Positions 1 through 62,308 of a DNA stretch of 62,308 nt are shown in pieces. The position numbers were made by a program, and so were the translations under genes. The notes under the pieces were generated by a model. That model had not been told where the DNA came from. It was given only the letters and a program-made list of their open reading frames with translations, and searched no databases. The stretch is from positions 1 through 62,308 of the IMG/VR virus record IMGVR_UViG_3300049440_000308; one strand, given 5' to 3'. This stretch comes from a virus. Position 1 is the stretch's first letter. The number at the start of each line of letters is the position of its first letter.

Positions 1-103
1 GCCCCGGCACCGCTTCATCAGGGCGGGGAGACAGGGGAGCCGCAGTCTCAGCCTCGGCCGCTGGCGGCAGTGCCGCAAGTCCCATCCCGGTAAAGCGTCT
101 CCC

Positions 104-772
104 CTAACGGGAATTCTGCGGAGATTCTAGCTGTTCCGACCCGGCAAGGTCGCGCTCGTCCTCGGTGAAGCTATAGCCGCCTGCGCTCGCCGCAGCGACG
201 GGGGCGCGGGACAGGAGCGCCGCGGAGCTCGCCCATGCGTTCCGCAAGCCCGCGCTCGTGCTCGCGTAGTTCACCGCGCACTCCACGGCAACGCCCATCT
301 CGGCGCCCTCCTTCAGGGCGTCCTGGTTGGTGCCCATGTAGATGACGCGCCAGCCGTAGGCGTCCTGCTGGCGGGTGAGCATGGCCTTGACCTCGGAGCC
401 CGTGCGGCGCTGCGAGGAGTTCTCCAGGCCGTCACTGGCGATGATTACCGTCACGTCCTCCGGCCGCTCGTCCTCGGGAAGCGCGGCGAGCTTCTCCCCT
501 TCGGCACTCACCGCGTCGCCTACGGCGTCGTACATGGCCGTCCCGCCGCGCGGCTCGATCACGTAGGTCTTGACCGTGTCCAGCGGGGCAAGGGATGCGC
601 GGCAGCGGATCTCGGTGTCGAAGTCCCACAGCGAGTACGTGGCCTTGCCGGGGACCTGGCCCTCGCTGCGGAAGAACTCGCCCATCCCGGACTGCTGCCC
701 GGCGAGGATCGACTCGATGCTGCCGGAGCGGTCCATGACGATGATGCGGTGCCGGTAGCCGGGCTGAGTCAT
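104..772 (-). CDS. von Willebrand factor A (vWA) domain protein
   Basis: MIDAS-like motifs DRSGS, GGTAMYDA and IIASDGLEN; GGAG RBS upstream. Confidence 0.85.
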   Translation of the reverse strand: MTQPGYRHRIIVMDRSGSIESILAGQQSGMGEFFRSEGQVPGKATYSLWDFDTEIRCRASLAPLDTVKTYVIEPRGGTAMYDAVGDAVSAEGEKLAALPEDERPEDVTVIIASDGLENSSQRRTGSEVKAMLTRQQDAYGWRVIYMGTNQDALKEGAEMGVAVECAVNYASTSAGLRNAWASSAALLSRAPVAAASAGGYSFTEDERDLAGSEQLESPQNSR

Positions 773-972
773 TCGGTGCTCCTGTTCTCGGGGAAGCTTA
801 TCCGGGCGACCGCCGTTCCCGTCCGGAGGCTGACAACCTCAGGGCCGGCCCGGCGTGCCCGGGCCGTGCGTACGGTCCTGGCGGGCGGGCAGAGCCCGGC
901 GCGCATTTCATCCCGCGCTGTCCGCGGCCCCTCCCGGTGTCACCCGGTACTCACCGCGGCATGGATCTTAGC

Positions 973-1236
973 CTAGCGCGTCTTCCGTTTAGCGATTCGC
1001 TGCACGCCGCACGGGGGCACGAGGCGCCAGTAGACCGACTGCGCGCCCGGCAGCCTGATGCGCTCGGCCTCATCGCGGGCCTCCATGCGGCGGAGCATCC
1101 GGTAGACGGCCGGGTCGTAGCGGCGGCTGACACGCTCTGCGACGGCGAGCGTCGGGACGGGCAGCGGGTACTCCAGGACCAGCACGGCGCGGGCAAGAGC
1201 GGCTATGCGCTTGTTAGCGGCGGTCAGTGTGGCCAC
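973..1236 (-). CDS. small hypothetical protein, possible winged helix
   Basis: Fits the minus-strand operon; AVAERV..VYRMLRRME..VYW pattern. Confidence 0.5.
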   Translation of the reverse strand: MATLTAANKRIAALARAVLVLEYPLPVPTLAVAERVSRRYDPAVYRMLRRMEARDEAERIRLPGAQSVYWRLVPPCGVQRIAKRKTR

Positions 1237-1245
1237 GGTGCCGCC

Positions 1246-1779
1246 TCACTCACGGGCGCGGAACGCCGGCGGGATACTTTCCTGCGCGCGCCGCGCTTCC
1301 CCTGCCCGGCCGCGGGCCCGGATGCGATCGACCTCGGCGCGGATGCCCGCCTGCGCCATGCCCGCGTCGATTTCCTCCGCGCTCGCGTTCGGGTGCCTGC
1401 CGCCGCCGATCCGCAGTGACTCGGCGATCATCCGGTACGCCTCGGCGTCAGGGAGGTAGCCGCCCTCGGGGACGCACCCGTAGACGCACGGCATGCCCTC
1501 GACGGCGCCCCAGATCCGGCAGATCAGGGGACGCAGTTCGTACACGGCGCACTTCTTGTCCCCGGTTAGCGCGTCACACCAGAACCGCTCCGGGCTCGCC
1601 ATCGCCTTCTGGTACGGGGTGATGCGGGTCCCGGCGGCGCGGATCCGCTGCCGTTCCCGGTCCGACATCTCAACCGGGCCGCACGACGTCCAGCAGCGCC
1701 CGTCGCAGTCGGGGATGCGCGGGATGCGGGCATACAACTCGGCGAGTTGCGCGTCCTGCTCGCTGCGGGTAAGGCCCAT
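1246..1779 (-). CDS. YkgJ family cysteine-cluster (Zn/Fe-S) protein
   Basis: CDGRCWTSCGP and CDAL..KKCAVYELRPLICR motifs. Confidence 0.8.
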   Translation of the reverse strand: MGLTRSEQDAQLAELYARIPRIPDCDGRCWTSCGPVEMSDRERQRIRAAGTRITPYQKAMASPERFWCDALTGDKKCAVYELRPLICRIWGAVEGMPCVYGCVPEGGYLPDAEAYRMIAESLRIGGGRHPNASAEEIDAGMAQAGIRAEVDRIRARGRAGEARRAQESIPPAFRARE

Positions 1780-1781
1780 CC

Positions 1782-2096
1782 TCAGGAACTCCCCTCGGCG
1801 GCAGCCGCCTTCGCGCGGGGCGTCCGGTTGCCGCTCTTCAGCGGCCGCTGGTCCGCCGCCAGTTCCGCCGGCTCCCGGCCCGTGATCACGATCACTATCT
1901 GCATTCCCATTGCCTCGGCCATGCGGGCGAGCAGGCCCGGTGACCCGGTGACCTTCCCGCTGAGGACCTGGCTGACGTGCTTGGCGGTGATGCCGAGGTG
2001 CTCCGCGAGGGACGCCTGGGTGACGTGCCGGGCCTCAAGGCGGGCGCAGGCCTCGGCCTTCAGGTGCCGGAGCCAGGGGGCGTTAGCCTCAGTCAC
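1782..2096 (-). CDS. XRE-family HTH regulator
   Basis: TQASLAEHLGITAKHVSQVLSGK helix-turn-helix. Confidence 0.8.
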   Translation of the reverse strand: MTEANAPWLRHLKAEACARLEARHVTQASLAEHLGITAKHVSQVLSGKVTGSPGLLARMAEAMGMQIVIVITGREPAELAADQRPLKSGNRTPRAKAAAAEGSS

Positions 2097-2520
2097 CGGA
2101 GCGCCCGAACAGTTCCCTGGCTCGCATCCGCCGCCACACCTCGACCGCCTCTTCCCGCAGTGTCATGCCCGGCGTGTCGTTCCCGTCCCCGCCGTGGCAG
2201 GAGCAGCGGCCCTCATGATGGGTGAGGCCCCCGGCGGCCTGGCGGAACTGGCACTCCTTGTGGACGTGGCGGATCTCGGGCGGGGCGGTCGCCGACAGGA
2301 ACGGCATCGCCTGCCCGGAGTCGCCCGCTTCCTCACTGAACGGCTCGCCGCAGTACAGGCAGGACTCGCCGGAGGGGAAGGGCTTGCGCATCTCCTCGAT
2401 GAGCTTCCCGGCCTCGTCGTAGCAGACATAGGACCACCACGGCTCACCGAACCATCCGTGCATCTCGCGGCGGACCTCGACCGGGATGTTGCCGTAAGGC
2501 GTGCCGATGCCCTCACTCAC
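2089..2520 (-). CDS. hypothetical Cys/His-rich protein
   Basis: Overlap-coupled ORF with CLYCGE and HKEC motifs. Confidence 0.65.
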   Translation of the reverse strand: MSEGIGTPYGNIPVEVRREMHGWFGEPWWSYVCYDEAGKLIEEMRKPFPSGESCLYCGEPFSEEAGDSGQAMPFLSATAPPEIRHVHKECQFRQAAGGLTHHEGRCSCHGGDGNDTPGMTLREEAVEVWRRMRARELFGRSGD

Positions 2521-3040
2521 AGCTTGAATCCTCCGCTAGCTTCTCGCCGAGCAGGACGGACGGCCACTGCTCGATCAGGCCGCGGTACGGGGGCCGGGTG
2601 CAGTGCCACTGACTGAAGTTCCCGGCTCTCCTGCTCATGCGCACAGTTTGCCAGGTGCCGCTCCGCAGTGACCTCGGGTAGTTCTCCGGGTAGGCGGGGA
2701 AGGCGAACACGGCGTTCCCCTCGGCGACGAGGCGGGCGTTGCGGTCAGCGTAGGTGGTGCCCGGGGGCATCTCGATCACGGTCACGGGCGGGCAGCCGGC
2801 TTGCTCCCACCACGGGTCAACCCGGCTGCGGTCGCCCGGGACGATCACGACGTGCTCCGCACCGGGCCGGTACATCCGTAGCCAGCGGCCGATGAACGCA
2901 TCGCCGCCTATGCAGGCACCGGTCACGTAGCGGTCAGCGTGCGGGACGTGAACGGTCAGGACACTGGTAACAATGCCTTCCCTTGCGGCCTGACTCATGT
3001 CGCGGGAGGCGGTGAAGGAAACGGAGCGGGCGGCTGTCAC
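2513..3040 (-). CDS. SLOG superfamily (YspA/DprA-like) nucleotide-binding protein
   Basis: FTASR, TGACIGGD, RNARLV and SGTWQTVRMSRRAG match the SLOG signature; GTG start overlaps the upstream TGA. Confidence 0.7.
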   Translation of the reverse strand: MTAARSVSFTASRDMSQAAREGIVTSVLTVHVPHADRYVTGACIGGDAFIGRWLRMYRPGAEHVVIVPGDRSRVDPWWEQAGCPPVTVIEMPPGTTYADRNARLVAEGNAVFAFPAYPENYPRSLRSGTWQTVRMSRRAGNFSQWHCTRPPYRGLIEQWPSVLLGEKLAEDSSCE

Positions 3041-3345
3041 TGCGGGGGCCGCCATTCTCCCGGAGGTACCGTCTCGCCGCGGAGCCAGAACAGGGCGGGG
3101 TCGGAGGTGATCCTGCGCAGCAGTTCCGGCGGCACGGCCTCGCCCGTGCTCAGCCCGTAGCGCAGCAGGTCCCGGGCGATGTCCCGCGCCTGGTCGACCC
3201 ACGGCGCCGGGAGGGAAGGGCCGGAGGCGGGATGGCAGCCGTGCGAGCAGGGGGCGTCGCAGTACTTGCAGGTGCTCCGGCAGGCGCCGCACTCCCCGTG
3301 GTGGCACGCCGTTGAGACGTAGGCGTGCGCGGCCGGGTCAGTCAT
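3037..3345 (-). CDS. hypothetical Cys-rich protein
   Basis: YVSTACHHGECGACRSTCKYCDAPC; ATGA overlap with the upstream gene. Confidence 0.65.
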   Translation of the reverse strand: MTDPAAHAYVSTACHHGECGACRSTCKYCDAPCSHGCHPASGPSLPAPWVDQARDIARDLLRYGLSTGEAVPPELLRRITSDPALFWLRGETVPPGEWRPPQ

Positions 3346-3731
3346 GGGGCGCTCCTCGCCATCTCGCTTACCTTCTGCATCCTGTAGACCTCGAGCCCGT
3401 GCGCGGCCATCCACGCGACCACCTCGCCCTCGCGGCCCTCCGGGAGGTAGACGCTCATGTGCCACAGGTCATGGCCCTCGTAGTCGGTCAGCCTGCCGTC
3501 CTCGCCGGTGGTGCCGAAGTCCGCGTGCCCGGCGAGGGCGAGCAGTTCCGGCAGCGGGACCTCGTACGCCGCGGCGAGCCGGATCAGCACCGCCATGCCA
3601 GGGTGGCGGATCGTTCCCGTCTCCACCTGGGAGATGTGCGCGTTCGGAACCCCGGAGTGCTTCTCCGCCTCGCGGAGCGTCCAGTCCCGGGCCTTGCGGG
3701 CAGCCTTCAGGCGGTCACCGAGGCCGGTCAC
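3342..3731 (-). CDS. XRE-family HTH regulator
   Basis: LKAARKARDWTLREAEKHSGVPNAHISQVETG. Confidence 0.85.
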   Translation of the reverse strand: MTGLGDRLKAARKARDWTLREAEKHSGVPNAHISQVETGTIRHPGMAVLIRLAAAYEVPLPELLALAGHADFGTTGEDGRLTDYEGHDLWHMSVYLPEGREGEVVAWMAAHGLEVYRMQKVSEMARSAP

Positions 3732-4255
3732 GGCTTTTCCTTCCGTAGCTCGCGCAGGTACCCGAACACCCGCTCCTGCCCGTCGTCGTCCATCCCGGTT
3801 CCGCGCAGCGCCTCGGAGACAAGCTGGTCGGACTCGGTTGCCTCGGCCGCCTCAAGCCACTGCAGGGCCATCGGCCGGGCCTCTGCGGCGAGAACGCACC
3901 CGCGTCTGGAGCCCCTGCCGATCAGGACCACGGCGTCGCCTGTCTTAGTCGATCCCGCCGGGATCAGGTCCACGGTGCCCGGGGTGCCGAAGGACCGCTC
4001 CCGGCCCCGGCCCGTGAGGATGTCCGTGACCAGTGCCGAGGCTATCCTGCCGTCCAGCTTCAGTTTCGCCACCAGGGTCATCATCATCTCCGCGTAGGCG
4101 GCGCAGGACACCATGTCCAGGGCTGCCCTGCGGACCTCCTCCACCGGGGCGTACCACTGGTGCGGTCCCCAGGTGAGCAGGCAGGCAGGCTCGTCGTCGG
4201 GGCCGCGGGTTGACTCAACCTGCAGCGCGTCGTCCTCGTCGTCGTCAGTGCTCAT
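3728..4255 (-). CDS. hypothetical protein
   Basis: Coupled by 4-bp overlaps at both ends; normal amino-acid composition. Confidence 0.7.
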   Translation of the reverse strand: MSTDDDEDDALQVESTRGPDDEPACLLTWGPHQWYAPVEEVRRAALDMVSCAAYAEMMMTLVAKLKLDGRIASALVTDILTGRGRERSFGTPGTVDLIPAGSTKTGDAVVLIGRGSRRGCVLAAEARPMALQWLEAAEATESDQLVSEALRGTGMDDDGQERVFGYLRELRKEKP

Positions 4256-5640
4256 CGTCCCGCCTTCTCCCGGGCCGCCAGCCAGCGGAGCGCGCCGGCC
4301 TCGTCATCGAACTCCCCGGCGTCCTGCGCGGCCAGCGCCCCCGCAAGCAGGGGCTTGAACGCCGGGCCCGGCCTCATTCCCGCGGCGATCAGGTGGTCCC
4401 CGGTGAGCAGCCCCTTCGCGGGGCGTTCCTCCACCTTCAGGTCCCGGCCCATCTCAAGCCACGCGCCCGCCGTGCTCCGGGCGTCCGGGTCGCCGCGTCC
4501 CTTGACGTCGGCCGCGCGCACGAGGGCGAGCTCGGCCAGCGTCGCGGGCGCCAGCCGGCGGGCGAGCCTGCGCACCGCGGGCTTCCGCGGGGCGCCCTGG
4601 CAGTTCATGTGCTCGGCGATCAGCGGGATGATGCGGCCGGTGATCCCCTCGGGGCAGCCGATGCCCTGCAGGAACGCCCGCGCGGGCGCGACCCCGGCCT
4701 CCGCGTGCCCGTGGGAGGTGATCCGGCCGCCCTCATTCTGCGTGTGCGTGACCTTGCCGGCGTCGTGCAGGAGCGCGGCGAAGACGACGACGAGGCGGTC
4801 CGTCCCGGTGAGCCCGGCCTCGTCGGCGAGCCTGGCAGCCTGGTCCGCGGCCAGGCCGGCGTGCGTCCAGACGTCGCCTTCAGGGTGCCACTCAGGGTCC
4901 TGGGGGATGCTCCGCATGTTCATGAGTACCGGGAAGTGGTGACCCCACCAGGTTTCTTCCAGGACCGCCAGCGCGCGGCTAACGTGCACCCCTCGCGTGC
5001 CGATCTTCTCGAACTCGCCCCAGATGCGCTCTACGGGCAGTTCCCGGTAGGCGCCCCTGATCTGGAAGCACAGGAGCACGGTCTCCGGTGCCATGGTGAA
5101 GCCGAACCGGGCCGCGAGCTGAACACCGCGCAGGACGCGGAGCGGGTCCTCGGCGAACGCCTGCGAGGTGTGCCGCAGGATGCCCGCCTTCAGGTCGGAC
5201 AGGCCGCCGTGGCAGTCGGTGACCTCACCTGTCGCCGGGTCGGCCATGATCGCGTTGATCGTGAAGTCCCGGCGTGCGCTCGCCTCCGCGTAGCCGAGGT
5301 AACCGTCCGGGATGACGGTGAAGCCCCGGTGCCCTGCGCCCGTCTTGGACTCGCGGCGCGGCAGTGACACGTCGGCCTCGGTCCCGCCGCGGCGGACCTT
5401 GAAGACGCCGAAGGACTTCCCGGCCTCAGTCACCGTTCCGACCTGGGCCAGCGCGGCAGCCAGCTTGCCGGGGTCGGTAACACCGTAGACCTCGATGTCG
5501 GTGTCCTTGGCCGGCAGGCCGAGCAGGGTGTCGCGGACGCAGCCGCCGACCAGCATCGGGCGCCCCCCGGCCGCGCCGCGGATGGCGGACAGCACCAGGA
5601 CGAGGTCCGCATCGGGGCGGGGCAACTCGATCACGGGCAT
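4252..5640 (-). CDS. cca: CCA tRNA nucleotidyltransferase / poly(A) polymerase family with HD domain
   Basis: VGGCVRD, DTDIE, RRDFTINA, EDPLRVLR, WHPEGDV and LLHDAGK motifs. Confidence 0.9.
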   Translation of the reverse strand: MPVIELPRPDADLVLVLSAIRGAAGGRPMLVGGCVRDTLLGLPAKDTDIEVYGVTDPGKLAAALAQVGTVTEAGKSFGVFKVRRGGTEADVSLPRRESKTGAGHRGFTVIPDGYLGYAEASARRDFTINAIMADPATGEVTDCHGGLSDLKAGILRHTSQAFAEDPLRVLRGVQLAARFGFTMAPETVLLCFQIRGAYRELPVERIWGEFEKIGTRGVHVSRALAVLEETWWGHHFPVLMNMRSIPQDPEWHPEGDVWTHAGLAADQAARLADEAGLTGTDRLVVVFAALLHDAGKVTHTQNEGGRITSHGHAEAGVAPARAFLQGIGCPEGITGRIIPLIAEHMNCQGAPRKPAVRRLARRLAPATLAELALVRAADVKGRGDPDARSTAGAWLEMGRDLKVEERPAKGLLTGDHLIAAGMRPGPAFKPLLAGALAAQDAGEFDDEAGALRWLAAREKAGR

Positions 5641-6794
5641 TCCGTCCAGTAGGCGCGGCGGACGTCCTGAAGCCACGCCTCGGCCGCCGCCTCGTCAGGC
5701 CGGCCGGGAAGCACGCCCGGCCTGTCGAATGCCGCCTCAGCTTCCCGCAGTGCCCTCTCCGCAAGGTCCAGGTCCCCGGCGGCAACGCGCTCGCCGAACG
5801 CGCGGCAGGATGCCGCCAGGTTCGGGGTCAGGTGCACTTGCAGGCATCCCGTCTGGTGAAGGTCGGCCCCCTGCTGCAGCAGCCTCCACAGGTGGCGGGC
5901 GTGCTTCTCTACCTGACAGCGCCGGCATCGGCGGCGAGCATCTCCCAGAACTCCAGGTACTCGATCGCCTTCCGCATCATCTCCATGTTGTCCCGGAAAT
6001 GCCCTAGCCCCAGATTGCAGCGGTGGCAGAGAATCCCGCGAACCTCCCCCGTCTGATGATCGTGGTCCACCGCGACCGCCGGCTGTCCGCAGATCGCGCA
6101 CCCGCCCCCCTGAAGGCGGATCTTGAACTGGACGTCCCATTCCGTCATCCCGTAGGAACTGCGCAGATGGCGTGCCCGCTTCGCTGCCGGCGACTGCTCC
6201 GGAGCCCGCTTGCGCCTCGCCTTGGCCGCCGCGTACTGCTCGGGCTTCTTCGCGTACCTGGCCCGCGTCTTCGCGTTCGAGCAGTCCCGGCAGTCCCGTT
6301 GCAGATTGTCCGCGTATCGACTGTTCTTGCCGAAGTCGGCAAGCGGAAGTGTGTGGCGGCAGGTTCCGCAGGTCTTCATCGCTCTCCTTGATCCTCTTCA
6401 TCTGCTGAGTCGCGTAGCCGAAGTACGAATTCCGGACCGCCGTCGCCGACAGGAACGAACTCCGAATCGCGATCAGCGCCTCGCCTTCCGGGGTCACCGT
6501 CTCGTACTGGTTGAGCCACAAGAGCTCGGTGACCGTCGGGTTGCCCTTAAGTAGGAGGCTCGCCAGCTTCCCCGCCTCGTGGTAGGTGGCGTCAGGCTTC
6601 GTGCTGACCCAGGTCGCCGCCTTACCGATGGGCAGGTGCAGGCCATGGAATGCGGCGGTCGGCGCGGCATAGCATCCGATGCGGTCGACGTCGGACTCCT
6701 CGGTCGCCAGGCCGTATGCGGTGCTGCCGTTGATGCCCGCTAGGAGCACGTTCGGGGGCGGGCTGATCTCGGCGCCCTCCGTAGTCTCACTCAT
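5631..6794 (-). CDS. Pol-beta superfamily nucleotidyltransferase (RlaP/YcgL-like) interrupted by an in-frame insertion
   Basis: GSTAYGLATEESDVD, KGNPTVTELLW, YFGYATQQ and KHARHLWRLL, with about 155 non-homologous-looking codons between the last two motifs. Confidence 0.8.
   Translation of the reverse strand: MSETTEGAEISPPPNVLLAGINGSTAYGLATEESDVDRIGCYAAPTAAFHGLHLPIGKAATWVSTKPDATYHEAGKLASLLLKGNPTVTELLWLNQYETVTPEGEALIAIRSSFLSATAVRNSYFGYATQQMKRIKESDEDLRNLPPHTSACRLRQEQSIRGQSATGLPGLLEREDAGQVREEARAVRGGQGEAQAGSGAVAGSEAGTPSAQFLRDDGMGRPVQDPPSGGRVRDLRTAGGRGGPRSSDGGGSRDSLPPLQSGARAFPGQHGDDAEGDRVPGVLGDARRRCRRCQVEKHARHLWRLLQQGADLHQTGCLQVHLTPNLAASCRAFGERVAAGDLDLAERALREAEAAFDRPGVLPGRPDEAAAEAWLQDVRRAYWTECP
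5909..6379 (-). CDS. endonuclease VII-type homing endonuclease nested in the +1 frame of the nucleotidyltransferase
   Basis: YGMT..QGGGCAICG..VDHDHQTGEVRGILCHRCNLGLG..KAIEYL; N-terminal CxxC...CxxC; own AAGGAG RBS. Confidence 0.9.
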   Translation of the reverse strand: MKTCGTCRHTLPLADFGKNSRYADNLQRDCRDCSNAKTRARYAKKPEQYAAAKARRKRAPEQSPAAKRARHLRSSYGMTEWDVQFKIRLQGGGCAICGQPAVAVDHDHQTGEVRGILCHRCNLGLGHFRDNMEMMRKAIEYLEFWEMLAADAGAVR

Positions 6795-6827
6795 CAGAAT
6801 CATCCTTGCCGGCCGTCTTCACCGTGA

Positions 6828-7166
6828 TCACAGGTCTTCCTCTCTTACCGCCCAGTCGGCGGGCAGTTTCGCGTCGCATGTCCTGCACAGCCACGCCACG
6901 ACCTTGTCCGCCCTCGAGACCACGGCCGCGACGTTGCGGTGAACGCACGGCCCCGGCGCCGGCAGGCCGGCAACTTCAGGCTGCCGGCCCGCGCGGGCAA
7001 TCCGCTCCTGCGCCCGCAGCTCTTTCATGCGGCGCTTGTGCCGCGTCCCGGTGACGGCCTTCCATGTGTCGACGAAGAAGTCCCGGACGCCCTCGAATAG
7101 CCCAAGGCCCCACAGGATGAAGATCAGGAACCAGTGATCCCCGGCCCAGTTCAGGATCGCCGTCAC
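6828..7166 (-). CDS. membrane-anchored hypothetical protein
   Basis: Hydrophobic WFLIFILWGLGLF segment and C-terminal CxxC. Confidence 0.65.
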   Translation of the reverse strand: MTAILNWAGDHWFLIFILWGLGLFEGVRDFFVDTWKAVTGTRHKRRMKELRAQERIARAGRQPEVAGLPAPGPCVHRNVAAVVSRADKVVAWLCRTCDAKLPADWAVREEDL

Positions 7167-7627
7167 GGGCCCTCCTCGGCAGGCTCCCCGGACGGCATGA
7201 CGCTCCGCCCCTCGCAGTAATGAGCGCCGATGGGCATCGACAGCCAGGCGGCGTGCTTCCAGCCGAGGCACACGGGGAACTCATGACCGTAACGGCAGGG
7301 GATAAGGGGGGCACCGCAGTGACGGCAGGGGCGGACGTCCTCCTCGGTGAACGCCCCCGCTTTCCCGGCGGCGTGCGCGCGGGTGATCATCCCGGCGAGG
7401 GAAACGACGCTCGCGGTCTCACCCCAGGCCACTCCCCGCAGGAAACTGATGTCCCAGGTGCCGAGGTCAACGCCGTGCGCCTCGCAGGCGTCCGTCATGA
7501 CCTTCAGGCACTCCGGGACGCTCGCGCCGCCGCCAGGGGCAGCGTCGAAAGCGGCCTTGATCACGGCGGCCGCCCGGGTGGCGAGAGCCTCGCGTTCGTT
7601 AAAGAACGGGCCGTTTTCACCGGGCAT
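7163..7627 (-). CDS. hypothetical protein
   Basis: GGAG RBS; coupled within the operon. Confidence 0.6.
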   Translation of the reverse strand: MPGENGPFFNEREALATRAAAVIKAAFDAAPGGGASVPECLKVMTDACEAHGVDLGTWDISFLRGVAWGETASVVSLAGMITRAHAAGKAGAFTEEDVRPCRHCGAPLIPCRYGHEFPVCLGWKHAAWLSMPIGAHYCEGRSVMPSGEPAEEGP

Positions 7628-8138
7628 GGCTCTCCTCCAGTTGCTCGCGTACCGCTTTCTCGACGTCCTCCGGCAGCCGCCACAGGCCGAGCTTCCCCCG
7701 GCAGCGGACCGGATTGGCAAGCGGGCGGGCATTCGCCAGTTCGATGTGCCACTGCCCGCGGACGGCCCAGGGCGAGCAGCCCGCGCGCTGGCCCGGCGGC
7801 ACGAGGTACTCAGCGTGCATGCACTCGTCTGAGTGATGGCAGCCGGCCACCTCGGCTACCGCGATGACCGCGCCGAAGGAGAAGAACGAATACGCGGCGC
7901 CCCGGGTGAGCGGCGTGGCAACCTCGCCCGCCGCGCGGACCCCGGCCCAGCGCTTCCACGCCTCAAGCGCCGCCGGGCTCGACTCGGCCCCCTTGTCCCA
8001 GCCCGAGTACGCCCCGGCGTGGATCGCGAGCAGTCCCCTGTAGCCGGTCGACCAACCGCGGTTCTCTACTGTCTTCCCCTGCTTGGCGATGAAGTGGCTC
8101 CACGGCTGCTTGACCGTTAGCGCCCTGATCTCAGCCAT
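7617..8138 (-). CDS. ASCH domain protein
   Basis: ALTVKQPW..GKTVENR..YRGLLAIHAG and RGKLGLW. Confidence 0.88.
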   Translation of the reverse strand: MAEIRALTVKQPWSHFIAKQGKTVENRGWSTGYRGLLAIHAGAYSGWDKGAESSPAALEAWKRWAGVRAAGEVATPLTRGAAYSFFSFGAVIAVAEVAGCHHSDECMHAEYLVPPGQRAGCSPWAVRGQWHIELANARPLANPVRCRGKLGLWRLPEDVEKAVREQLEESHAR

Positions 8139-8337
8139 GATTGCTCTCCTCGCTGAGGGAGACGGTCAGGTAAAGCCGGCCACCCGGGTACTCGTCAGGC
8201 CCGGTGACGACCGACACGCCCGGCATCGCCGTCAGGCGCGCGGCGAGGCCAGCGGCAGACTCTCCCTCAAGGCGGACGCGGACGATGCCGGGCGGTAGCG
8301 GGGCGAACTTACGGTCGCCACGGCGGGACTCAGCCAA
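8131..8337 (-). CDS. hypothetical protein
   Basis: Coupled small ORF. Confidence 0.55.
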   Translation of the reverse strand: MAESRRGDRKFAPLPPGIVRVRLEGESAAGLAARLTAMPGVSVVTGPDEYPGGRLYLTVSLSEESNHG

Positions 8338-8725
8338 TGCCGTCCCCCTTCCCGGTCAGCTCACGGGCAATGTCCCGGTAAGTGGGGCACCGCCATTGCG
8401 CCCGCAGGTCCGCGTTGCCCTCGTCGCAGCAGGAGGAGCACACGGCCACCGTGGGCTTGCCCTTGCAGTACCAGACCCCGTCGTCGCCCTCGAAGTGCGC
8501 GTCCCCGTCGTAGTCCGCGTCATGACCGCATGTGATCTTGCCCCGGTAGTCCTCCACTGTGCCGTAAAGCTGGACCGGCTGGTGGTGCTCCAGGGCTGCC
8601 TCAACGGCCTTCAGGAGACGGGGAACCGCCGTTGAGATCGGCGTCCGCTCAGTAGCCAGCCCGTTGATGCCGTCAATGATCGTGCGCCATTCGGAGAGGC
8701 ATCCGGCTACCGGGTCGTCAGTCAC
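8330..8725 (-). CDS. hypothetical protein with CxxC and WRCPT motif
   Basis: Coupled ORF; C..C...WxCPT is common in small actinophage proteins. Confidence 0.65.
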   Translation of the reverse strand: MTDDPVAGCLSEWRTIIDGINGLATERTPISTAVPRLLKAVEAALEHHQPVQLYGTVEDYRGKITCGHDADYDGDAHFEGDDGVWYCKGKPTVAVCSSCCDEGNADLRAQWRCPTYRDIARELTGKGDGIG

Positions 8726-9080
8726 GGCCGGCCACCTCCACCCCGAGCGCGTCGGCGAACGCCTTCACGATCGCCCTCGCGTGAGCGTCCCCCATGTGGC
8801 TGAGCTTGTACTGGTTGCTCCCGATCGCGACAGCCAGATCAAGGACGGACATCTCCGAGGTGGACGCGACGGCGCGGCCTGAGACGGCGAACTCGCGGGC
8901 CTCGTCCCACCTGATCCACGCGGTCCCGTCCTCGTCGCGGTGCACGCACGCGCTGGTGAAGTCCCGCCGGCGGAGCCAGGCCTCATGCCACGCCAGAAGC
9001 TCAACGGCGGCGCGGACGTGCGGGTCATGGCCCCTTGTCCACTTACGCAAGGCGGCAACGGTTGAGTCGAAGTCAGCCAC
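8718..9080 (-). CDS. hypothetical protein (paralog of 9824-10195)
   Basis: Shares LLxWHExWxRRxDFxSAC and AFAxALGV with 9824-10195. Confidence 0.75.
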   Translation of the reverse strand: MADFDSTVAALRKWTRGHDPHVRAAVELLAWHEAWLRRRDFTSACVHRDEDGTAWIRWDEAREFAVSGRAVASTSEMSVLDLAVAIGSNQYKLSHMGDAHARAIVKAFADALGVEVAGRD

Positions 9081-9315
9081 GGCCCGCCTCCGCTTCCGGC
9101 GTCTTCGCCACCGACGCCAGGGTGATCCCGTCGATGAACTCGCGGACGCCCCGCTCGCCCCCTACGATTGCCATGCCCATGCCGAGTGTCGTCAGGTCCG
9201 GGTTCAGGGGGATGCCCTGCGCGCTCATGTCCTGGATGACGGAAGCGAGAGCGGACGGCCACGGTTCTGCCGCCGCCCGCTCCTTGCACCAGGCGAGCTT
9301 CTCCTCGTCAGTCAT
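9073..9315 (-). CDS. hypothetical protein
   Basis: ATGA-coupled; begins MTDEEKLAWCKERA. Confidence 0.6.
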   Translation of the reverse strand: MTDEEKLAWCKERAAAEPWPSALASVIQDMSAQGIPLNPDLTTLGMGMAIVGGERGVREFIDGITLASVAKTPEAEAGRG

Positions 9316-9827
9316 GGCGCGATCCCCACTTCCCATTCCTCGTCGCCGATGAACGCCGTGTACTCCGGTGACTCCCCCTGCGCCTCGTAGGAGTACGGGA
9401 CGCCCTTGTAGTCGGTGCTGTTCTTCGTCACCACCGGGCAGCCGGTCAGCGCTCTCACCATCTGGTCGACGGTCCACATCTTGTGATGGTCGCCGTCGAT
9501 CGTGCCGTACTCGCTGGCGATCTCCAGTGCCTTGGTTATCCGACTGTCCGACACGGGCGGGTCCACGGTCCCGGGCGTCTCCGGTTCCTCCTGGGGAACT
9601 CCCGCGCAGGAGGCGTGCACGGCGACTGCCGCGCCCGTCGTCCAGCCTGCGGACTTGCGGCTCTCAGGGTCGATCCCGGCGAAGACCAGGACCGTGACCC
9701 CCTCGCCGAGAGGGCCGTCGCACACGGGGCACGGCTCGTCGTAAAGGGGATGGTCGCGCCGGATGCTCATCCGGCGCCCGGAGGCGAGGACGGGCATCAA
9801 GCCTGCGGGCACCCGGACGGGGATCAC
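9312..9827 (-). CDS. hypothetical protein
   Basis: YGTIDGDHHKMWTVDQMVRALTG and WEVGIAP end, typical of a conserved phage domain. Confidence 0.65.
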   Translation of the reverse strand: MIPVRVPAGLMPVLASGRRMSIRRDHPLYDEPCPVCDGPLGEGVTVLVFAGIDPESRKSAGWTTGAAVAVHASCAGVPQEEPETPGTVDPPVSDSRITKALEIASEYGTIDGDHHKMWTVDQMVRALTGCPVVTKNSTDYKGVPYSYEAQGESPEYTAFIGDEEWEVGIAP

Positions 9828-10195
9828 TCCGCGCGCTCCTTTCCTGTCAGGGCGGTGACGCCAAGGGCGGCGGCGAAGGCATCCGCGACGGCCTGCCGGT
9901 GAGCGTGGCCGAAACCTGACATGCCGTAGGAGTCGCCGGCGAGATCGGCCGCGAACTTAAGGACCGCCCGCTCGGAGGACGAGCAGTTCACCTCAGCCGC
10001 GAACGTGCGGGCGCGGCTCCACTTAACGCAGGTTCCGTTCCGGTCGGTTTGAGTGCAGGCTGACCGGAAGTCGCTGCGGCGGATCCAGTACTCGTGCCAG
10101 ATCAGGAGGCTGGCGGCGGCCTGCCTTGCCGTGTCCCCGCCTGCGTACCATGCCCGGATGTTCCGGGCGGTCGCGTTGAAGTCGAACTCAGGCAT
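9824..10195 (-). CDS. hypothetical protein (paralog of 8718-9080)
   Basis: Visible similarity to 8718-9080. Confidence 0.75.
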   Translation of the reverse strand: MPEFDFNATARNIRAWYAGGDTARQAAASLLIWHEYWIRRSDFRSACTQTDRNGTCVKWSRARTFAAEVNCSSSERAVLKFAADLAGDSYGMSGFGHAHRQAVADAFAAALGVTALTGKERAE

Positions 10196-10469
10196 TGCCG
10201 TTCCCCTCTCCTGTCGTAGTGCCGCCCTCGCCCGGTCCGGCGATGGCCATGAGCGCTTCCTGCAGCTGCCTCAGGTCCCCCAGGTAAGGGCGGGCGGCAA
10301 GCTGAGCGGACAGTTCCCGCCACTGGGGGGCGGCCGGGCTCAGCACGTCCCGGCTCACGAGAAGGGCGACCGCGTCCGAGCAGGCGTCGTCCAGGGCGTC
10401 AAGGACACGGGCGAGGCGGGCGGCGGTCCTTGCCGCCTCAGTACGCCCGGCGGGGGTAACGAAGTCCAT
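10188..10469 (-). CDS. hypothetical protein
   Basis: Coupled ORF with RBS. Confidence 0.55.
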   Translation of the reverse strand: MDFVTPAGRTEAARTAARLARVLDALDDACSDAVALLVSRDVLSPAAPQWRELSAQLAARPYLGDLRQLQEALMAIAGPGEGGTTTGEGNGNA

Positions 10470-10472
10470 CGG

Positions 10473-11174
10473 TCAGCCTTCCGTTCCGGTCGCCGCGGCG
10501 GCGCCTGCGTGCGCGACGTGTGGTTCCCATGCTCCGTCCGGGTGCCGGCAGATCTCCCGGCCACGCTCCGGCTCGTCGGCACGCGCCCAGGCGGAGGTAT
10601 CCCATGCCCACGTAAGGTCCGCATCGCAGTTCAGGCATGTTGCCCTAGGCGCGGGCGGGGCGAGGTGCCACCAGTTCCCGAGGGTGTCCGCTACCGTGTC
10701 GCCAGCCGGGTCGGCGAGCATCGCCGGCCGGTCGACGGTCGCGAGGTGGGCTGGGCCAATCCGGATACGGAACGGCCTCGGGCCGGAGGGGGCGGCTTCA
10801 GTGCCTTCAGGCGGCAGGATGCGCGCCGTGACCTCAAGCCGCGTCCCCTCCGGCCAGTCGGAGGCGAACGCCCGGAACCCGGGGCCGCTGATGCTGTCCG
10901 ACCGGAACGGCCAGCCGGGGGCCTCCCAGATGCGGGGCGTCTCCCAGTTTCGCGCGTCCGGGCGCGCGATCACTGTCATGGCCCCGGCGATTACCTCCCG
11001 CCCGCGGCCGAGCACCTGATCGGGCCAGAGGTGGCGGGGGCACTTCCACGGACTCTCTCGCTGCGACTTGACCGAGGCGGCCTCGTCGGCGCGCGTCCCA
11101 TGTCGGTAGGTGACCGTCTCCCCGCAGCCAGGGCCGGCGCATCGGATCGTCTGGCGGTAGTTACCCCTCGGCAT
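10473..11174 (-). CDS. hypothetical protein
   Basis: Coupled ORF with Cys/His motifs. Confidence 0.55.
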   Translation of the reverse strand: MPRGNYRQTIRCAGPGCGETVTYRHGTRADEAASVKSQRESPWKCPRHLWPDQVLGRGREVIAGAMTVIARPDARNWETPRIWEAPGWPFRSDSISGPGFRAFASDWPEGTRLEVTARILPPEGTEAAPSGPRPFRIRIGPAHLATVDRPAMLADPAGDTVADTLGNWWHLAPPAPRATCLNCDADLTWAWDTSAWARADEPERGREICRHPDGAWEPHVAHAGAAAATGTEG

Positions 11175-11373
11175 TGCCGCTCCCCTGTGCCGCCTCCGTG
11201 ATCAGCGTGAGGTCAGCCGGGTCGGTCGCCTTGGGGTACCTGTCGCCCTCGTAGCGGACGAACACGGCGACGTTGCCGACGCTGGTTATCGCGCCGTTCT
11301 CAGCGAGTGCCCCCGCAGACCTGTAGGCCACAGTCGCGCCGATGTGCGCGCGGGCCTCGTCAAGCGTCATCAT
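11161..11373 (-). CDS. small beta-rich (SH3-like) hypothetical protein
   Basis: MTLDEARAHIG..GAITSVG..VFVRY; paralog of the next gene. Confidence 0.65.
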   Translation of the reverse strand: MMTLDEARAHIGATVAYRSAGALAENGAITSVGNVAVFVRYEGDRYPKATDPADLTLITEAAQGSGNAEG

Positions 11374-11376
11374 CCG

Positions 11377-11571
11377 TCAGTCCTCCGCCCCTGCGCCCTT
11401 CGGCGCGAACCACCGCGGGTGCATCGTCACGATCTCGGTGCTGCCCGCGAAGCGGACGTATAGGGCCCCGTAGTCGCCGACCTTGACCAGCTCGGCTTCC
11501 TCGGCCGGCTTGTCCAGGAACTTGTGGACCAGGGTCTCGCCCACGTGGTCGTAGGCCTCGTCAAGCGTCAT
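11377..11571 (-). CDS. small beta-rich (SH3-like) hypothetical protein
   Basis: MTLDEAYDHVG..LVKVG..LYVRF; GGAGG RBS. Confidence 0.65.
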   Translation of the reverse strand: MTLDEAYDHVGETLVHKFLDKPAEEAELVKVGDYGALYVRFAGSTEIVTMHPRWFAPKGAGAED

Positions 11572-11824
11572 CGTTACCCTCCGTTCCTGCGGCCCGTGCC
11601 GCTTCCGTTTGCCCGCCCGGCTTGTGCAGCGGGCAGAAGTCCCTGTCGCTCCCGCCCCTGAACTTGCTGCGGACATGAGTCCAGCCTTCCTTCGCGGCAC
11701 GCTTGCGGACCTGCGCCCGGGTCTCGCCGGAGGAGGGGCGCAGGCCCCGCTTGCCCTCGAACCACTCGCAGCAGCGAGGGTCGTTGCAGGACAGCTCAAC
11801 CTGGGTCCACTCGAACGCGGTCAC
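11561..11824 (-). CDS. small Zn-finger-like protein
   Basis: CNDPRC...GW...DFCPLH. Confidence 0.6.
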   Translation of the reverse strand: MTAFEWTQVELSCNDPRCCEWFEGKRGLRPSSGETRAQVRKRAAKEGWTHVRSKFRGGSDRDFCPLHKPGGQTEAARAAGTEGNDDA

Positions 11825-11997
11825 GGGGTCACCGCGCGGATGACGGCCTCAGCGAAGCGGTCCCGGGGAATCCCGTTCAGGGAGACCAGGCTGCCGCCGA
11901 CGTGCACGACCAGCCGCCCGCCCTGGCGTCCAACCTCCCAGCGGATACCTGGGGGAACTGTCCCGCTGTCGATCTCGGTGTAACCGTCAATCAGCAC
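11821..11997 (-). CDS. hypothetical protein
   Basis: GGAGG RBS, GTG start, coupled. Confidence 0.45.
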   Translation of the reverse strand: MLIDGYTEIDSGTVPPGIRWEVGRQGGRLVVHVGGSLVSLNGIPRDRFAEAVIRAVTP

Positions 11998-12212
11998 GGG
12001 GCTACCTCCCCGGACGCCCGCCGGTACGGCGGGCAGTCGTAGAGGCTCCGTCCGTGCAGCGCGTGATGCCGCCACCCGGTGTTGCCGATGTCGAGGTCGT
12101 TTGGCGTGAGCGACGATGCGGTATAGCGCTCGCCCGCCTTGATCGGGACGCCGCACTCCCAGGCGCAAGCGTGCTCAGCGCGGGCGGTGCGCTCTTCGTA
12201 GAGGAGCGCCAT
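11991..12212 (-). CDS. small Zn-binding hypothetical protein
   Basis: ARAEHAC..CGVPIKAGERY. Confidence 0.55.
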   Translation of the reverse strand: MALLYEERTARAEHACAWECGVPIKAGERYTASSLTPNDLDIGNTGWRHHALHGRSLYDCPPYRRASGEVAPC

Positions 12213-12598
12213 CAGCCGCTCACCTCCCTGGGGCCGAGCGTGAGCACGGTCACCATCCTGAAGGCGGGAAGGTCCCGCGCGTCCGCCGCGTCCATCCCCG
12301 CGCACTCCCCGCAGAGCAGCCGCATCGTCTCCGTCCGCCAGTGAACCACCAGCAGGCGGGAGGCGGGGGCATGCCAGCAGCGGACGCAGGCAAGAGGCTG
12401 GTCACCGTCGGCCGTGCGGGCGCCGGGGCCGCCGAGCGCCTCCCGCAGTGCCCTCTCCGCCGCCCCCGGTCCCCCGACCGGGTCCAGGCCGAGGCGCTCC
12501 GCGATCCGCTCCGCGTGCACTGCCCCGTCCCGTCCGGAGCGCAGGACCGCGCTGAGCAGCCCCCCGAGGTCCGGGTACGGGTCGTAGCGCTCAGCCAT
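12212..12598 (-). CDS. hypothetical protein
   Basis: Coupled; CxxC...CxxC. Confidence 0.55.
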   Translation of the reverse strand: MAERYDPYPDLGGLLSAVLRSGRDGAVHAERIAERLGLDPVGGPGAAERALREALGGPGARTADGDQPLACVRCWHAPASRLLVVHWRTETMRLLCGECAGMDAADARDLPAFRMVTVLTLGPREVSG

Positions 12599-12875
12599 TG
12601 CCGTCCCCTTCCGGTAGCGTCACGCGGACCGCCGCGATCCTCTGCGACCCGATCCCGGTCACCGTCCAGCCCTGCCCTGACTCCCCGAGCAGCCGCAGCC
12701 ACCGGCAGAGGGCAGCGCGCCGCAGCACGGCTTCCCCGGTACCCGAGGCCCGGTAGGTCACCAGGACCCCGGACGGACCGCAGGCGAGGGAGAAGCCGCT
12801 CTCATGCCGGGCGGCGGGCCGCTCTCCTGCTGCGATCAGGGTCGCGTTCACGTCCTTCACCAGCGCGTCAGTCAT
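12591..12875 (-). CDS. hypothetical protein
   Basis: AGGAG RBS; coupled. Confidence 0.5.
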   Translation of the reverse strand: MTDALVKDVNATLIAAGERPAARHESGFSLACGPSGVLVTYRASGTGEAVLRRAALCRWLRLLGESGQGWTVTGIGSQRIAAVRVTLPEGDGNG

Positions 12876-13126
12876 TGCCGTTCTCCTGTCCCGTTGCCAC
12901 CTGTATCCGCTCAAGGTCCGCCTGCGCCTGCCCTGAGGCAACATAAGCCCGGCAGTCGTCCAGCGTCCCCAGGTAGTCCGCGACGATCACCCGCTCCGGC
13001 AGGTGCGCGACAAGCCATGTCGTCCGGTCGTCATCGGACCGCTCCATCATCCACTTTCCGTCCTCGGTGACCTTGAGCCAGCGGCACCGGGAGGGCTTGA
13101 GCGGGGCGAGGCGCGTGGTCGCAGGG

Positions 13127-13579
13127 CTAGTCAACGTCTGAGCCTTCCCCGTCGACCGGGTCCGCCTCTGAGCTGACGATGACCATGGCCCCCGTGCTTC
13201 TCGCGTGGTAGCCGGCGGCGGCAAGAGCGGCCCTGTAGTCGTCGAGCAGCGCTCGCGGCCCCTCGCCGGGATTGAAGGGGAGCAGGTCCGCCCCGCGAAG
13301 GTCGACGATGATCTCGCTGCCGAACGCGGCCGGGGTGACTGTGAAGCCGGGCTGGCCGTCGTGGTATTCCGCAAAGCCCGCTGCGGCCAGGAATGCCGCC
13401 ACGGCGCCGACGGTGCTTCCCGGGCAGGCCGCCGAGCCGGTCAGCGCGTGGACCCACGCCTCAAGGCGGGAGACGAGCGGGGAACCGCAGCCGTCGCACT
13501 GGTGCCGGGACGGGCCGCCGTTGCCGTAGGTGACGTCCGTGTAATGGCCGCCGGGAAAGTGCTTCCTCATGCCCACCAC
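13127..13579 (-). CDS. hypothetical protein
   Basis: Operon-fitting ORF. Confidence 0.55.
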   Translation of the reverse strand: MVGMRKHFPGGHYTDVTYGNGGPSRHQCDGCGSPLVSRLEAWVHALTGSAACPGSTVGAVAAFLAAAGFAEYHDGQPGFTVTPAAFGSEIIVDLRGADLLPFNPGEGPRALLDDYRAALAAAGYHARSTGAMVIVSSEADPVDGEGSDVD

Positions 13580-13788
13580 TTCCCGGACCGCTCAAGCCGC
13601 CCGCAGACGGCATTCCGAAGCTCGGTCAGGGTGGGCCGCTCAAGGTCGGCCATGGCGTACAGGACGGCGGCCCACTCAAGGCCGATCCGGCAGCAGTAGC
13701 CGACCGTCACGTCAAGGCCCGCCCCCGCGTCCTGCGCGCGGATCACCGTCTCGCCCTTGGCGATGGAGGGGAATGTCAGCACGATCAT
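13567..13788 (-). CDS. hypothetical protein
   Basis: GAGG RBS; coupled. Confidence 0.55.
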   Translation of the reverse strand: MIVLTFPSIAKGETVIRAQDAGAGLDVTVGYCCRIGLEWAAVLYAMADLERPTLTELRNAVCGRLERSGKWWA

Positions 13789-13791
13789 GGT

Positions 13792-14040
13792 TCAGTCCTC
13801 CCTCGTCCCGAGGATGCCGACCGTCTCCCCGATCGCCTCAAGGGCGGCGAGGCGGGAGACGATCTCCTGCGCGTCCGACGCGATGCCCCGCGCATGGTGG
13901 GTCACTGAGGTGACGTTCCCGCCGTCGATCCGGGCCAGCACGTAGCCGATGTACTCCTGGATGCGCTCGGCGTCCTGCCGGATCTTGTCCTCGTGGCGCT
14001 TCCTGAGGTTCCCGAGCGCCCGGGTCTGCCAGTCGTCCAT
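13792..14040 (-). CDS. hypothetical helical protein
   Basis: First gene after the divergent control region; GGAG RBS. Confidence 0.65.
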   Translation of the reverse strand: MDDWQTRALGNLRKRHEDKIRQDAERIQEYIGYVLARIDGGNVTSVTHHARGIASDAQEIVSRLAALEAIGETVGILGTRED

Positions 14041-14055
14041 GACTTCTCCCGCCCT

Positions 14056-14107
14056 AGGTGGCTAGCCACCAGTCTAGCGGGTCGGCTAGACTTTTGGCTA
14101 GCCACCT
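14056..14107. promoter_or_regulatory. compound inverted repeat / probable operator in a divergent promoter region
   Basis: AGGTGGCTAGCCA..AGTCTAGC-gggtcg-GCTAGACT..TGGCTAGCCACCT; the left arm holds the perfect palindrome GGTGGCTAGCCACC. Confidence 0.75.
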
Positions 14108-14122
14108 GCGAAGATCTTTCAC

Positions 14123-14299
14123 ATGCCGAGTAAGCACCGCTACCGGGCCATCACCCCGCGCCCCCCCGAGGACGTGCGGGAGGCTGCCCAGGACGCCGCC
14201 GAACGGCAGGGAACGAACCTGAATGCCGTAGTCGTGGCGTTCCTCCGCTGGTACGGCGGCCTCGCCGAGAGCCACCCCGAACGGCCCGGGCCGCTGTAG
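14123..14299 (+). CDS. ribbon-helix-helix-like regulator (58 aa, absent from the ORF track)
   Basis: Manual translation MPSKHRYRAITPRPPEDVREAAQDAAERQGTNLNAVVVAFLRWYGG...; divergent gene beside the operator. Confidence 0.7.
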   Translation: MPSKHRYRAITPRPPEDVREAAQDAAERQGTNLNAVVVAFLRWYGGLAESHPERPGPL

Positions 14300-14304
14300 C
14301 CCGT

Positions 14305-14568
14305 TCAACCGAGCACCAGCGTCCCGGCCTCGTGCGCCGCCATGACCGTAGCCTCGCGCTGTTCCCTCGCCTGAGCCTTCCGTGCCGCCTCGGCTGCCGC
14401 CCTCGCCGTCCGCTCCGCCCCGGCGGCCGCCCGTGCCTTCCGCTCCGCCCGCCACCGCCGCATGTACGCCGCCCACGCCTTCAGGTCCTGCGGGCACGGG
14501 TCGGTCCCCTCCCGGTAGTGACGCTGAACCGCGCCCGGGGTGCCGCACTCACTTGACCCGTCCGGCAT
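14305..14568 (-). CDS. hypothetical protein (CGT..A.QRH..G..PC Zn-ribbon type)
   Basis: Motif common in actinophage proteins. Confidence 0.6.
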   Translation of the reverse strand: MPDGSSECGTPGAVQRHYREGTDPCPQDLKAWAAYMRRWRAERKARAAAGAERTARAAAEAARKAQAREQREATVMAAHEAGTLVLG

Positions 14569-15173
14569 CAGGCCGCCTCCTGCCACTCCCGCCCTGCGGC
14601 CCTTCTCCGGGCCCTGCACCTGGCGGCGGACTCCCGGTCCCGTAGCCGCCGGCACGTCCGGCAGCGGCGGTGGCCGTCGCGGTCCGCGATGTCATGCGGG
14701 CGCCCGCACCGGCAGTACGACGCCGGCCTGTCCGGGGGCGCGAGCAGGTCTGCCAGTTCCGTGATCTGCGGCACGAGCTCGGCCGCCAGCAGCGTCGCCT
14801 CGTGGGCGTCCCGCCATGACCTCACGGATGAGAGGTAAAGCTCCCAGGTGACCGTCCCGGCCCGGATAGCGGCGAGCAGGTCATCGTCGGACGGGGCGGC
14901 CGGCAGGGGCCCCGCGGTATCCCGCCCCGGCTTCCGCCCCGGGACGTGGACGTCGCACGCCGTGCTGCGCGCCTTCACCTCCGCGATGCCGCCGCGGAAC
15001 GCCCACGAGCACGAGCACAGGGCGCTGCGCCCCCAGGTGATGCCGGGCCACAGTTCCGCCTCCCGGTACGTCGCCTGGCCGGAAGGCCTCGGCAGGCTCA
15101 CCCCCGCCGGGACGCGGGTTCCCCGGGTGGCCATGTGCGCGCTGACCCTGTCGGTACTGCGCAGGGCGGGCAT
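14568..15173 (-). CDS. hypothetical protein with C-terminal C..GH...R.CR.C motif
   Basis: Coupled ORF. Confidence 0.5.
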   Translation of the reverse strand: MPALRSTDRVSAHMATRGTRVPAGVSLPRPSGQATYREAELWPGITWGRSALCSCSWAFRGGIAEVKARSTACDVHVPGRKPGRDTAGPLPAAPSDDDLLAAIRAGTVTWELYLSSVRSWRDAHEATLLAAELVPQITELADLLAPPDRPASYCRCGRPHDIADRDGHRRCRTCRRLRDRESAARCRARRRAAGREWQEAA

Positions 15174-15189
15174 CAGGGCGCCAGCCTGG

Positions 15190-15591
15190 TCACGGAGGGC
15201 CCCACGCTATCCGGTCCCGGTCCGCCTCAGCGAGCTTCCGCGCCGCCTCCGGGTCCTCCCCGGCCTGCAGCGCCCGCACCTCCGACCCGTAATAACGGCG
15301 CATCCCCCCGGGGGTGCAGAACGGCAGCAGCAGCCCCTCGACAGCCCACCGGGCCACCGTCTTCGGGTCAACCCGGAACAGGGCGGCGACCACGCGGGTC
15401 GGCAGCAGCTCGACGTCGCCGCCCCGCAGCAGCGCCCGCACCTCGGCCTCCCGGAACCGCCGGTGCCCGCCGGCGGTGCGAACCGCGGTGAGCTTCCCCG
15501 CCCTCTCCCACTGGGTGACCGTGTTCGGGTGGACGCGGAACAGGACGGCGACCTGCGCCGGGCTCATCAGGCTCTCCGCCTGGCCGCTCAT
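15190..15591 (-). CDS. BldC-like MerR-type DNA-binding protein with two tandem domains
   Basis: LMSPAQVAVLFRVHPNTVTQWERAGKLTAVRTAGGHRRFREAEVRALL followed by LFRVDPKTVARW..TPGGMRRY. Confidence 0.85.
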   Translation of the reverse strand: MSGQAESLMSPAQVAVLFRVHPNTVTQWERAGKLTAVRTAGGHRRFREAEVRALLRGGDVELLPTRVVAALFRVDPKTVARWAVEGLLLPFCTPGGMRRYYGSEVRALQAGEDPEAARKLAEADRDRIAWGPP

Positions 15592-15779
15592 CCGCGCGCC
15601 CCTTCCCGTTCCTGCCCGGCCAGCAGGGCGCGCAGCCGGGCCGCATCAGCCTCCGCCGCGTCCGCCCGGTGCCGTTCCGCGGCCAGGTCCGCCTCCGCCC
15701 GCTCCGCCCGCTCCAGGACGCGAACGACGGACTCCCTCGCCCGCTCCAGCAGCAGGACGGCCTCAGCCTCCGTCGTCAT
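15588..15779 (-). CDS. small coiled-coil protein
   Basis: ERAERAEADLAAER; coupled. Confidence 0.55.
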   Translation of the reverse strand: MTTEAEAVLLLERARESVVRVLERAERAEADLAAERHRADAAEADAARLRALLAGQEREGARG

Positions 15780-16617
15780 GCTCCCGGCCCCCTTCCCTGG
15801 CTGCCATCCCGGCCCGGAACGCGGCGCTGCCGAACTCGCAGGCCTCAGGGAGTGCCTCGACGTCGGGGTACTCCCTGCTGAGCCAGTCCGCGTAGGACGC
15901 CGTGCGCGGCCCGGGTGCGGGCCGCGGCTCCCGCGCGGCGACGGCCGCGTCGACTGCCTCCCGCCACGCTTCCCGTACGCCCTGCGTCTCGGCCCACTCC
16001 CAGGCGTCGCCCGTCCAGTCGCCCGCGTCCGCGCCGCCGTGGTTGCGGCGGACGGCGGAGCTGAATGCCTCGCACGCAGCGCGTGCCTGCCCTGGCGTCG
16101 CGGCGGCGAGCAGCTCGCCGATGAGCATCCGCAACCGCTTGTTCTCCTCGGCCAGCGGTGACGCCGCGGCGACGACGCGCTCGTCCTCGCGGATGACCGG
16201 CTCGATCGCCGCCACGACCGCCTGCGCGACGGCCTGGCGCTCGGACAGCGGCATGAACGTGTCGGGTGCGAGTGCCCTCGTGACCGCGTTGAAGGCGTGC
16301 GCCTCGACGCGGTAGGCGGCACTGGCCGGGTCGACGCCGGCCGCTGGCTCCGGCAACTCGTCCGCCCCGTTCGGCTGCCGTGCGGCGAAGTCCTCGCGTG
16401 TCATGAACGGCTCCAGCGCCGGGCCGAGGATCGTCACGCCCTGGCTGCCGCGGATAGCCGGCTTGGGGGCGTCATGGATCCAGAGCGAGCAGCCGGGCGT
16501 GTGGCACTGCTCGCCCACGCCGTCCAGGCACGGGTCGCAGAGCCGCAACTGGACGAGGTGCACGGGGATCTCCGGATCGCGGGTGACCTCGGTGCCGGGT
16601 GCCTGCCCTGGCGTCAT
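15763..16617 (-). CDS. hypothetical protein
   Basis: ATGA-coupled; LCDPCLDG.G..CHTPGC motif. Confidence 0.6.
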   Translation of the reverse strand: MTPGQAPGTEVTRDPEIPVHLVQLRLCDPCLDGVGEQCHTPGCSLWIHDAPKPAIRGSQGVTILGPALEPFMTREDFAARQPNGADELPEPAAGVDPASAAYRVEAHAFNAVTRALAPDTFMPLSERQAVAQAVVAAIEPVIREDERVVAAASPLAEENKRLRMLIGELLAAATPGQARAACEAFSSAVRRNHGGADAGDWTGDAWEWAETQGVREAWREAVDAAVAAREPRPAPGPRTASYADWLSREYPDVEALPEACEFGSAAFRAGMAAREGGREHDDGG

Positions 16618-16919
16618 GACGGCCTCCCCGTGATCCTGGCGGTGAACGCCGCCCACGCGACCGCGGGGAACGACAGGCGGGTTCCGTCACGGTCGGTCGT
16701 GTCACGGACCAGGACCCCGCCGGGGCGTGACCCGACCTCCGCGCACTGGCCGTTGTTGACACTGGGCGAGGCCTTGCGGTAGTCCCCGCACGCCTCCTCG
16801 CCGACCTCAACGCAGTTCCCGCTGACGTGACTCGCGGAGGACTTCCGCCAGCCCTGGTCTGACACCTCCAGGCAGTTACCGGACTCGGAGAAACTGCTCT
16901 TCCGCCAGCCGCCCATCAC
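16614..16919 (-). CDS. DUF397 domain protein with triplicated N-terminal motif
   Basis: Three copies of (W/Y)RK(S/A)SxS..G(N/Q)CxEV, then VLVRDT..LSF..AWAAF. Confidence 0.88.
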   Translation of the reverse strand: MMGGWRKSSFSESGNCLEVSDQGWRKSSASHVSGNCVEVGEEACGDYRKASPSVNNGQCAEVGSRPGGVLVRDTTDRDGTRLSFPAVAWAAFTARITGRPS

Positions 16920-17134
16920 GCGCTCCGCCCGAAGTCATCGAACTCGCCGTTCCGCACCCCGCCGAGGAACGCCTGCCACTCATCCGGGGTGAACGCGAGC
17001 GTCCCGTCTTCCGGGACGCGCGAGTTGCGCACCCGCACCACACCGATCCCGTCCTGCACCTCGACGCAGTTCCCGTTGGCGAAGCTCAGGGACGACTTGA
17101 CCCACTCGGGCCCTGACTGCTCGGTACCGTTCAT
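16916..17134 (-). CDS. DUF397 domain protein
   Basis: WVKSSLS..GNCVEV..VRVRNS..LAFTPDEWQAFLGGVRNGEFD. Confidence 0.9.
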   Translation of the reverse strand: MNGTEQSGPEWVKSSLSFANGNCVEVQDGIGVVRVRNSRVPEDGTLAFTPDEWQAFLGGVRNGEFDDFGRSA

Positions 17135-17213
17135 GTTCTGCTCCGTTTCGCTTGTTTCGGATTGCTGTCCCGTGCGCGCCCCGCCCGGGGAGGACGGGGA
17201 CGCGCACGGGGGG

Positions 17214-17828
17214 TTACTTCGCGGGGGGCTTCTGCGCGGCGGGGGCGGAGGTGTGCACGGCGGCCGTGGGTGCCCCGGTGACCTTAATCGAATGGGTAGC
17301 GGTGTCCCACTCAGCCGCCCCGGAGACGGTGAACACGTCGCCCTCCCAATAGTCGAGGTACGGCTGGCCGGAGGCGCTCAGGCAGATCACGTAGGTGCCG
17401 CTTGAGGAGACGGGCGTGTAGATGCCGTCCGGGTCCATCTGGCCGGTGGTCACCGCGTTGTAGTTCCCGGTCCCCACGACCTGCTGCGGGTTGGACAGCG
17501 AGGAGCTGTTCGCGACGGGCTCGCCGAGCGACGGGCAGGAGTAAACCGGGTCCTGGTTGCCCATCTGGAAGAAGAAGCTCGTGGTCTGGGTGCCGTTCGC
17601 GCTGATCGTCTCGGCGTCGATGAGGGTCTGCCGGATCTGGCTGTAGTTGTAGTGCGGCAGCGGCTGGGATGCCTCCAGCGCGGCCGTGTCGGCCTGCTGC
17701 TGGCTGTTCTCCTGCGCCTGCCCCCCGCTGCTGCCGGTGCCGCTGCACGCCGAGGCGGTGCACAGCACGGCCACGGTGACTGCGGCGAGCCCTGCGAGGG
17801 AGGCCTTGGATGCCCTGGTGATCTTCAC
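17214..17828 (-). CDS. putative lipoprotein
   Basis: Basic/hydrophobic signal peptide ending TASAC, then a Ser/Gly linker. Confidence 0.7.
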   Translation of the reverse strand: MKITRASKASLAGLAAVTVAVLCTASACSGTGSSGGQAQENSQQQADTAALEASQPLPHYNYSQIRQTLIDAETISANGTQTTSFFFQMGNQDPVYSCPSLGEPVANSSSLSNPQQVVGTGNYNAVTTGQMDPDGIYTPVSSSGTYVICLSASGQPYLDYWEGDVFTVSGAAEWDTATHSIKVTGAPTAAVHTSAPAAQKPPAK

Positions 17829-17830
17829 GG

Positions 17831-18289
17831 TTACGGTGCTCCTGGTGCGTAGTAGGGGGAACCCGGGGAAAGGGCTCCCGTGGTGCAGTTCGCGGTCACC
17901 CACGCCGCCTGCTGAACAGGCAGCGGGGTGCCGGCGACCTGGGCGGCCTCGGCGCAGATCTTGCCCGCGGTCGCGGCCTGCTCGGTTTTGAGTTCCGTCA
18001 CCATCACCGGGTCGCCCTTGGCTGCGGCGACCTGCACGCCGATGGACGCGAGCGTGGTGAAGTCCCGGGTCGTCTCCTCGCGGAGGGTGACCTGGTTGCT
18101 GTAGCCGTTCTGGATGTTCTGCGCGTTACGCGTGGCGTCCTGGGCGGACAGCCACCAGCCGAGGTAATGCCCGGCGACGGTAAGCCCGGCGATGAGAACG
18201 AACGCGACGATCAGCGCGTTCACCCACGCCGGGAACCATCGCCAGACCTCACGGGTGACCCCTGCCGGGGTCGGGTCGTCAAAGTCCAC
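17831..18289 (-). CDS. single-pass membrane protein
   Basis: Hydrophobic ALIVAFVLIAGLTVAG segment; AGGAGG RBS. Confidence 0.7.
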   Translation of the reverse strand: MDFDDPTPAGVTREVWRWFPAWVNALIVAFVLIAGLTVAGHYLGWWLSAQDATRNAQNIQNGYSNQVTLREETTRDFTTLASIGVQVAAAKGDPVMVTELKTEQAATAGKICAEAAQVAGTPLPVQQAAWVTANCTTGALSPGSPYYAPGAP

Positions 18290-18519
18290 GGGTTGCCTCC
18301 TGGTTGTCGTTGTTCTCGGTGAGCGCCGGCTGCCCGCCAGTCAGCATCCGGGGGAACCGCCGCGGGGACCCTCCACCTGCGTGCGATCAGTGCCGCGATG
18401 AACTCCTGGGCGAACGGCTCAGCGTCAACTCCGAGAGGGTCAGTGCCCTCAGCGGGGTTACGGAGGCGGAAGACGAGAGCGGCGACGGCAGCACGGGTCT
18501 CGGCGTCGGGGTCGCTCAC
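18220..18519 (-). CDS. hypothetical protein
   Basis: Coupled ORF. Confidence 0.45.
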   Translation of the reverse strand: MSDPDAETRAAVAALVFRLRNPAEGTDPLGVDAEPFAQEFIAALIARRWRVPAAVPPDADWRAAGAHREQRQPGGNPWTLTTRPRQGSPVRSGDGSRRG

Positions 18520-19283
18520 GCGGCACCCCCGAAAAGCGTCGCCTGGGAGAGACGGCGGGCGGACTTCTCGGCGTAGTCCTCTCGTGCCTCGATGCCGATC
18601 GCGCGGCGCCCGGAGGCGCGGGCCGCGTCGAGCGTGCTGCCGCTTCCCGCGAACGGGTCAAGCACCAGGCCGCCGGGCGGGCAGGCGTAGCCGATGAGAA
18701 CGTCAAGGACATGCGCCGGCTTCTGGTTCGGGTGGATGTTGAGCCCGCCCCGGTTTGCCTTCGCCGTCATGACTGACCGGGCGTACCGGGTGCCGTCGTC
18801 GGTCCACGTGCGCAGTTTCCGCGTGCCGCCCGTGAGGTGGGGGACGGCGCCGTTCGCCGCGCTGCCCTTATCCGGGCCGTCGTGCGGCAGGCGTGGCGTG
18901 GCATGGTAGATGTCCCGCCACGGCGGCCGGTACCAGTGCGCGATGCTCTCGTGGACGCGGCGCAGGCGGTCGGAGCACGGCCCGGACCCCGCTCCCTTCT
19001 CCATCACGGCGTCCTGTGAAAGGTGCCACCCGGCCGCGCCGAACTCGCCGGCATGCCCAAGGAACATCCGCAGCGAGCCGAAGCACCACAGCGAGCGGCT
19101 GACCGTCGCCGCGACCTTGAGCCACCCGTCTGGCCAGCGGTCCCAGGCGAGCGAGGTTTCCCCGTACGGCGGGTCGGCGAGCACGAGGTCCGCTTTGAGG
19201 CCGAGCGCGGGCAGTACCTCGCGGCAGTCGCCGACATACAACTGCACCTGGCCGTCATCGAAGTACGGCTTGAGCGCGCTCAT
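18516..19283 (-). CDS. DNA N6-adenine/N4-cytosine methyltransferase (beta class)
   Basis: DPPY precedes HPNQKP and VLDPFAGSGST. Confidence 0.92.
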   Translation of the reverse strand: MSALKPYFDDGQVQLYVGDCREVLPALGLKADLVLADPPYGETSLAWDRWPDGWLKVAATVSRSLWCFGSLRMFLGHAGEFGAAGWHLSQDAVMEKGAGSGPCSDRLRRVHESIAHWYRPPWRDIYHATPRLPHDGPDKGSAANGAVPHLTGGTRKLRTWTDDGTRYARSVMTAKANRGGLNIHPNQKPAHVLDVLIGYACPPGGLVLDPFAGSGSTLDAARASGRRAIGIEAREDYAEKSARRLSQATLFGGAA

Positions 19284-19516
19284 CCGGGCACCGCCTGCGC
19301 GAGCATCTCGGCCAGGGTCATCCCGAACGCGGCGGCCACCTTCTCCGCCGTCCCCAGCTGAACGTTGTCCCCGCGTTCCACCCGCCGTACCGTCGCTATG
19401 TTCAGCCCCGGGCGGGCCGCCATCGCCACCAGTGTCCAGTCCCGATCGAGCCGGAGCTGGCGGGCATAGCGGCCGAAGGCGACAGCTACGGGAACACGGG
19501 GGGCGAGAGTAGTCAT
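19280..19516 (-). CDS. XRE-family HTH regulator
   Basis: RQLRLDRDWTL..GLNIATVRRVERG. Confidence 0.8.
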   Translation of the reverse strand: MTTLAPRVPVAVAFGRYARQLRLDRDWTLVAMAARPGLNIATVRRVERGDNVQLGTAEKVAAAFGMTLAEMLAQAVPG

Positions 19517-19764
19517 GATGCCGTCTCCCGTAGCTGCACCAAGCACGCGTGGTCTGGCTCGCAAGGCAGGCACTTGAACGGCCGCTCGGTGAGTTTCCGG
19601 TGCCCGGCGCAGAGGCGTATGCCCGTCGTGATGTGCTCATGGATGCAGCCGGTCTCCCAGGTGGCCTCTGCCGACTCTGGGCACAGGGTGCCGTTGATTG
19701 TGACCTGGCATTTCCCGGGTGCTCCGGCTCTCTCCCGGATCTCCAGGCCGGCGACCGCGCTCAC
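19513..19764 (-). CDS. small Cys-rich hypothetical protein
   Basis: Coupled; several Cys/His residues. Confidence 0.5.
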   Translation of the reverse strand: MSAVAGLEIRERAGAPGKCQVTINGTLCPESAEATWETGCIHEHITTGIRLCAGHRKLTERPFKCLPCEPDHACLVQLRETAS

Positions 19765-20372
19765 CGGGACTCCCCTGCCTCGTCGCCCGTGTCCGGCAAA
19801 GATCCCTCGCCGTTCCGCATCGCCGCGTGAACCTCCGTGATCAGCTCGTCCGCCTCCGGTATCCCGGACCGCAGTCCGAGGTAAGCCAGGACGGCCCTTG
19901 CCGTGAGGCGGGACTGGTCGCAGACCACGGGATTGGCGTTGTAGAGCAGGACGTCGCCGATCTGCCCGGCGGTCATCTCAGCCGCGCCGTCGCACTGCAC
20001 CAGGCAGAACAGGTTGCAGAGGGCGGCGAACTGGGAGGCGTCGACTGTCTTCGTCTCGCCGTTAGCGGGCACTTGCGGTCCTCCTCTCGGTGATGACGGC
20101 GCGGAAGCGCAGCGCCCTTGCCGCGCCGATCGGGACAACCACCGCGGGCTTGTCGCAGTCGGCCGGGTGCGCGGCGAACAGGTGCTCGCCGAGCGCGAGC
20201 TGACCGCCGTCCTCCACGGGCCGGAACGTGGGCACCCAGTCGGGGCTCCAGGCCACGGCGAACGGGCCCTTGCCGGGCGCGGGGACGAGCGCCGCGCGCT
20301 TGCCGCCCGGCCCGTAGGCGAACAGGACGCGCCTGTCGCACTTCGGGCAGTCGCCGACCCCGTGAGGTCTCG

Positions 20373-21353
20373 TCACGCTGGGCATTCGTTCCTCGCTCGG
20401 TAGTGCCGGGGGCTGTTCTCCGTGGAACCGCACCGGCAGACGATGCCACGGTCGGGCGGGTCAAACTCGTGGTGCTCCGGGTCCCAGGCGGTAAGCGCCG
20501 GGCTAGCCCAGGGCGCGGACTCGGCGGCGGCCGGCGGCGGCTTGGGCAGCAGCACGCCGTTCCACAGGTCGGGCTCGTTGACGACGACCTTGGCGTAGTA
20601 CGCGGGCTTGCTGCGGATGACGGTGCCGGCCTTGCGCGCCCGGTCCTCGAAGATCCTGATCACCGCGCGGGCCTGGTCGTCACCTGGCAGGAACGACGCC
20701 TCGGCGCAGATCGCGTTCGCGACCACGGTCACCAGTTCGGGGTCGTCGGCGTCGCTCTCGCGCGCGTCGGATCTTGACTGACTAACCCCTTCGCGCGGAT
20801 CAAGATCAAAATCATCTTGACGCGCGCCCGCACGCGAGGGACCGGGTGTCACGCGTGACGTCACGCCAATGTCACGCGTGACACCCGGGGCGCTGACCTG
20901 CGATTTCTTCTGCTTTCCGGCCTTGCCCCCCGTGACATCGGCGCTTTTCGGGTGTGACTTCGGCGTGACATCTGTGACCGGCAGCGCGGCATGGATCTTG
21001 CCCGCCTGCTCGGCTCGCAGCCGCTCCCGGCTCCGCTGCTTCCGCTCGTTGTTGGCCGCGCGGGTCCTGGCCGTCTTCGCCTCGACGTCGGCGGCGTTGA
21101 CCACGGTCATGCCGCGCCCGCCGATGAACCGCACGCCGCCCTTGGCGCGTTTCACGACACCGGCCGCGATCCACGGTCCCGCGTCCCGGTCGGGGTCATC
21201 GGTGATGTCGGCGAGCACCGTGGACGGCACGAACCCCGAGCGGGAGTTGCGCGCGGACCAGGAGCCGGCTTGCGTCATGGATGACACCGAGCGGTCAGGG
21301 ATGGTGAACTCGCGGATGATCTCGTAGTAGTCGTCTTCGACGATGAGGGGCAT
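20373..21353 (-). CDS. putative phage replication initiator-like protein
   Basis: N-terminal DD..AGSWSARN..GFVP, then ERKQRSR, then a low-complexity linker encoded by repeats; layout typical of actinophage initiators. Confidence 0.55.
   Translation of the reverse strand: MPLIVEDDYYEIIREFTIPDRSVSSMTQAGSWSARNSRSGFVPSTVLADITDDPDRDAGPWIAAGVVKRAKGGVRFIGGRGMTVVNAADVEAKTARTRAANNERKQRSRERLRAEQAGKIHAALPVTDVTPKSHPKSADVTGGKAGKQKKSQVSAPGVTRDIGVTSRVTPGPSRAGARQDDFDLDPREGVSQSRSDARESDADDPELVTVVANAICAEASFLPGDDQARAVIRIFEDRARKAGTVIRSKPAYYAKVVVNEPDLWNGVLLPKPPPAAAESAPWASPALTAWDPEHHEFDPPDRGIVCRCGSTENSPRHYRARNECPA
20844..20978. repeat. iteron-like GTGAC/GTCAC repeat cluster (candidate origin)
   Basis: Palindrome GTCACGCGTGAC at 20848 and 20871, more GTGAC copies to 20978, and an AT-richer stretch at 20798-20820. 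Confidence 0.6.
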
Positions 21354-21648
21354 AAGCGCCGTCCCCGGTCGGGGCGGCGGGAAGCGAACAGCACGGCAGG
21401 TCATCTCCGGGGGCATCACGCGGGTTAACGGGGACCGGGAGCGGCGTGACCGCGAGATCATCAGGGCTCGCCTCCTGTCTGGGGGGTGTAGTGACCGGGA
21501 AGGCCGAGGGGGACTAGCGGGAGGTACGCCCCGCCGGGCGCGCATCTCGGCACCGCGGCGGGCAGTGCTTCCCCGGTATCGCCGAGCGGGCACAGGCGGA
21601 AGCCGAGGCTCGCGAGGAGGGTCGCGGCGAGGGCGAGGAGGCGTGCGG

Positions 21649-22254
21649 TCACTCGTCGTTCTCCCGCACCTCGTCGAGGAAGTCGAGCCACTTGGCGAGG
21701 GGCATCTCGCCGCCCTTGACGGTGGTCACGGTGATGTCGTCGAGGAAGTCCCAGAGCGTGTCGTCGTCACCCTCGCCGCCTTCCCCGGAAAGCACCTTGT
21801 CGCGGTGGGAGGCAACCGCGCGGGCGAGCCGCTCGAGCGCGTCCTGGTACTGGAGGCGGGCGGCGCGGGCGCCCGCGGGCCGCTGTTCCGGGCGGGGGGT
21901 GCGGGCCTTGACGAAGGCGAGGCGCTGCTCGACGAGCCGCCGGAAGAAGATCGCCCTGCGCCGCCACTCGCCCTGCTCGGCCCGCGCGGCGAAGTATGTT
22001 TCCTTGCCGGCCTCGCCGGCGGCGTGCCCTGCGGCGCGGGCCTGCTGCAGGTCCTCGTTGGCGAGGTTCAGCTGGTTCTGGACGTCGGCGTGGAGGCTGC
22101 CGAGGGTGTCGCGGGCCCGGCCGATCACCAGCGGGTCGGTGAGCGCGTCCCAGAGCGCGGGACTGGCGTCCTTGCCGAGCGAGGCGCGCACGAGAGTACT
22201 GAAGTCGTCGGCGTCCAGTGCCGCGAGGGCGGTTGCGCCGGGAGTGCCTGTCAT
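21649..22254 (-). CDS. hypothetical helical protein
   Basis: Coding-like ORF, first gene after a divergent intergenic region. Confidence 0.7.
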   Translation of the reverse strand: MTGTPGATALAALDADDFSTLVRASLGKDASPALWDALTDPLVIGRARDTLGSLHADVQNQLNLANEDLQQARAAGHAAGEAGKETYFAARAEQGEWRRRAIFFRRLVEQRLAFVKARTPRPEQRPAGARAARLQYQDALERLARAVASHRDKVLSGEGGEGDDDTLWDFLDDITVTTVKGGEMPLAKWLDFLDEVRENDE

Positions 22255-22382
22255 TGCGGGCCGCCTGTCATATCCGGGCCGGTCATCTCTCTGATGTAAT
22301 GCCATCGGGGAGAACTAATAGTAAGAGCATAGCGGAGACCGGGGCAGTGCGCCACGTAGAACTTCCGGGCCGGTGTGCCATC

Positions 22383-22622
22383 ATGGACGCCATGAGCGAG
22401 GAGACCCAGGCGAGGCTGCGCCGGGCCGACCGTGCCTACGTCCGGCTGAAGAGGCAGTTCGAGGACGCGCGGTCCGAGCTGGCCGACGCGATCGTTGCCG
22501 AGCGGAAAGAGGGCACGCTGATCGAGGACATCACGGCCCTGGTCACCTACCGGCAGACCCAGGTGAACCGCATCCTCGAGGCGGCCGGGCTGACTGAGAA
22601 GCGCCCGCGCCGCGAGCCCTGA
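22383..22622 (+). CDS. small divergent HTH-like regulator
   Basis: ELADAIVAERKEGTLIEDITALVTYRQTQVNRIL. Confidence 0.65.
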   Translation: MDAMSEETQARLRRADRAYVRLKRQFEDARSELADAIVAERKEGTLIEDITALVTYRQTQVNRILEAAGLTEKRPRREP

Positions 22623-23300
22623 CCTCACGGCAGCGTCCTTTCCCGCCGCGCCTCAGGCAGCGCGTCAAGCAGCCGCGCGAGGCCCCTCGCGTCGTCAAGC
22701 GCGGCCAGTTCCTGCTTCGTCCACCGTCCTGTCGCCCGCAGGGTCACCGGCGCCCGGCACTCCCGCCGTCCCGTCAGGAGCTCCCAGGCGATGCTCACCG
22801 TCACCACCCCGAGGGCCATCCCCCCGGTTACCGTGATCGGGCACCCCACGAGGGCGAGGGCGATGATCAGCCCGGCCGAGATAATCCACAGCCCGGTGAC
22901 CTCAGCGACCGTGACGCGCGCCCCGCGGTCAAGCCAGCGCCTAAGCACGGTGACTCCCGGACGGCGGCGGCAACGTCCCCGAGCACCGCGGCGAGCAGGC
23001 CGGCGTCGGCCGCGGTGACAGCAGGCCGGCCTTCCGCCCACGGCCTCGGGGGATCAGGCCAGGCTCCCGCCTCCGCGGTACGCCACACGTGCCCGCCCTC
23101 AGGTGCCGGGTGCCTCGTCACTTTCGGGTAGCGCTCTCGCGCCAGGCGGGCCAGGGCGGTGCCTACCTGAGCGGTCGCGAGGGGCTTTCCCCAGTCCTCC
23201 TGCGCGCGGGCGCGAACCTCATCCGAGGTTGCCTCCCCGCCGAGGGACGCCAGGGCAGTCAGGCACCTGTCGCCCATGGTCAGGCCGCCGAGGGGGGCGG

Positions 23301-23978
23301 TCACGCGGCACGCTCCGTGGTGACCTGCTCGAGCAGGAAACCGCCGAGGTACTCCGTGTAGTAAGGGGGAATCGACTCTGCGAGTTCCTCCCGTGTCATC
23401 CAGTCCACGTTCATGACCTCGCGGGCCAGCGCGATCGGCGAGCAGTGCCCCTCAACGGAGATGACCGTGCCCGGCTGCCAGTGCCCCGCCTTGCTGGCTG
23501 GCATGAGGTGCCGCGGATGACCGGGCGCGTGAAGGGGGAAGCTGGCGCGGAACCAGCGGTGCCGGTAAAGGGCGCGGCCGAACATGGTGCCGCAGAGCAT
23601 GACCCCGTGGGCGCCGAACAGGTCGTCCTGGCCGGGAAGCCCCGCGCCTGCGACGTTCTCGATGACCCACGGGCCGCCCCAGGCCGTGAGCAGCCTGCGG
23701 ACAGGCTCCACCAGGTCCGGGTACGCGGCGGCGAGGCCCGGCCGGCAGTTCGTCATCCGGGACTTCCGCTGGCACGGCGGCGAGGCGTGAACGGCGGCGA
23801 ACTGCGCCATGAACCCGCGGTCGGCGAGCAGGGTCATCGCGTTGGCCTGCCGGAAGTCGAACGGGTAGTTCGGCATCGGGCGGTTGTCGACGCCGATCAC
23901 GTCGAACCCGGCGCTGTTATAGCCCGAGCTCGCGCCGCCGGCCCCTGAAAAGAGATCCAAGAGAAGCGGGCGGCTCAT
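23301..23978 (-). CDS. short DNA cytosine-C5 methyltransferase
   Basis: LDLFSGAGG, ASPPCQ, IENV and RHRWF motifs. Confidence 0.85.
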   Translation of the reverse strand: MSRPLLLDLFSGAGGASSGYNSAGFDVIGVDNRPMPNYPFDFRQANAMTLLADRGFMAQFAAVHASPPCQRKSRMTNCRPGLAAAYPDLVEPVRRLLTAWGGPWVIENVAGAGLPGQDDLFGAHGVMLCGTMFGRALYRHRWFRASFPLHAPGHPRHLMPASKAGHWQPGTVISVEGHCSPIALAREVMNVDWMTREELAESIPPYYTEYLGGFLLEQVTTERAA

Positions 23979-24762
23979 GACGTCCCGCCCGGCTGCCTGC
24001 GGGTCATCCCAGGCCCGTAGCCGTCTCCTGCGCGCTTCGCCGTGTAACGCCCTCTCCTGATGCGCCCTGCCCTCGCCTGCTTGCCCTGCGCGGCTCTCAC
24101 GGCGTCCTGCCACGTCTTACCGCGCAGGCCGGGTGCAGGCGGGGCAGCCGCGGGTACTCGCGCCGCCCCGCCTGGTCCTGGCGGGGAAGAGGACCCGGCG
24201 GCGGAACTGGAGTCAGCGCCGGCCCCCCTTCCCCGGTCCGAGCCCGTCCCCCCTGGAACAGGCGCGGACGCTTCTGCGGGGGCAGGGCCGGCAACCGGGG
24301 TGGTGGCGCCGGCCCTGCCCCCTCGTGCCCCGCCCGGGCTCTTCAGTGCAGGCGGGGACGTCTGTGCCGGCCCGGGCGATGCAACCCCCGGGCCGGCGTC
24401 CCCCTCGCGGGGTCCACTCCGCGAGGAGGGGCTGCCCTGGCTGCCGCACGATCCGCCGGCGGCATCCAGGGCATCACGGGCGGGAGCCATGCACGGCTCG
24501 ACCGGCCCCCCCGCGCCCGGGGACAGGGACGTGCCCGGCGCGGGGTCAAGCACGGACGGCGAGGATGGGTCACTCTCTTCGCCGCCCGCGCGATCATGGG
24601 TGCCGCAGGCGCCGTCACAGATGGGGGTGACGGCGCCTGCGGCGGCAGCATCCCCCACGGGGATAAGGGATGCCGCGCCCCGGCCGGGAGCGGGGGCAGT
24701 GGCCGGGGACTCTTCAACGGAAAGGATAACCACGGGGGCGCCCTCGTCGCGGGCCCGGCGCG

Positions 24763-25440
24763 TCATGACGCCTCCGCGGGCAGGTACGCGAGCGCTGCGG
24801 CGTGCATCCGCTCAAGCTCGGCGACAGCCTCCGGGCCGTCCTTCTCCGCCATCTCCCGCAGCAGGGGCAGGCCGGAGCCGATCGACGCGAGCACCTCAGC
24901 CCGGGTCGCCTCCCGGCCCTCCGCGAACCACAGCGCCCGCCTGGCGGGCCCGAGGCGGAACAGGTAGCCGCGACCCTCCCGCTCCGCCTTCCACCCCCGG
25001 TACCCGGTAACCCAGACGACGGACGCCCCGGGGTTGCGGCGGATCATGATCCCGGCCGGGTTCTGCGCTCCTTCGGGCAGGTGCCGGCCGCGGCGGACCA
25101 TGTTCGGGGTGATCAGGAAGGTGCAGTTGCGGGCACTGAAGGCCGCGCAGTCCAGGTGTGACGGCGGCTCCGGCGTAACGAGATTTACAGCGCACATCGG
25201 CCCGATAAGCCACGCGCGGTCCTCGCCGCCGGAAAAGCCCCGCCCGCAGACCCAGCAGAGCGAGGCGCGCAGCGCGCGATGGAGCTTGCCGCCGTCAGCG
25301 ACCCGGAACTCCGGCTTCCCGTCGATCCACGTCACGAACCACGGGACCGGCCTGCCTATCGCGTCCACCGGAAGGTCCCTCATCCGGCGCGGCATCTCGC
25401 CGTTCCACTCCGTTGCGCCCGAGCGCCTACCGGCACTCAT
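24763..25440 (-). CDS. conserved phage hypothetical protein
   Basis: GRPVPWFV..LCWVCG..IGPMC..EPPSHLDCA..CTFL. Confidence 0.7.
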   Translation of the reverse strand: MSAGRRSGATEWNGEMPRRMRDLPVDAIGRPVPWFVTWIDGKPEFRVADGGKLHRALRASLCWVCGRGFSGGEDRAWLIGPMCAVNLVTPEPPSHLDCAAFSARNCTFLITPNMVRRGRHLPEGAQNPAGIMIRRNPGASVVWVTGYRGWKAEREGRGYLFRLGPARRALWFAEGREATRAEVLASIGSGLPLLREMAEKDGPEAVAELERMHAAALAYLPAEAS

Positions 25441-25590
25441 GCCGCAGCCTCCCCTGGCGGGAAAGCGGTCCCGGTCTTGCCCGCAAGTGCAGTGCCAGGT
25501 TCCTGTTTCAACGAGGCGAGTCCGGCAGTGCCGGGGGTTCGTGCCCCTCCGCAGGCGTTTCGACTCTCGGCCCCACTGGCCGCGAGTTTC
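25390..25590 (-). ncRNA. putative TnpB omegaRNA (scaffold overlapping the tnpB 3' end, plus guide)
   Basis: Hairpin-rich tail after the last RuvC motif ending GAGTGCC-ggta-GGCGCTC..GCAACGG; position inferred from known TnpB biology, boundaries approximate. Confidence 0.45.
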
Positions 25591-26753
25591 AGCAGGTTAC
25601 GGGCCGCGTTCACGTCCCGGTCCTCGGTGTGCCCGCAGCTTTCGCAGCGGTAAATCCGCTCGGCGAGGGGCAGCTTGGCTTTCACTGCCCCGCACGCCGA
25701 GCACGTCTTACTGGACGGGAACCACCTGTCGGCGACGACGAAGGTCCCGCCGTTCCACGTCGTCTTGTAGGCGAGCATCCGCCGGGCCTCGCCGAACCCC
25801 TGGTCGGAGATCGCGCGGGCGAGAGAGCGGTTGCGCACCATGCCGGCGACGTTCAGGTCTTCGGCAACAACTGTCTCGTACCGCCCGGCGAGATCCGTCG
25901 TCGCCTTGTGCAGCGCGTCGGCGCGGACGTTCGCGACCCTGGCGTGGACACGGGCAAGGCGGGCGGCAGACTTGCGGCGGTTCACGGAGCCCGGCCGCCT
26001 GCGGGAATGAGCGCGGTTTGCCCGTCGCAACTTCCGCAGGCTCGCGCGGAGCGGCTTCGGGCCCGTCACGGAGATTGTGCGCCCGAGATCATCTACTCCG
26101 GTCAGCAGCGTCTTGATCCCGAGGTCGACGCCGATCGCCGAGCCAGGCGGGGCATGCTGTTCCGGCACGTCCCGCTCCACCTCGACTGTGAACGAGACGA
26201 ACCATCTTTGCGCCGTCCGCGAGACCGTGGCGGACAGGATACGGGCGGTACCGTTCTCCAGTCGGCGAGCGAGTTTGCGGGTGGACTCATGGGTGCCGAT
26301 GGTGCCGATCTTCGGCAGTGTGACCGTTACGCCCGAGCAGCGCATGGCCCGGTCGCTCAGCCGGAACGAGTCCCGGCACTTCCCGCGCTTCTTGAACTTC
26401 GGGAACCCGAGGCGCTTGCCCTTCCGCTCGCCCTTCCTGGACTTGGCGTAGTCCCGTAGCGCCCGGTCCAGGTCGCGGAACGCCCCCTGGTAGGCGCACT
26501 TGCTGTTCTCGCTCCACCAGGCGAGGGCCGGGTCCCTCTTCTTCTCCGCGTTCCAGAGCTTGCTCAGGTCGAATGCGGAGTACCACTTTCCCTCGGCCTC
26601 GTAGCGTTCCCTGCACTTGGCGAGCCCCCAGTTCCAGGCGAACCGGGAGGCGCCAGCGTGGGAACGGAAGGCGCGCTCATCGGCCGGGCTATGGTCGATG
26701 GCGAACTTGTACGCCCGCTTCACCACATCTCTCCGCACGCCCGCCTCACCCAT
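25437..26753 (-). CDS. tnpB: RNA-guided endonuclease TnpB (IS607/IS200-IS605 type), no TnpA nearby
   Basis: AYKF..H.GASRFAWNWGL; RuvC motifs GVDLG, AEDL and DRDVNAARN; Zn finger SSKTCSACG...CESCG. Confidence 0.93.
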   Translation of the reverse strand: MGEAGVRRDVVKRAYKFAIDHSPADERAFRSHAGASRFAWNWGLAKCRERYEAEGKWYSAFDLSKLWNAEKKRDPALAWWSENSKCAYQGAFRDLDRALRDYAKSRKGERKGKRLGFPKFKKRGKCRDSFRLSDRAMRCSGVTVTLPKIGTIGTHESTRKLARRLENGTARILSATVSRTAQRWFVSFTVEVERDVPEQHAPPGSAIGVDLGIKTLLTGVDDLGRTISVTGPKPLRASLRKLRRANRAHSRRRPGSVNRRKSAARLARVHARVANVRADALHKATTDLAGRYETVVAEDLNVAGMVRNRSLARAISDQGFGEARRMLAYKTTWNGGTFVVADRWFPSSKTCSACGAVKAKLPLAERIYRCESCGHTEDRDVNAARNLLKLAASGAESRNACGGARTPGTAGLASLKQEPGTALAGKTGTAFPPGEAAA

Positions 26754-27030
26754 GCCCTGCCCCCGTCTTCCCGCCGTGCGCGGTGATCGCGCGCCGGGCG
26801 CGGGCCGAGGTGACGGCGATCTTCCCCGCCAGGACGGCGAAGAGCGCCCCCACTCCGGCAAGCGGCCAGTTCCCCGACGTCGCCCCTGACGCGGTCATCA
26901 GTGCCGCCACGGCCTCCAGGCAGATCGCAACCAACGGCGAGTGCCACCGCCACCGGGAGAACCGGGCCACGATGAAGGTCACGGCGAACGCGGCGAAGCC
27001 GGCGAGGGTCAGGCAGGCGGAGGCGGTCAT
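26746..27030 (-). CDS. small multi-pass membrane protein
   Basis: Three hydrophobic stretches; coupled. Confidence 0.65.
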   Translation of the reverse strand: MTASACLTLAGFAAFAVTFIVARFSRWRWHSPLVAICLEAVAALMTASGATSGNWPLAGVGALFAVLAGKIAVTSARARRAITAHGGKTGAGHG

Positions 27031-27407
27031 GATGCTGCCCTCACGGGCGTGTACGGGTGCCGTGAGCACTCCCGCTGGAGCGCGGCGCACTCATCGCACC
27101 GGCAGCCGCGCTCCTCGTAGGCACTGCGGGTGCCGTGCCTCACCCGCGGGTCGGTCACGACGGCCGGGCCACGCAGGTAGGCGGCGTCCCGGCGGCCCCG
27201 CATGTAGGCCGCCTTCGCGTCCCTGCACGTGTCGCACCGGCAGCCGCTGGTGTAGGCGCCGTAGCCGTGCATGAGGACCCCCCGGTGCCTGTCCCCGGAA
27301 TGACCTTCCGGGCGCAGGCACGGGGCACCCGAGGGGAGCACCAGTCCGCACCTGGGGGATGACGGGGCACGGCCGGGGCCGGGGAGGGTGATCGGCGCGG
27401 CGGTCAT
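27027..27407 (-). CDS. Zn-finger repeat protein
   Basis: Two HG..Y..GCRCxxC repeats. Confidence 0.7.
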   Translation of the reverse strand: MTAAPITLPGPGRAPSSPRCGLVLPSGAPCLRPEGHSGDRHRGVLMHGYGAYTSGCRCDTCRDAKAAYMRGRRDAAYLRGPAVVTDPRVRHGTRSAYEERGCRCDECAALQRECSRHPYTPVRAAS

Positions 27408-28249
27408 GCTGCGGTCACCGCCCCGGGAACGCGGGGGAACTCCCTGATTCGCAGGTCTTCCGGCCACACGTCCCAGTCCCCGCCCTTGGGCCCGGCGCCG
27501 AGCTCGCGCCCGAGAACGGACCCCATCTGCTTGACGAAGACGGGAACCCTGGCGCGCGTCGCCTGTATCGCCAGCGTCCGCGCCCACTCCTCATTCATCG
27601 GCCTCGCGCCAGGCCCCGACTCTCCGCCGACGATCAGCCAGTCCAAGTGCCGGACTCCGGGGTGATTCCGCTGCACGCAGAAGCCGCCCGGGAAATCGTG
27701 CTCAGGACACGACCCGGCGAGGTGCACCCGCAGGTCGATGCGCCCTAGCAGCGGCTCCGCGCTAACGAACCGCACGGTCGCCGGGGTCTCCAGCAGCGCC
27801 GGGATGCGGATGTCGGCCCAGTACTGGTCCTCGGCCGAGACGCCGAGCCACACGTTGGGCAGCGGCCATCCCTCGCCGAAGATGCCCGTTCGGGCGAGGG
27901 CGCGCATCCGGGCATGACGCTTGGTGAGCACCTGGTAGGTGTGCTGCGGCGTCCGGCGCATCACGTCGAACATCGCCGCGATGAACGCGGACGGGACCTG
28001 CTCGTGAAACAGGTCACTCATTGAGTTCACGAAGACGCGCCGGGGCCGCTTCCACTGCAAGGGCTGCTCAAGCCGCTCGGGCCTTAGCGTCACGTCGAAC
28101 CCGTTCTCGAAGTGGTGACCCGCTATGCCCCGCCAGCGCTCGGCGAACGTCTCGGCGTAGCAGTGGTCGCATCCGGCGCTGACCTTCGTGCAGCCGGTCA
28201 CGCAGTTCCACGTGGCGTCGGTCCATTCGATCTTGCTGTTGTCGCTCAT
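27404..28249 (-). CDS. phage Gp37/Gp68 family (DUF5131) radical-SAM-like protein
   Basis: SKIEWTDATWN..GCTKVSAGCDHCYA, FVNSMSDLFH, SAEPLLG and GGESG. Confidence 0.92.
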   Translation of the reverse strand: MSDNSKIEWTDATWNCVTGCTKVSAGCDHCYAETFAERWRGIAGHHFENGFDVTLRPERLEQPLQWKRPRRVFVNSMSDLFHEQVPSAFIAAMFDVMRRTPQHTYQVLTKRHARMRALARTGIFGEGWPLPNVWLGVSAEDQYWADIRIPALLETPATVRFVSAEPLLGRIDLRVHLAGSCPEHDFPGGFCVQRNHPGVRHLDWLIVGGESGPGARPMNEEWARTLAIQATRARVPVFVKQMGSVLGRELGAGPKGGDWDVWPEDLRIREFPRVPGAVTAA

Positions 28250-28518
28250 GCCCTCTCCCCGTATTCCGCCGCCGCCAGGCTGTCCCCGGTCAGGTCCGCC
28301 AGGCTCATCCCGAGCGCTCCCGCGAGCGCCTCCGCGTTAACGATCTGCAGCCGTGCCCGCGCCATCTCCGCGTGGGCGATCGTGCTGACCCCGACCCCGG
28401 ACGCGATGGACAACTGCCCCTGGGACCAGCCGCGGGCGGCCCGTGCCTTCCTCAGCCGGGGGGCGGCTGCTTCCGCCTGCTCCCGGGTGATCAGTGCGTC
28501 GTCGGGGTACCTGCTCAT
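28246..28518 (-). CDS. XRE-family HTH regulator
   Basis: LRKARAARGWSQGQLSIASGVGVSTIAHAE. Confidence 0.85.
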   Translation of the reverse strand: MSRYPDDALITREQAEAAAPRLRKARAARGWSQGQLSIASGVGVSTIAHAEMARARLQIVNAEALAGALGMSLADLTGDSLAAAEYGERA

Positions 28519-28811
28519 GCCGTCCGTCCCGCGTTCTCGCGCCCGGCCCCGCCGGGGATTTCGTAAAGGTGCCAGACCAGCCCCTCGCGCGTCCGCGGCG
28601 CGGTCCCGGCGTACACCGCGCCGTCAGGGACGGGATGACCCGTGCCGACGACCGTGAAGGTGCGCGGGACTTCCGGCAGCGCGTCGTCGTGCTCGGCCCA
28701 GAACTCGATCCCGGCGCTGTAGCCGAGGGCGCCGAACGCGACCGGGCCGGAGGTGAGGCCGATCGTCACCGGGCCGTCAAGGCCAACCTGGTAGCGGAAC
28801 ACGGCCCTCAT
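28515..28811 (-). CDS. conserved phage hypothetical protein
   Basis: FWAE..RTFTVVGTGH...YAGT...VWHLYE. Confidence 0.7.
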   Translation of the reverse strand: MRAVFRYQVGLDGPVTIGLTSGPVAFGALGYSAGIEFWAEHDDALPEVPRTFTVVGTGHPVPDGAVYAGTAPRTREGLVWHLYEIPGGAGRENAGRTA

Positions 28812-29416
28812 GCTGCTGCCCCTTCCGGTGCCTCTTTGACGCGCTGGCCGTCGTCAGTCAGCCACTCCCGAGTCAGGCCGCCGCCCTCGGCGGGCCGCTT
28901 CACCGCGACGAGCGCCGGGTCCTGGTAGCTCCGCACCGTGTACCCGTTCGCCTCGTCGGACGCCCGGCGCCGTGAGTCGATCCGGGCATGATGGTCATCG
29001 GGGTCCAGCGGGTTCCTGCCGAGGCCCAGGAACGTCAAAAGGTTAGACATCTGGTTGCCGCCTCCTTGGGAGCGGCGCTTGCGGTGGCCGACCGAGTGCG
29101 GGCGATCGGCGACCGGAAAACCGCAGCAGGCGCACGCCCAGCCGTCCCTCTCGTAGACCGCCAGGCGCGTCTTCCGGCCCGGCCCGGTGTCCCGGCCGCT
29201 TGCCATGGGAACCGCCCTCACCGGGACCGGCTTACTCCGGGCGTGCCACTTCGGGCAGTTCGCGAGCGGGCACTCGAAGGCCTCGCCGTCCTCTCGCCCC
29301 CGGGCGCGCAGCCATGCCCTCGCCTCGTCCCCGGTGGCCCAGCCGGGCCCGCACGGCAGCATGAACGCCGTCCGGGCGAGGCGCGCGGTTCCCCGTGACA
29401 GGGGCGTGTTCCTCAT
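28808..29416 (-). CDS. HNH-like endonuclease
   Basis: VYERDGWACACCG..HRKRRSQGG..SNLL. Confidence 0.7.
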   Translation of the reverse strand: MRNTPLSRGTARLARTAFMLPCGPGWATGDEARAWLRARGREDGEAFECPLANCPKWHARSKPVPVRAVPMASGRDTGPGRKTRLAVYERDGWACACCGFPVADRPHSVGHRKRRSQGGGNQMSNLLTFLGLGRNPLDPDDHHARIDSRRRASDEANGYTVRSYQDPALVAVKRPAEGGGLTREWLTDDGQRVKEAPEGAAA

Positions 29417-29895
29417 GACTTCCCCGCCCCGGGCTTACGGGCACGGGCCAGCGTCACGCAGCTCATCAGGAGAGTGGTCGCGTACTCGCCCCGCTTGAGC
29501 CCGTCAGCGGGCATCGCCTTGAGCAGCGCCTGGAAGCCGTCGAAGTCCTGGGCGGCCCGGGCGGCGACAAGCTGCCCCGCCCATCGCACCGCGGGCGTCA
29601 GGTCGCCGGCGTCCATGGTGAGCTTCCCTGTCTCCCCGTTGAGCCAGACAGGCCGCACGGGGCCCTCCTCTGCCACCCCGTCCTGCAGTGGCGGCATTCC
29701 CCTTATCTCCCGCTGCAGGGCGATCGTCGTGTCGCAGAACCCGGTCAGGACCAGGGCGATGACGTTGGGTCCCTGCCGCCCGGCCTCAGCCATCGCCGCG
29801 CGGGTCGCCGGCCAGTCCTCCCGGACCGCGGCATGATAGGCGCGCGTGCCCAGGGCGAGTGCCCTGGCCCGGTCGGGGTCGCGCTGCGGGCTCAT
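29413..29895 (-). CDS. hypothetical protein
   Basis: ATGA-coupled at both ends. Confidence 0.65.
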   Translation of the reverse strand: MSPQRDPDRARALALGTRAYHAAVREDWPATRAAMAEAGRQGPNVIALVLTGFCDTTIALQREIRGMPPLQDGVAEEGPVRPVWLNGETGKLTMDAGDLTPAVRWAGQLVAARAAQDFDGFQALLKAMPADGLKRGEYATTLLMSCVTLARARKPGAGKS

Positions 29896-30245
29896 GCCGC
29901 CGCCTCCGGGTCCATCACGCCGACGCCGCCGTCATACTCGTACGTGCCGTGCTCGTGGTAGTAGGTCTTGCGGCCCCATCCCTGGATCCGGTAGGTGCCC
30001 GGCTCGGTGACGGGCGTGCCGGAGTAGCGCAGCGAGAACGGCAGCCCGACATCGCCCGCAGTCTCCGCGACATCGCAGGTGTAGGCCGTGTGGCTGTGCT
30101 CGCCATCTCCGCGCGTCTCCTGCCCGCAGGGCGGCGGGTGCTCCAGGTCGTAGTCGAGTTCCCCGTCATCGAACGGGCCGTCCGGCAGGATCACCGAGTG
30201 GACGATGAGGGTGTGCGGCTCGCCGTACCACTCGCTGTCACTCAT
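29892..30245 (-). CDS. hypothetical protein
   Basis: Coupled acidic ORF. Confidence 0.6.
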   Translation of the reverse strand: MSDSEWYGEPHTLIVHSVILPDGPFDDGELDYDLEHPPPCGQETRGDGEHSHTAYTCDVAETAGDVGLPFSLRYSGTPVTEPGTYRIQGWGRKTYYHEHGTYEYDGGVGVMDPEAAA

Positions 30246-30861
30246 CGGGAGCCCCTGCCCCTGTGTCCGGTCCGGCACCCGGCAGGGCGAGGGCACCAAG
30301 GCCGATGTCCCGCAGTTCCCCGCGCTGCCAGGCGGTGATCACCTGGTCGCGGGCGTCCTTGCCCGGCCGGTAGGAGAAGGCGCCGGTCGGCTTTAGGTCC
30401 GTGACCTCGGCCACCCGCTCCTTGACGCCCGTTTCCGTGTCGGTCAGCCAGCCGCCGGACTCCTCGATCTCCTTCAGCAGTGCCGCCCGGGTCGCCGCGC
30501 GGATCCGCCGGCTCACCAGGTGCGGGAAGACGGCCCGCAGGACGTCGAGCACCTCCGCGTCGGTTAGCGCCCGCGCGTCGGCGACCTCCTCCATGCCGCC
30601 CGGCAGGTGCTCGGCCACCCACGCCTCAAGCGCGGCGTCGGTGACGTCGACCTGCCTGCCCCCGGCCCTGATCGACACCAGCCCGATCTCCGCGCCGTCC
30701 GGGAGCATCACCTTCTGCTGCGACTGGCCGTCGCCCCGGGCCGGGCCGAACGCCGCCTCGGCGTCCTTCCGTGCCGCCTTGTACGCCGCGCCCACCTCGT
30801 CGCCGATGACGTCGAGCACCGCGACGCGCAGGGCGTGCTCGCGCAGGCTTGTCTCGCTCAC
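30238..30861 (-). CDS. hypothetical protein in the recombination region
   Basis: Coupled to the intein-containing gene; AGGAG RBS. Confidence 0.7.
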   Translation of the reverse strand: MSETSLREHALRVAVLDVIGDEVGAAYKAARKDAEAAFGPARGDGQSQQKVMLPDGAEIGLVSIRAGGRQVDVTDAALEAWVAEHLPGGMEEVADARALTDAEVLDVLRAVFPHLVSRRIRAATRAALLKEIEESGGWLTDTETGVKERVAEVTDLKPTGAFSYRPGKDARDQVITAWQRGELRDIGLGALALPGAGPDTGAGAPDE

Positions 30862-33002
30862 GCCGCCGCGCTCCTAACCTGGGTCATCCGCTCAGCCAGG
30901 CCGCGCCCGAGCTCGTTGGCGGTCTCCGGCGCGATGACGCCCGCCTGCACGGCCTTGCCGAGCTCGACGCGCATCCTGCCGATCCGCTCCTCGCTGGCGC
31001 CCGCGGTCCGCGCGACGAACGACCGGACGAACTCGGTCTCAGGGTCGTCTTCCGGGGACGGGTCCGCCTCGGGGTCATCCGCGGCTTGCGGCGCCTCGGC
31101 CGGGCCCTGCGCCGCGGCGGCAGCGGTCGGTTGCCCCTGCGGCGGGCGCGGGGGCTGCTCTCGCTTGGCGGTCAGGTACCCGGCCATCTGCAGGGCGGTG
31201 CACCACTGCTCGGCGCTCCACTGCCCCGGCTCAGGCCACCGCTTGCCCTTGTACCAGCGGTCAAGGCCCTCCCGGACGTCACCGGGAAGCGCCATGACGA
31301 CAGCGGTCGCCGCCTCCGCCAGGGCGCCGCTGTCGGGGGCCGCGTTACCGCGCATGTCCTCAAGGTCCTGCGTGAACAGCCCGGCTGCCGCCGTCGCGTC
31401 GATCGACGCGCCAACGAGGCTGCGCTTCTCGCAGTTGTGCGTGACCGTGCCGTCGTGCAGCAGGTACAGGTGATCGGGCGTGCCCACTTCCAGGTCGTAG
31501 GTCATCGTCTCGCCGTCAGGCTCAACCGACATGACCTGCGCCGAGTCGGCATTGTTGCCGTGGCTGCCCGCGGGCGGCTTCACGTCCCCGACGAAGGTCC
31601 CGAACGTCTTGCCGCCGGCCTTGGAGGATCCCGTCCGCACGTTGACCCGGTAGCCGAGGGCGGCGCCCAGGACGCGGAGGTCACGCAGCCACGCGTCGTT
31701 GTGGCCGGTGAAGCCGACGCGCCACCATCCGCGCCGGCCGGGACGCTCCATCCACGAGCCGTCCCCGTCCAGCCAGCCGCGCAGCACGCCGTCGAGGAAG
31801 TCCGACCCGGCGCGCCACGCCGTTGCGCGCAGGTGCTTGTCGTATGAGTTCTTGCCGGCGATGAACTGCCTGAGCAGGCCCAGGATTGCCGGGCCACTGA
31901 TGGTGACCTGCCATGCCTTCATGTCAGGCCGCTGCTCGTACCGCGCCGGGCAGCCGAGGCGACGGCCGATCCAGACCGCGCGCTGAGCCAGTTGCTCCTC
32001 GTCCTGGCCGAGCGTGATCCCGACACCCCACCTGGTTATGTGCCCGTCAGCGATGACCAGCCCGACGAGCCACCCGAAGTCAGGATCCGGCTCCTTCATC
32101 CCGGCCAGCGGGATGGTCCGGCGCGTCAGGACATCCCCGATGGCCAGGTCCCCGGCGGGCACCAGGCCGCGGGAGGTGAGGAACCTGTGGGCCGCCGTGA
32201 CCCGGTGCTCAGTCCCGTCCCGCAGCGTGATCCGCAATACCGGCTGGACCCCGTTGCGGAACATGTCCGTTATGGGCACCCATTCGCCGTCAGGGCCGGG
32301 CACGCAGACCTGGGGGGCGGTCGGCTTGCTTATCCAGCTGTAGAGCCGGGTGGCCTCGGTCAGGTACTCGCCGTCCGGCGACTTGACTAGCAGCGGGGTA
32401 CTAGCCGCGAGGCACATCTTTATGACGGAGTTCCAGGGGGCCCGGTACTCGGTGGCGTGCTCCCACTTGGCGGGGCTCGGCTGCCGCTTGTCTTTCGCGG
32501 CGTACTGCCGTTCCTTCGCCTCGGCCTTCGCGCGGGCCGCCTCGGCGGAGATGAAGAACTTGTCCTCGTCGTAGCCGGCGTACGCCTCGCAGGTCGCCAC
32601 GGTGACCCGGCGCCCGTCGGCGAGTTCCTTGTAAACGGTGCACCGGTAGGTGACGCCGACCCGCCGCACCTTGTCCGCGATCCCGCTCGGGCAGTCCGGG
32701 TCGTCGCGCTCGATCTTCACCTCGTTGTTCTCGAACCCGAACCCGAACCACTGGATGAGCTTCTCGGCTCCGGGCTTGAACAGGCTCGGTGTCTTGCCCA
32801 TGCCGGGGATGAGCCCGTAGTCGACATCTGGCTTGAGCACGGCCCGCATGCAGTTGCGGAGCTGCTCGTCCAGCGCGGCGGCCTCGGCCGGCTCCATGAC
32901 GAACCGTGCCCGGTACTCCTCGGGCGCGTGCGCCGTGTAGGCCGCCAGGTCCGTGCCCGGCGCGTGCACTGCCGTCGCCTCAACTTCTGTTACCGCGTTC
33001 AT
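30858..33002 (-). CDS. conserved phage protein (possible single-strand annealing/recombination protein) containing an intein
   Basis: Exteins DYGLIPG..PSLFKPGAEKL...NSVIKM and CEKRSLVGA..LFTQDLEDM. Confidence 0.75.
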   Translation of the reverse strand: MNAVTEVEATAVHAPGTDLAAYTAHAPEEYRARFVMEPAEAAALDEQLRNCMRAVLKPDVDYGLIPGMGKTPSLFKPGAEKLIQWFGFGFENNEVKIERDDPDCPSGIADKVRRVGVTYRCTVYKELADGRRVTVATCEAYAGYDEDKFFISAEAARAKAEAKERQYAAKDKRQPSPAKWEHATEYRAPWNSVIKMCLAASTPLLVKSPDGEYLTEATRLYSWISKPTAPQVCVPGPDGEWVPITDMFRNGVQPVLRITLRDGTEHRVTAAHRFLTSRGLVPAGDLAIGDVLTRRTIPLAGMKEPDPDFGWLVGLVIADGHITRWGVGITLGQDEEQLAQRAVWIGRRLGCPARYEQRPDMKAWQVTISGPAILGLLRQFIAGKNSYDKHLRATAWRAGSDFLDGVLRGWLDGDGSWMERPGRRGWWRVGFTGHNDAWLRDLRVLGAALGYRVNVRTGSSKAGGKTFGTFVGDVKPPAGSHGNNADSAQVMSVEPDGETMTYDLEVGTPDHLYLLHDGTVTHNCEKRSLVGASIDATAAAGLFTQDLEDMRGNAAPDSGALAEAATAVVMALPGDVREGLDRWYKGKRWPEPGQWSAEQWCTALQMAGYLTAKREQPPRPPQGQPTAAAAAQGPAEAPQAADDPEADPSPEDDPETEFVRSFVARTAGASEERIGRMRVELGKAVQAGVIAPETANELGRGLAERMTQVRSAAA
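31434..32414 (-). mobile_element. intein with LAGLIDADG homing endonuclease (327 aa)
   Basis: Starts CLAAST; block B VTAAHRF; LAGLIDADG helices LVGLVIADG and LRGWLDGDG; ends TYDLEV..VTHN followed by Cys. Confidence 0.93.
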
Positions 33003-33367
33003 TTCCCCACCCCTGGGATCGTTGCTTCTTCTTCAGTTCCGGCGTCCCCGCCGGCGGTGATGCCTGCCATCGCAAGCGGCCGGGCATCATGCCCGTGCCA
33101 CGGGTGCGCGGCCATGGCCTCGACTAGGTCCTGTGCGGCAACCTCAGCCGCGCCGGCTGCCATCTGCAGCGCCGCCTCGTCCGGGTCCGCCTCGCCCCGC
33201 AGTTCGGGGAACACCCACTCCCAGGACAGGGCGCAGGCGTCCAGTTCCTCGTACGCTTCCAGGGCGTCACCGAGGCGGATGATCGCGGCCTCGACTACCT
33301 TGTGCTGCGGTGCGGGGGTTTCCATTGCCAGGTGCAGGACGGCGTGGGCTTCACGCACGGCGCTCAT
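32999..33367 (-). CDS. hypothetical protein
   Basis: Coupled ORF. Confidence 0.55.
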   Translation of the reverse strand: MSAVREAHAVLHLAMETPAPQHKVVEAAIIRLGDALEAYEELDACALSWEWVFPELRGEADPDEAALQMAAGAAEVAAQDLVEAMAAHPWHGHDARPLAMAGITAGGDAGTEEEATIPGVGK

Positions 33368-34104
33368 CGACTTGCCCCCTGCCTGCGGTGCGCGGCCCCG
33401 GCCTCAGCCAGGTCCCGGTCAGCCTCCTCGGCTGCCTTTCGCAGCGCCGCTGCCCGGGATGCCCTGGTGAGTTCCTCGGCCCGCTGCCACAGGACGGCCG
33501 CCAGGCCGGCGGGGAGGCCGAGCCCGTCGCACCCGCGGGTGAGCGCCTCGACGGCGCGGGCGCGGCTGCGGACGAGGGCGACGGCCTCGTCGGCGGCGTT
33601 GCGCTCGTAGCCCTCGGGCAGCGCCTCGTCGGCGGGCTTCCACTCGCCGTTGGCGAGCCACTGGGTCATCTGCACGCCCGTCCACCCGGGCTGCGTGTAC
33701 GGCAGGGCCGAGCAGTCAGGGGCGGACGGCGCGGACGGCGGCAGGGCGGGGTACTTCCTGTTCATGAGGTCGCCGATGGCGGGCTCCAGGCCCGGCTGCG
33801 GGGGCGCTGCCGGGCCGAGGGGGGCGGCCGGGACGGGCGGCGGAGCCTGGACGGCAGGCATCGGGGCGGTGGCTGCGGCGGGCCGGGGCTGCCTCGCCTC
33901 GAACGAGGGGGCGGGCCGCAGCGCGGGCACGGGCGGCGCCGGGAGGCGAGGGGGCTGCTGCGCTCCCCTGGCATGCCGCGGTCCGGGCCACTGCCCGCCA
34001 GCCGGGACGTCCGGGGCGCAGTGCTCGTCGGTCACCCCGTCAACCGGGCGCTTCGCGCGTCCCTGCCCGAACGGCCCCCAGTTGCCGAGCCAGCCGCCCC
34101 TCAT
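33364..34104 (-). CDS. hypothetical Pro-rich protein
   Basis: ATGA-coupled ORF. Confidence 0.5.
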   Translation of the reverse strand: MRGGWLGNWGPFGQGRAKRPVDGVTDEHCAPDVPAGGQWPGPRHARGAQQPPRLPAPPVPALRPAPSFEARQPRPAAATAPMPAVQAPPPVPAAPLGPAAPPQPGLEPAIGDLMNRKYPALPPSAPSAPDCSALPYTQPGWTGVQMTQWLANGEWKPADEALPEGYERNAADEAVALVRSRARAVEALTRGCDGLGLPAGLAAVLWQRAEELTRASRAAALRKAAEEADRDLAEAGAAHRRQGASR

Positions 34105-34436
34105 GCCGCGCCGCCGGGGATGCTGGCCGTGACAGTGGCGGGGTCCCGCGGGATGATGGTGAACGAGACGGTGACGCCGGCGGTGTCGCCGGCGAGGGTC
34201 GCCGAGTAGGTCCAGTCGTCCTGCCACTGCGGGACGGCGCCGAGCTCCGCCGCCACCCCGTCCACCTCGGCGACCGAGGCGACGTCAAGGGTGAAGCGGG
34301 CGGACAGGGAGGCCTGCTCGCCGAGTTCGAGCTTGCCGGCGAGGGTGCCCAGCTCGCGCAGCACGGCGAACGCGTCGCTCAGCCCTCTCGCGATGGCCGC
34401 GTACGGGGGCGCACCCTGGATAGGTGACAGGGACAT
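34101..34436 (-). CDS. hypothetical protein
   Basis: Coding-like ORF. Confidence 0.55.
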   Translation of the reverse strand: MSLSPIQGAPPYAAIARGLSDAFAVLRELGTLAGKLELGEQASLSARFTLDVASVAEVDGVAAELGAVPQWQDDWTYSATLAGDTAGVTVSFTIIPRDPATVTASIPGGAA

Positions 34437-34523
34437 TTTCCGGCTGCTCCGTTCATCTGGGTTACTATGTGGTTCCGGACTGCTCCGGGCCCAGGGGGCG
34501 CGCACCCCCTGGGCTTTACTGCT

Positions 34524-34985
34524 TCAGGCGGCTTCCGCCTCCCGTGCCGCGAGGTGGGTGAGCGCCTCGGCCACGGTCATGCCGGGGTTCGCCTCCATGA
34601 CGGGGCGGACGTCGTTGTAGAACTTGGTGAGCGCCTGCTGCTGGCGGCGGGCCGGCCGGGTGATGTTCCGGATCCTGTTCACCTGGATCCGGTACGCCTT
34701 GTCGAGCTGGCCGATGGTCATGTCGGCGACCCGGGCGGGGGTGTCTACCGCGACGTCCAGGTAGGCGGGGATCAGGGGGAACAGGGCGGCGTCGAGCAGG
34801 GTGCGGGGCTCGTGCCTGCGTACCCACCGGCCGACGTCGCGGTCGGCGATGGCGGCGAGGAACTCGGGGTGGTCCGCGATGAGGGCGGCGATCGCGCTCG
34901 CGGCGGCGTCCCGGGTCACGGCGCCGGCGGCTGCCCGCTCGCCGTGGGCGGCGACGGCCTCCCGGTACCAGGCGGGTGCCCTCAT
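34524..34985 (-). CDS. hypothetical protein
   Basis: Coupled to the cro-like gene. Confidence 0.65.
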   Translation of the reverse strand: MRAPAWYREAVAAHGERAAAGAVTRDAAASAIAALIADHPEFLAAIADRDVGRWVRRHEPRTLLDAALFPLIPAYLDVAVDTPARVADMTIGQLDKAYRIQVNRIRNITRPARRQQQALTKFYNDVRPVMEANPGMTVAEALTHLAAREAEAA

Positions 34986-35218
34986 GCCGCCGCGCCTTGC
35001 TGCGACTTGACGAGCAGGTCGTCGGCGTCCATGCCGAGGGCGTCAGCGATCCGGTAGACGACCTCGATGGAGGCGCTGTAGGGGCTGCCGTCGCTGAGGC
35101 CTGACTCGATGTTGGCGAGGGTCTTGTAGCCGACGCCGGCGCGCTTGGCGAACTCGCCCAGCTTGATGCCGAGGCGCTGGCGCCTGCCGCGGATGAGCCT
35201 GCCGTTAACTTGGGGCAT
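34982..35218 (-). CDS. Cro-like XRE HTH regulator (probably leaderless)
   Basis: RRQRLGIKLGEFAKRAGVGYKTLANIESG; the ATG lies 7 nt after the -10 box. Confidence 0.85.
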   Translation of the reverse strand: MPQVNGRLIRGRRQRLGIKLGEFAKRAGVGYKTLANIESGLSDGSPYSASIEVVYRIADALGMDADDLLVKSQQGAAA

Positions 35219-35225
35219 GCCGGAA

Positions 35226-35255
35226 AGCATAGGAAGCTACCGGAAGGTGTGTCAA
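35226..35255 (-). promoter_or_regulatory. principal-sigma promoter driving the early operon
   Basis: TTGACA-N18-TATGCT, overlapped by GGAA repeats at about 10-bp spacing. Confidence 0.75.
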
Positions 35256-35410
35256 GTCATTGACGGAAACTGCCCGCTATGGGTAAATCATGGGGCGGGG
35301 AGCGGAAGGAAGCAGAAGGCGCGGAGGCGGCCGGGGCGAGGGCGCACCGGGATCACCCCGCGTGCTACGTTTGATTCCTACTCTTTCCTAACGCATGGTC
35401 AGGGACTTAA

Positions 35411-35986
35411 ATGACGAATCCACGCGAAGACTGGCCGCGCCTCGCCGTGTACGTCGCATCGGCACGCCAGGACGCAGGCTTCCGCACGATCAGGGCCTTC
35501 GCTTCCTCCATCGGGATCACCGAGCGCACCCTCGGCGCCCTGGAACGCGGCGAGCGCGTCAGCCGGGACACCCTGATCGCCGTGGCGAAGGCGGTCGGCT
35601 GGACGCCTGACTCGCCGGGGAAGATCCTCGCAGGGGCGGAGCCGGTCATGCTCGCAGGGCAGTGCGCGGCACCTCCCGCGCACGAGGACGACGCGCTGCA
35701 GCGGATCATGGACGACGAGCGCCTCCCGATCGAGGTCCGCCGCGGCATGGTGGCCCTGGCGGAGGCGATGCGCCGCCGCAGTGACAGTGAGCGGGACGGG
35801 CGGAGCGCCTTAGTCCTCTTCGGCGAGCAGCTCGGCGAGGCGTCTCCGCGCCTCGCGGGGCATGAACCTGCGGATCGAGTCGGCGACCTTCTCGGGCGTG
35901 GACAGGATGATGCGCGGCTTGCGCCAGCCCTTCTCCCGGGCGGCGGCATTCGGGGTGACCTCCCCGCGCGCGACCTTCTCGGCTAG
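35411..35986 (+). CDS. immunity repressor-like XRE protein, C-terminus extended by cassette insertion
   Basis: WPRLAVYVASARQDAG..GITERTLGALERG; divergent from cro; frame runs antisense into the next gene. Confidence 0.75.
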   Translation: MTNPREDWPRLAVYVASARQDAGFRTIRAFASSIGITERTLGALERGERVSRDTLIAVAKAVGWTPDSPGKILAGAEPVMLAGQCAAPPAHEDDALQRIMDDERLPIEVRRGMVALAEAMRRRSDSERDGRSALVLFGEQLGEASPRLAGHEPADRVGDLLGRGQDDARLAPALLPGGGIRGDLPARDLLG

Positions 35987-36457
35987 TTCCGGGTCGTCGC
36001 GCTTCAGTCGGGCAATCACGCGGTTGGCCGTGTCTTCGAAACCCTTCGTGTCACGTAGTGTTTTGCCACGCCCTGGTCCCGCATGATCAGTCGGCAGGAG
36101 GGGCGCGATCTCCCCCATTAGCAGCCGCTCGATTTCCCGCCGCATCAAGCTCATGCGCTCCGCGACCTCGGGCACGGATTCGTGCGGATGCCGGAGCGCC
36201 AGCAGCTTCGGGAGTTGGTCAGCGTCATAGCCGAGCCCGAACGGCGCGCGCGTCCCGACGAACGCCCGGAAGCGCCCCTTGAATGAGCGGCCCTTGGCGT
36301 CGGCGAGACGTTCCCAGGTCTGGTCTTCCACGAGCGCGGCGAGAAGTTCCAGCGCCCCGGCAGGGCTTCCCCCGTCACGGTGGAGCGCCTCCCCTGCCCG
36401 CTGGACCCGCAGCTGCTCCTCGGTGTACTCGCCGATCTCGACGCGCCGCGGCGTCAT
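35810..36457 (-). CDS. hypothetical partner protein of the HNH-helicase
   Basis: ATGA-coupled to the helicase; IARLKRDDPELAEKVARGEVTPNAAAREKG helical motif. Confidence 0.75.
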   Translation of the reverse strand: MTPRRVEIGEYTEEQLRVQRAGEALHRDGGSPAGALELLAALVEDQTWERLADAKGRSFKGRFRAFVGTRAPFGLGYDADQLPKLLALRHPHESVPEVAERMSLMRREIERLLMGEIAPLLPTDHAGPGRGKTLRDTKGFEDTANRVIARLKRDDPELAEKVARGEVTPNAAAREKGWRKPRIILSTPEKVADSIRRFMPREARRRLAELLAEED

Positions 36458-38475
36458 TCGAGGCCGTTCAGCAGTCTCCGTGCGGCATCAAGCCGCGCCT
36501 GCGCTTGCTCGATCGTCAGGCAGTCAGCTGCCCGCCGCCCGGCCATCCGGTTGACCTCTCCCGTTACGCGCTCAATGTGATCGCTGTAACCCGGCTGCCC
36601 CCCGTAGATGCGCTGTACCCTGAGGATGCCCTTGACGGTCTCGACGACGAGGCGGCCGATGCCGTCGATCTGCTGCCGCTCTGTCTGCGGGATCTCTCCC
36701 GGCGGCGCGGCGGCGGGCGGATCGGAGACCGGGAGCATCATGCCGAGCTTCTCGGCGAACTGAGCGAGCACGGTCACGTCGTCGGCCGCCCCGACGTCGT
36801 GCTTGATCGCCTCAATCAGCATTCGCTGATCATGGTCAAGGCTCGCGTCATTGCTGACCGCCCGCGCGGTGGTCGTTTCCGCGGACTCCACGTACCCAAG
36901 CTGCTCCGGAGGCTCGCCGCCGCACCCGTTCCTCTCCTCGCGCTCGCGACGCTCACGTAGGCCCTGCTCGGACTCGCCGCGCATGAACTCGATGAACCGG
37001 GTCATCTGCGGGTCGTCGGGGGCGATGACGCGGCAAGACTGCCCCCGGGCTGGCATCACGTCCCACACCCGCAGGCCGCGCCCGACAAGCTGCTCCAGGT
37101 GCCCCCAGTCGCGGTAATGGGTGAGGATACCGACGACCGTGATCGCCTTGCAGTCGTAGCCGATGAACGCCTTGCGGACGGTCACCAGCACGTCGCCGCC
37201 GCGTCCCTTGGCCTTCTCCCCCTTGAACATCTTCAGCGCGCGCTCGGACTGCAGGCCGTCCTCACTGATGGCCTTCATGACCTGGAGGCCCTCGTACTTG
37301 TCGCTGAGGTACTTGTAGACGCGCTTGGCGTCGTTCTGCTCCATGCAGGAGATCAGGCCCCGGTACTCAGGGTTCAGGCGCTGCTTCTCCCTGACGTCGG
37401 CGACGACGCGGTCGGCGATCGCCTGCCAGACCTCCGGCTTGCGGAGTACCTCGATGAGGTCGTCGCCGCGCGCCGAAAGGTCGTACTCGGTGACGGTGTT
37501 GTCGACGCTCTTCCAGCGGACCCGCGCGTTGTGCAGCGTCGCCTCGAAGCGGCGCAGGTAGCCCTCGCGCACGCCGTCCCTGTAGTCGGCCTTGGCGTGG
37601 TGGAGCAGCTTCCGCTTCCCATCCTCGTCGTGATCGTCGTACTCGGCGAGAATGAGCGGCTGACCGTCTGACCTGTAGGGCGTGCCGGTCAGGAGCAGCG
37701 TGTGCGCGGCAAGGGCATGCAATTCGGTAATGAGTGTCCCGGCGCGGGTGCCGCCACCCCGGTCATTGTCCGCGCCGCAGAACTGCGCCTCGTCGGCGAT
37801 GAGCAGGAAACGTCCCCTGTGCTCAGCCGCCCAGTCCTCGTAAACCTGGCTCGTGACCAGCGACGAGTAGGTTGAGACGAACCCGACTCCCGTCTCGCCC
37901 GGCTGCGTGAGCGGCGGCCTGTTGGGGACATGGCGGATCTTTCCGAACCGGGACCGGGCGTCGAACAGCTCGAAGTTTCCCGTAACGCTGCCGTCGGACC
38001 ATCGGGTGCGCCAGTCATTTTCGCACTGCTCTGCGAGCGTGATGCGCGGCACGAACACGGCGATGAGGTCGGCTAGCCCCTCACGGTAGGCGTAGGTGGC
38101 TACGGCCTGGTAGGCGAGGGTCTTTCCCGAACCGGGAGAGGCGAGGACGATGGTGGTCCGCCTGCCGGACGACATGCCGTCGAGGACGCTGTTGACGACT
38201 TCGCGCTGGAACGGGCGCGGCCTGAAGGTGTCGCGGTATTGCAACTGGCTGCCTTTCTTGAGGTTGCACGGGCGGCACAACGCGCGCCCGTTAGCAAGTG
38301 ATGTCCTGCCACCCTTGGACCACGGCGTGTAGTGGTCCGCATGCCACCCCTTAGTTAGCGGAGCGTCGCAACCCTGAAGGCCGCACGCTTCGCAGCCTTC
38401 GCACTGGCATCGGCCGTTCGCAGCTGCGTATATCGCTGCTTTCTCGCGGTCGGTGAACCTGCGCCGCTCGGCCAC
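36454..38475 (-). CDS. HNH endonuclease fused to an SF2 (ResIII/DEAD-like) helicase
   Basis: N-terminal HADH..PWSKGG.T..NGRALC..CN; PRPFQ, SPGSGKT, IADEAQ, LTGTPYRSD and QLVGRGLR. Confidence 0.88.
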   Translation of the reverse strand: MAERRRFTDREKAAIYAAANGRCQCEGCEACGLQGCDAPLTKGWHADHYTPWSKGGRTSLANGRALCRPCNLKKGSQLQYRDTFRPRPFQREVVNSVLDGMSSGRRTTIVLASPGSGKTLAYQAVATYAYREGLADLIAVFVPRITLAEQCENDWRTRWSDGSVTGNFELFDARSRFGKIRHVPNRPPLTQPGETGVGFVSTYSSLVTSQVYEDWAAEHRGRFLLIADEAQFCGADNDRGGGTRAGTLITELHALAAHTLLLTGTPYRSDGQPLILAEYDDHDEDGKRKLLHHAKADYRDGVREGYLRRFEATLHNARVRWKSVDNTVTEYDLSARGDDLIEVLRKPEVWQAIADRVVADVREKQRLNPEYRGLISCMEQNDAKRVYKYLSDKYEGLQVMKAISEDGLQSERALKMFKGEKAKGRGGDVLVTVRKAFIGYDCKAITVVGILTHYRDWGHLEQLVGRGLRVWDVMPARGQSCRVIAPDDPQMTRFIEFMRGESEQGLRERREREERNGCGGEPPEQLGYVESAETTTARAVSNDASLDHDQRMLIEAIKHDVGAADDVTVLAQFAEKLGMMLPVSDPPAAAPPGEIPQTERQQIDGIGRLVVETVKGILRVQRIYGGQPGYSDHIERVTGEVNRMAGRRAADCLTIEQAQARLDAARRLLNGLE

Positions 38476-38966
38476 CCGACCGTCCTCTCATTGGTCGAAA
38501 CTGCCAACGACGAACATACACATCGCTGGCACCTGCGAGAGGTTCCCGCAGGCGGGCTAGCCGTCACGGGCGGAGCGCCTAACCGCCCCTGGCGAGGCAC
38601 CAGCCGCAGCCCCCGGGACGGTCCCGGCCGCGGGGAGGCTCCCGTGCCCCCGCCGGCCTGGCGCGCAACAGGCAGGTTTCCGAACCCGTAGCCGGACATT
38701 ACGGCGAGGGCGTCACCGTAGGCGCTCACCTGCTCCTCAAGCTCAGCCAGGCGCTCCCTGGCGTCGGCCCGCTCCCGTTCGGCCGCCCGCTCCCGCGCCC
38801 GCGACTGCCGGGCCCGCAGCGCCACCGCGCACAGCGCCTCGACTGCCGCGCAGGGCAGCCACAGGTGCGCCGTCCAGTGCGCGCGGAACTCCGCCCCGGC
38901 CCCCGCCATCGCGGGCCACAAGCCCGTCACCACGGTCCACAGGACACGCCTTAGGACAGTTTCCAT
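38355..38966 (-). CDS. putative membrane protein (3' end uncertain)
   Basis: Hydrophobic N-terminus and coiled coil; frame reads through the cassette boundary. Confidence 0.45.
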   Translation of the reverse strand: METVLRRVLWTVVTGLWPAMAGAGAEFRAHWTAHLWLPCAAVEALCAVALRARQSRARERAAERERADARERLAELEEQVSAYGDALAVMSGYGFGNLPVARQAGGGTGASPRPGPSRGLRLVPRQGRLGAPPVTASPPAGTSRRCQRCVCSSLAVSTNERTVGWPSGAGSPTARKQRYTQLRTADASAKAAKRAAFRVATLR

Positions 38967-39116
38967 CCCCCGTCCGCCCCCTCCCGCCGGCCGGCCGTCC
39001 CTGCGGAAAGGGGGACGGCGGCGCCTTACTACCTCTTAAACGCGCCTGCCCCGGCGGCCGGGGCCTGCCGGGGAGGAAGCCGCGGGGGCGGGCCTGCGGG
39101 TTTGCCCGTCCTTGCG

Positions 39117-39143
39117 GTACACGGCCACTGAATGGCCGTGTAC
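39117..39143. promoter_or_regulatory. 11-bp inverted repeat (operator or hairpin)
   Basis: GTACACGGCCA-ctgaa-TGGCCGTGTAC. Confidence 0.45.
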
Positions 39144-39198
39144 GGGAAACGCTACCGCAACCCTCGTGGGATTGCACCGCGCACGCCCCGGGGGGGCG

Positions 39199-39408
39199 TC
39201 AGGAGCCCCGCGCCAGGCGCTCCGCGAGGGCCGCCCGGCTGCCCGTGCGCGTCTTGCGGTACGCGGCCAGCAGGTGCGCCCGGGCGGTGAACGGCGAGAT
39301 GCCGAGGCGCTCCCCGACCTGCCCGTACGTCATCCCCGTCACGGCGAGGCGGGCAACCTCAAGCTCCCGCGGGCTCAGCGGCGCCGGCGTCCCCGCCGGG
39401 CGCCTCAC
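39199..39408 (-). CDS. stand-alone LuxR-type HTH
   Basis: LSPRELEVARLAVTGMTYGQVGERLGISPFTARAHL..YRK. Confidence 0.85.
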   Translation of the reverse strand: MRRPAGTPAPLSPRELEVARLAVTGMTYGQVGERLGISPFTARAHLLAAYRKTRTGSRAALAERLARGS

Positions 39409-40001
39409 CGCGTCACCGCCGGCTCCCAGACGGGCTTGCCGCCGCGCAGCCGCCCCGTCCACGCCGCCCCGGTGCGCTCATGTCCCGGGATCAGGGTCCC
39501 GCCCTTTCCCGCGGCGATCACGAACCTGGCCTCCTCGACCAGGGCCGTCACCCCGGCGCCGAGGACCGTCGCGGCGACCTCGAGCGCCCGGTCCCGGGTC
39601 CCGGTCACCCCGCGGAAGCGGCCCGCCTCCCACAGGAAGACCGCGTCCGCGCTCAGGGGAACCCCAGGGCGGCGCGCTGCCGGGCACCGCGCATCGCCGC
39701 GGTCTCGAAGGCCACCGGGGCGCACAGCGCGCCGTCATCGTCATCGCCGCCGGCGGCGGGGGCGGCGCACCGCTCGTCCCCGGTGCCCGCGTGGACCGCA
39801 CGGCTCATCTCGGGATCGAGCGGCAGCAGCAGCGGGCCGCCCAGCAGCAAGACGGGCAGGTGACAGTGCCGGCACCACCGGCCGGACTCTACGCTGTAGT
39901 CCCCTCGCATGAGCGGAACGCTAATCACGGTATCGGGCAGGTACAAGGGACGCCGTGCCCTACCTGCCGTTGCGGACGTGACCGGAGGGCGCGGGGGGTC
40001 A

Positions 40002-41207
40002 TCAGCTCACTCCCGTGACGGCCTGGAGGCGCTTGAGCGGGGGCGTCAGGCGCCGCTGCTGCTCCACCAGCTCCCGCACCAGGCCCCGGGCGATCCCCTG
40101 GTGCCGGAACCACTGCGGTGACACCTCGCACGCCGTCAGCAGCGCCCCCGTCGCCTGCCGGTGCCGGCCCGCGTCGACCAGGGCCTGCGCGACGTCCAGG
40201 TGGTGGGCGCCCCACGAGACCGGCAGCAGGTCCTCGCGCCGCACCCCCTTCGCCGCCTCCAGCGCCCGCCCCGGCTCCCGCAGGACCGCCGAGGTGTAGC
40301 ACCGTTGCATCGCGACCTGGGTGGGGCCGAACGAAACCTGGTAGTCGTGCCGGTCCGCCGGCAGGAACGAGGCCGCCTCCGCCGCCGCCTCCATGTACCG
40401 CTCGACCCCGGGGGCGTCCGCCAGCGCCGCGGCGGGGGCGGCGGCGGTCAGCAGCAGCGCCCCCCACGCCGTCAGGTGCACCGGGGAGGCGGCCCCGAGT
40501 GCCCGCGGCTCGACGGCGGCCGCGGCCCGCCGCGCCACCGTCTCCGCGTCAGCGTGGCGCCCCTGGTGCAGCAGCACCCAGGAGGCCGTCCCGGCGAGGA
40601 CCGCGTGCTGCAGCTCGTCGTCCCCCCGGGCGGCCGCCGCCAGGGCCCGCTCGGCGGCGGCCATCGCCAGGTCGTCGTTGCCCGTGTGGACCATCAGGTC
40701 GGCGGCGAGCTGGCAGGACTGCGCGAGCGCCTTGCACGCGGGCGCCCCGCCGTCCCCCGCGGCGAGCCTCGCCTCCCCGATCAGGCCGGGGAGCATCGCG
40801 GCGAGCTCGGCGAAGCCGCCCCGCCAGTAATAGTCCCAGCCGCGGCGGACCAGCGCCGCCAGGTCCGCCGCGCCGAGCGGCTCCCCGTCCTCGCCCGGGC
40901 CGGCCCCCGGGTACAGGTCCGCCGGGGACAGGAGCGCGTCCCGGACGGCGAGGATCCCGTCCGGGGCCTGCCGCTCGAGCCTTTCCCGCCTGCCCAGCAG
41001 CGCCGAAGGAGTCACGCCCAGCCCCCTCGCCAGGTCGCCCAGCGTCTTCACCCGCGCGGACGTGCGCCGGCCCTGCTCCAGCTTCCGGATGACGTCCTTG
41101 CTCACGCCGGACCTCTCAGCAAGCTCCTCCTGCGTTATTGCGCGCTCATGTCGGAATTTGCGCAGCCGCTCGCCAATTGTGGCGTCGGCGGTGATATCCT
41201 CTGGCAT
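40002..41207 (-). CDS. XRE HTH regulator with C-terminal helical/TPR-like domain
   Basis: IGERLRKFR..TQEELAERSGVSKDVIRKLEQG; SFGPTQV motif. Confidence 0.85.
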   Translation of the reverse strand: MPEDITADATIGERLRKFRHERAITQEELAERSGVSKDVIRKLEQGRRTSARVKTLGDLARGLGVTPSALLGRRERLERQAPDGILAVRDALLSPADLYPGAGPGEDGEPLGAADLAALVRRGWDYYWRGGFAELAAMLPGLIGEARLAAGDGGAPACKALAQSCQLAADLMVHTGNDDLAMAAAERALAAAARGDDELQHAVLAGTASWVLLHQGRHADAETVARRAAAAVEPRALGAASPVHLTAWGALLLTAAAPAAALADAPGVERYMEAAAEAASFLPADRHDYQVSFGPTQVAMQRCYTSAVLREPGRALEAAKGVRREDLLPVSWGAHHLDVAQALVDAGRHRQATGALLTACEVSPQWFRHQGIARGLVRELVEQQRRLTPPLKRLQAVTGVS

Positions 41208-41439
41208 AAGAGAGACCTCGCCCGTGATTGTGTGACCCTCAGCAAGTCCACATTACCGCGCGAGGTCGAATCTTTCCCGGTGACGATTGCCCGATCAGCG
41301 TAAATACCTAGATCGCGGCACAACAGGGCAGTATGCGGCATAGGTGCCTAGGCACCCCTGCCGGCACCGCATTTCACGCTGGTGCCTCTACTGGCCCCTG
41401 GCCGCCTCCCGGCGTGCGGGCCCATGCGTCACCGTTGAG

Positions 41440-42060
41440 CTATGCGGCCTGGTGATCCAGATTGCACCGCTCGCCGTCCGCCTTCGACTTATTGCACCAG
41501 CCGCACAGGACCTGGAACCCGCCAGGGAACCCGTTGGCGATAAGCCACCTGTACAGGCGCGAGCTTCCCGCCCCGATTTGCGCCCGGTGCTCCCTGCCGT
41601 CCCCGTTGACGTGGTCGATGCCCAGGCGTTTAGTTGTCCCGCAGCACGCGCAGGACCGGCCGTAGTGGTCGAGAACGGCCTTGCGGTTAGCGGCATGCCG
41701 TCGTCGGGCGGCTTCTCTGCTTGCCTCGGGGTTAGCTGCCCGCCGGCGGCGAGCGGTGCCCGGGCGGGCCTGCGGATTGGCTTGCCGGTGGCGGCGGGCA
41801 GCCTCTCGGATGGCTTCCGGGTGAGCCGCGTTCCAGCGGCGGCTTGCCTCCCGGGCGCGCTCAGGGTTCGCCTCTCGCGAGCGGCGGGAGATCTCCCGGC
41901 CGCGGTCAGGATTGGCCGCGTACCAGAGGCGGTGGATTTCCGCGCAGCACATCCTGCACCTGGAGTCCAGGCCGTCGCGCCTTTGCCGATTAGGGCCGAA
42001 TTCCTCCGGCGGCTTGATCTCGCCGCACTTTGTGCAGCGCTTGCCCGTAGGCTCGTCCAT
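41440..42060 (-). CDS. HNH-type homing endonuclease
   Basis: KRCTKCGEIKP..C..C, repeated ANPE..RE..RR linker, YGRSCACCG..IDHVNGDG..QVLC..CN. Confidence 0.85.
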   Translation of the reverse strand: MDEPTGKRCTKCGEIKPPEEFGPNRQRRDGLDSRCRMCCAEIHRLWYAANPDRGREISRRSREANPERAREASRRWNAAHPEAIREAARRHRQANPQARPGTARRRRAANPEASREAARRRHAANRKAVLDHYGRSCACCGTTKRLGIDHVNGDGREHRAQIGAGSSRLYRWLIANGFPGGFQVLCGWCNKSKADGERCNLDHQAA

Positions 42061-42437
42061 AGCTCTCGCTCCTGGCATATCAGGGGATGAGGGTTAGGCG
42101 CCGGATGAGTGTTCCATCACTCGCCGGTGCCGTTTACGTTATTCGATCGCGCCGACGAACAGTAGGCGCGACGCGCCCGGACACGTACCTACGGGCGAAT
42201 CAGTATCTCCCCCATGAGCGCCAGGTCGTTGTCCGCCACTGCGGCCTCGTCCTTATCAAGGTCGTCCCATTCCTCAACCCGGTCACGCAGGCCCGGGGGA
42301 AGCACCCAGAAGCCGATCACGGCAAGCCTGTCCCTTACGGGCCCGGGCAAGCATGAGGGGTCCACGCGAGTTCTCTCCGGGGTCCAGGGGGAGGCGCGCG
42401 AGTGCGCGAAGCCAAGCCTACCGGGGGGCGGGGAGCC

Positions 42438-42665
42438 TCATGCGGCATCCCGGCCCTCGCGCGCCTCTGCCCGCCTCCGCCGCAGGGTCCTCGCCGACGC
42501 CTGCCCGTCACTCACCCTCGGCCGTCCCTGCGGCCACTGCACCGGCCACGACTGGAGCGTCCGCAGGGGGACGCCGAGCGCGGCCGACACTTCCCGCTGC
42601 GTCTTGCCTGAAGACGCGAGGGCCCTCGCCTGCCCGGCGAGGGCCTCGTTGCGCGTGCGGGGCAT
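42438..42665 (-). CDS. small HTH protein
   Basis: GKTQREVSAALGVPLRTLQSW. Confidence 0.7.
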   Translation of the reverse strand: MPRTRNEALAGQARALASSGKTQREVSAALGVPLRTLQSWPVQWPQGRPRVSDGQASARTLRRRRAEAREGRDAA

Positions 42666-42853
42666 CAGATGCCGGTCAGATCCAGCGCGGGCATCCCGAG
42701 TTCCTTGCGCAACTGGGTTGACGCCTTGAGCAGACGGCGGATGTCGCTGTCGCTGAGGCCGGGCCGGATGTTCCCGTTCTCGTCGAGGAGCTTGCCTTCT
42801 ACGGCAGCCTTGGCCCGGCTGATATCGCCGATGCGGTCCGCGGGGGTCCTCAT
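42665..42853 (-). CDS. hypothetical protein
   Basis: GGAG RBS; a TTGACT promoter-like sequence lies upstream. Confidence 0.6.
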   Translation of the reverse strand: MRTPADRIGDISRAKAAVEGKLLDENGNIRPGLSDSDIRRLLKASTQLRKELGMPALDLTGI

Positions 42854-42947
42854 GGCGTGGTTCTCCGTTCGGTTGACTTGACTGCCTGACAAGACCTATT
42901 CTTGCGGGTTTTTGGCCGGAAGTCAAGGGAGACAGGGGGGGGAACCG

Positions 42948-43262
42948 TCAGCCCGTGAACCTCCGCACGGTGATCTCGAACTCGTCCACGCCCTCGCAGG
43001 CACCGAACGCGAGGGCGAACGCCCGCGCCGTGTCCCCCTGCGCTACCAGCAGGTGCATGGCGCAGGGGTTCCCCGGCAGCGTCACCGTCACCTCGACTGG
43101 CCTCGCACCGGATGAGGGCAGCTCCGGCCAGAGGGCTTCCATCGCGCCCGCTGGGATCTCCGTGAACGGCTCCGGGCGCGTCAGCGGCAGGTAGTCCATG
43201 TCCTCACGGTAAAACCCGGCACCGACATTTCCCCCGGGGACGCCGAGAGCCCCCGGGGTCAC
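42948..43262 (-). CDS. hypothetical protein
   Basis: Coding-like ORF. Confidence 0.5.
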   Translation of the reverse strand: MTPGALGVPGGNVGAGFYREDMDYLPLTRPEPFTEIPAGAMEALWPELPSSGARPVEVTVTLPGNPCAMHLLVAQGDTARAFALAFGACEGVDEFEITVRRFTG

Positions 43263-43335
43263 GGGGGCTCAGGGGCATCATCACTTGCCGGCCTCCAGGA
43301 TGCGCGGCACCCGGGGCCGCAGTCAAGGCGGCCCG

Positions 43336-43602
43336 CTAAACGGGACTCCAGGCGCACAGCGTCCCGTCGCCGAGCTGGCGCTCCGAAGCGAACTGCGCCT
43401 CCCCGTCGCCGCTCCCGTCCGGCCTGATGACCAGCCACCCCGGGTACATCACGTCCTCGCGCCCGTCGACGGAGACGACCGCGTTCCCGGCCTCCTCCCG
43501 CAGGAACTGGCTCCCGGCCAGCTCGATGAACCTCCCCCGGGTGCCCTCGCCCCAGGCCTCGGCATCGCCCTCAACGGGGGCGGCGTTCCTCGAAACGCGC
43601 AT
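43336..43602 (-). CDS. hypothetical protein
   Basis: GAGGA RBS; PGWLVIRPDG. Confidence 0.5.
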   Translation of the reverse strand: MRVSRNAAPVEGDAEAWGEGTRGRFIELAGSQFLREEAGNAVVSVDGREDVMYPGWLVIRPDGSGDGEAQFASERQLGDGTLCAWSPV

Positions 43603-43804
43603 CTTCCAGTCCTCTCTCGCGGGGCCTCGGCAAAGGGTAGCGCGCCGGCCGCGGGGACGACCTCGCCAGGGAAAGGTCACGGGATACCCTCCCTGGCCAG
43701 CCGGGAAGCACGAAGCCCGGCCCGCCTGGTGGACGCCAGGCTGCCGGGCTCCGTGTGGCCACCGTGCCGCCGAGACATCCCGGCACGGGTGCGCTGAACT
43801 TAGC

Positions 43805-43978
43805 TTAGCGCTTCCGCCGTCGTCGCGCCCTGAGGCGCCGCTGGTACTCGTGATCGTAAGCCCGGCTGCCGTACCCGGGCACCGCGCGGCGGAGACGCTC
43901 TGTCTCGGCCTCGTACGCGGCGCGGAACCCAGGGTCCCGCAACTGCTCGAGGAGGTACTCCTCAAGTTCATCTTCCAT
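43805..43978 (-). CDS. small protein with basic HEYQRRL tail
   Basis: EEYLLEQLRDPGFRAAYEAE; GGAGG RBS. Confidence 0.55.
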   Translation of the reverse strand: MEDELEEYLLEQLRDPGFRAAYEAETERLRRAVPGYGSRAYDHEYQRRLRARRRRKR

Positions 43979-44360
43979 GCCGCCGCCTCCGCCTCGCCGC
44001 AAGGCGCCGCTGATACTCGTGCCCGTCAACGGTGAGCGGCTTCGGCTTCCGCCCCGGGTGGCACGTGAGGCAGCGGCGGTGCAGCGAAGGGTAGAGCGCG
44101 GCACCCAGGTCATGGAACACCTTCGCGGCGCCCTCGATCCCGGGGCAGAGGGCGCGGGCCAGCATGCCGCCGAGCTCGTTCAGCGCCCGGTGAAGCTCTC
44201 CCGTGTCGACCGGGACCGGAACCAGGACGATGCCCGCCCTTGCCGCGGGGCTGGCCGGCCTGAGCTCCCGCCGGTCCCCCGGGACCCATCGCATCGCGTC
44301 GGCGCCCGTCTCGTAGTCGCGCAGGGCGCCGTCGATCGAGTCCAGGATGCCGGAGGTCAC
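43968..44360 (-). CDS. hypothetical protein with basic HEYQRRL tail
   Basis: ILDSIDGAL..DAMRW.P. Confidence 0.6.
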   Translation of the reverse strand: MTSGILDSIDGALRDYETGADAMRWVPGDRRELRPASPAARAGIVLVPVPVDTGELHRALNELGGMLARALCPGIEGAAKVFHDLGAALYPSLHRRCLTCHPGRKPKPLTVDGHEYQRRLAARRRRRHGR

Positions 44361-44640
44361 TCGGAAAGCCTACGGGAAGTCGTAGATCGTGACGCGGCCG
44401 CCGATGACGCCGGTCATGAACTGCCAGTCCTTGCGGCGGACAGCGGGAAGACCGTTTCCGGCGTCGCTGTCCCCGTTCCCTGAGCTCTGCCCGTGGGCGT
44501 GACTGTTTCCGCGCACCGGACGCCTCCTTCTCGCGTTGCCCCACGGAGAGCCTACGCCGGGAACGGCACTCGCAAGGGTAAGGACACTGTCACCGCCGCG
44601 CCCCCTAGGCGCAGTCCCGGTCGTCAGGGAGCATCAGGGC

Positions 44641-44916
44641 GTGAACCCGATCGCCGCGGCTGCGGCCAGTGCCGGGGCCGGCAGCGCGGGCGATGGCGTA
44701 GCCGTCACGCTCGCCGTCATCGCCGTCTGGTTCCTAGCCACCCACGGGAAGGGCACCGCCAGCGGCAGGCTAATCGCGTGGCTGCTGCTTCCGGCCGTCG
44801 CATGGGTTGTCATAGCCGTCCGTGACCCCGGGCAGGCGGGGAGTATCGCGTCAGGGGCTGCGGCGGGAGCGGCGTCCGTCGTCAGCGGGTTCAGCCGGCT
44901 GGTGAGCTTCCTCTAG
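44641..44916 (+). CDS. small membrane protein
   Basis: Hydrophobic helices; GGGAG RBS. Confidence 0.5.
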   Translation: MNPIAAAAASAGAGSAGDGVAVTLAVIAVWFLATHGKGTASGRLIAWLLLPAVAWVVIAVRDPGQAGSIASGAAAGAASVVSGFSRLVSFL

Positions 44917-45025
44917 CCCCGGTGTCCCGTGCCGGGAAGCGGAGAGCCCGGCTGCCAAGAGCAGCCGGGCTCCGCTATTTGACCCATCACGGTCCAGGGA
45001 ATCCTACCGCCCCGGCGCGTTCGCC

Positions 45026-45292
45026 TCACGACCCGCACCGCTCGCCTTCCAGGCCCCACGCCCGCCCTGCCTCGGTCAGCCGCCAGCGGGTCACCGAGCC
45101 GGGGCCGGGCCGTGGCACGCCCAGGCGGGCGACAGGGCCGCCGCAAAGCTCGCTCAGCGTCCGCTTCACCGCCTCGCGGGACGACTGCCAGCCGTCCGAC
45201 CTGAGGAAGCCGAACACCTCGCTCGTGCTCGGCGTGCCGAGCATCCCCACTGTCAGCGCGCAGGCTTCCCGCAGTGTCATGTCGCCGCTCAC
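45026..45292 (-). CDS. small winged-helix-like protein
   Basis: STSEV..SREAVKRTLSEL..WRLTEAG. Confidence 0.5.
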   Translation of the reverse strand: MSGDMTLREACALTVGMLGTPSTSEVFGFLRSDGWQSSREAVKRTLSELCGGPVARLGVPRPGPGSVTRWRLTEAGRAWGLEGERCGS

Positions 45293-45606
45293 GGTGTCGC
45301 GCTCCTCCCGTTCAGCATCTCGCTCATCGCCTCGTTCACCGCGACGGTCATCTCACCGGACGGCAGCCCGTCGCATGCCCGGTTAACGGCAGCCGGGTAC
45401 TTGCCCCCGTGGGCTGCGCCCTGGATGACCGCGTCCATGCCCGCCTGCTCCAGGGCGGCGGTGCACGCGGCAGCGGACGCGGCGGGAATGGTGGCGGACG
45501 CCGGGGAGCTCGGGGCGGAAGCGGCGTGCCCCTGACCGCAGGCGGCGGCGGATACCGCCAGGGCGGCAGCGGCCAGGGCGGCGGCGGTAGTTCGTGCGAT
45601 CCTCAT
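45289..45606 (-). CDS. putative lipoprotein
   Basis: MRIAR..LAVSAAAC lipobox. Confidence 0.65.
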   Translation of the reverse strand: MRIARTTAAALAAAALAVSAAACGQGHAASAPSSPASATIPAASAAACTAALEQAGMDAVIQGAAHGGKYPAAVNRACDGLPSGEMTVAVNEAMSEMLNGRSATP

Positions 45607-45812
45607 TGCTGCTCATCTTCTTTTTCGGTTGTACTGCTGGAACGTGCATCCGCGCCGAGGACGGCGTAGACGGTTGTGCGGCTGATCCCCATGCGGATCG
45701 CTATCTGCCGCTTGTTGACGCCGTCTGCGCGCAGCGCCCGGATAAGGCGGTCACGTTCGGCCGCCTTGTCCTGCTTCCACGCGCTGACCGCGGCGTCGAG
45801 TTCGGCGCTCAC
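45603..45812 (-). CDS. small HTH protein
   Basis: RDRLIRALRADGVNKRQIAIRMGISRTTVYAVLG. Confidence 0.8.
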   Translation of the reverse strand: MSAELDAAVSAWKQDKAAERDRLIRALRADGVNKRQIAIRMGISRTTVYAVLGADARSSSTTEKEDEQQ

Positions 45813-46141
45813 GCGGCCGCTTCCTGCGCCGGGGTGACGGGCCCGCCCCGCTTGTCCGCTAGCTGCCACTCGGCGGCCTCGGCGACGGCGATGACCGCAG
45901 GGTCCGGGGTTCCGGGCGTGAAGGTTGCCGACCACTCCAGGGCCGTGTAGCGGTCGAGGAGGCTGATGTCGGCGCTGTACTCGTCGTCGGGGTACACCCG
46001 GACGCGGACGGTGCCGGTTCCGGAGACGATCAGGTCGAACTGGTCGTAGCGCTGTCCGAGGTTGCCGAGGGTCTCAATCGGCTCGTAGCCCTGCTCCTGG
46101 AGATGGTCTAGCAGTGTCGTTGCCGTGGTCCTGGCGGTCAT
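45809..46141 (-). CDS. hypothetical protein
   Basis: AAGGAG RBS; first gene of the cassette. Confidence 0.7.
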   Translation of the reverse strand: MTARTTATTLLDHLQEQGYEPIETLGNLGQRYDQFDLIVSGTGTVRVRVYPDDEYSADISLLDRYTALEWSATFTPGTPDPAVIAVAEAAEWQLADKRGGPVTPAQEAAA

Positions 46142-46241
46142 TGTCTGCTCCTTCGTCCCGTTGTCCTATGTCCAATGATAGCACATGTCCGCGCGTGGAC
46201 ACGTCAAGCTGAGCCGGGGACCGCGCCTAGGATTTAAGCCC

Positions 46242-46616
46242 GTGAACCTTGCCGCCGCAGCCCTCGCCGCCGCCATCGCCCTCCTCGCCGCCGCACCCCT
46301 CACCGCGTGCAGTTCCGGGACTCCCCGCCCCTCCTGGTGCGCTCCGCTGGTCGCCCAGTGGCACGCCAAAGAGACCAGGCAGGCTTACCTTGACGAGCTC
46401 ACCGCCCTCGCCAGGCAGGGGGCACCCGTAAGCGAGCTGATCGCGGATGAGTCCGCCTTCGCCCGGGACAACGCCGTCGCGAACATCCCCGGAATCCCGG
46501 GGTTCAGCGCACTCGCCTCCGCCCCGGCCGCGCTCGGGAAGGTCGCCGCGGACCTGCAGCGGCTCAACGCCGAGTGCGGGCAGCCGGGGGAATCGTGGAA
46601 GTCTGACAACGTTTAA
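46242..46616 (+). CDS. putative lipoprotein
   Basis: Signal peptide ending LTAC. Confidence 0.65.
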   Translation: MNLAAAALAAAIALLAAAPLTACSSGTPRPSWCAPLVAQWHAKETRQAYLDELTALARQGAPVSELIADESAFARDNAVANIPGIPGFSALASAPAALGKVAADLQRLNAECGQPGESWKSDNV

Positions 46617-46643
46617 TCTCACGGTTCCGCGGCCCCTGGCAAT

Positions 46644-47441
46644 TCACGCGACCTCGTCCTCTGCGTCGAACAGGCTGGCCTGCCAGCCTCGGGCATCAGA
46701 CAAGGCAAGCGAGTGCAGCAGTCGCTGACGCCACTGGGCGGCGAACGTGAAGCAGTTAGCGCAGTTCTTGTGCCCCGTGCAGCCAGGAAGCGGGGGTGAC
46801 CGCCGCCCGTCGTAGGACCAGGCCATCGAGTCGGCCGAGGCGAACCGGCGCTGCCCGTAGCGCAGGAGCCCGGTGGTCTTGAACCCGAATCCGTGCAGGC
46901 GGATGGGCGCGAGGGACTGGCTGATCACGTCCGCTTCCGCAGTGCCCTGCCTGCGGCAGACGCTCCCGAGCCCTACCCGCGGCTCGGCCGCCAGGTCGAT
47001 GCCCGCCGCGCTGTACATGTCCGCATGGCGCAGGTAGTCACCTGGCAGCCAGCCCTGCAAAACGGGGATAAACGGCAGGCCCGCGTCGAGGGACCGCAGT
47101 TCCAGGTAGTTGCTCACGGTCAGGGCTTGGTGCTCGGCGACCGTCTTGCCGGTGCGGCCGGTGATCCACGGCTCGCACATCCAGTCCTGCGGGGCAGCGA
47201 AGTCCATGCTGCCGATTTCGTCGTGGTAGCGGCGGACGGCAGCGCAATAACTGCGCGGGGACTCGTTCCACTCGCCGTGCAGTTTCAGTTGCATGAACCC
47301 GCCGGAGTCCAGTGACCAGCGGCCCGCGGCCCGCGGCAGCGTCTTGCGGTGCCGTAGCCGGGAGTGGCTGACGAACAGCGGGAAACGAGCACTGGCCAGC
47401 CAGCCCTCGTGATGGGCACCGAGGTAGAACGTGAAGCTCAC
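46644..47441 (-). CDS. TGT-fold / DpdA-like deazaguanine transglycosylase
   Basis: LDSGGF, PQDWMCEP, IPVLQG, GLGSVCRR, LHGFG and SADSMAWS match the TGT/DpdA barrel pattern. Confidence 0.8.
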   Translation of the reverse strand: MSFTFYLGAHHEGWLASARFPLFVSHSRLRHRKTLPRAAGRWSLDSGGFMQLKLHGEWNESPRSYCAAVRRYHDEIGSMDFAAPQDWMCEPWITGRTGKTVAEHQALTVSNYLELRSLDAGLPFIPVLQGWLPGDYLRHADMYSAAGIDLAAEPRVGLGSVCRRQGTAEADVISQSLAPIRLHGFGFKTTGLLRYGQRRFASADSMAWSYDGRRSPPLPGCTGHKNCANCFTFAAQWRQRLLHSLALSDARGWQASLFDAEDEVA

Positions 47442-48145
47442 GACGCTTCCCCGGCTGCGCGGGAGACGCGCTGCGCGCTGCGGAACTGCTTGTCCACGGC
47501 GTGCGCCCAGTCAAGGGCCCGGCGGTAAGCGCGCGTCCCGTTGTGCTGCCCCGAATGGCCTTCCGGGCGGCCGCAGGTATCCGGCTCGGTGCCGTTAGCT
47601 ACCCGGATCGGCTGCCCGCAGCGGGGCCTCGGGGGTGCGACCGGGGTCACGGTGCCGCGCGCCTGCGCCCTGTGCCGCTGCCGGTTCCGCTCAAGAGTGC
47701 GCTGGTGGGTCCCGGGAAGCGAGCACCTGCCCGCATGCCCGAACGGGCGGCCGCAGACCGGAGGCGGGTCGCCTTCCCCGAGATGCGCCAGGATCCGCGC
47801 GGACCTTATCGGCTTGCCGCATCTCGGCACCGCGTTCATATTGCCGCCGCGTTCCTCGATAAGGCGCGCGCAATCCATGCGCTTGTGGCAGCGAACGCAC
47901 CGGGGCGCGTAGCGGTTCACGTCAAGGGAGTAGGGCTGTCCGTCATCGGAGGTGCGCTCGTCCGGGTCTGAATGGTCATACGACCAGTGCCGTGCCGGCC
48001 GCCCGCAGTCAGCGCACGGGTAGCCCGAGGCGGGCCCGCGCCTCGCACTGACCCTCTCGTGTGCCGTCTGATACGAGGCGTCTTGCCCCACCCATGCCCA
48101 GTGGCGCTCGCCGCGACGCAGGTCCCAGTCCTCGCGGGAGGTCAT
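47438..48145 (-). CDS. HNH-like endonuclease with C-terminal CGRPxGHxG repeats
   Basis: YQTAHERV..RGPAS..CADCG..WSYDH..YAPRCVRCH. Confidence 0.75.
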   Translation of the reverse strand: MTSREDWDLRRGERHWAWVGQDASYQTAHERVSARRGPASGYPCADCGRPARHWSYDHSDPDERTSDDGQPYSLDVNRYAPRCVRCHKRMDCARLIEERGGNMNAVPRCGKPIRSARILAHLGEGDPPPVCGRPFGHAGRCSLPGTHQRTLERNRQRHRAQARGTVTPVAPPRPRCGQPIRVANGTEPDTCGRPEGHSGQHNGTRAYRRALDWAHAVDKQFRSAQRVSRAAGEAS

Positions 48146-48708
48146 GCCGTCACCGCCCCCGGGGCGATAGCGGCAGGGCCGCGGTTCCGCAGCAGCCACG
48201 TCACCGGGATAGCGGCGAGGATCACCCAGAGCTTGCCCAGGATCAGGCCCTCAAGCGACGGCAGCGAGTACAGGCCGGCTAGGTGTAGGAACAGGGCCGA
48301 GTCCACGACGACAGCCGCGCACCCTGACGCGAACACCGCCGGGACGAACCAGCGGCGCTGCAGCGGCGTGTAGACCATGAAGTCCACGGTCTCCGAGCAC
48401 AGGTAGGTCAGCCCGGACGCCACCGCGATGCGCGGGTCGCTGACAAGCCACGACACGCCAGCTCCGGCGACGATGGCGATGATGCCGGGCCAGCGCCCGC
48501 CGAGCCGCTGCGTGACATCCCGCGCGGGGAAGCTCACCGCAGCGGCCCACACGCCCGACGGGGCGTACAGGCCGAACCCGACCGGGGTCAGGTGCGTCCC
48601 GTAAGGCGTCGGGATGCCGACGTGGGTGATCAGCCAGTTAGACGCGACGATCGCGGCGACGTAGACGGCGAACGCCGCGGCCGCCCAGGAGTACCTGGTT
48701 GTAGACAT
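48142..48708 (-). CDS. VUT family (YhhQ-like) queuosine-precursor transporter
   Basis: Multi-TM; IVASNW, F.ARDVTQR, RIAVAS..SETVDF.VYTPL and VVDSALFL. Confidence 0.85.
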   Translation of the reverse strand: MSTTRYSWAAAAFAVYVAAIVASNWLITHVGIPTPYGTHLTPVGFGLYAPSGVWAAAVSFPARDVTQRLGGRWPGIIAIVAGAGVSWLVSDPRIAVASGLTYLCSETVDFMVYTPLQRRWFVPAVFASGCAAVVVDSALFLHLAGLYSLPSLEGLILGKLWVILAAIPVTWLLRNRGPAAIAPGAVTA

Positions 48709-48725
48709 GTGATTATCCTTCCTGG

Positions 48726-49400
48726 TCATGCTGCGGGAGTGTCTGTCCGCCTCGCGCGCGCACCGGTACCCGCGGTGGTGCTCTCGGCGTCGTGAAATGG
48801 GAAGTGGGGAACGTCATCAGCCGCTGTTCCCGGTCCTTGGCGGGCTCGCGGTTTTTGCGAGCCCGCCAAGGGTCGCCGTAGGCGCGGGTCTTGACCTTGA
48901 CTTTGACCTTGGGGTTGATCTTTGTCTTTAAGGGACGGCAGGGCCCCGTAGGGGCCCGTCCCGTCCCGTCCCGGGTCAACAGTTGACGAGACTGATGACA
49001 AGGCCGAGTCAACTGTTGACGGGTGCGGCGCCTGTCGGCACTTGCCGGGAAGGCACAGCGCATGGTCGCCTGCACGGTGAGCGCGAGACCGCTTCTGTGC
49101 CTCGGCGAGGTAGGCGCGGCGGTGCTCAACCTGAGCGCGGTCCTGCTGCCACTCAGGGAAGCGCAGGCTGATGTCCCAGGCGTCACCGTCATCGGCCCAC
49201 CATCCCTTGGCGACCAGGCCCTCAACGGCAGTCGCGGCGTCAGGGGACTCCGTGAACCGGCGCACGTCAGCCTTGGGGATGCGGAGGTCAAGCAGTCGCC
49301 AGCTCGACCAGCACAGTGCCTCGGCGTGCGTGCGGAACTCCGCATCTGTCAACTCGCGTGCCGCGGCCGGGAACTCGTCGCCGAGCTTGGTCCACGTCAC
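48726..49400 (-). CDS. second replication initiator-like protein
   Basis: WTKLGDEF..LTDAEFRTH.EAL.WS..L...GWW and HRAGDHALC; linker encoded by repeats. Confidence 0.55.
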   Translation of the reverse strand: MTWTKLGDEFPAAARELTDAEFRTHAEALCWSSWRLLDLRIPKADVRRFTESPDAATAVEGLVAKGWWADDGDAWDISLRFPEWQQDRAQVEHRRAYLAEAQKRSRAHRAGDHALCLPGKCRQAPHPSTVDSALSSVSSTVDPGRDGTGPYGALPSLKDKDQPQGQSQGQDPRLRRPLAGSQKPRARQGPGTAADDVPHFPFHDAESTTAGTGARARRTDTPAA

Positions 49401-49551
49401 GTGATCGCCCGTCCGCCACGGGTGAGGCGCACACCGGAAGGCAGACGCGCGGGGGGAATGCCCGTATACTTGGGCACGGTTGGTCCTTTCGAGGGATTTG
49501 ATCGGCAGCGCCCCAGACGATGGCGGTCGTCGTAGGGGCGTTTTGCTTTTG

Positions 49552-49977
49552 TCAGCCGGCCGACTTCATCTCCCCGGCCGTCTCGCTCGCCCAGTACTCC
49601 CGCAGGCTCCGGATCAGCGGCCCGTCGAACTCCAGCACCGCGATCTCCAGCATCCGCTTGCGGATCCCCTGCGCGACGTCATCGAACTCCGCCAGCCACT
49701 CGGCGATGGCGGTTTCCCCGTCTACGTAGACGTTCAGGATCTCGCACCGGATATTCGCCTGCGCGTTGACCACCTTGTCGACCCAGTACTGCCAGATTGC
49801 CTCCCGGTCCGGGATCGGGTCGCGCAGCACCCTCTCGTGGTAGGTGGCGTCCGGCGTGAAGATCTGGACGATCAGGTTCGGGTTCTGGTCCTGCCACGCC
49901 TTGACGTAGGTGTCCAGTACCTCGCGCACGTGCTCTCTGGTCAGTGCCAACTCAGGCGTCCTCTCGTATGTCGTCAA
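49552..49977 (-). CDS. SnoaL/NTF2-like protein
   Basis: YVKAW..IFTPDATY..DGETAIAEW..IRSLREYW. Confidence 0.85.
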   Translation of the reverse strand: MTTYERTPELALTREHVREVLDTYVKAWQDQNPNLIVQIFTPDATYHERVLRDPIPDREAIWQYWVDKVVNAQANIRCEILNVYVDGETAIAEWLAEFDDVAQGIRKRMLEIAVLEFDGPLIRSLREYWASETAGEMKSAG

Positions 49978-50743
49978 CTGTGAGCGGGGGGTCGTCTTGG
50001 GTGCGGGACATCACCAGCTCGTAGAGCGCGGGCGGCTCGCCGAGGATCAGCCCGGCGAGGTCGTCGGCCTCCAGCCGGACCCAGCGCCAGTGCTCGCAGG
50101 AGACCGCGATGTCGCTGGCGACCCCGGCGTAGATGCCGTCCATCACCGTCTCCCCGGGCAGCACGGCCAGTTCAAGGCTCCCGAAGTACCGGGTGTCGCT
50201 CCTGTTCCGCCAGGTGCCGATCAGGTGGCGGCCGAACAGGCACGCCTCGATCTCATTGCGGAACGGGGAGGCGCGGCCCTGGGTGCGCGGCTCCGGCGGG
50301 TGGTTCACGGCGCGGACGAGCCTGTCGCCCGCGGCGGTGACGTGCGCGACGTCCGCGTGGTAGTGCGGCACGCCCGCGTGGGGGAACTGGTAGGCGGTGA
50401 CCCACGGCCCGCTGAGGGCGCCGGCGGGAAAGGCGCTCGGGACGGAGTCCAGCAGCGGGACGGCCCCCGTCGCGCCCGTGACCGCCTCAGGGAGCGCATG
50501 GTGCACCTCGACGGGGAACGCGCCTGTCTGCTCCCACCGCTCAAGGACCGCAGGGTCCGGGCGCCACCCGAGCCTCGGCGCGAGGTGATCGGCGAACTCG
50601 GGGAGCGTCATGCCGAGCGCGGCCCTCGCCGCCGCGAGCTGTCCAGCCGCGAGGCGCTTGAGGCCGCCCGCCCGCGCCGTGATGCTGACAACCTCGGCCT
50701 TACCGCCGGGCCCGCCTGCGCCCGGCCTGTTCCGTGCCGTCAT
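49952..50743 (-). CDS. XRE-like HTH fused to a beta-rich C-terminal domain
   Basis: LAAARAALGMTLPEFA..LERWE followed by a beta-strand-rich region. Confidence 0.65.
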   Translation of the reverse strand: MTARNRPGAGGPGGKAEVVSITARAGGLKRLAAGQLAAARAALGMTLPEFADHLAPRLGWRPDPAVLERWEQTGAFPVEVHHALPEAVTGATGAVPLLDSVPSAFPAGALSGPWVTAYQFPHAGVPHYHADVAHVTAAGDRLVRAVNHPPEPRTQGRASPFRNEIEACLFGRHLIGTWRNRSDTRYFGSLELAVLPGETVMDGIYAGVASDIAVSCEHWRWVRLEADDLAGLILGEPPALYELVMSRTQDDPPLTVDDIREDA

Positions 50744-51152
50744 GCGCACCGCCGTCGCCGTGGTCGTACGGGACCGCGAACCTGTCGTAGAGGTAGAGGA
50801 TGTCGGCGCGCAGCCTGCCCACCTCGGCCCGCAGGTCGGCGTACTCCTCCACGCGCTCCGCCAGTTCCGCCACCCGCTCGCTGACCACGCTGAGGTCCGG
50901 CCGCGGGCTCGCCGGGGGAACGGACGTCACGAAGGTGCCGCGCGTCGACCGGGTTTCCACTGTCTTGTCGGCGCGCAGCTCGTCGAGCGCCGACCGGATC
51001 GTCTCCGTCGCGACCCCGTAGCGTTCCGCGAGCGCGATGTTGGACGGGAGCCTGCCGCCGGGCGCGTACGTGCCCGCGCGGATCTGCGCCCGCAGGTCGT
51101 CGGCGATCTGCCTGCGGACGGGCGCCGGGTCTGAGTAGTCGGGCACTGGCAC
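50700..51152 (-). CDS. GntR-family wHTH regulator (KorSA/TraR-like position)
   Basis: QIADDLRAQIRAG..PGGRLPS..LAERYGVA..TIRSAL..GTFV. Confidence 0.88.
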   Translation of the reverse strand: MPVPDYSDPAPVRRQIADDLRAQIRAGTYAPGGRLPSNIALAERYGVATETIRSALDELRADKTVETRSTRGTFVTSVPPASPRPDLSVVSERVAELAERVEEYADLRAEVGRLRADILYLYDRFAVPYDHGDGGAHDGTEQAGRRRARR

Positions 51153-51230
51153 CCGACAAGGCTAGTTCAGTTACCTGCACTAGTGAAGCCTCCCCCTGCC
51201 GTGTCCGGCGCGGACGTGCCCGCCGGCATC

Positions 51231-51266
51231 TTGACTGAGCTAGGTTGACGCCTTAGCCTAGTTCAA
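51231..51266 (+). promoter_or_regulatory. promoter of the transfer operon with overlapping inverted repeat
   Basis: TTGACT-N17-TAGCCT then a GTG 8 nt downstream; TGAGCTAGG...CCTAGTTCA; CTAGTTCA also at 51162. Confidence 0.7.
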
Positions 51267-51584
51267 GTGAAGACGTTGCGGAAGATGCCGCGGCAAGTGA
51301 CGGCGAGGACGGTGCGCATGCTGGAGACGCCTCTCGGCGAGTGGGTCGACCTCGGCTACATGGCCGGCAAGACCGGCTTCGACGAGGTGACGCTACGGCG
51401 CCTGATCGAGTCCGGGGACCTCCCCGCGATGCAGGTGGCCAGCACGCAGCGGACCTACCACAAGATCCCGCGCCGTCTCGTGGACGAGGCTTACGCCGCC
51501 GTTATGGCAGGCGCCCAGGTTGAGCTGAGGGCGTTCTGCCGCGCATGGTCGGCCCGCAACGCGACGACCGGGGCGGTGGCCTGA
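51267..51584 (+). CDS. excisionase-like HTH protein
   Basis: GKTGFDEVTLRRLIESGDLPA...KIPR. Confidence 0.65.
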   Translation: MKTLRKMPRQVTARTVRMLETPLGEWVDLGYMAGKTGFDEVTLRRLIESGDLPAMQVASTQRTYHKIPRRLVDEAYAAVMAGAQVELRAFCRAWSARNATTGAVA

Positions 51585-51768
51585 TGATGCCCGCCCTCGG
51601 TGAAAGCTCGTACTGCACCGCCTGCGGGACGGTGTACAAGACGGCCACCGGGCACTCCTGCCCCGGCCCTCGCCGCGCCGTAGCAGTCCTCAGAACGAAG
51701 AACGGCCCGCCACGGTGTCCGACCACCGTGACGAGCCAGGACAGCCCCAAACCGAAGTGGAGAAGTCC

Positions 51769-52083
51769 GTGACCACCCTAGAGCACCGCCCCCCTGAGGG
51801 CGCCGAGTACGAGCCTTACCGTGCCGATGCCCTCGGCCTCATTGCCAGGGGCCTGACCGCCGAGGGTGTCCGCGCTCACGCCGGCGACGAGCTTTACCTC
51901 AGGCGGATCGCCCCCGGGGCCCGCCGTACCGCCGAGGGGGCGCGTACCGAGATGCTCGCCATCGCCGACGCGATCGAGGCCTGGGAAGCCCACGGCCTCA
52001 CCCGGGAGAAGGCGTACTTCCTCGCCCGCCTGGACGAGACCTACGGCCCCTACCCGGGCCCCGACAGCCTGAACGTGGCGTAG
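51769..52083 (+). CDS. hypothetical protein (paralog of 52297-52578)
   Basis: Shares MLAIAD..GLT...L..LD..G.YPG. Confidence 0.7.
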   Translation: MTTLEHRPPEGAEYEPYRADALGLIARGLTAEGVRAHAGDELYLRRIAPGARRTAEGARTEMLAIADAIEAWEAHGLTREKAYFLARLDETYGPYPGPDSLNVA

Positions 52084-52090
52084 GGAGCCC

Positions 52091-52300
52091 GTGATGAATC
52101 CCGTGGCCCTGTACGACACGCTGAACCTCGCGTCGACCTCCGTCCTGCTCGCCGAAGCCGGGGACGCCAAGGGGGCGGAGACGATGCTCCTGGAGGCTTC
52201 CCTGTCCGCGATGGACGCCTTCCCCGCGGGCACCCACGAGGCGCACGCGCTCGGCGTCATCCTCGCCGCCGCGGGCCGGGTGCAGGAGATGACCGCATGA
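52091..52300 (+). CDS. hypothetical protein
   Basis: GGGAG RBS; coupled. Confidence 0.6.
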   Translation: MMNPVALYDTLNLASTSVLLAEAGDAKGAETMLLEASLSAMDAFPAGTHEAHALGVILAAAGRVQEMTA

Positions 52301-52578
52301 GCGCCGTCCTGGACTTCCGCCCGGCGGAAGCCGTCACCGACACCTGGCTTACCGCACTGCGGTACCTGGCGATCGGGCGAACTCCTGAAGACGTCCGCGA
52401 GCGGGCCCTGGAAGGCGGCAGTGCTGCCGAGGGGCAGATGCTAGCGATCGCAGACCGCATGGGCGAGCTCGCCGCTACGGGGCTCACCCCGGTGAAGTGC
52501 TGGTACCTCGGCGGCCTGGACCAGTTCCTCGGCGCCTACCCGGGCACTGCCGCCCTGAATGCCGCGGTGACCTCATGA
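52297..52578 (+). CDS. hypothetical protein (paralog of 51769-52083)
   Basis: Shared motifs; ATGA-coupled. Confidence 0.7.
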   Translation: MSAVLDFRPAEAVTDTWLTALRYLAIGRTPEDVRERALEGGSAAEGQMLAIADRMGELAATGLTPVKCWYLGGLDQFLGAYPGTAALNAAVTS

Positions 52579-52838
52579 CGTTGTTCTGGATCGTCACCCT
52601 GACATGGGCTGCCCCGGGCGGCCAGACGACAAGCACCGCTAGCGGCACGCTCACCCCTGAGCAGGTCGCCGCGCTCCGGACCCGGACGGCGGCCGTTCCC
52701 GTCGTGACCGCCGCGGCCCGGCGCGGCATGGGCATCCCGGACGGGCTGACCGCGGCGACGCTGTTCCTCTCGATCGAGCCCGACGTCCTGGTGCCGTTCC
52801 CCGGCTCTCACCCGGGCACCCCGGAGGTGACCGGGTGA
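52575..52838 (+). CDS. hypothetical protein
   Basis: ATGA-coupled; FWIVTL..TASGT..LFLSIEPD. Confidence 0.6.
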   Translation: MTLFWIVTLTWAAPGGQTTSTASGTLTPEQVAALRTRTAAVPVVTAAARRGMGIPDGLTAATLFLSIEPDVLVPFPGSHPGTPEVTG

Positions 52839-52995
52839 GCACGACCCTGGCCCCGGCCCGCCCGTTCTCCGCCCCCGCCTGCCCCTGCCCGGTCCACCCG
52901 GGTGCGGTCCTGGCGCCGCTCCCCGGCGGCGGGGCACGGGGCACCTGCCCGGTCGACAGCCGCTCGTACCAGATGAGTCCCTTGGAGGTGACCGC

Positions 52996-53391
52996 GTGAG
53001 CACCGTGACCGCCCCCGCCTGGCACCTGCGCGCAGCCTGCCAGTACACGGACCCTGACCTGTTCTTCGCCGAGGACGACGGCCTGTTCGAGGCCACGTCG
53101 GTCGCGTCGGACCAGGCGAGGCGCGTCTGCCTCGGCTGCCCGGTGCGGCCCGACTGCCTCCGCCACGCCCTTAACCGCCCCGAGACCCACGGCACGTGGG
53201 GCGGGCTGACAGAGCGGGAGCTGCGCCGTGAGCGGGCCGTCCGCCTGCGGCGCCCCGCCGCGGAAGTTCTCGCGGAAGCCGACGCCCGTTACTTCCGCCG
53301 GCAGGACCGGATCGCCGCCGCAGCCATCCGCCTCGCGGCCAAGCGCCAGGTGGAACGGGCCGCCCGCGAGTACGAGGAGGTCGCAGCATGA
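52996..53391 (+). CDS. whiB: WhiB-family Fe-S transcription factor
   Basis: AAC..TDPDLFF..C.GCPVR..CL..GTWGGLTERE. Confidence 0.92.
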   Translation: MSTVTAPAWHLRAACQYTDPDLFFAEDDGLFEATSVASDQARRVCLGCPVRPDCLRHALNRPETHGTWGGLTERELRRERAVRLRRPAAEVLAEADARYFRRQDRIAAAAIRLAAKRQVERAAREYEEVAA

Positions 53392-53840
53392 CTGGCGCCA
53401 TCGCCGCGTCGTCGTTCGGTGTCATCCTCACCGGCACGTCGATCGCCCTGCTGTTCTTCGCGGGCCGTCACGGGCAGAACCTGCCGGCCCGCTTCCACCC
53501 GTGGATCTACCGGCTGCTGATCTTCGGCACGTTCGTGGGCGCCTGCGCGATCACACTGAGCGCCCTCGGAGGCATCCTCACCGGATGGGAGGCCGGGATC
53601 GTGTCGATGGCCGGCAACGTCCAGTCGGGTGCCGGCCATGAGGTCGTCGTGATCGGCGGGTTCATCCTGTTCCTTGCGGTGGTCCTCGGCGCATGGCTGG
53701 AGCCGGGCCCTCAGGTGGCCTGGTTCGCCCTCGCCCTCCCGTTCGTCGCCGCCCTGTCCGGCGGCCACCTGCACGGGGTCCTCACCGTCTTCCCGGTAAC
53801 TCAGTGGTCAGCGCAGGTGTCGCAGTGGATCGGCGGCTGA
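53388..53840 (+). CDS. multi-pass membrane protein (spread/transfer accessory)
   Basis: Four hydrophobic segments upstream of traB. Confidence 0.7.
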   Translation: MTGAIAASSFGVILTGTSIALLFFAGRHGQNLPARFHPWIYRLLIFGTFVGACAITLSALGGILTGWEAGIVSMAGNVQSGAGHEVVVIGGFILFLAVVLGAWLEPGPQVAWFALALPFVAALSGGHLHGVLTVFPVTQWSAQVSQWIGG

Positions 53841-53841
53841 C

Positions 53842-54876
53842 GTGGTCAATGACGGCGGCCTCGTCCTGCTGGCCCTGGTGCTCATCGTCGTCCCGGGGCT
53901 GTTCGCGGCGCGTGCCGTCTCCCGTCGTGCCCGCGGCGCGCAGGGGCAGCCGCGGGCACGGGGCGGCGGCATCGTCTCCGGCTGGCTCGCCCACCGCCGG
54001 GCGCTGCGCCTCAAGGAGCACGACCGTGAGACCGGGATGCTCCGCGACAAGGCGAAGCACGAGCACCGGCTGCGCGAGCAGGCGGAACGGGACCGCCGTG
54101 CCGCGGACCGCGCCCGCGGCGGCAAGACGGTGCCCGGCGAGGCATGGACGACCGAGGCAACCGACCAGCCCTGGCCGGAATCGCCGTCAGGAGATCGCCC
54201 GGCGGGACGCTGGACTGCGATGCGGCCCCGCTGGATCCGCCTCCGCCCGGAGTCGCCGCCCCCGGGCGCCGGCAGCAGGCCGCCCGGACCGCAAGCCCCC
54301 CCAGGCGGCGGGCCGGGCGGTCCCGCTGCGCCTCCCGCAGGCACCCCGCGGCCGCCTGGTTCACCCGTCACCACTGACGGGCCCGGCGCCCGGCGGCCGC
54401 CCGGCCCCGCCAGAACCCCAGAGCCCCCGGCGCGGGGCGCGAATGACCCCCGCCCTGCGCCGGGCCCGACCGAACCCGACATCCTAGAGGGAGTCATCGT
54501 GACAACCCTGCCCGACACCCCCGGCACCCTGGCAGTCCCCGGCGTCGAGATGATCATCGAAGGGGCGAACGCCCTGCGCCGGTACATGCTGGCCGGCAAC
54601 GCGCTGGCGAAGCTCCGCGGCGTCGCCGGCATCGAGGCGGCAGGCGACTGCCTTGCCGGGACGGTGACCGCCCTGGCGCGGGAGATGTCCGAGCCCGCCC
54701 AGCATTACGGCCACGAGGTGACCGAGCCGCTCGCCATGTCCGCGGTTCACTTCTCCGCCGCCAGCCTTGGCCTGGCGGAAGTCGAGGGCAGGCTCCGCGC
54801 GGTCATCCGGGCCGCGGAGGAACTGCGCGCGTCCGGTGTTCAGGCCCCCCACCACGAGCAGTTCCAGGTGCAGTGA
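53842..54876 (+). CDS. membrane-anchored Pro-rich transfer accessory protein
   Basis: N-terminal TM, Pro-rich linker and helical C-terminus; immediately precedes traB. Confidence 0.6.
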   Translation: MVNDGGLVLLALVLIVVPGLFAARAVSRRARGAQGQPRARGGGIVSGWLAHRRALRLKEHDRETGMLRDKAKHEHRLREQAERDRRAADRARGGKTVPGEAWTTEATDQPWPESPSGDRPAGRWTAMRPRWIRLRPESPPPGAGSRPPGPQAPPGGGPGGPAAPPAGTPRPPGSPVTTDGPGARRPPGPARTPEPPARGANDPRPAPGPTEPDILEGVIVTTLPDTPGTLAVPGVEMIIEGANALRRYMLAGNALAKLRGVAGIEAAGDCLAGTVTALAREMSEPAQHYGHEVTEPLAMSAVHFSAASLGLAEVEGRLRAVIRAAEELRASGVQAPHHEQFQVQ

Positions 54877-57020
54877 TGGCCGGCACCGACATCGAGCAGC
54901 GCCCCCGGAACCTGCCCGCCCCCGTCCCGGGCGTGCCGCAGCGCAGGCGCGAGTCCGAGGCGCTGCCCGCGAAGACGCTGCGCGCCGCCCGGCGCAACAA
55001 GGCCGTCTCGGTGCCGCTGTCACTCCCGCTGCCCGCGTGGACCGCCGCCGAGGTCATCCACGCTTACGGCCTGATCCCCGAGGTCGCCATGACGGGCGGC
55101 GTGGCCGCCGGCACCGCGGCGGTCTGGCTGTTCGCCCCGCACAAGTGGAAGGACAGGAACGGCGAGCCCCGGCCGAAAGAGGTCTGGTACGCCCGCGCGA
55201 CAGCCGCGTGCTTCTCCGGGTGGGGGATCACCGCCTTCTTCCTCGGCCCCGTCTCGGCATCGGGGGCACCGCTCGCCGGGGCCCTCGCCGCCCTGTGCGC
55301 CGCCTGGGGCGTCCCCTGGTACCGGCATTACCGGGTCCGCGGCCGCAAGGACCGGGAGCGGCTGCTGCGCGAGTGGCAGGCATGGTGGGACGGCCATTCC
55401 CTCGCCTGGGGGGCAGGCGGCTCGCACGTCATCGAGGCCGAGGAGAAGGGCTCACAGGTCCGCCTCCGGATCCAGCTGATCCGCGGCCGCCAGTCACTGT
55501 CAGTCCTGAAGGGCGCGCTGCACCTCATCGAGTCCGCCGCCGCCGTCGACTCCGGCATGGTCCGCATCGCCGCCGTGAAGGGCGACGCCAGCCAGGCGGA
55601 GGTGTTCGTCAAGCAGGAGAACCCGCTGCAGGACATCGTGGAGTGGGATCCCGCGCTCGCCCCGGCCAGCGTTCACGACCCCGCGTTCCGCGGCCTGTCC
55701 GAGACGGGCCAGCGGGTCATGCTGCCCCAGCGGGTCAGCGCGTTCATTACCGGCAAGACAAGATCAGGCAAGTCGAACAGCCAGCAGGTGCGCATCGCCG
55801 AGTTGTCGGGATGCGCCGACGCCCGCGCGTTCGTCATCGACCTGAAGCAGCGCAACGCCCGCCCCCTGCTGAAGTCCGGCGCGGCCGACTGGGTGATCAC
55901 CGACCCGGACGAGGCCGGCGCCGCGCTGCGGATGCTGCGGGCGGAGATCGCCGCCCGGTCCCGCGAATGGGACACCGGGGAGGAGCAGGGCATGGCAACC
56001 CCGCACGTCCCGGCCCTGTACGCGCTGGTCGACGAGACCAACCCGCTCACGTCGGTAATGGCCGGCGCCGGCGGCGTGGCGCGCGCCCGGGACCTGGGGA
56101 TCGTCGCGTCACAGGGAGCCGGCGTCGAGGTCTACACGGAGGTCGCCACCCAGTACGGGGCGCTGGAGGAGTCCGTGCAGACCGAGCAGACGCGGTCGAA
56201 CCTGCCGCTGCGGGTCTGCTTCGCGGTCGAGAGCCCCGGGCACGGCGTGTTCGCGCTCGGCGACGGCGGCGGCGACGCCTCCAAGCTGGAGGAGAAGGGC
56301 GAGTACCTGATGAAGCTCGGCCCGAAGGCGAGGATGGAGAAGGTCCGCGCCCCGCACATGCCCCACTCGCTGCTCGAGCAGGTCATCGCGGACAACGGCC
56401 GCCGCGTCCGCAAGCCCCGGCTGATCCTGTTCTGCGGGAGCGAGCCGTCCGGCACCGGGAACCTCACCTGGCAGGAGTGGTACGACCAGCGGCACCTGCG
56501 GGTCAACGAGACGTTCCGCGGCATCTCACCCCAGTACCAGGCGGCCGTTGAGGAGTTCGGCGAGCCCGGGGCCCAGGTTCCCGCCGACGCTGAGGGGACC
56601 CCGCTCGTGCGACGGCACCTCGCCCCCGCCGCCCCCCTGCCGGCCGCCGAGAGCGGCGCGGCGGTGTCCGCCCGGATCGCCGCGGACACCGCGGGGCCCG
56701 ACCTGGCGTCCTCCCCCGAGGCGAGGGCGCGGGGCACGGAGATGTACGCGCAGGCTGAGGAGGCGTTCTTCGAGATGATCGCCTCCGCTCCCCCGCAGGG
56801 CATCAGGATGGCTGACCTGATCGAGGCGTCCGGGGTGAGCAGCAGCCAGGCGTACAAGATCCGCGACCGCCTCGCCGAGCGCGGCGCCGTCACCCAGCCG
56901 CAGCGCGGGTACGTCGCCCCGGTCCCCGGCCGGGACGCGGCAGCCGAGTACGCGGCGGTCAGGGCGGGGAACGACGCCCTGGGCAGGAGGGCCGCCCGGA
57001 TCCTCCAGTCAGTCGGATGA
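54876..57020 (+). CDS. traB: TraB-like FtsK/SpoIIIE conjugative DNA translocase
   Basis: N-terminal TMs, Walker A GKTRSGKS, IDLK, Walker B LVDE, ATQ, and C-terminal wHTH (MADLIEASGVSSSQAYKIRDRL). Confidence 0.82.
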   Translation: MAGTDIEQRPRNLPAPVPGVPQRRRESEALPAKTLRAARRNKAVSVPLSLPLPAWTAAEVIHAYGLIPEVAMTGGVAAGTAAVWLFAPHKWKDRNGEPRPKEVWYARATAACFSGWGITAFFLGPVSASGAPLAGALAALCAAWGVPWYRHYRVRGRKDRERLLREWQAWWDGHSLAWGAGGSHVIEAEEKGSQVRLRIQLIRGRQSLSVLKGALHLIESAAAVDSGMVRIAAVKGDASQAEVFVKQENPLQDIVEWDPALAPASVHDPAFRGLSETGQRVMLPQRVSAFITGKTRSGKSNSQQVRIAELSGCADARAFVIDLKQRNARPLLKSGAADWVITDPDEAGAALRMLRAEIAARSREWDTGEEQGMATPHVPALYALVDETNPLTSVMAGAGGVARARDLGIVASQGAGVEVYTEVATQYGALEESVQTEQTRSNLPLRVCFAVESPGHGVFALGDGGGDASKLEEKGEYLMKLGPKARMEKVRAPHMPHSLLEQVIADNGRRVRKPRLILFCGSEPSGTGNLTWQEWYDQRHLRVNETFRGISPQYQAAVEEFGEPGAQVPADAEGTPLVRRHLAPAAPLPAAESGAAVSARIAADTAGPDLASSPEARARGTEMYAQAEEAFFEMIASAPPQGIRMADLIEASGVSSSQAYKIRDRLAERGAVTQPQRGYVAPVPGRDAAAEYAAVRAGNDALGRRAARILQSVG

Positions 57021-57057
57021 CAGCGGAGGGTGACGACCGTCGGGGATGTTCTCCATC

Positions 57058-57168
57058 TTCCACGGGGAGCGCGGGCCGGGCCCCGTACGCGCGCAGGCGT
57101 GACGCGCGGGCGCGCGAGGGCCGTGGAAAACGAGCCGTGGAATTTCCACGGTGGAAAAGCGTGGAAAT
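57058..57168. repeat. CCGTGGAA-type 8-bp repeat cluster (clt-like)
   Basis: Copies at 57058 (rc), 57121, 57135, 57144 (rc), 57149 and 57159, directly downstream of traB. Confidence 0.65.
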
Positions 57169-57480
57169 GCACGCAGGGTAACGAAGGCAGGGGAGTGATG
57201 GCTAGTCACATCGACCCGGGAACGGGCCGGAACAGGCGCGAGGGCGGGAAGCTCCGAGCGAGGGTCAGGCGCGCGCAGGAGGCCCGGCAGGCCGGGGGCA
57301 AGCTCCCGCCGTCCGGCGGCCTCCGCTACAGCGCCGGGCAGCCCGCGGAGAAGCGGGTCACCTGGCGTAAGCGCGAGCGCGTGCGCCGCGGGCGCTGACC
57401 TCATGAACGCAGGCGCCCGGTGCTCCCCGGCCCGGGCGCCTGCCCCAATCACCGGAAATGACCCCTGGAGGGACGCCACG

Positions 57481-58476
57481 ATGGACGGCATGCCAAAGCA
57501 CTCAGCCGAAGGTGACCGTTACGCGGCCGCGCCGCGCCGTGATCACCTGTGGGTACTCGTGATCATCGCCGTCTGCGCCCTGCTCGAGGTATGGGCGTCC
57601 TGGCTTGCCATCGGGAGCATGTCCGGCTTCCCGAGGATCGGCGGCGCCAGGGGCCTGCCCACCGACTGGACCCTCGCCGTGACGACCGAGGCGTACTGGG
57701 GGTACGCGCTGTACTCGTGGCTGGCGGCCGCGCCCGGCCCGCGGTCCCGGGCGTTCGCCATGTGGTCGGCGGTCAGCGTGTTCATCCTGAGCCTCACCGG
57801 GCAGGGCGCCGCGCACCTCGTGAAGCCGGGCCAGCAGCCCCCGTCCGTCCTGGTGGTGTTCGTCACCGCCCTGCCGGTGCTCGTGCTCGCGCTCATCGCG
57901 ATCCTGGTGCACCTGCGCCAGGCCGACCGGGAGGTCATCGAGGCACGCACGCGGGCCGCAGAGAAGGCCGCACGGGAAGCCGCGCAACTGCGGGCCGAGG
58001 CCGACGAGAGGACCGCGCTGCGGGCGGAAGTCGATCGCCTGACCGTCGCCCTCGAGGCGGACCTGAGCGCTCAGCGCGAGCAGTTCGCGGGCGAACTGGG
58101 AGACGCGCGGGCCGCTCGCGAGACCGCTCAGCAGGATCTCGAAACCGCTCGCGGCGAGCTCGCCGAAGCGCTCAGGCGAGCGGAAGCGCTCACGGCGAAG
58201 ATGGCCACGGTGAGCGCTCAGAAGAAGCGCTCCAAGGTACCTGCGAGCGCTCGCGCCGGCAGCGGCGAGAGCGACCCGACGAACGAACTGCTAGCGCTCA
58301 TGGAACTGCAGGACACCCCGAAGCTGCTGGGGGTCCGCATGTCCGGTGAGCTGGCACGGAAGATCGGCGTCTCACCGGCGACCGGCCGCCGCCTGCACAA
58401 CAAGCTTGTCGCGAACGGAGCGCTCACCGAGTACGCGCAATCGCTCACGGAACCGCTCGGCGAGCGCTCGCAGTGA
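57481..58476 (+). CDS. SpdB/DUF2637-like membrane coiled-coil protein with C-terminal HTH
   Basis: Four TMs, a long coiled coil and SGELARKIGVSPATGRR. Confidence 0.72.
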   Translation: MDGMPKHSAEGDRYAAAPRRDHLWVLVIIAVCALLEVWASWLAIGSMSGFPRIGGARGLPTDWTLAVTTEAYWGYALYSWLAAAPGPRSRAFAMWSAVSVFILSLTGQGAAHLVKPGQQPPSVLVVFVTALPVLVLALIAILVHLRQADREVIEARTRAAEKAAREAAQLRAEADERTALRAEVDRLTVALEADLSAQREQFAGELGDARAARETAQQDLETARGELAEALRRAEALTAKMATVSAQKKRSKVPASARAGSGESDPTNELLALMELQDTPKLLGVRMSGELARKIGVSPATGRRLHNKLVANGALTEYAQSLTEPLGERSQ

Positions 58477-58517
58477 GCGCCGCGGCTGAGCGCTCAACCC
58501 CCTAACGCAATCGCTCA
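58064..58517. repeat. (G)AGCGCTC palindromic repeat array
   Basis: Ten AGCGCTC copies in about 450 bp, extending past the stop codon. Confidence 0.75.
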
Positions 58518-58524
58518 AGAAGCT

Positions 58525-58562
58525 AGGACCCGGTACCTCCTGCGGCGGAGGTACCGGGTTCT
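58525..58562. terminator. bidirectional hairpin terminator between convergent genes
   Basis: ACCCGGTACCTCC-tgcggc-GGAGGTACCGGGT, 13-bp stem. Confidence 0.8.
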
Positions 58563-58569
58563 CGTGCTA

Positions 58570-59328
58570 TCAGGCGACGCCGAGGAGGGCGGGCCAGGTG
58601 GCCGCGCCCGCCGCGCCATCGGGGACCAGCCCGTGCACCACCTGAAAGTCCTTCAGCGCGGTAACGGTCGCCGGCCCGGCGTCCCCGTCGACCGTTACCG
58701 GGTGGCCGCGGGCGCACAGGAGCCCCTGCAGCGTCCGTACCGCCTGCGTGTCGGTGCTGCCCTGGGTTACCACGGGGAGTGCCTGCACTGCCGCCTCCTG
58801 CCAGACTGGCGCGGGTGATGGGACCGGGGCGCCGAAGAAGCCGTCGCGGAGCAGCGACTGGTCGAGGATGCGGCCGAGGGCGTTGTCACGCCACTGGGTG
58901 CCGTCCGCGCCGATGCTGAGTTCCCGGCAGGTCCCAGGCCCGCAGATGTGCTCGCCCGTGCCGTAATGGGCGGTCCACAGGCGCACCATGGCGCGGGGGA
59001 TGCCCCGGACGGCGAGCATGGGCAGGATGCCCTCGCGCATCGCGCTGACCGAGGCGTACACGCACGGGCGGGCAGCCCCGTGCACCTTCTGGCGGGCGTA
59101 CCACTGCGGGAAGTCGACAGGGCTGGCGGCGCCGGGCTCGACGTCGAGCGCGTCGGCATCATGGCCGGCGCTCAGCGCGATCGAGAGATGACGGGCGCGG
59201 GGGAACGCGGACACGACGTAGTTGTAGTTGGGCTGGTCGGCGAGGGCGCCGTCGACGTAGCCCGCGACCGCCTGCGGGCCGGCCGGGAACTGGTCGTTGT
59301 AGATCGTGTCGTACATGGTGACCGTCAC
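58570..59328 (-). CDS. endolysin: GH25-like glycoside hydrolase plus peptidoglycan-binding domain
   Basis: DALDVEPG, PCVYAS, LWTAHY, GTQW; PGBD VRTLQGLL..VDGDAGPAT..FQ..GL.PDG.AG..TW; AAGGAGG RBS. Confidence 0.85.
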   Translation of the reverse strand: MTVTMYDTIYNDQFPAGPQAVAGYVDGALADQPNYNYVVSAFPRARHLSIALSAGHDADALDVEPGAASPVDFPQWYARQKVHGAARPCVYASVSAMREGILPMLAVRGIPRAMVRLWTAHYGTGEHICGPGTCRELSIGADGTQWRDNALGRILDQSLLRDGFFGAPVPSPAPVWQEAAVQALPVVTQGSTDTQAVRTLQGLLCARGHPVTVDGDAGPATVTALKDFQVVHGLVPDGAAGAATWPALLGVA

Positions 59329-59338
59329 GCGCGCCTCC

Positions 59339-59869
59339 TTACCTGCCGTACAGGGCGGTGCAGTTGACCGGGTGGTTGACCGTGGCGATGTACGCGAGGA
59401 ACTGGGCGGCGAGCCTGGCGGTTCTCGCGGCCTGCGCTGCGGTCTCGCCGGGCGACGGCTTGGCGATGAGGCTGATGAAGTCACGCCAGATGGTGTCCTG
59501 GTCTGCCCGGAAGACGTTGCCGCTGGCGCACGAGGTGAGCTGGGAGGCGTGCAGGGCCTGGACGAGGTGGTCGTTGGCGTTCGCCGTGCCGTGGGCTGAG
59601 AGCGCGGTGAGCCCCAGCGCGACGGTGAGGACGATGTCCAGGGCGAAGGACACCGCCAGGGCGATGATGACCTGCCTGCTGCGCCGCCCGAACGCCGAGT
59701 ACTCGCTGAGGCGCCGGGTGATCTCGCCGAGTGCCTCGCTGAGCGCCGAGGCCAGCGCCAGGGCCCGGCTGGCGGTTTCCCCGGCGACGTCGCCTGCCGC
59801 CGCGGTTTTCTCCGCCGCCTCCCCGGCTGTCCGCCTGCCCGGGTCACCCCCGGTCCCGCTGCTGCTCAT
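59339..59869 (-). CDS. lysis-cassette membrane protein
   Basis: One TM (VIIALAVSFALDIVLTVALGL) and paired Cys; adjacent to the endolysin. Confidence 0.65.
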   Translation of the reverse strand: MSSSGTGGDPGRRTAGEAAEKTAAAGDVAGETASRALALASALSEALGEITRRLSEYSAFGRRSRQVIIALAVSFALDIVLTVALGLTALSAHGTANANDHLVQALHASQLTSCASGNVFRADQDTIWRDFISLIAKPSPGETAAQAARTARLAAQFLAYIATVNHPVNCTALYGR

Positions 59870-60032
59870 CGCGTGCCTCCTGTACCTGCGCTGAGGCGAT
59901 ACTCAGGATGCGCTTCATGTCCGAGACGGTCCTGTTCAGGTCGGCGACGAGCTGCTCCGCCTGCAAGACGAGGTCGTCGATCCGCTTGTCCTTCGCCGCC
60001 AGTTCCCGGGTGCGCCGCTGCTCCTCGGTCAA
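59844..60032 (-). CDS. small coiled-coil protein
   Basis: TTGA overlap; KRIDDLVLQAEQLVADL. Confidence 0.5.
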   Translation of the reverse strand: MTEEQRRTRELAAKDKRIDDLVLQAEQLVADLNRTVSDMKRILSIASAQVQEARDEQQRDRG

Positions 60033-60367
60033 GGGGCCCGCCTGCCTTCGAGCCGCGCCAGGCTGTCGGTGATCTGGCGAAGCGAGCCGTTGATGAGCTG
60101 CAGGACGGGCAGGACCTGCTGCGACTGGGACTCGATGAGCCGGTCGCGCTGCTCGACGGCCTTGTCCCGCTGGGCTTCCATTTCCGCCCGCATCTTCTGG
60201 GACTGGTCCCACAGGACGGCGGCGTCGCTGGTGCGGATGCTGCCGGTGGTTTCCCGGCGGCGGGAAAGGTAGGCGACGGCCCCGCCGAGGCCGGCGAGCG
60301 CGAACACGACGATCGTGATGAGCGTGGCGATCTCAGGGACGCCGGGGACGGCGGCGGCGAGGATCAC
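60029..60367 (-). CDS. holin-like membrane protein
   Basis: N-terminal TM (IATLITIVVFALAGLGGAVAYL) plus coiled coil in the lysis cassette. Confidence 0.6.
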   Translation of the reverse strand: MILAAAVPGVPEIATLITIVVFALAGLGGAVAYLSRRRETTGSIRTSDAAVLWDQSQKMRAEMEAQRDKAVEQRDRLIESQSQQVLPVLQLINGSLRQITDSLARLEGRRAP

Positions 60368-60588
60368 GGGGGCGCCGCTGTTACCGGGGCGCACCCGGTG
60401 ATCGGGTCGGCCTGCGGGTCGGGGGGCGGGGGCGCCTGCGTTGCCGGGGGCCCGGCTCCGAGCAGGGCGAGCACGTCGGCGACGTAGACGGCGCTGGTTC
60501 CCTCCCGCTGGCAGCGGGCGAGCTCGGCGATCGCCTGGTCGAGGACCTGGCGGGCGTCGTCCCGGGTTCGCCGGCGGGTGATTGCCAT
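60364..60588 (-). CDS. hypothetical protein
   Basis: GGAGG RBS; coupled. Confidence 0.5.
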   Translation of the reverse strand: MAITRRRTRDDARQVLDQAIAELARCQREGTSAVYVADVLALLGAGPPATQAPPPPDPQADPITGCAPVTAAPP

Positions 60589-60692
60589 GCGGCCTCCCTC
60601 GGGGCAGGGGCGTCGTCCTGCGCACAAGGGTACGCGTCTTGCACGGGAGGATGCACGGGCAGGTGCACGCGCACGGGGCGTAGGATTCCCGG

Positions 60693-60965
60693 GTGACCAT
60701 GCCCGCCGCCCCCCAGCCGGCCGCCCCCTTCGACGCAGGCAACCCGCTGCTAGCCGAGCAGCCCGCCCAGCTCGTCACCGCGGTCATGCAGACCCCCGCC
60801 GGGCAGCGGCTCACCCTGACCATCCGCACCCCGTCGGCGACCGTCACCGTGTTCCTGCCCGGGAAGGACGCCAAGGCGTGGGCGGCGAGGCTCACCCAGG
60901 ACGCGGCGTCCATGTCCGCGGCCGGCCTGGTGGTCGCCGGGTCGGTACTGGGCACGCCGGGATGA
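60693..60965 (+). CDS. hypothetical protein
   Basis: GNPLLAE.PAQL..GQRLTLTIRT. Confidence 0.6.
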   Translation: MTMPAAPQPAAPFDAGNPLLAEQPAQLVTAVMQTPAGQRLTLTIRTPSATVTVFLPGKDAKAWAARLTQDAASMSAAGLVVAGSVLGTPG

Positions 60966-61460
60966 GCGGCTTCCTCGCCCTGGCGGACGACTGGGACCTC
61001 GTGCCGCACCCGGACCTGGTCCGCGCGCAGAGGCCGACCGTCGCGCTGTTCATGACGGCGGCGCTCTGCCTCGGCGTGTTCCCGTCCGCGTCCTACCTCA
61101 CCGGAGAGGCCCGGCTCGGCTAGCCGGGCGAACTGTTCGACGTCCCCGCCCCGAACCCCGGGGTGCCGTGCGCAGTCCACGCGGGCTCAGGGGGAGGCGC
61201 GACTGTCCCGTCCGGGGCATATTCCGCGAACCCGTCGGCTACCAGCCATACCGAGTCGCGGGCACTGGCCCAGAACGGCTCGTTCACGCCCACGTTCGGC
61301 AGGCGGCCCGCGAGCAGGCTCCGGGACAGGGGCTGGAGCGCGATCATGAGGCGCTGCGGCAGCGGTTGCAAGGGGAAGCCCACCTGATCAGGTTACGCCC
61401 CGTGCGTCACTTCCCGGCGAGTCCCTTACCGGCACGGTGGTAGCGTGGTATCATGCCATC

Positions 61461-61637
61461 ATGATGGAATCGCAAGCCATGACCATCCGCGTGCCGGGAG
61501 ACCTGTACGAGCAACTGCGGCGGGCCGCCTTCGAGGCGCGCGTGCCCATGAACGCCCTCATCAACGAGGGCATCGAACTGAGGCTCGCCGAACTGAAAGC
61601 GGCAGCGGCCTCGGAGAACGGGTCAGGCGCGAAATGA
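61461..61637 (+). CDS. Arc/RHH-family regulator
   Basis: MTIRVPGDLYEQLRRAAFEARVPMNALINEGI; TGGTA/ATGCCA repeats upstream. Confidence 0.8.
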   Translation: MMESQAMTIRVPGDLYEQLRRAAFEARVPMNALINEGIELRLAELKAAAASENGSGAK

Positions 61638-62116
61638 ACATCCCTGAGGACTGCCACCTTGCCTACATCGTGTCGCACGAGGCCTGGTACTGGGACGCGT
61701 CCCGGGCGCCCGGCGAGAACCCGCACCTGAGCGTCTCCGCGTCCGGAAAGGGCAGCGGCGGCGGGGTCGCCTGGGAGTTCGACATCGAGGAGATGGAACT
61801 CGGCGGCAAGCCCGTCACGCGGGTTAAGGTCTTCGATGACGCCTATGCCGCGTTCGCGCAGGTGCCGGAACTGTTCGCCGCCCTCGCCGACGGCGGGGGC
61901 ACGACTCTCGCGGCAGTGCGGGACCTGCTTGACATGCTCGGCGCCGTTGACGAGACCGAGCGCGTGAGTCCCTACGCCGAAAAGCCGGCAGGGTCGCGCG
62001 ACGGGCACGCTGAGACGGTCCGTGAGGCGCTGAGGCTCGCGCAGGACACTGCCCCGAACGCCGCTGCGGCCCTGCGGTTCGCTGAGGCGCTAGCCGCGAC
62101 GGAGGGCCAGCCATGA
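61634..62116 (+). CDS. hypothetical protein
   Basis: ATGA-coupled; GGVAWEF..VKVFDDAY. Confidence 0.7.
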   Translation: MNIPEDCHLAYIVSHEAWYWDASRAPGENPHLSVSASGKGSGGGVAWEFDIEEMELGGKPVTRVKVFDDAYAAFAQVPELFAALADGGGTTLAAVRDLLDMLGAVDETERVSPYAEKPAGSRDGHAETVREALRLAQDTAPNAAAALRFAEALAATEGQP

Positions 62117-62214
62117 GCTTCACCGCCGGGCGAACATCCTAATGACGTGCGCGAGGGCTACTGCGGGCACTGTCATGACTGGACAAGCCCCCGGAAGCAA
62201 GGGAGGCGGCACCG

Positions 62215-62308
62215 ATGGGCCATCAAGTGATTAAGCAACCGGACGGCCGGTACGCGATCTTCTCCAGCGTGGTCGACTCGTGGATCGTCTACGACGCCAC
62301 CCGGCAGG
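62215..62308 (+). CDS. partial hypothetical protein
   Basis: GGAGG RBS; MGHQVIKQPDGRYAIFSSVVD runs off the window. Confidence 0.55.
   Translation, partial: MGHQVIKQPDGRYAIFSSVVDSWIVYDATRQ

Follow-up and report, generated by a model that had tools for sequence, protein, structure and literature searches.

A TAA/TTA triplet shared by facing genes and the likely end of a phage repressor

The question raised by this locus is whether an accessory two-gene cassette rewrites the C-terminus of the phage repressor at whose 3' end it sits. The window, which is the whole stretch of DNA analyzed here (62,308 nucleotides, positions 1 to 62,308 of the 131-kb IMG/VR virus record IMGVR_UViG_3300049440_000308, below G000), contains an exact 15-mer at 35796-35810 and again at 38566-38580, both on the plus strand and 2,770 bp apart, as stated in the initial annotation. 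Recomputation also reproduced its second statement, that joining the two copies gives a repressor of 133 aa that ends with RDGRSA and a stop codon. Read with the standard code, the intact locus encodes a repressor of 191 aa, and the cassette was accordingly thought to remove the stop codon and add 58 aa. The features of the locus are as follows.

34982-35221, minus strand: Cro-like XRE gene, divergent from the repressor (Pfam HTH_3, 6e-9; 78% identical in the relative L001)
35226-35255, minus strand: promoter-like TTGACA-18-TATGCT, leading into the cro-like gene (consensus match only; 1 found, 0.2 expected)
35411-35812, plus strand: XRE repressor-like gene of 133 codons, closing with ...RDGRSA and with TTA next as its likely end (HTH_3, 5e-5; stops of homologues)
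35796-35810, plus strand: left copy of the 15-bp repeat, equal to the last five repressor codons
35810-35812, no strand: left shared triplet, TTA for the repressor and TAA stop of the 215-aa cargo gene (from the sequence)
35810-36457, minus strand: cargo gene 2, a 215-aa all-helical protein of no known family (189 homologues)
35813-35986, plus strand: 57-codon read-through tail under the standard code, lying antisense to the cargo gene as its shadow and probably untranslated
36454-38475, minus strand: cargo gene 1, a 673-aa HNH nuclease fused to an HsdR/RadD-like SF2 helicase (domain and family matches)
38476-38565, minus strand: cassette leader of 90 bp with a GAGAGGA ribosome-binding-like site and a short hairpin (read from the sequence, putative function)
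38566-38580, plus strand: right copy of the 15-bp repeat
38580-38582, no strand: right shared triplet, TAA on the plus strand and TTA for the convergent gene at the TAA stop codon of L001
38580-38966, minus strand: convergent 128-codon gene (membrane/coiled-coil, no assigned function; homologue in L001)

The repeat and the empty site

We infer from the cI/cro layout that the product of 35411-35812 is the repressor. The divergent cro-like gene was listed as an open reading frame at 34982-35230, its likely start being MPQV behind the promoter. The 131-kb record holds no third copy of the 15-mer with fewer than two mismatches, and the repeat is better described as 17 nt with one mismatch, the left copy ending in TTA and the right copy in TAA. 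As evidence taken alone the repeat was rejected because such pairs are common by chance; the window has 11 exact pairs of at least 15 nt within 5 kb, compared with null means of 2.2 and 4.65 (20 Markov simulations each). The insertion is confirmed by relatives that show the empty site.

Two such relatives, L001 and the contigs of run X1, have an empty site in exact register with the window. The match to L001 runs up to 35812, and compared with a virtual empty site L001 is identical at 322/385 positions on the left, 13/15 in the repeat, and 66/87 and 105/129 on the right, with a local score of 229 for the right flank and 32 for the cargo. Likewise, two contigs of X1 diverge from the window at 35812, and 22 of their next 30 letters match 38583-38612 ungapped (counted by eye). 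A DNA pattern scan of viral contigs returned L001 as its sole record, and L007, L017 and L030 are duplicates of L001. The junction tally left out the distant repressor matches L011, L013, L014, L016, L019 and P0005, and also L015 (a 24-residue match); four extra repressor loci, from 4 of 31 terminase-linked records, were too distant for junction comparison and only their C-termini were used. Filled junctions were seen in this one record only, and X1 has pieces of the cassette, none of those listed bridging a junction. The depth in X1 is lower for the cassette than for the flanks in a sum over contigs of several strains, and nothing was drawn from it.

The comparison of relatives that had been proposed thus brought out empty alleles, and one of the two options offered, cargo at the repressor end, agrees with the accessory two-gene module found there. 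The cassette would have arrived in a single event of short-homology or illegitimate recombination that duplicated the final five codons of the repressor, and the TAA of the cargo would have replaced the stop of the convergent gene.

TTA at gene ends and within genes

Empty and filled alleles have the same TTA at codon 134: in both L001 and X1 the codon after ...GRSA is TTA and not TAA. Read-through under the standard code therefore does not depend on the cassette, and the proposed cause of a longer repressor, removal of the stop by the insertion, was not borne out. From the same TTA codon, the L001 repressor would read on to 297 aa. Its homologues end at the equivalent codon with TAA in L008 and in L009/L010/L012 (one lineage) and with TAG in L018, and the homologue in P0004 has the C-terminus NGRSA. 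In a second repressor lineage, L123 has ...SAAG followed by TTA, and L124 and L125 have ...AAG followed by a stop.

The tails that follow S-A-L among the relatives are 4, 8, 57, 57, 82 and 159 residues long and also differ in sequence (for P0001, P0006, P0007 and P0008 the L is known as a residue, not as a codon), and for the most part they are antisense shadows of the gene opposite. The coding score is -0.13 in the tail of the window and 0.22 upstream of it, by a heuristic of our own trained on G000. A programmed hop or frameshift from the repressor TTA to a nearby stop was rejected, the stretch not being conserved between the window and L001 and no landing site being conserved. A simple terminator scan found none at the junction.

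Family-wide, the repressor and the gene facing it have one triplet in common, TAA/TTA, in either orientation. The convergent gene, which abuts the repressor directly in the empty alleles and would encode 203 aa under the standard code, has an in-frame TTA opposite the repressor TAA in L008, in the L009 lineage and at the right copy in the window, whereas L018, with its repressor TAG, has an ordinary CTAG overlap with the facing gene instead. A weak search for longer read-through forms of the convergent protein found none. Hairpin-loop inversion as a means of flipping the triplet was rejected, no conserved flanking palindrome being visible by eye in the junction contexts.

Across 11 related records, coding sequence comes after an in-frame TTA in 2 of 24 cases, compared with 3,293 of 4,660 cases for a set of 12 other rare codons (Fisher p=3e-10); the counts of mid-gene TTA are 0/22 in the ten closer records and 2/2 in the more distant G409. 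In a mirror test, 8 of 9 TTA codons that precede coding sequence have a start codon behind them, the corresponding counts being 28/31 for TAG, 12/15 for TAA and about half for most other rare codons. UUA stands at the stop positions of homologues in the repressor, in the convergent gene, in L123 and at 96042 in G000, where G406, G408 and G410 have TGA or TAG. When columns were aligned to the stop of a homologue (351 sites), TTA made up 6 of 117 non-stop codons, two of the six being portal gap sites and not gene ends. A normal stop follows within 15 codons of a terminal TTA in 6 of 11 cases, and such nearby stops also fit simple tolerance near gene ends.

TTA is also found within two conserved genes. 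The Walker A motif of the terminase is split by a TTA-led 7-nt insert at 5 of 70 readable loci (81 examined), with GGA/GGA in 4 of the 5, and gaps led by TTA, TAG or TGA occur at the same two places of the portal gene in 7 records. On our reading, TTA opens gaps in terminase and portal that would be skipped by the ribosome. In the L009 lineage, the convergent gene has a TTA at about codon 42 with coding-like sequence on both sides, and this TTA is probably read as leucine despite the start codons after it; in the unrelated phages G003 and G004, TTA is mid-gene in 4 of 8 cases. No phage tRNA was found, nor RF-1 or Pth2 in 5 of 5 records. WhiB-like genes and a BldC-like frame in the phage point to a developing actinomycete host.

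We consider it likely, from these patterns in the sequences, that TTA ends the repressor at 133 aa whether the cassette is present or absent, and that TTA is stop-like in this phage group. With TTA as an end, the family lengths of 133, 215 and 128 aa are kept and excision would change no protein. Ribosomes might release or be rescued at UUA, either in a host without usable tRNA-Leu(UAA) or by a host release factor that reads UUA.

Other readings of the repressor end

The second option offered at the outset was an excisable switch, in which recombination between the repeats removes the cassette and turns a long repressor into a short one with another degradation signal. We regard this as very improbable. 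The two copies are identical, with L001 differing at 2 of 15 positions, excision would yield a TAA allele as in L008 and L009, and the -SA or -GA C-termini of the repressor family presumably resemble degradation tags. However, identical copies are also expected after a recent insertion, the relatives with an empty site still have TTA and represent other strains rather than excision products, and no TAA-type excision product of the allele was seen; among the listed contigs of the one run X1 there was neither an excised junction nor a 2.77-kb circle. Furthermore, the integrase (G000 127070-128752; missed by a PF00589 genome search and detected with PHROGs) lies about 90 kb from the repressor at 35411 and has no repeat copy near it, and no repeat longer than 10 nt flanks the module in other phages. 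The repeat as the att core of this integrase was likewise rejected, there being two copies only, both flanking the cargo. Excisable interrupting elements of the skin, SCCmec and heterocyst type have their own or a dedicated site-specific recombinase, whereas the cassette has none, as first noted and in agreement with domain and family searches of its genes, and no serine recombinase or resolvase was found in G000. In mycobacteriophage BPs, attP lies in the repressor with the integrase next to it, and an ssrA-like tag is lost on integration into the chromosome (PMC4557955). Our locus is similar in having a recombination-type sequence in the 3' end of a repressor that adjoins a cro-like gene, and differs in that the repeat flanks internal cargo, the integrase is remote and the protein is likely unchanged.

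Hardly more probable is the standard code throughout, with TTA as plain leucine, one facing gene per lineage having lost its stop and junk tails being tolerated. In a GC-rich gene an open antisense frame is the default, a single step separates TTA from TAA, and the tails of P0001 and P0007 are short; yet on this account genes must have come to abut exactly and in frame on a single triplet again and again, in no fewer than four lineages and at each end of the cassette, and a repressor must bear tails of up to 159 aa, while the terminase insert, the rare-codon count and the portal gaps stay unexplained. A conditional, bldA-like UUA is unlikely but a more serious contender. Here, UUA would stall translation during vegetative growth, the repressor being freed at 133 aa or tmRNA-tagged, and would later be read as leucine, so that the tail is gained; terminase and portal would be completed by hopping during the vegetative stall, and the TTA/TAA orientation would set which facing gene senses host development. 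The WhiB-like genes and BldC-like frame fit this reading, as does the probable mid-gene TTA of the L009 lineage, and the terminase insert resembles the 7-nt UUA-led gaps of Streptomyces prophages (PMC10732093). But TAG and TGA, which lead portal gaps at the same places, offer no way to sense a leucine tRNA, the repressor tails are unconserved over their 4-159 residues, none of the 22 TTA cases in the ten closer records is mid-gene, and relatives differ in which way round the triplet lies, which is what equivalence of the two forms would predict.

The cargo pair and the implications of a stop-like UUA

The larger cargo protein has intact Walker A (GSGKT 115) and DEAQ 228 motifs and 154 representatives at E<=1e-30, and was not found at this threshold among the searched genomes of 401 drawn from the phylum of G005. 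Its partner has no Pfam, PHROG or PADLOC match, and its model (pLDDT 84) has no PDB match at E<=0.001, fold searches giving no function. The two are kept together at 8 of 9 viral and 3 of 3 plasmid loci examined, and the module is mobile among actinophages and Streptomyces plasmids. In PADLOC 2023, the helicase has only weak helicase-domain matches (best PbeA, 2e-7) and the partner none. The SF2 motor fold, its motifs and the joined nuclease are shared with HsdR/RadD-like proteins (type I R subunits, LlaBIII, RadD and, by the weak match, PbeA). Unlike these, the cargo has an N-terminal HNH domain and not PD-(D/E)XK, as well as a helical partner that is conserved but belongs to no known family, and the cassette has no specificity subunit; with regard to type I/ISP restriction-modification, neither of its two genes is a methyltransferase. 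Judged from domains and neighborhood only, the most probable role of the cargo is that of a two-component DNA-translocating nuclease directed against competing mobile elements, and the pair is a candidate for an undescribed nuclease-helicase system that actinomycete phages share with linear plasmids.

In bacteria, UUA is known as a leucine codon whose reading is delayed and as a trigger of bypassing. UUA-led coding gaps are described in the terminase of Streptomyces phage phiHau3 and two prophages, with bypassing proposed under bldA control (PMC10732093). This genome is alike in the UUA-led 7-nt terminase gap with matching GGA codons and in that UUA is handled otherwise than an ordinary leucine codon, and is unlike that case in that TTA is also found at gene ends, back-to-back with TAA and alternating with TAG/TGA at the portal gaps; the phiHau3-type gap applies to the terminase and not to the repressor. 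Termination at UUA is described in labyrinthulean and Marsupiomonadales mitochondria and in peDinoflagellate plastids, where altered release factors were identified, a change at Ser204 of RF2 being linked to termination at UUA (PMC12574857). As in these organelles, UUA occurs where homologues stop and, among the ten closer records, appears nearly absent inside genes; unlike them, this is a bacterial virus, and neither a release factor nor Pth2 was found in the five records. In the literature found, a sense codon as a protein end is known from organelles only.

The broader proposal, that in this actinophage lineage and by implication in its bacterial hosts UUA is a fourth stop-like codon, that a flipping TAA/TTA triplet ends both facing genes and that the same signal launches the terminase and portal hops, is in our view an even bet. 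The locus offers a compact test: one genome has the triplet both ways round, at a distance of 2.77 kb, and relatives fix the natural length of the repressor. The C-terminal extensions that standard gene callers assign in these phages are likely false, and such an extension produced the first reading of a rewritten repressor. If the decoding of UUA varies with host development, the repressor end, the terminase and the portal together would form a translation-level sensor for the lysis-lysogeny decision, and under the same condition loss of the cassette would free the repressor from UUA control.

The phage and its cI/cro-like region

The window, at about 71% GC, forms the initial 62 kb of G000, a virus record of 131 kb with genes for terminase, portal, capsid, tail, WhiB-like regulators and a tyrosine-type integrase (127070-128752), from which we infer a temperate phage infecting an actinomycete of high GC. 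The nearest isolated terminases are those of Streptomyces and Actinoplanes phages (53-56%). The finding concerns the cI/cro-like region, where two genes are divergent:

34982-35230, minus strand, cro-like gene, divergent from the XRE repressor
from 35411, plus strand, XRE gene, the repressor of the cI/cro-like region

Several other features were recorded. The 560-aa integrase (G000:C1:127070-128752) has a LacI-like HTH inserted within its catalytic region and is missed by a PF00589 genome search. A 714-aa gene with a LAGLIDADG intein (30858-33002, minus strand), possibly a recombination protein, is replaced by an unrelated AAA-type gene in the same spot of a relative, L001. A tRNA nucleotidyltransferase-like gene (4255-5640) and a queuine tRNA-ribosyltransferase-like gene (46647-47441) occur in a phage in which no tRNA gene was found, and a transposase-family gene (phrog_506) lies at 25440-26726. 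In the database homologues P0006 and P0007, the N-terminal HTH differs from that of the window's repressor and the C-terminal module is the same, indicating domain swapping inside the repressor.

A cargo insertion at the repressor end

The initial annotation had described an exact 15-mer at 35796 and 38566, confirmed here by sequence match, flanking a cassette proposed to be either cargo or an excisable switch that rewrites the repressor. In this sequence, it is not unusual for exact pairs of this length to lie within 5 kb of each other (11 seen, against null means of 2.2 and 4.65), and the repeat therefore required support from outside. Comparison with relatives, as had been proposed, revealed the empty allele twice. 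In L001, whose repressor is 80% identical, the match to the window extends to 35812 and is followed by a homologue of the gene on the cassette's right, with identities to a virtual empty site of 322/385, 13/15, 66/87 and 105/129 across the junction. Likewise, two contigs of the sequencing run X1 depart from the window at 35812, and their next stretch is identical to 38583-38612 at 22 of 30 positions, as counted by eye. Because both carry the empty site, the insertion and its boundaries are real, and the interpretation as cargo inserted at the repressor end is supported. The two repeat copies are identical to each other and L001 differs at 2 positions, consistent with a recent duplication upon insertion. 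Another insertion 3' of a repressor is seen in G408, where a TnpB/IS605-like frame (L125:29-1165; family judged by eye) lies just downstream.

The excisable switch found no such support. The cassette indeed encodes no recombinase, searches of G000 for serine recombinases and resolvases were empty, and the integrase is located about 90 kb away with no copy of the repeat beside it. Immunity of the BPs type requires an integrase next to the repressor and attP within it, according to PMC4557955, whereas the window phage has neither. Furthermore, excision would yield TAA, but the two empty relatives carry TTA and their flanks have diverged, and they are thus other strains rather than excision products. 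No excision joint is listed in X1, which is weak evidence as the run is represented by contigs only.

In the product of the first cargo gene, an HNH nuclease is joined to an HsdR/RadD-like SF2 motor whose motifs are intact. Its partner is a helical protein with no family or fold match, whose named homologues are from Nonomuraea and Micromonospora. At 8 of 9 viral loci, 2 of them distant or partial matches, the two genes occur together; none of these loci adjoins this repressor or has a flanking repeat longer than 10 nt. The helicase is also present on 16 plasmid records (15 Streptomyces, 1 Kitasatospora); in the three examined, the gene after it encodes a longer partner that has its N-terminal domain in common with the phage partner, and at one plasmid locus the pair lies beside SLATT and nucleotidyltransferase genes. 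The GC content of the cassette is 67%, compared to 72-73% in the flanks. The cassette can be read as mobile cargo, most likely with a role in defence or competition. The partner is present without a helicase nearby in L003/L004, an observation based on the unpublished genome G005, and a search for the helicase among 401 genomes of the G005 phylum gave no match at E<=1e-30 in those searched. The pair lies directly upstream of apparent phage replication-initiator genes (by eye) in L168, L172, L175 and L176, and a start-less fragment like the C-terminal domain of the partner lies behind the partner gene at L005:8680-8900 and in L170.

A TAA/TTA triplet shared by facing genes

It had also been proposed that the cassette removes the repressor stop. 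This was not borne out, since the empty L001 and X1 have TTA at the same place: the L001 repressor has ...AGC GCC TTA, where read-through under the standard code would reach 297 aa, and the match of the X1 contigs to the window includes the TTA. Distant homologues stop precisely at the equivalent codon, with TAA in L008 and L009/L010/L012 and TAG in L018, and the database protein P0004 has the C-terminus NGRSA. Four database proteins continue past S-A-L with tails of 4, 8, 57 and 82 residues, as seen at the protein level, which does not reveal the codons.

In L008 and L009/L010/L012, the facing gene reads an in-frame TTA opposite the repressor's TAA, and its frame would continue past this codon for 58-155 codons into the repressor, in antisense; the right copy in the window has the same arrangement. 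In L018, where the repressor ends at TAG, the two genes have an ordinary CTAG overlap. The left triplet in the window is TTA for the repressor and TAA for the cargo gene, and the right one is TTA for the convergent gene. Since the arrangement occurs in both orientations, one triplet is common to both facing genes and occurs in only two forms, each pairing TAA on one strand with TTA on the opposite strand. Stopping at TTA gives 133 aa for the repressor and 128 aa for the convergent gene, which are the family lengths, whereas under the standard code they would be 191 and 203 aa long.

Probable stop-like behavior of TTA across the phage lineage

Using a codon score that had been trained with 29 long frames of G000, we asked whether coding sequence persists past a rare in-frame codon. 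Over 11 records this was so for 2 of 24 TTA codons, both in G409, compared to 3,293 of 4,660 for a set of 12 other rare codons; restricted to the three closest records, the numbers were 0/11 and 888/1,267. In a mirror test, TTA grouped with TAA and TAG. The TTA at G000 96042 corresponds to TGA or TAG in three relatives; without a stop there, the frame would extend over 104 codons of the next gene. A second repressor lineage (L123) also ends at TTA.

Short gaps led by TTA also occur in the terminase and portal genes:

G000:C1:68000-68006 (L031:2001-2007), terminase large subunit, TTA-led 7-nt insert in Walker A between matching GGA codons
G000:C1:70429-70480, portal, two short gaps, both TTA-led; in relatives the lead is TTA, TAG or TGA, or one gap is missing

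The terminase insert breaks Walker A in 5 of 70 readable loci (81 examined), the others being L043, L048, L058 and, with an imperfect landing codon, L051; the G002 terminase reads straight across the place. In the portal gene, gaps at the same two places in 7 records are led by TTA, TAG or TGA, and TTA is thus interchangeable with true stops there. An intein follows directly after the Walker A GK of the G002 terminase (G002:C1:48310-49373), adjoining the place of the G000 gap, and similar intein starts are found in L044, L046, L047 and L117.

Some observations count against TTA as a stop. In L009/L010/L012, the convergent gene contains a TTA some 42 codons in, with coding-like sequence on either side, and 6 of 11 terminal TTAs are followed by a normal stop within 15 codons. 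Among 351 sites in homologue-stop columns, TTA accounts for 6 of 117 non-stop codons, 2 of these 6 being the portal gaps. Mid-gene TTA is found twice in G409 and in 4 of 8 cases in the unrelated actinophages G003 and G004, which argues that the stop-like effect is limited to a lineage. More genes apparently end at TTA (G000:C1:114144, 69814 and 74358, and window 22942-22944, minus strand); among such further genes, homologues support only 96042 and, more weakly, 114144. At window 48929 (minus strand), a coding-like frame starts after CCC TTA AAG without a start codon and overlaps the TAA of the upstream frame, a possible frameshift site.

No gene for a tRNA, RF-1 or Pth2 turned up in the phage, and the mechanism must therefore lie in the host; UUA could serve either as a fixed stop or as a hungry codon. 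UUA-led bypassing is proposed for Streptomyces phage terminases in PMC10732093, whose supplements list terminase junctions that may be relevant to this comparison, and organellar UUA stops are described in PMC12574857. Our literature search, with most subscription papers outside its reach, returned nothing on UUA as the end of genes in bacteria or phages, and no publication dealing with this cargo pair or with a junction of this type. Of lasting interest are the TAA/TTA end shared by facing genes and the stop-like role of UUA, and the repressor-cassette locus is a good test case for both.
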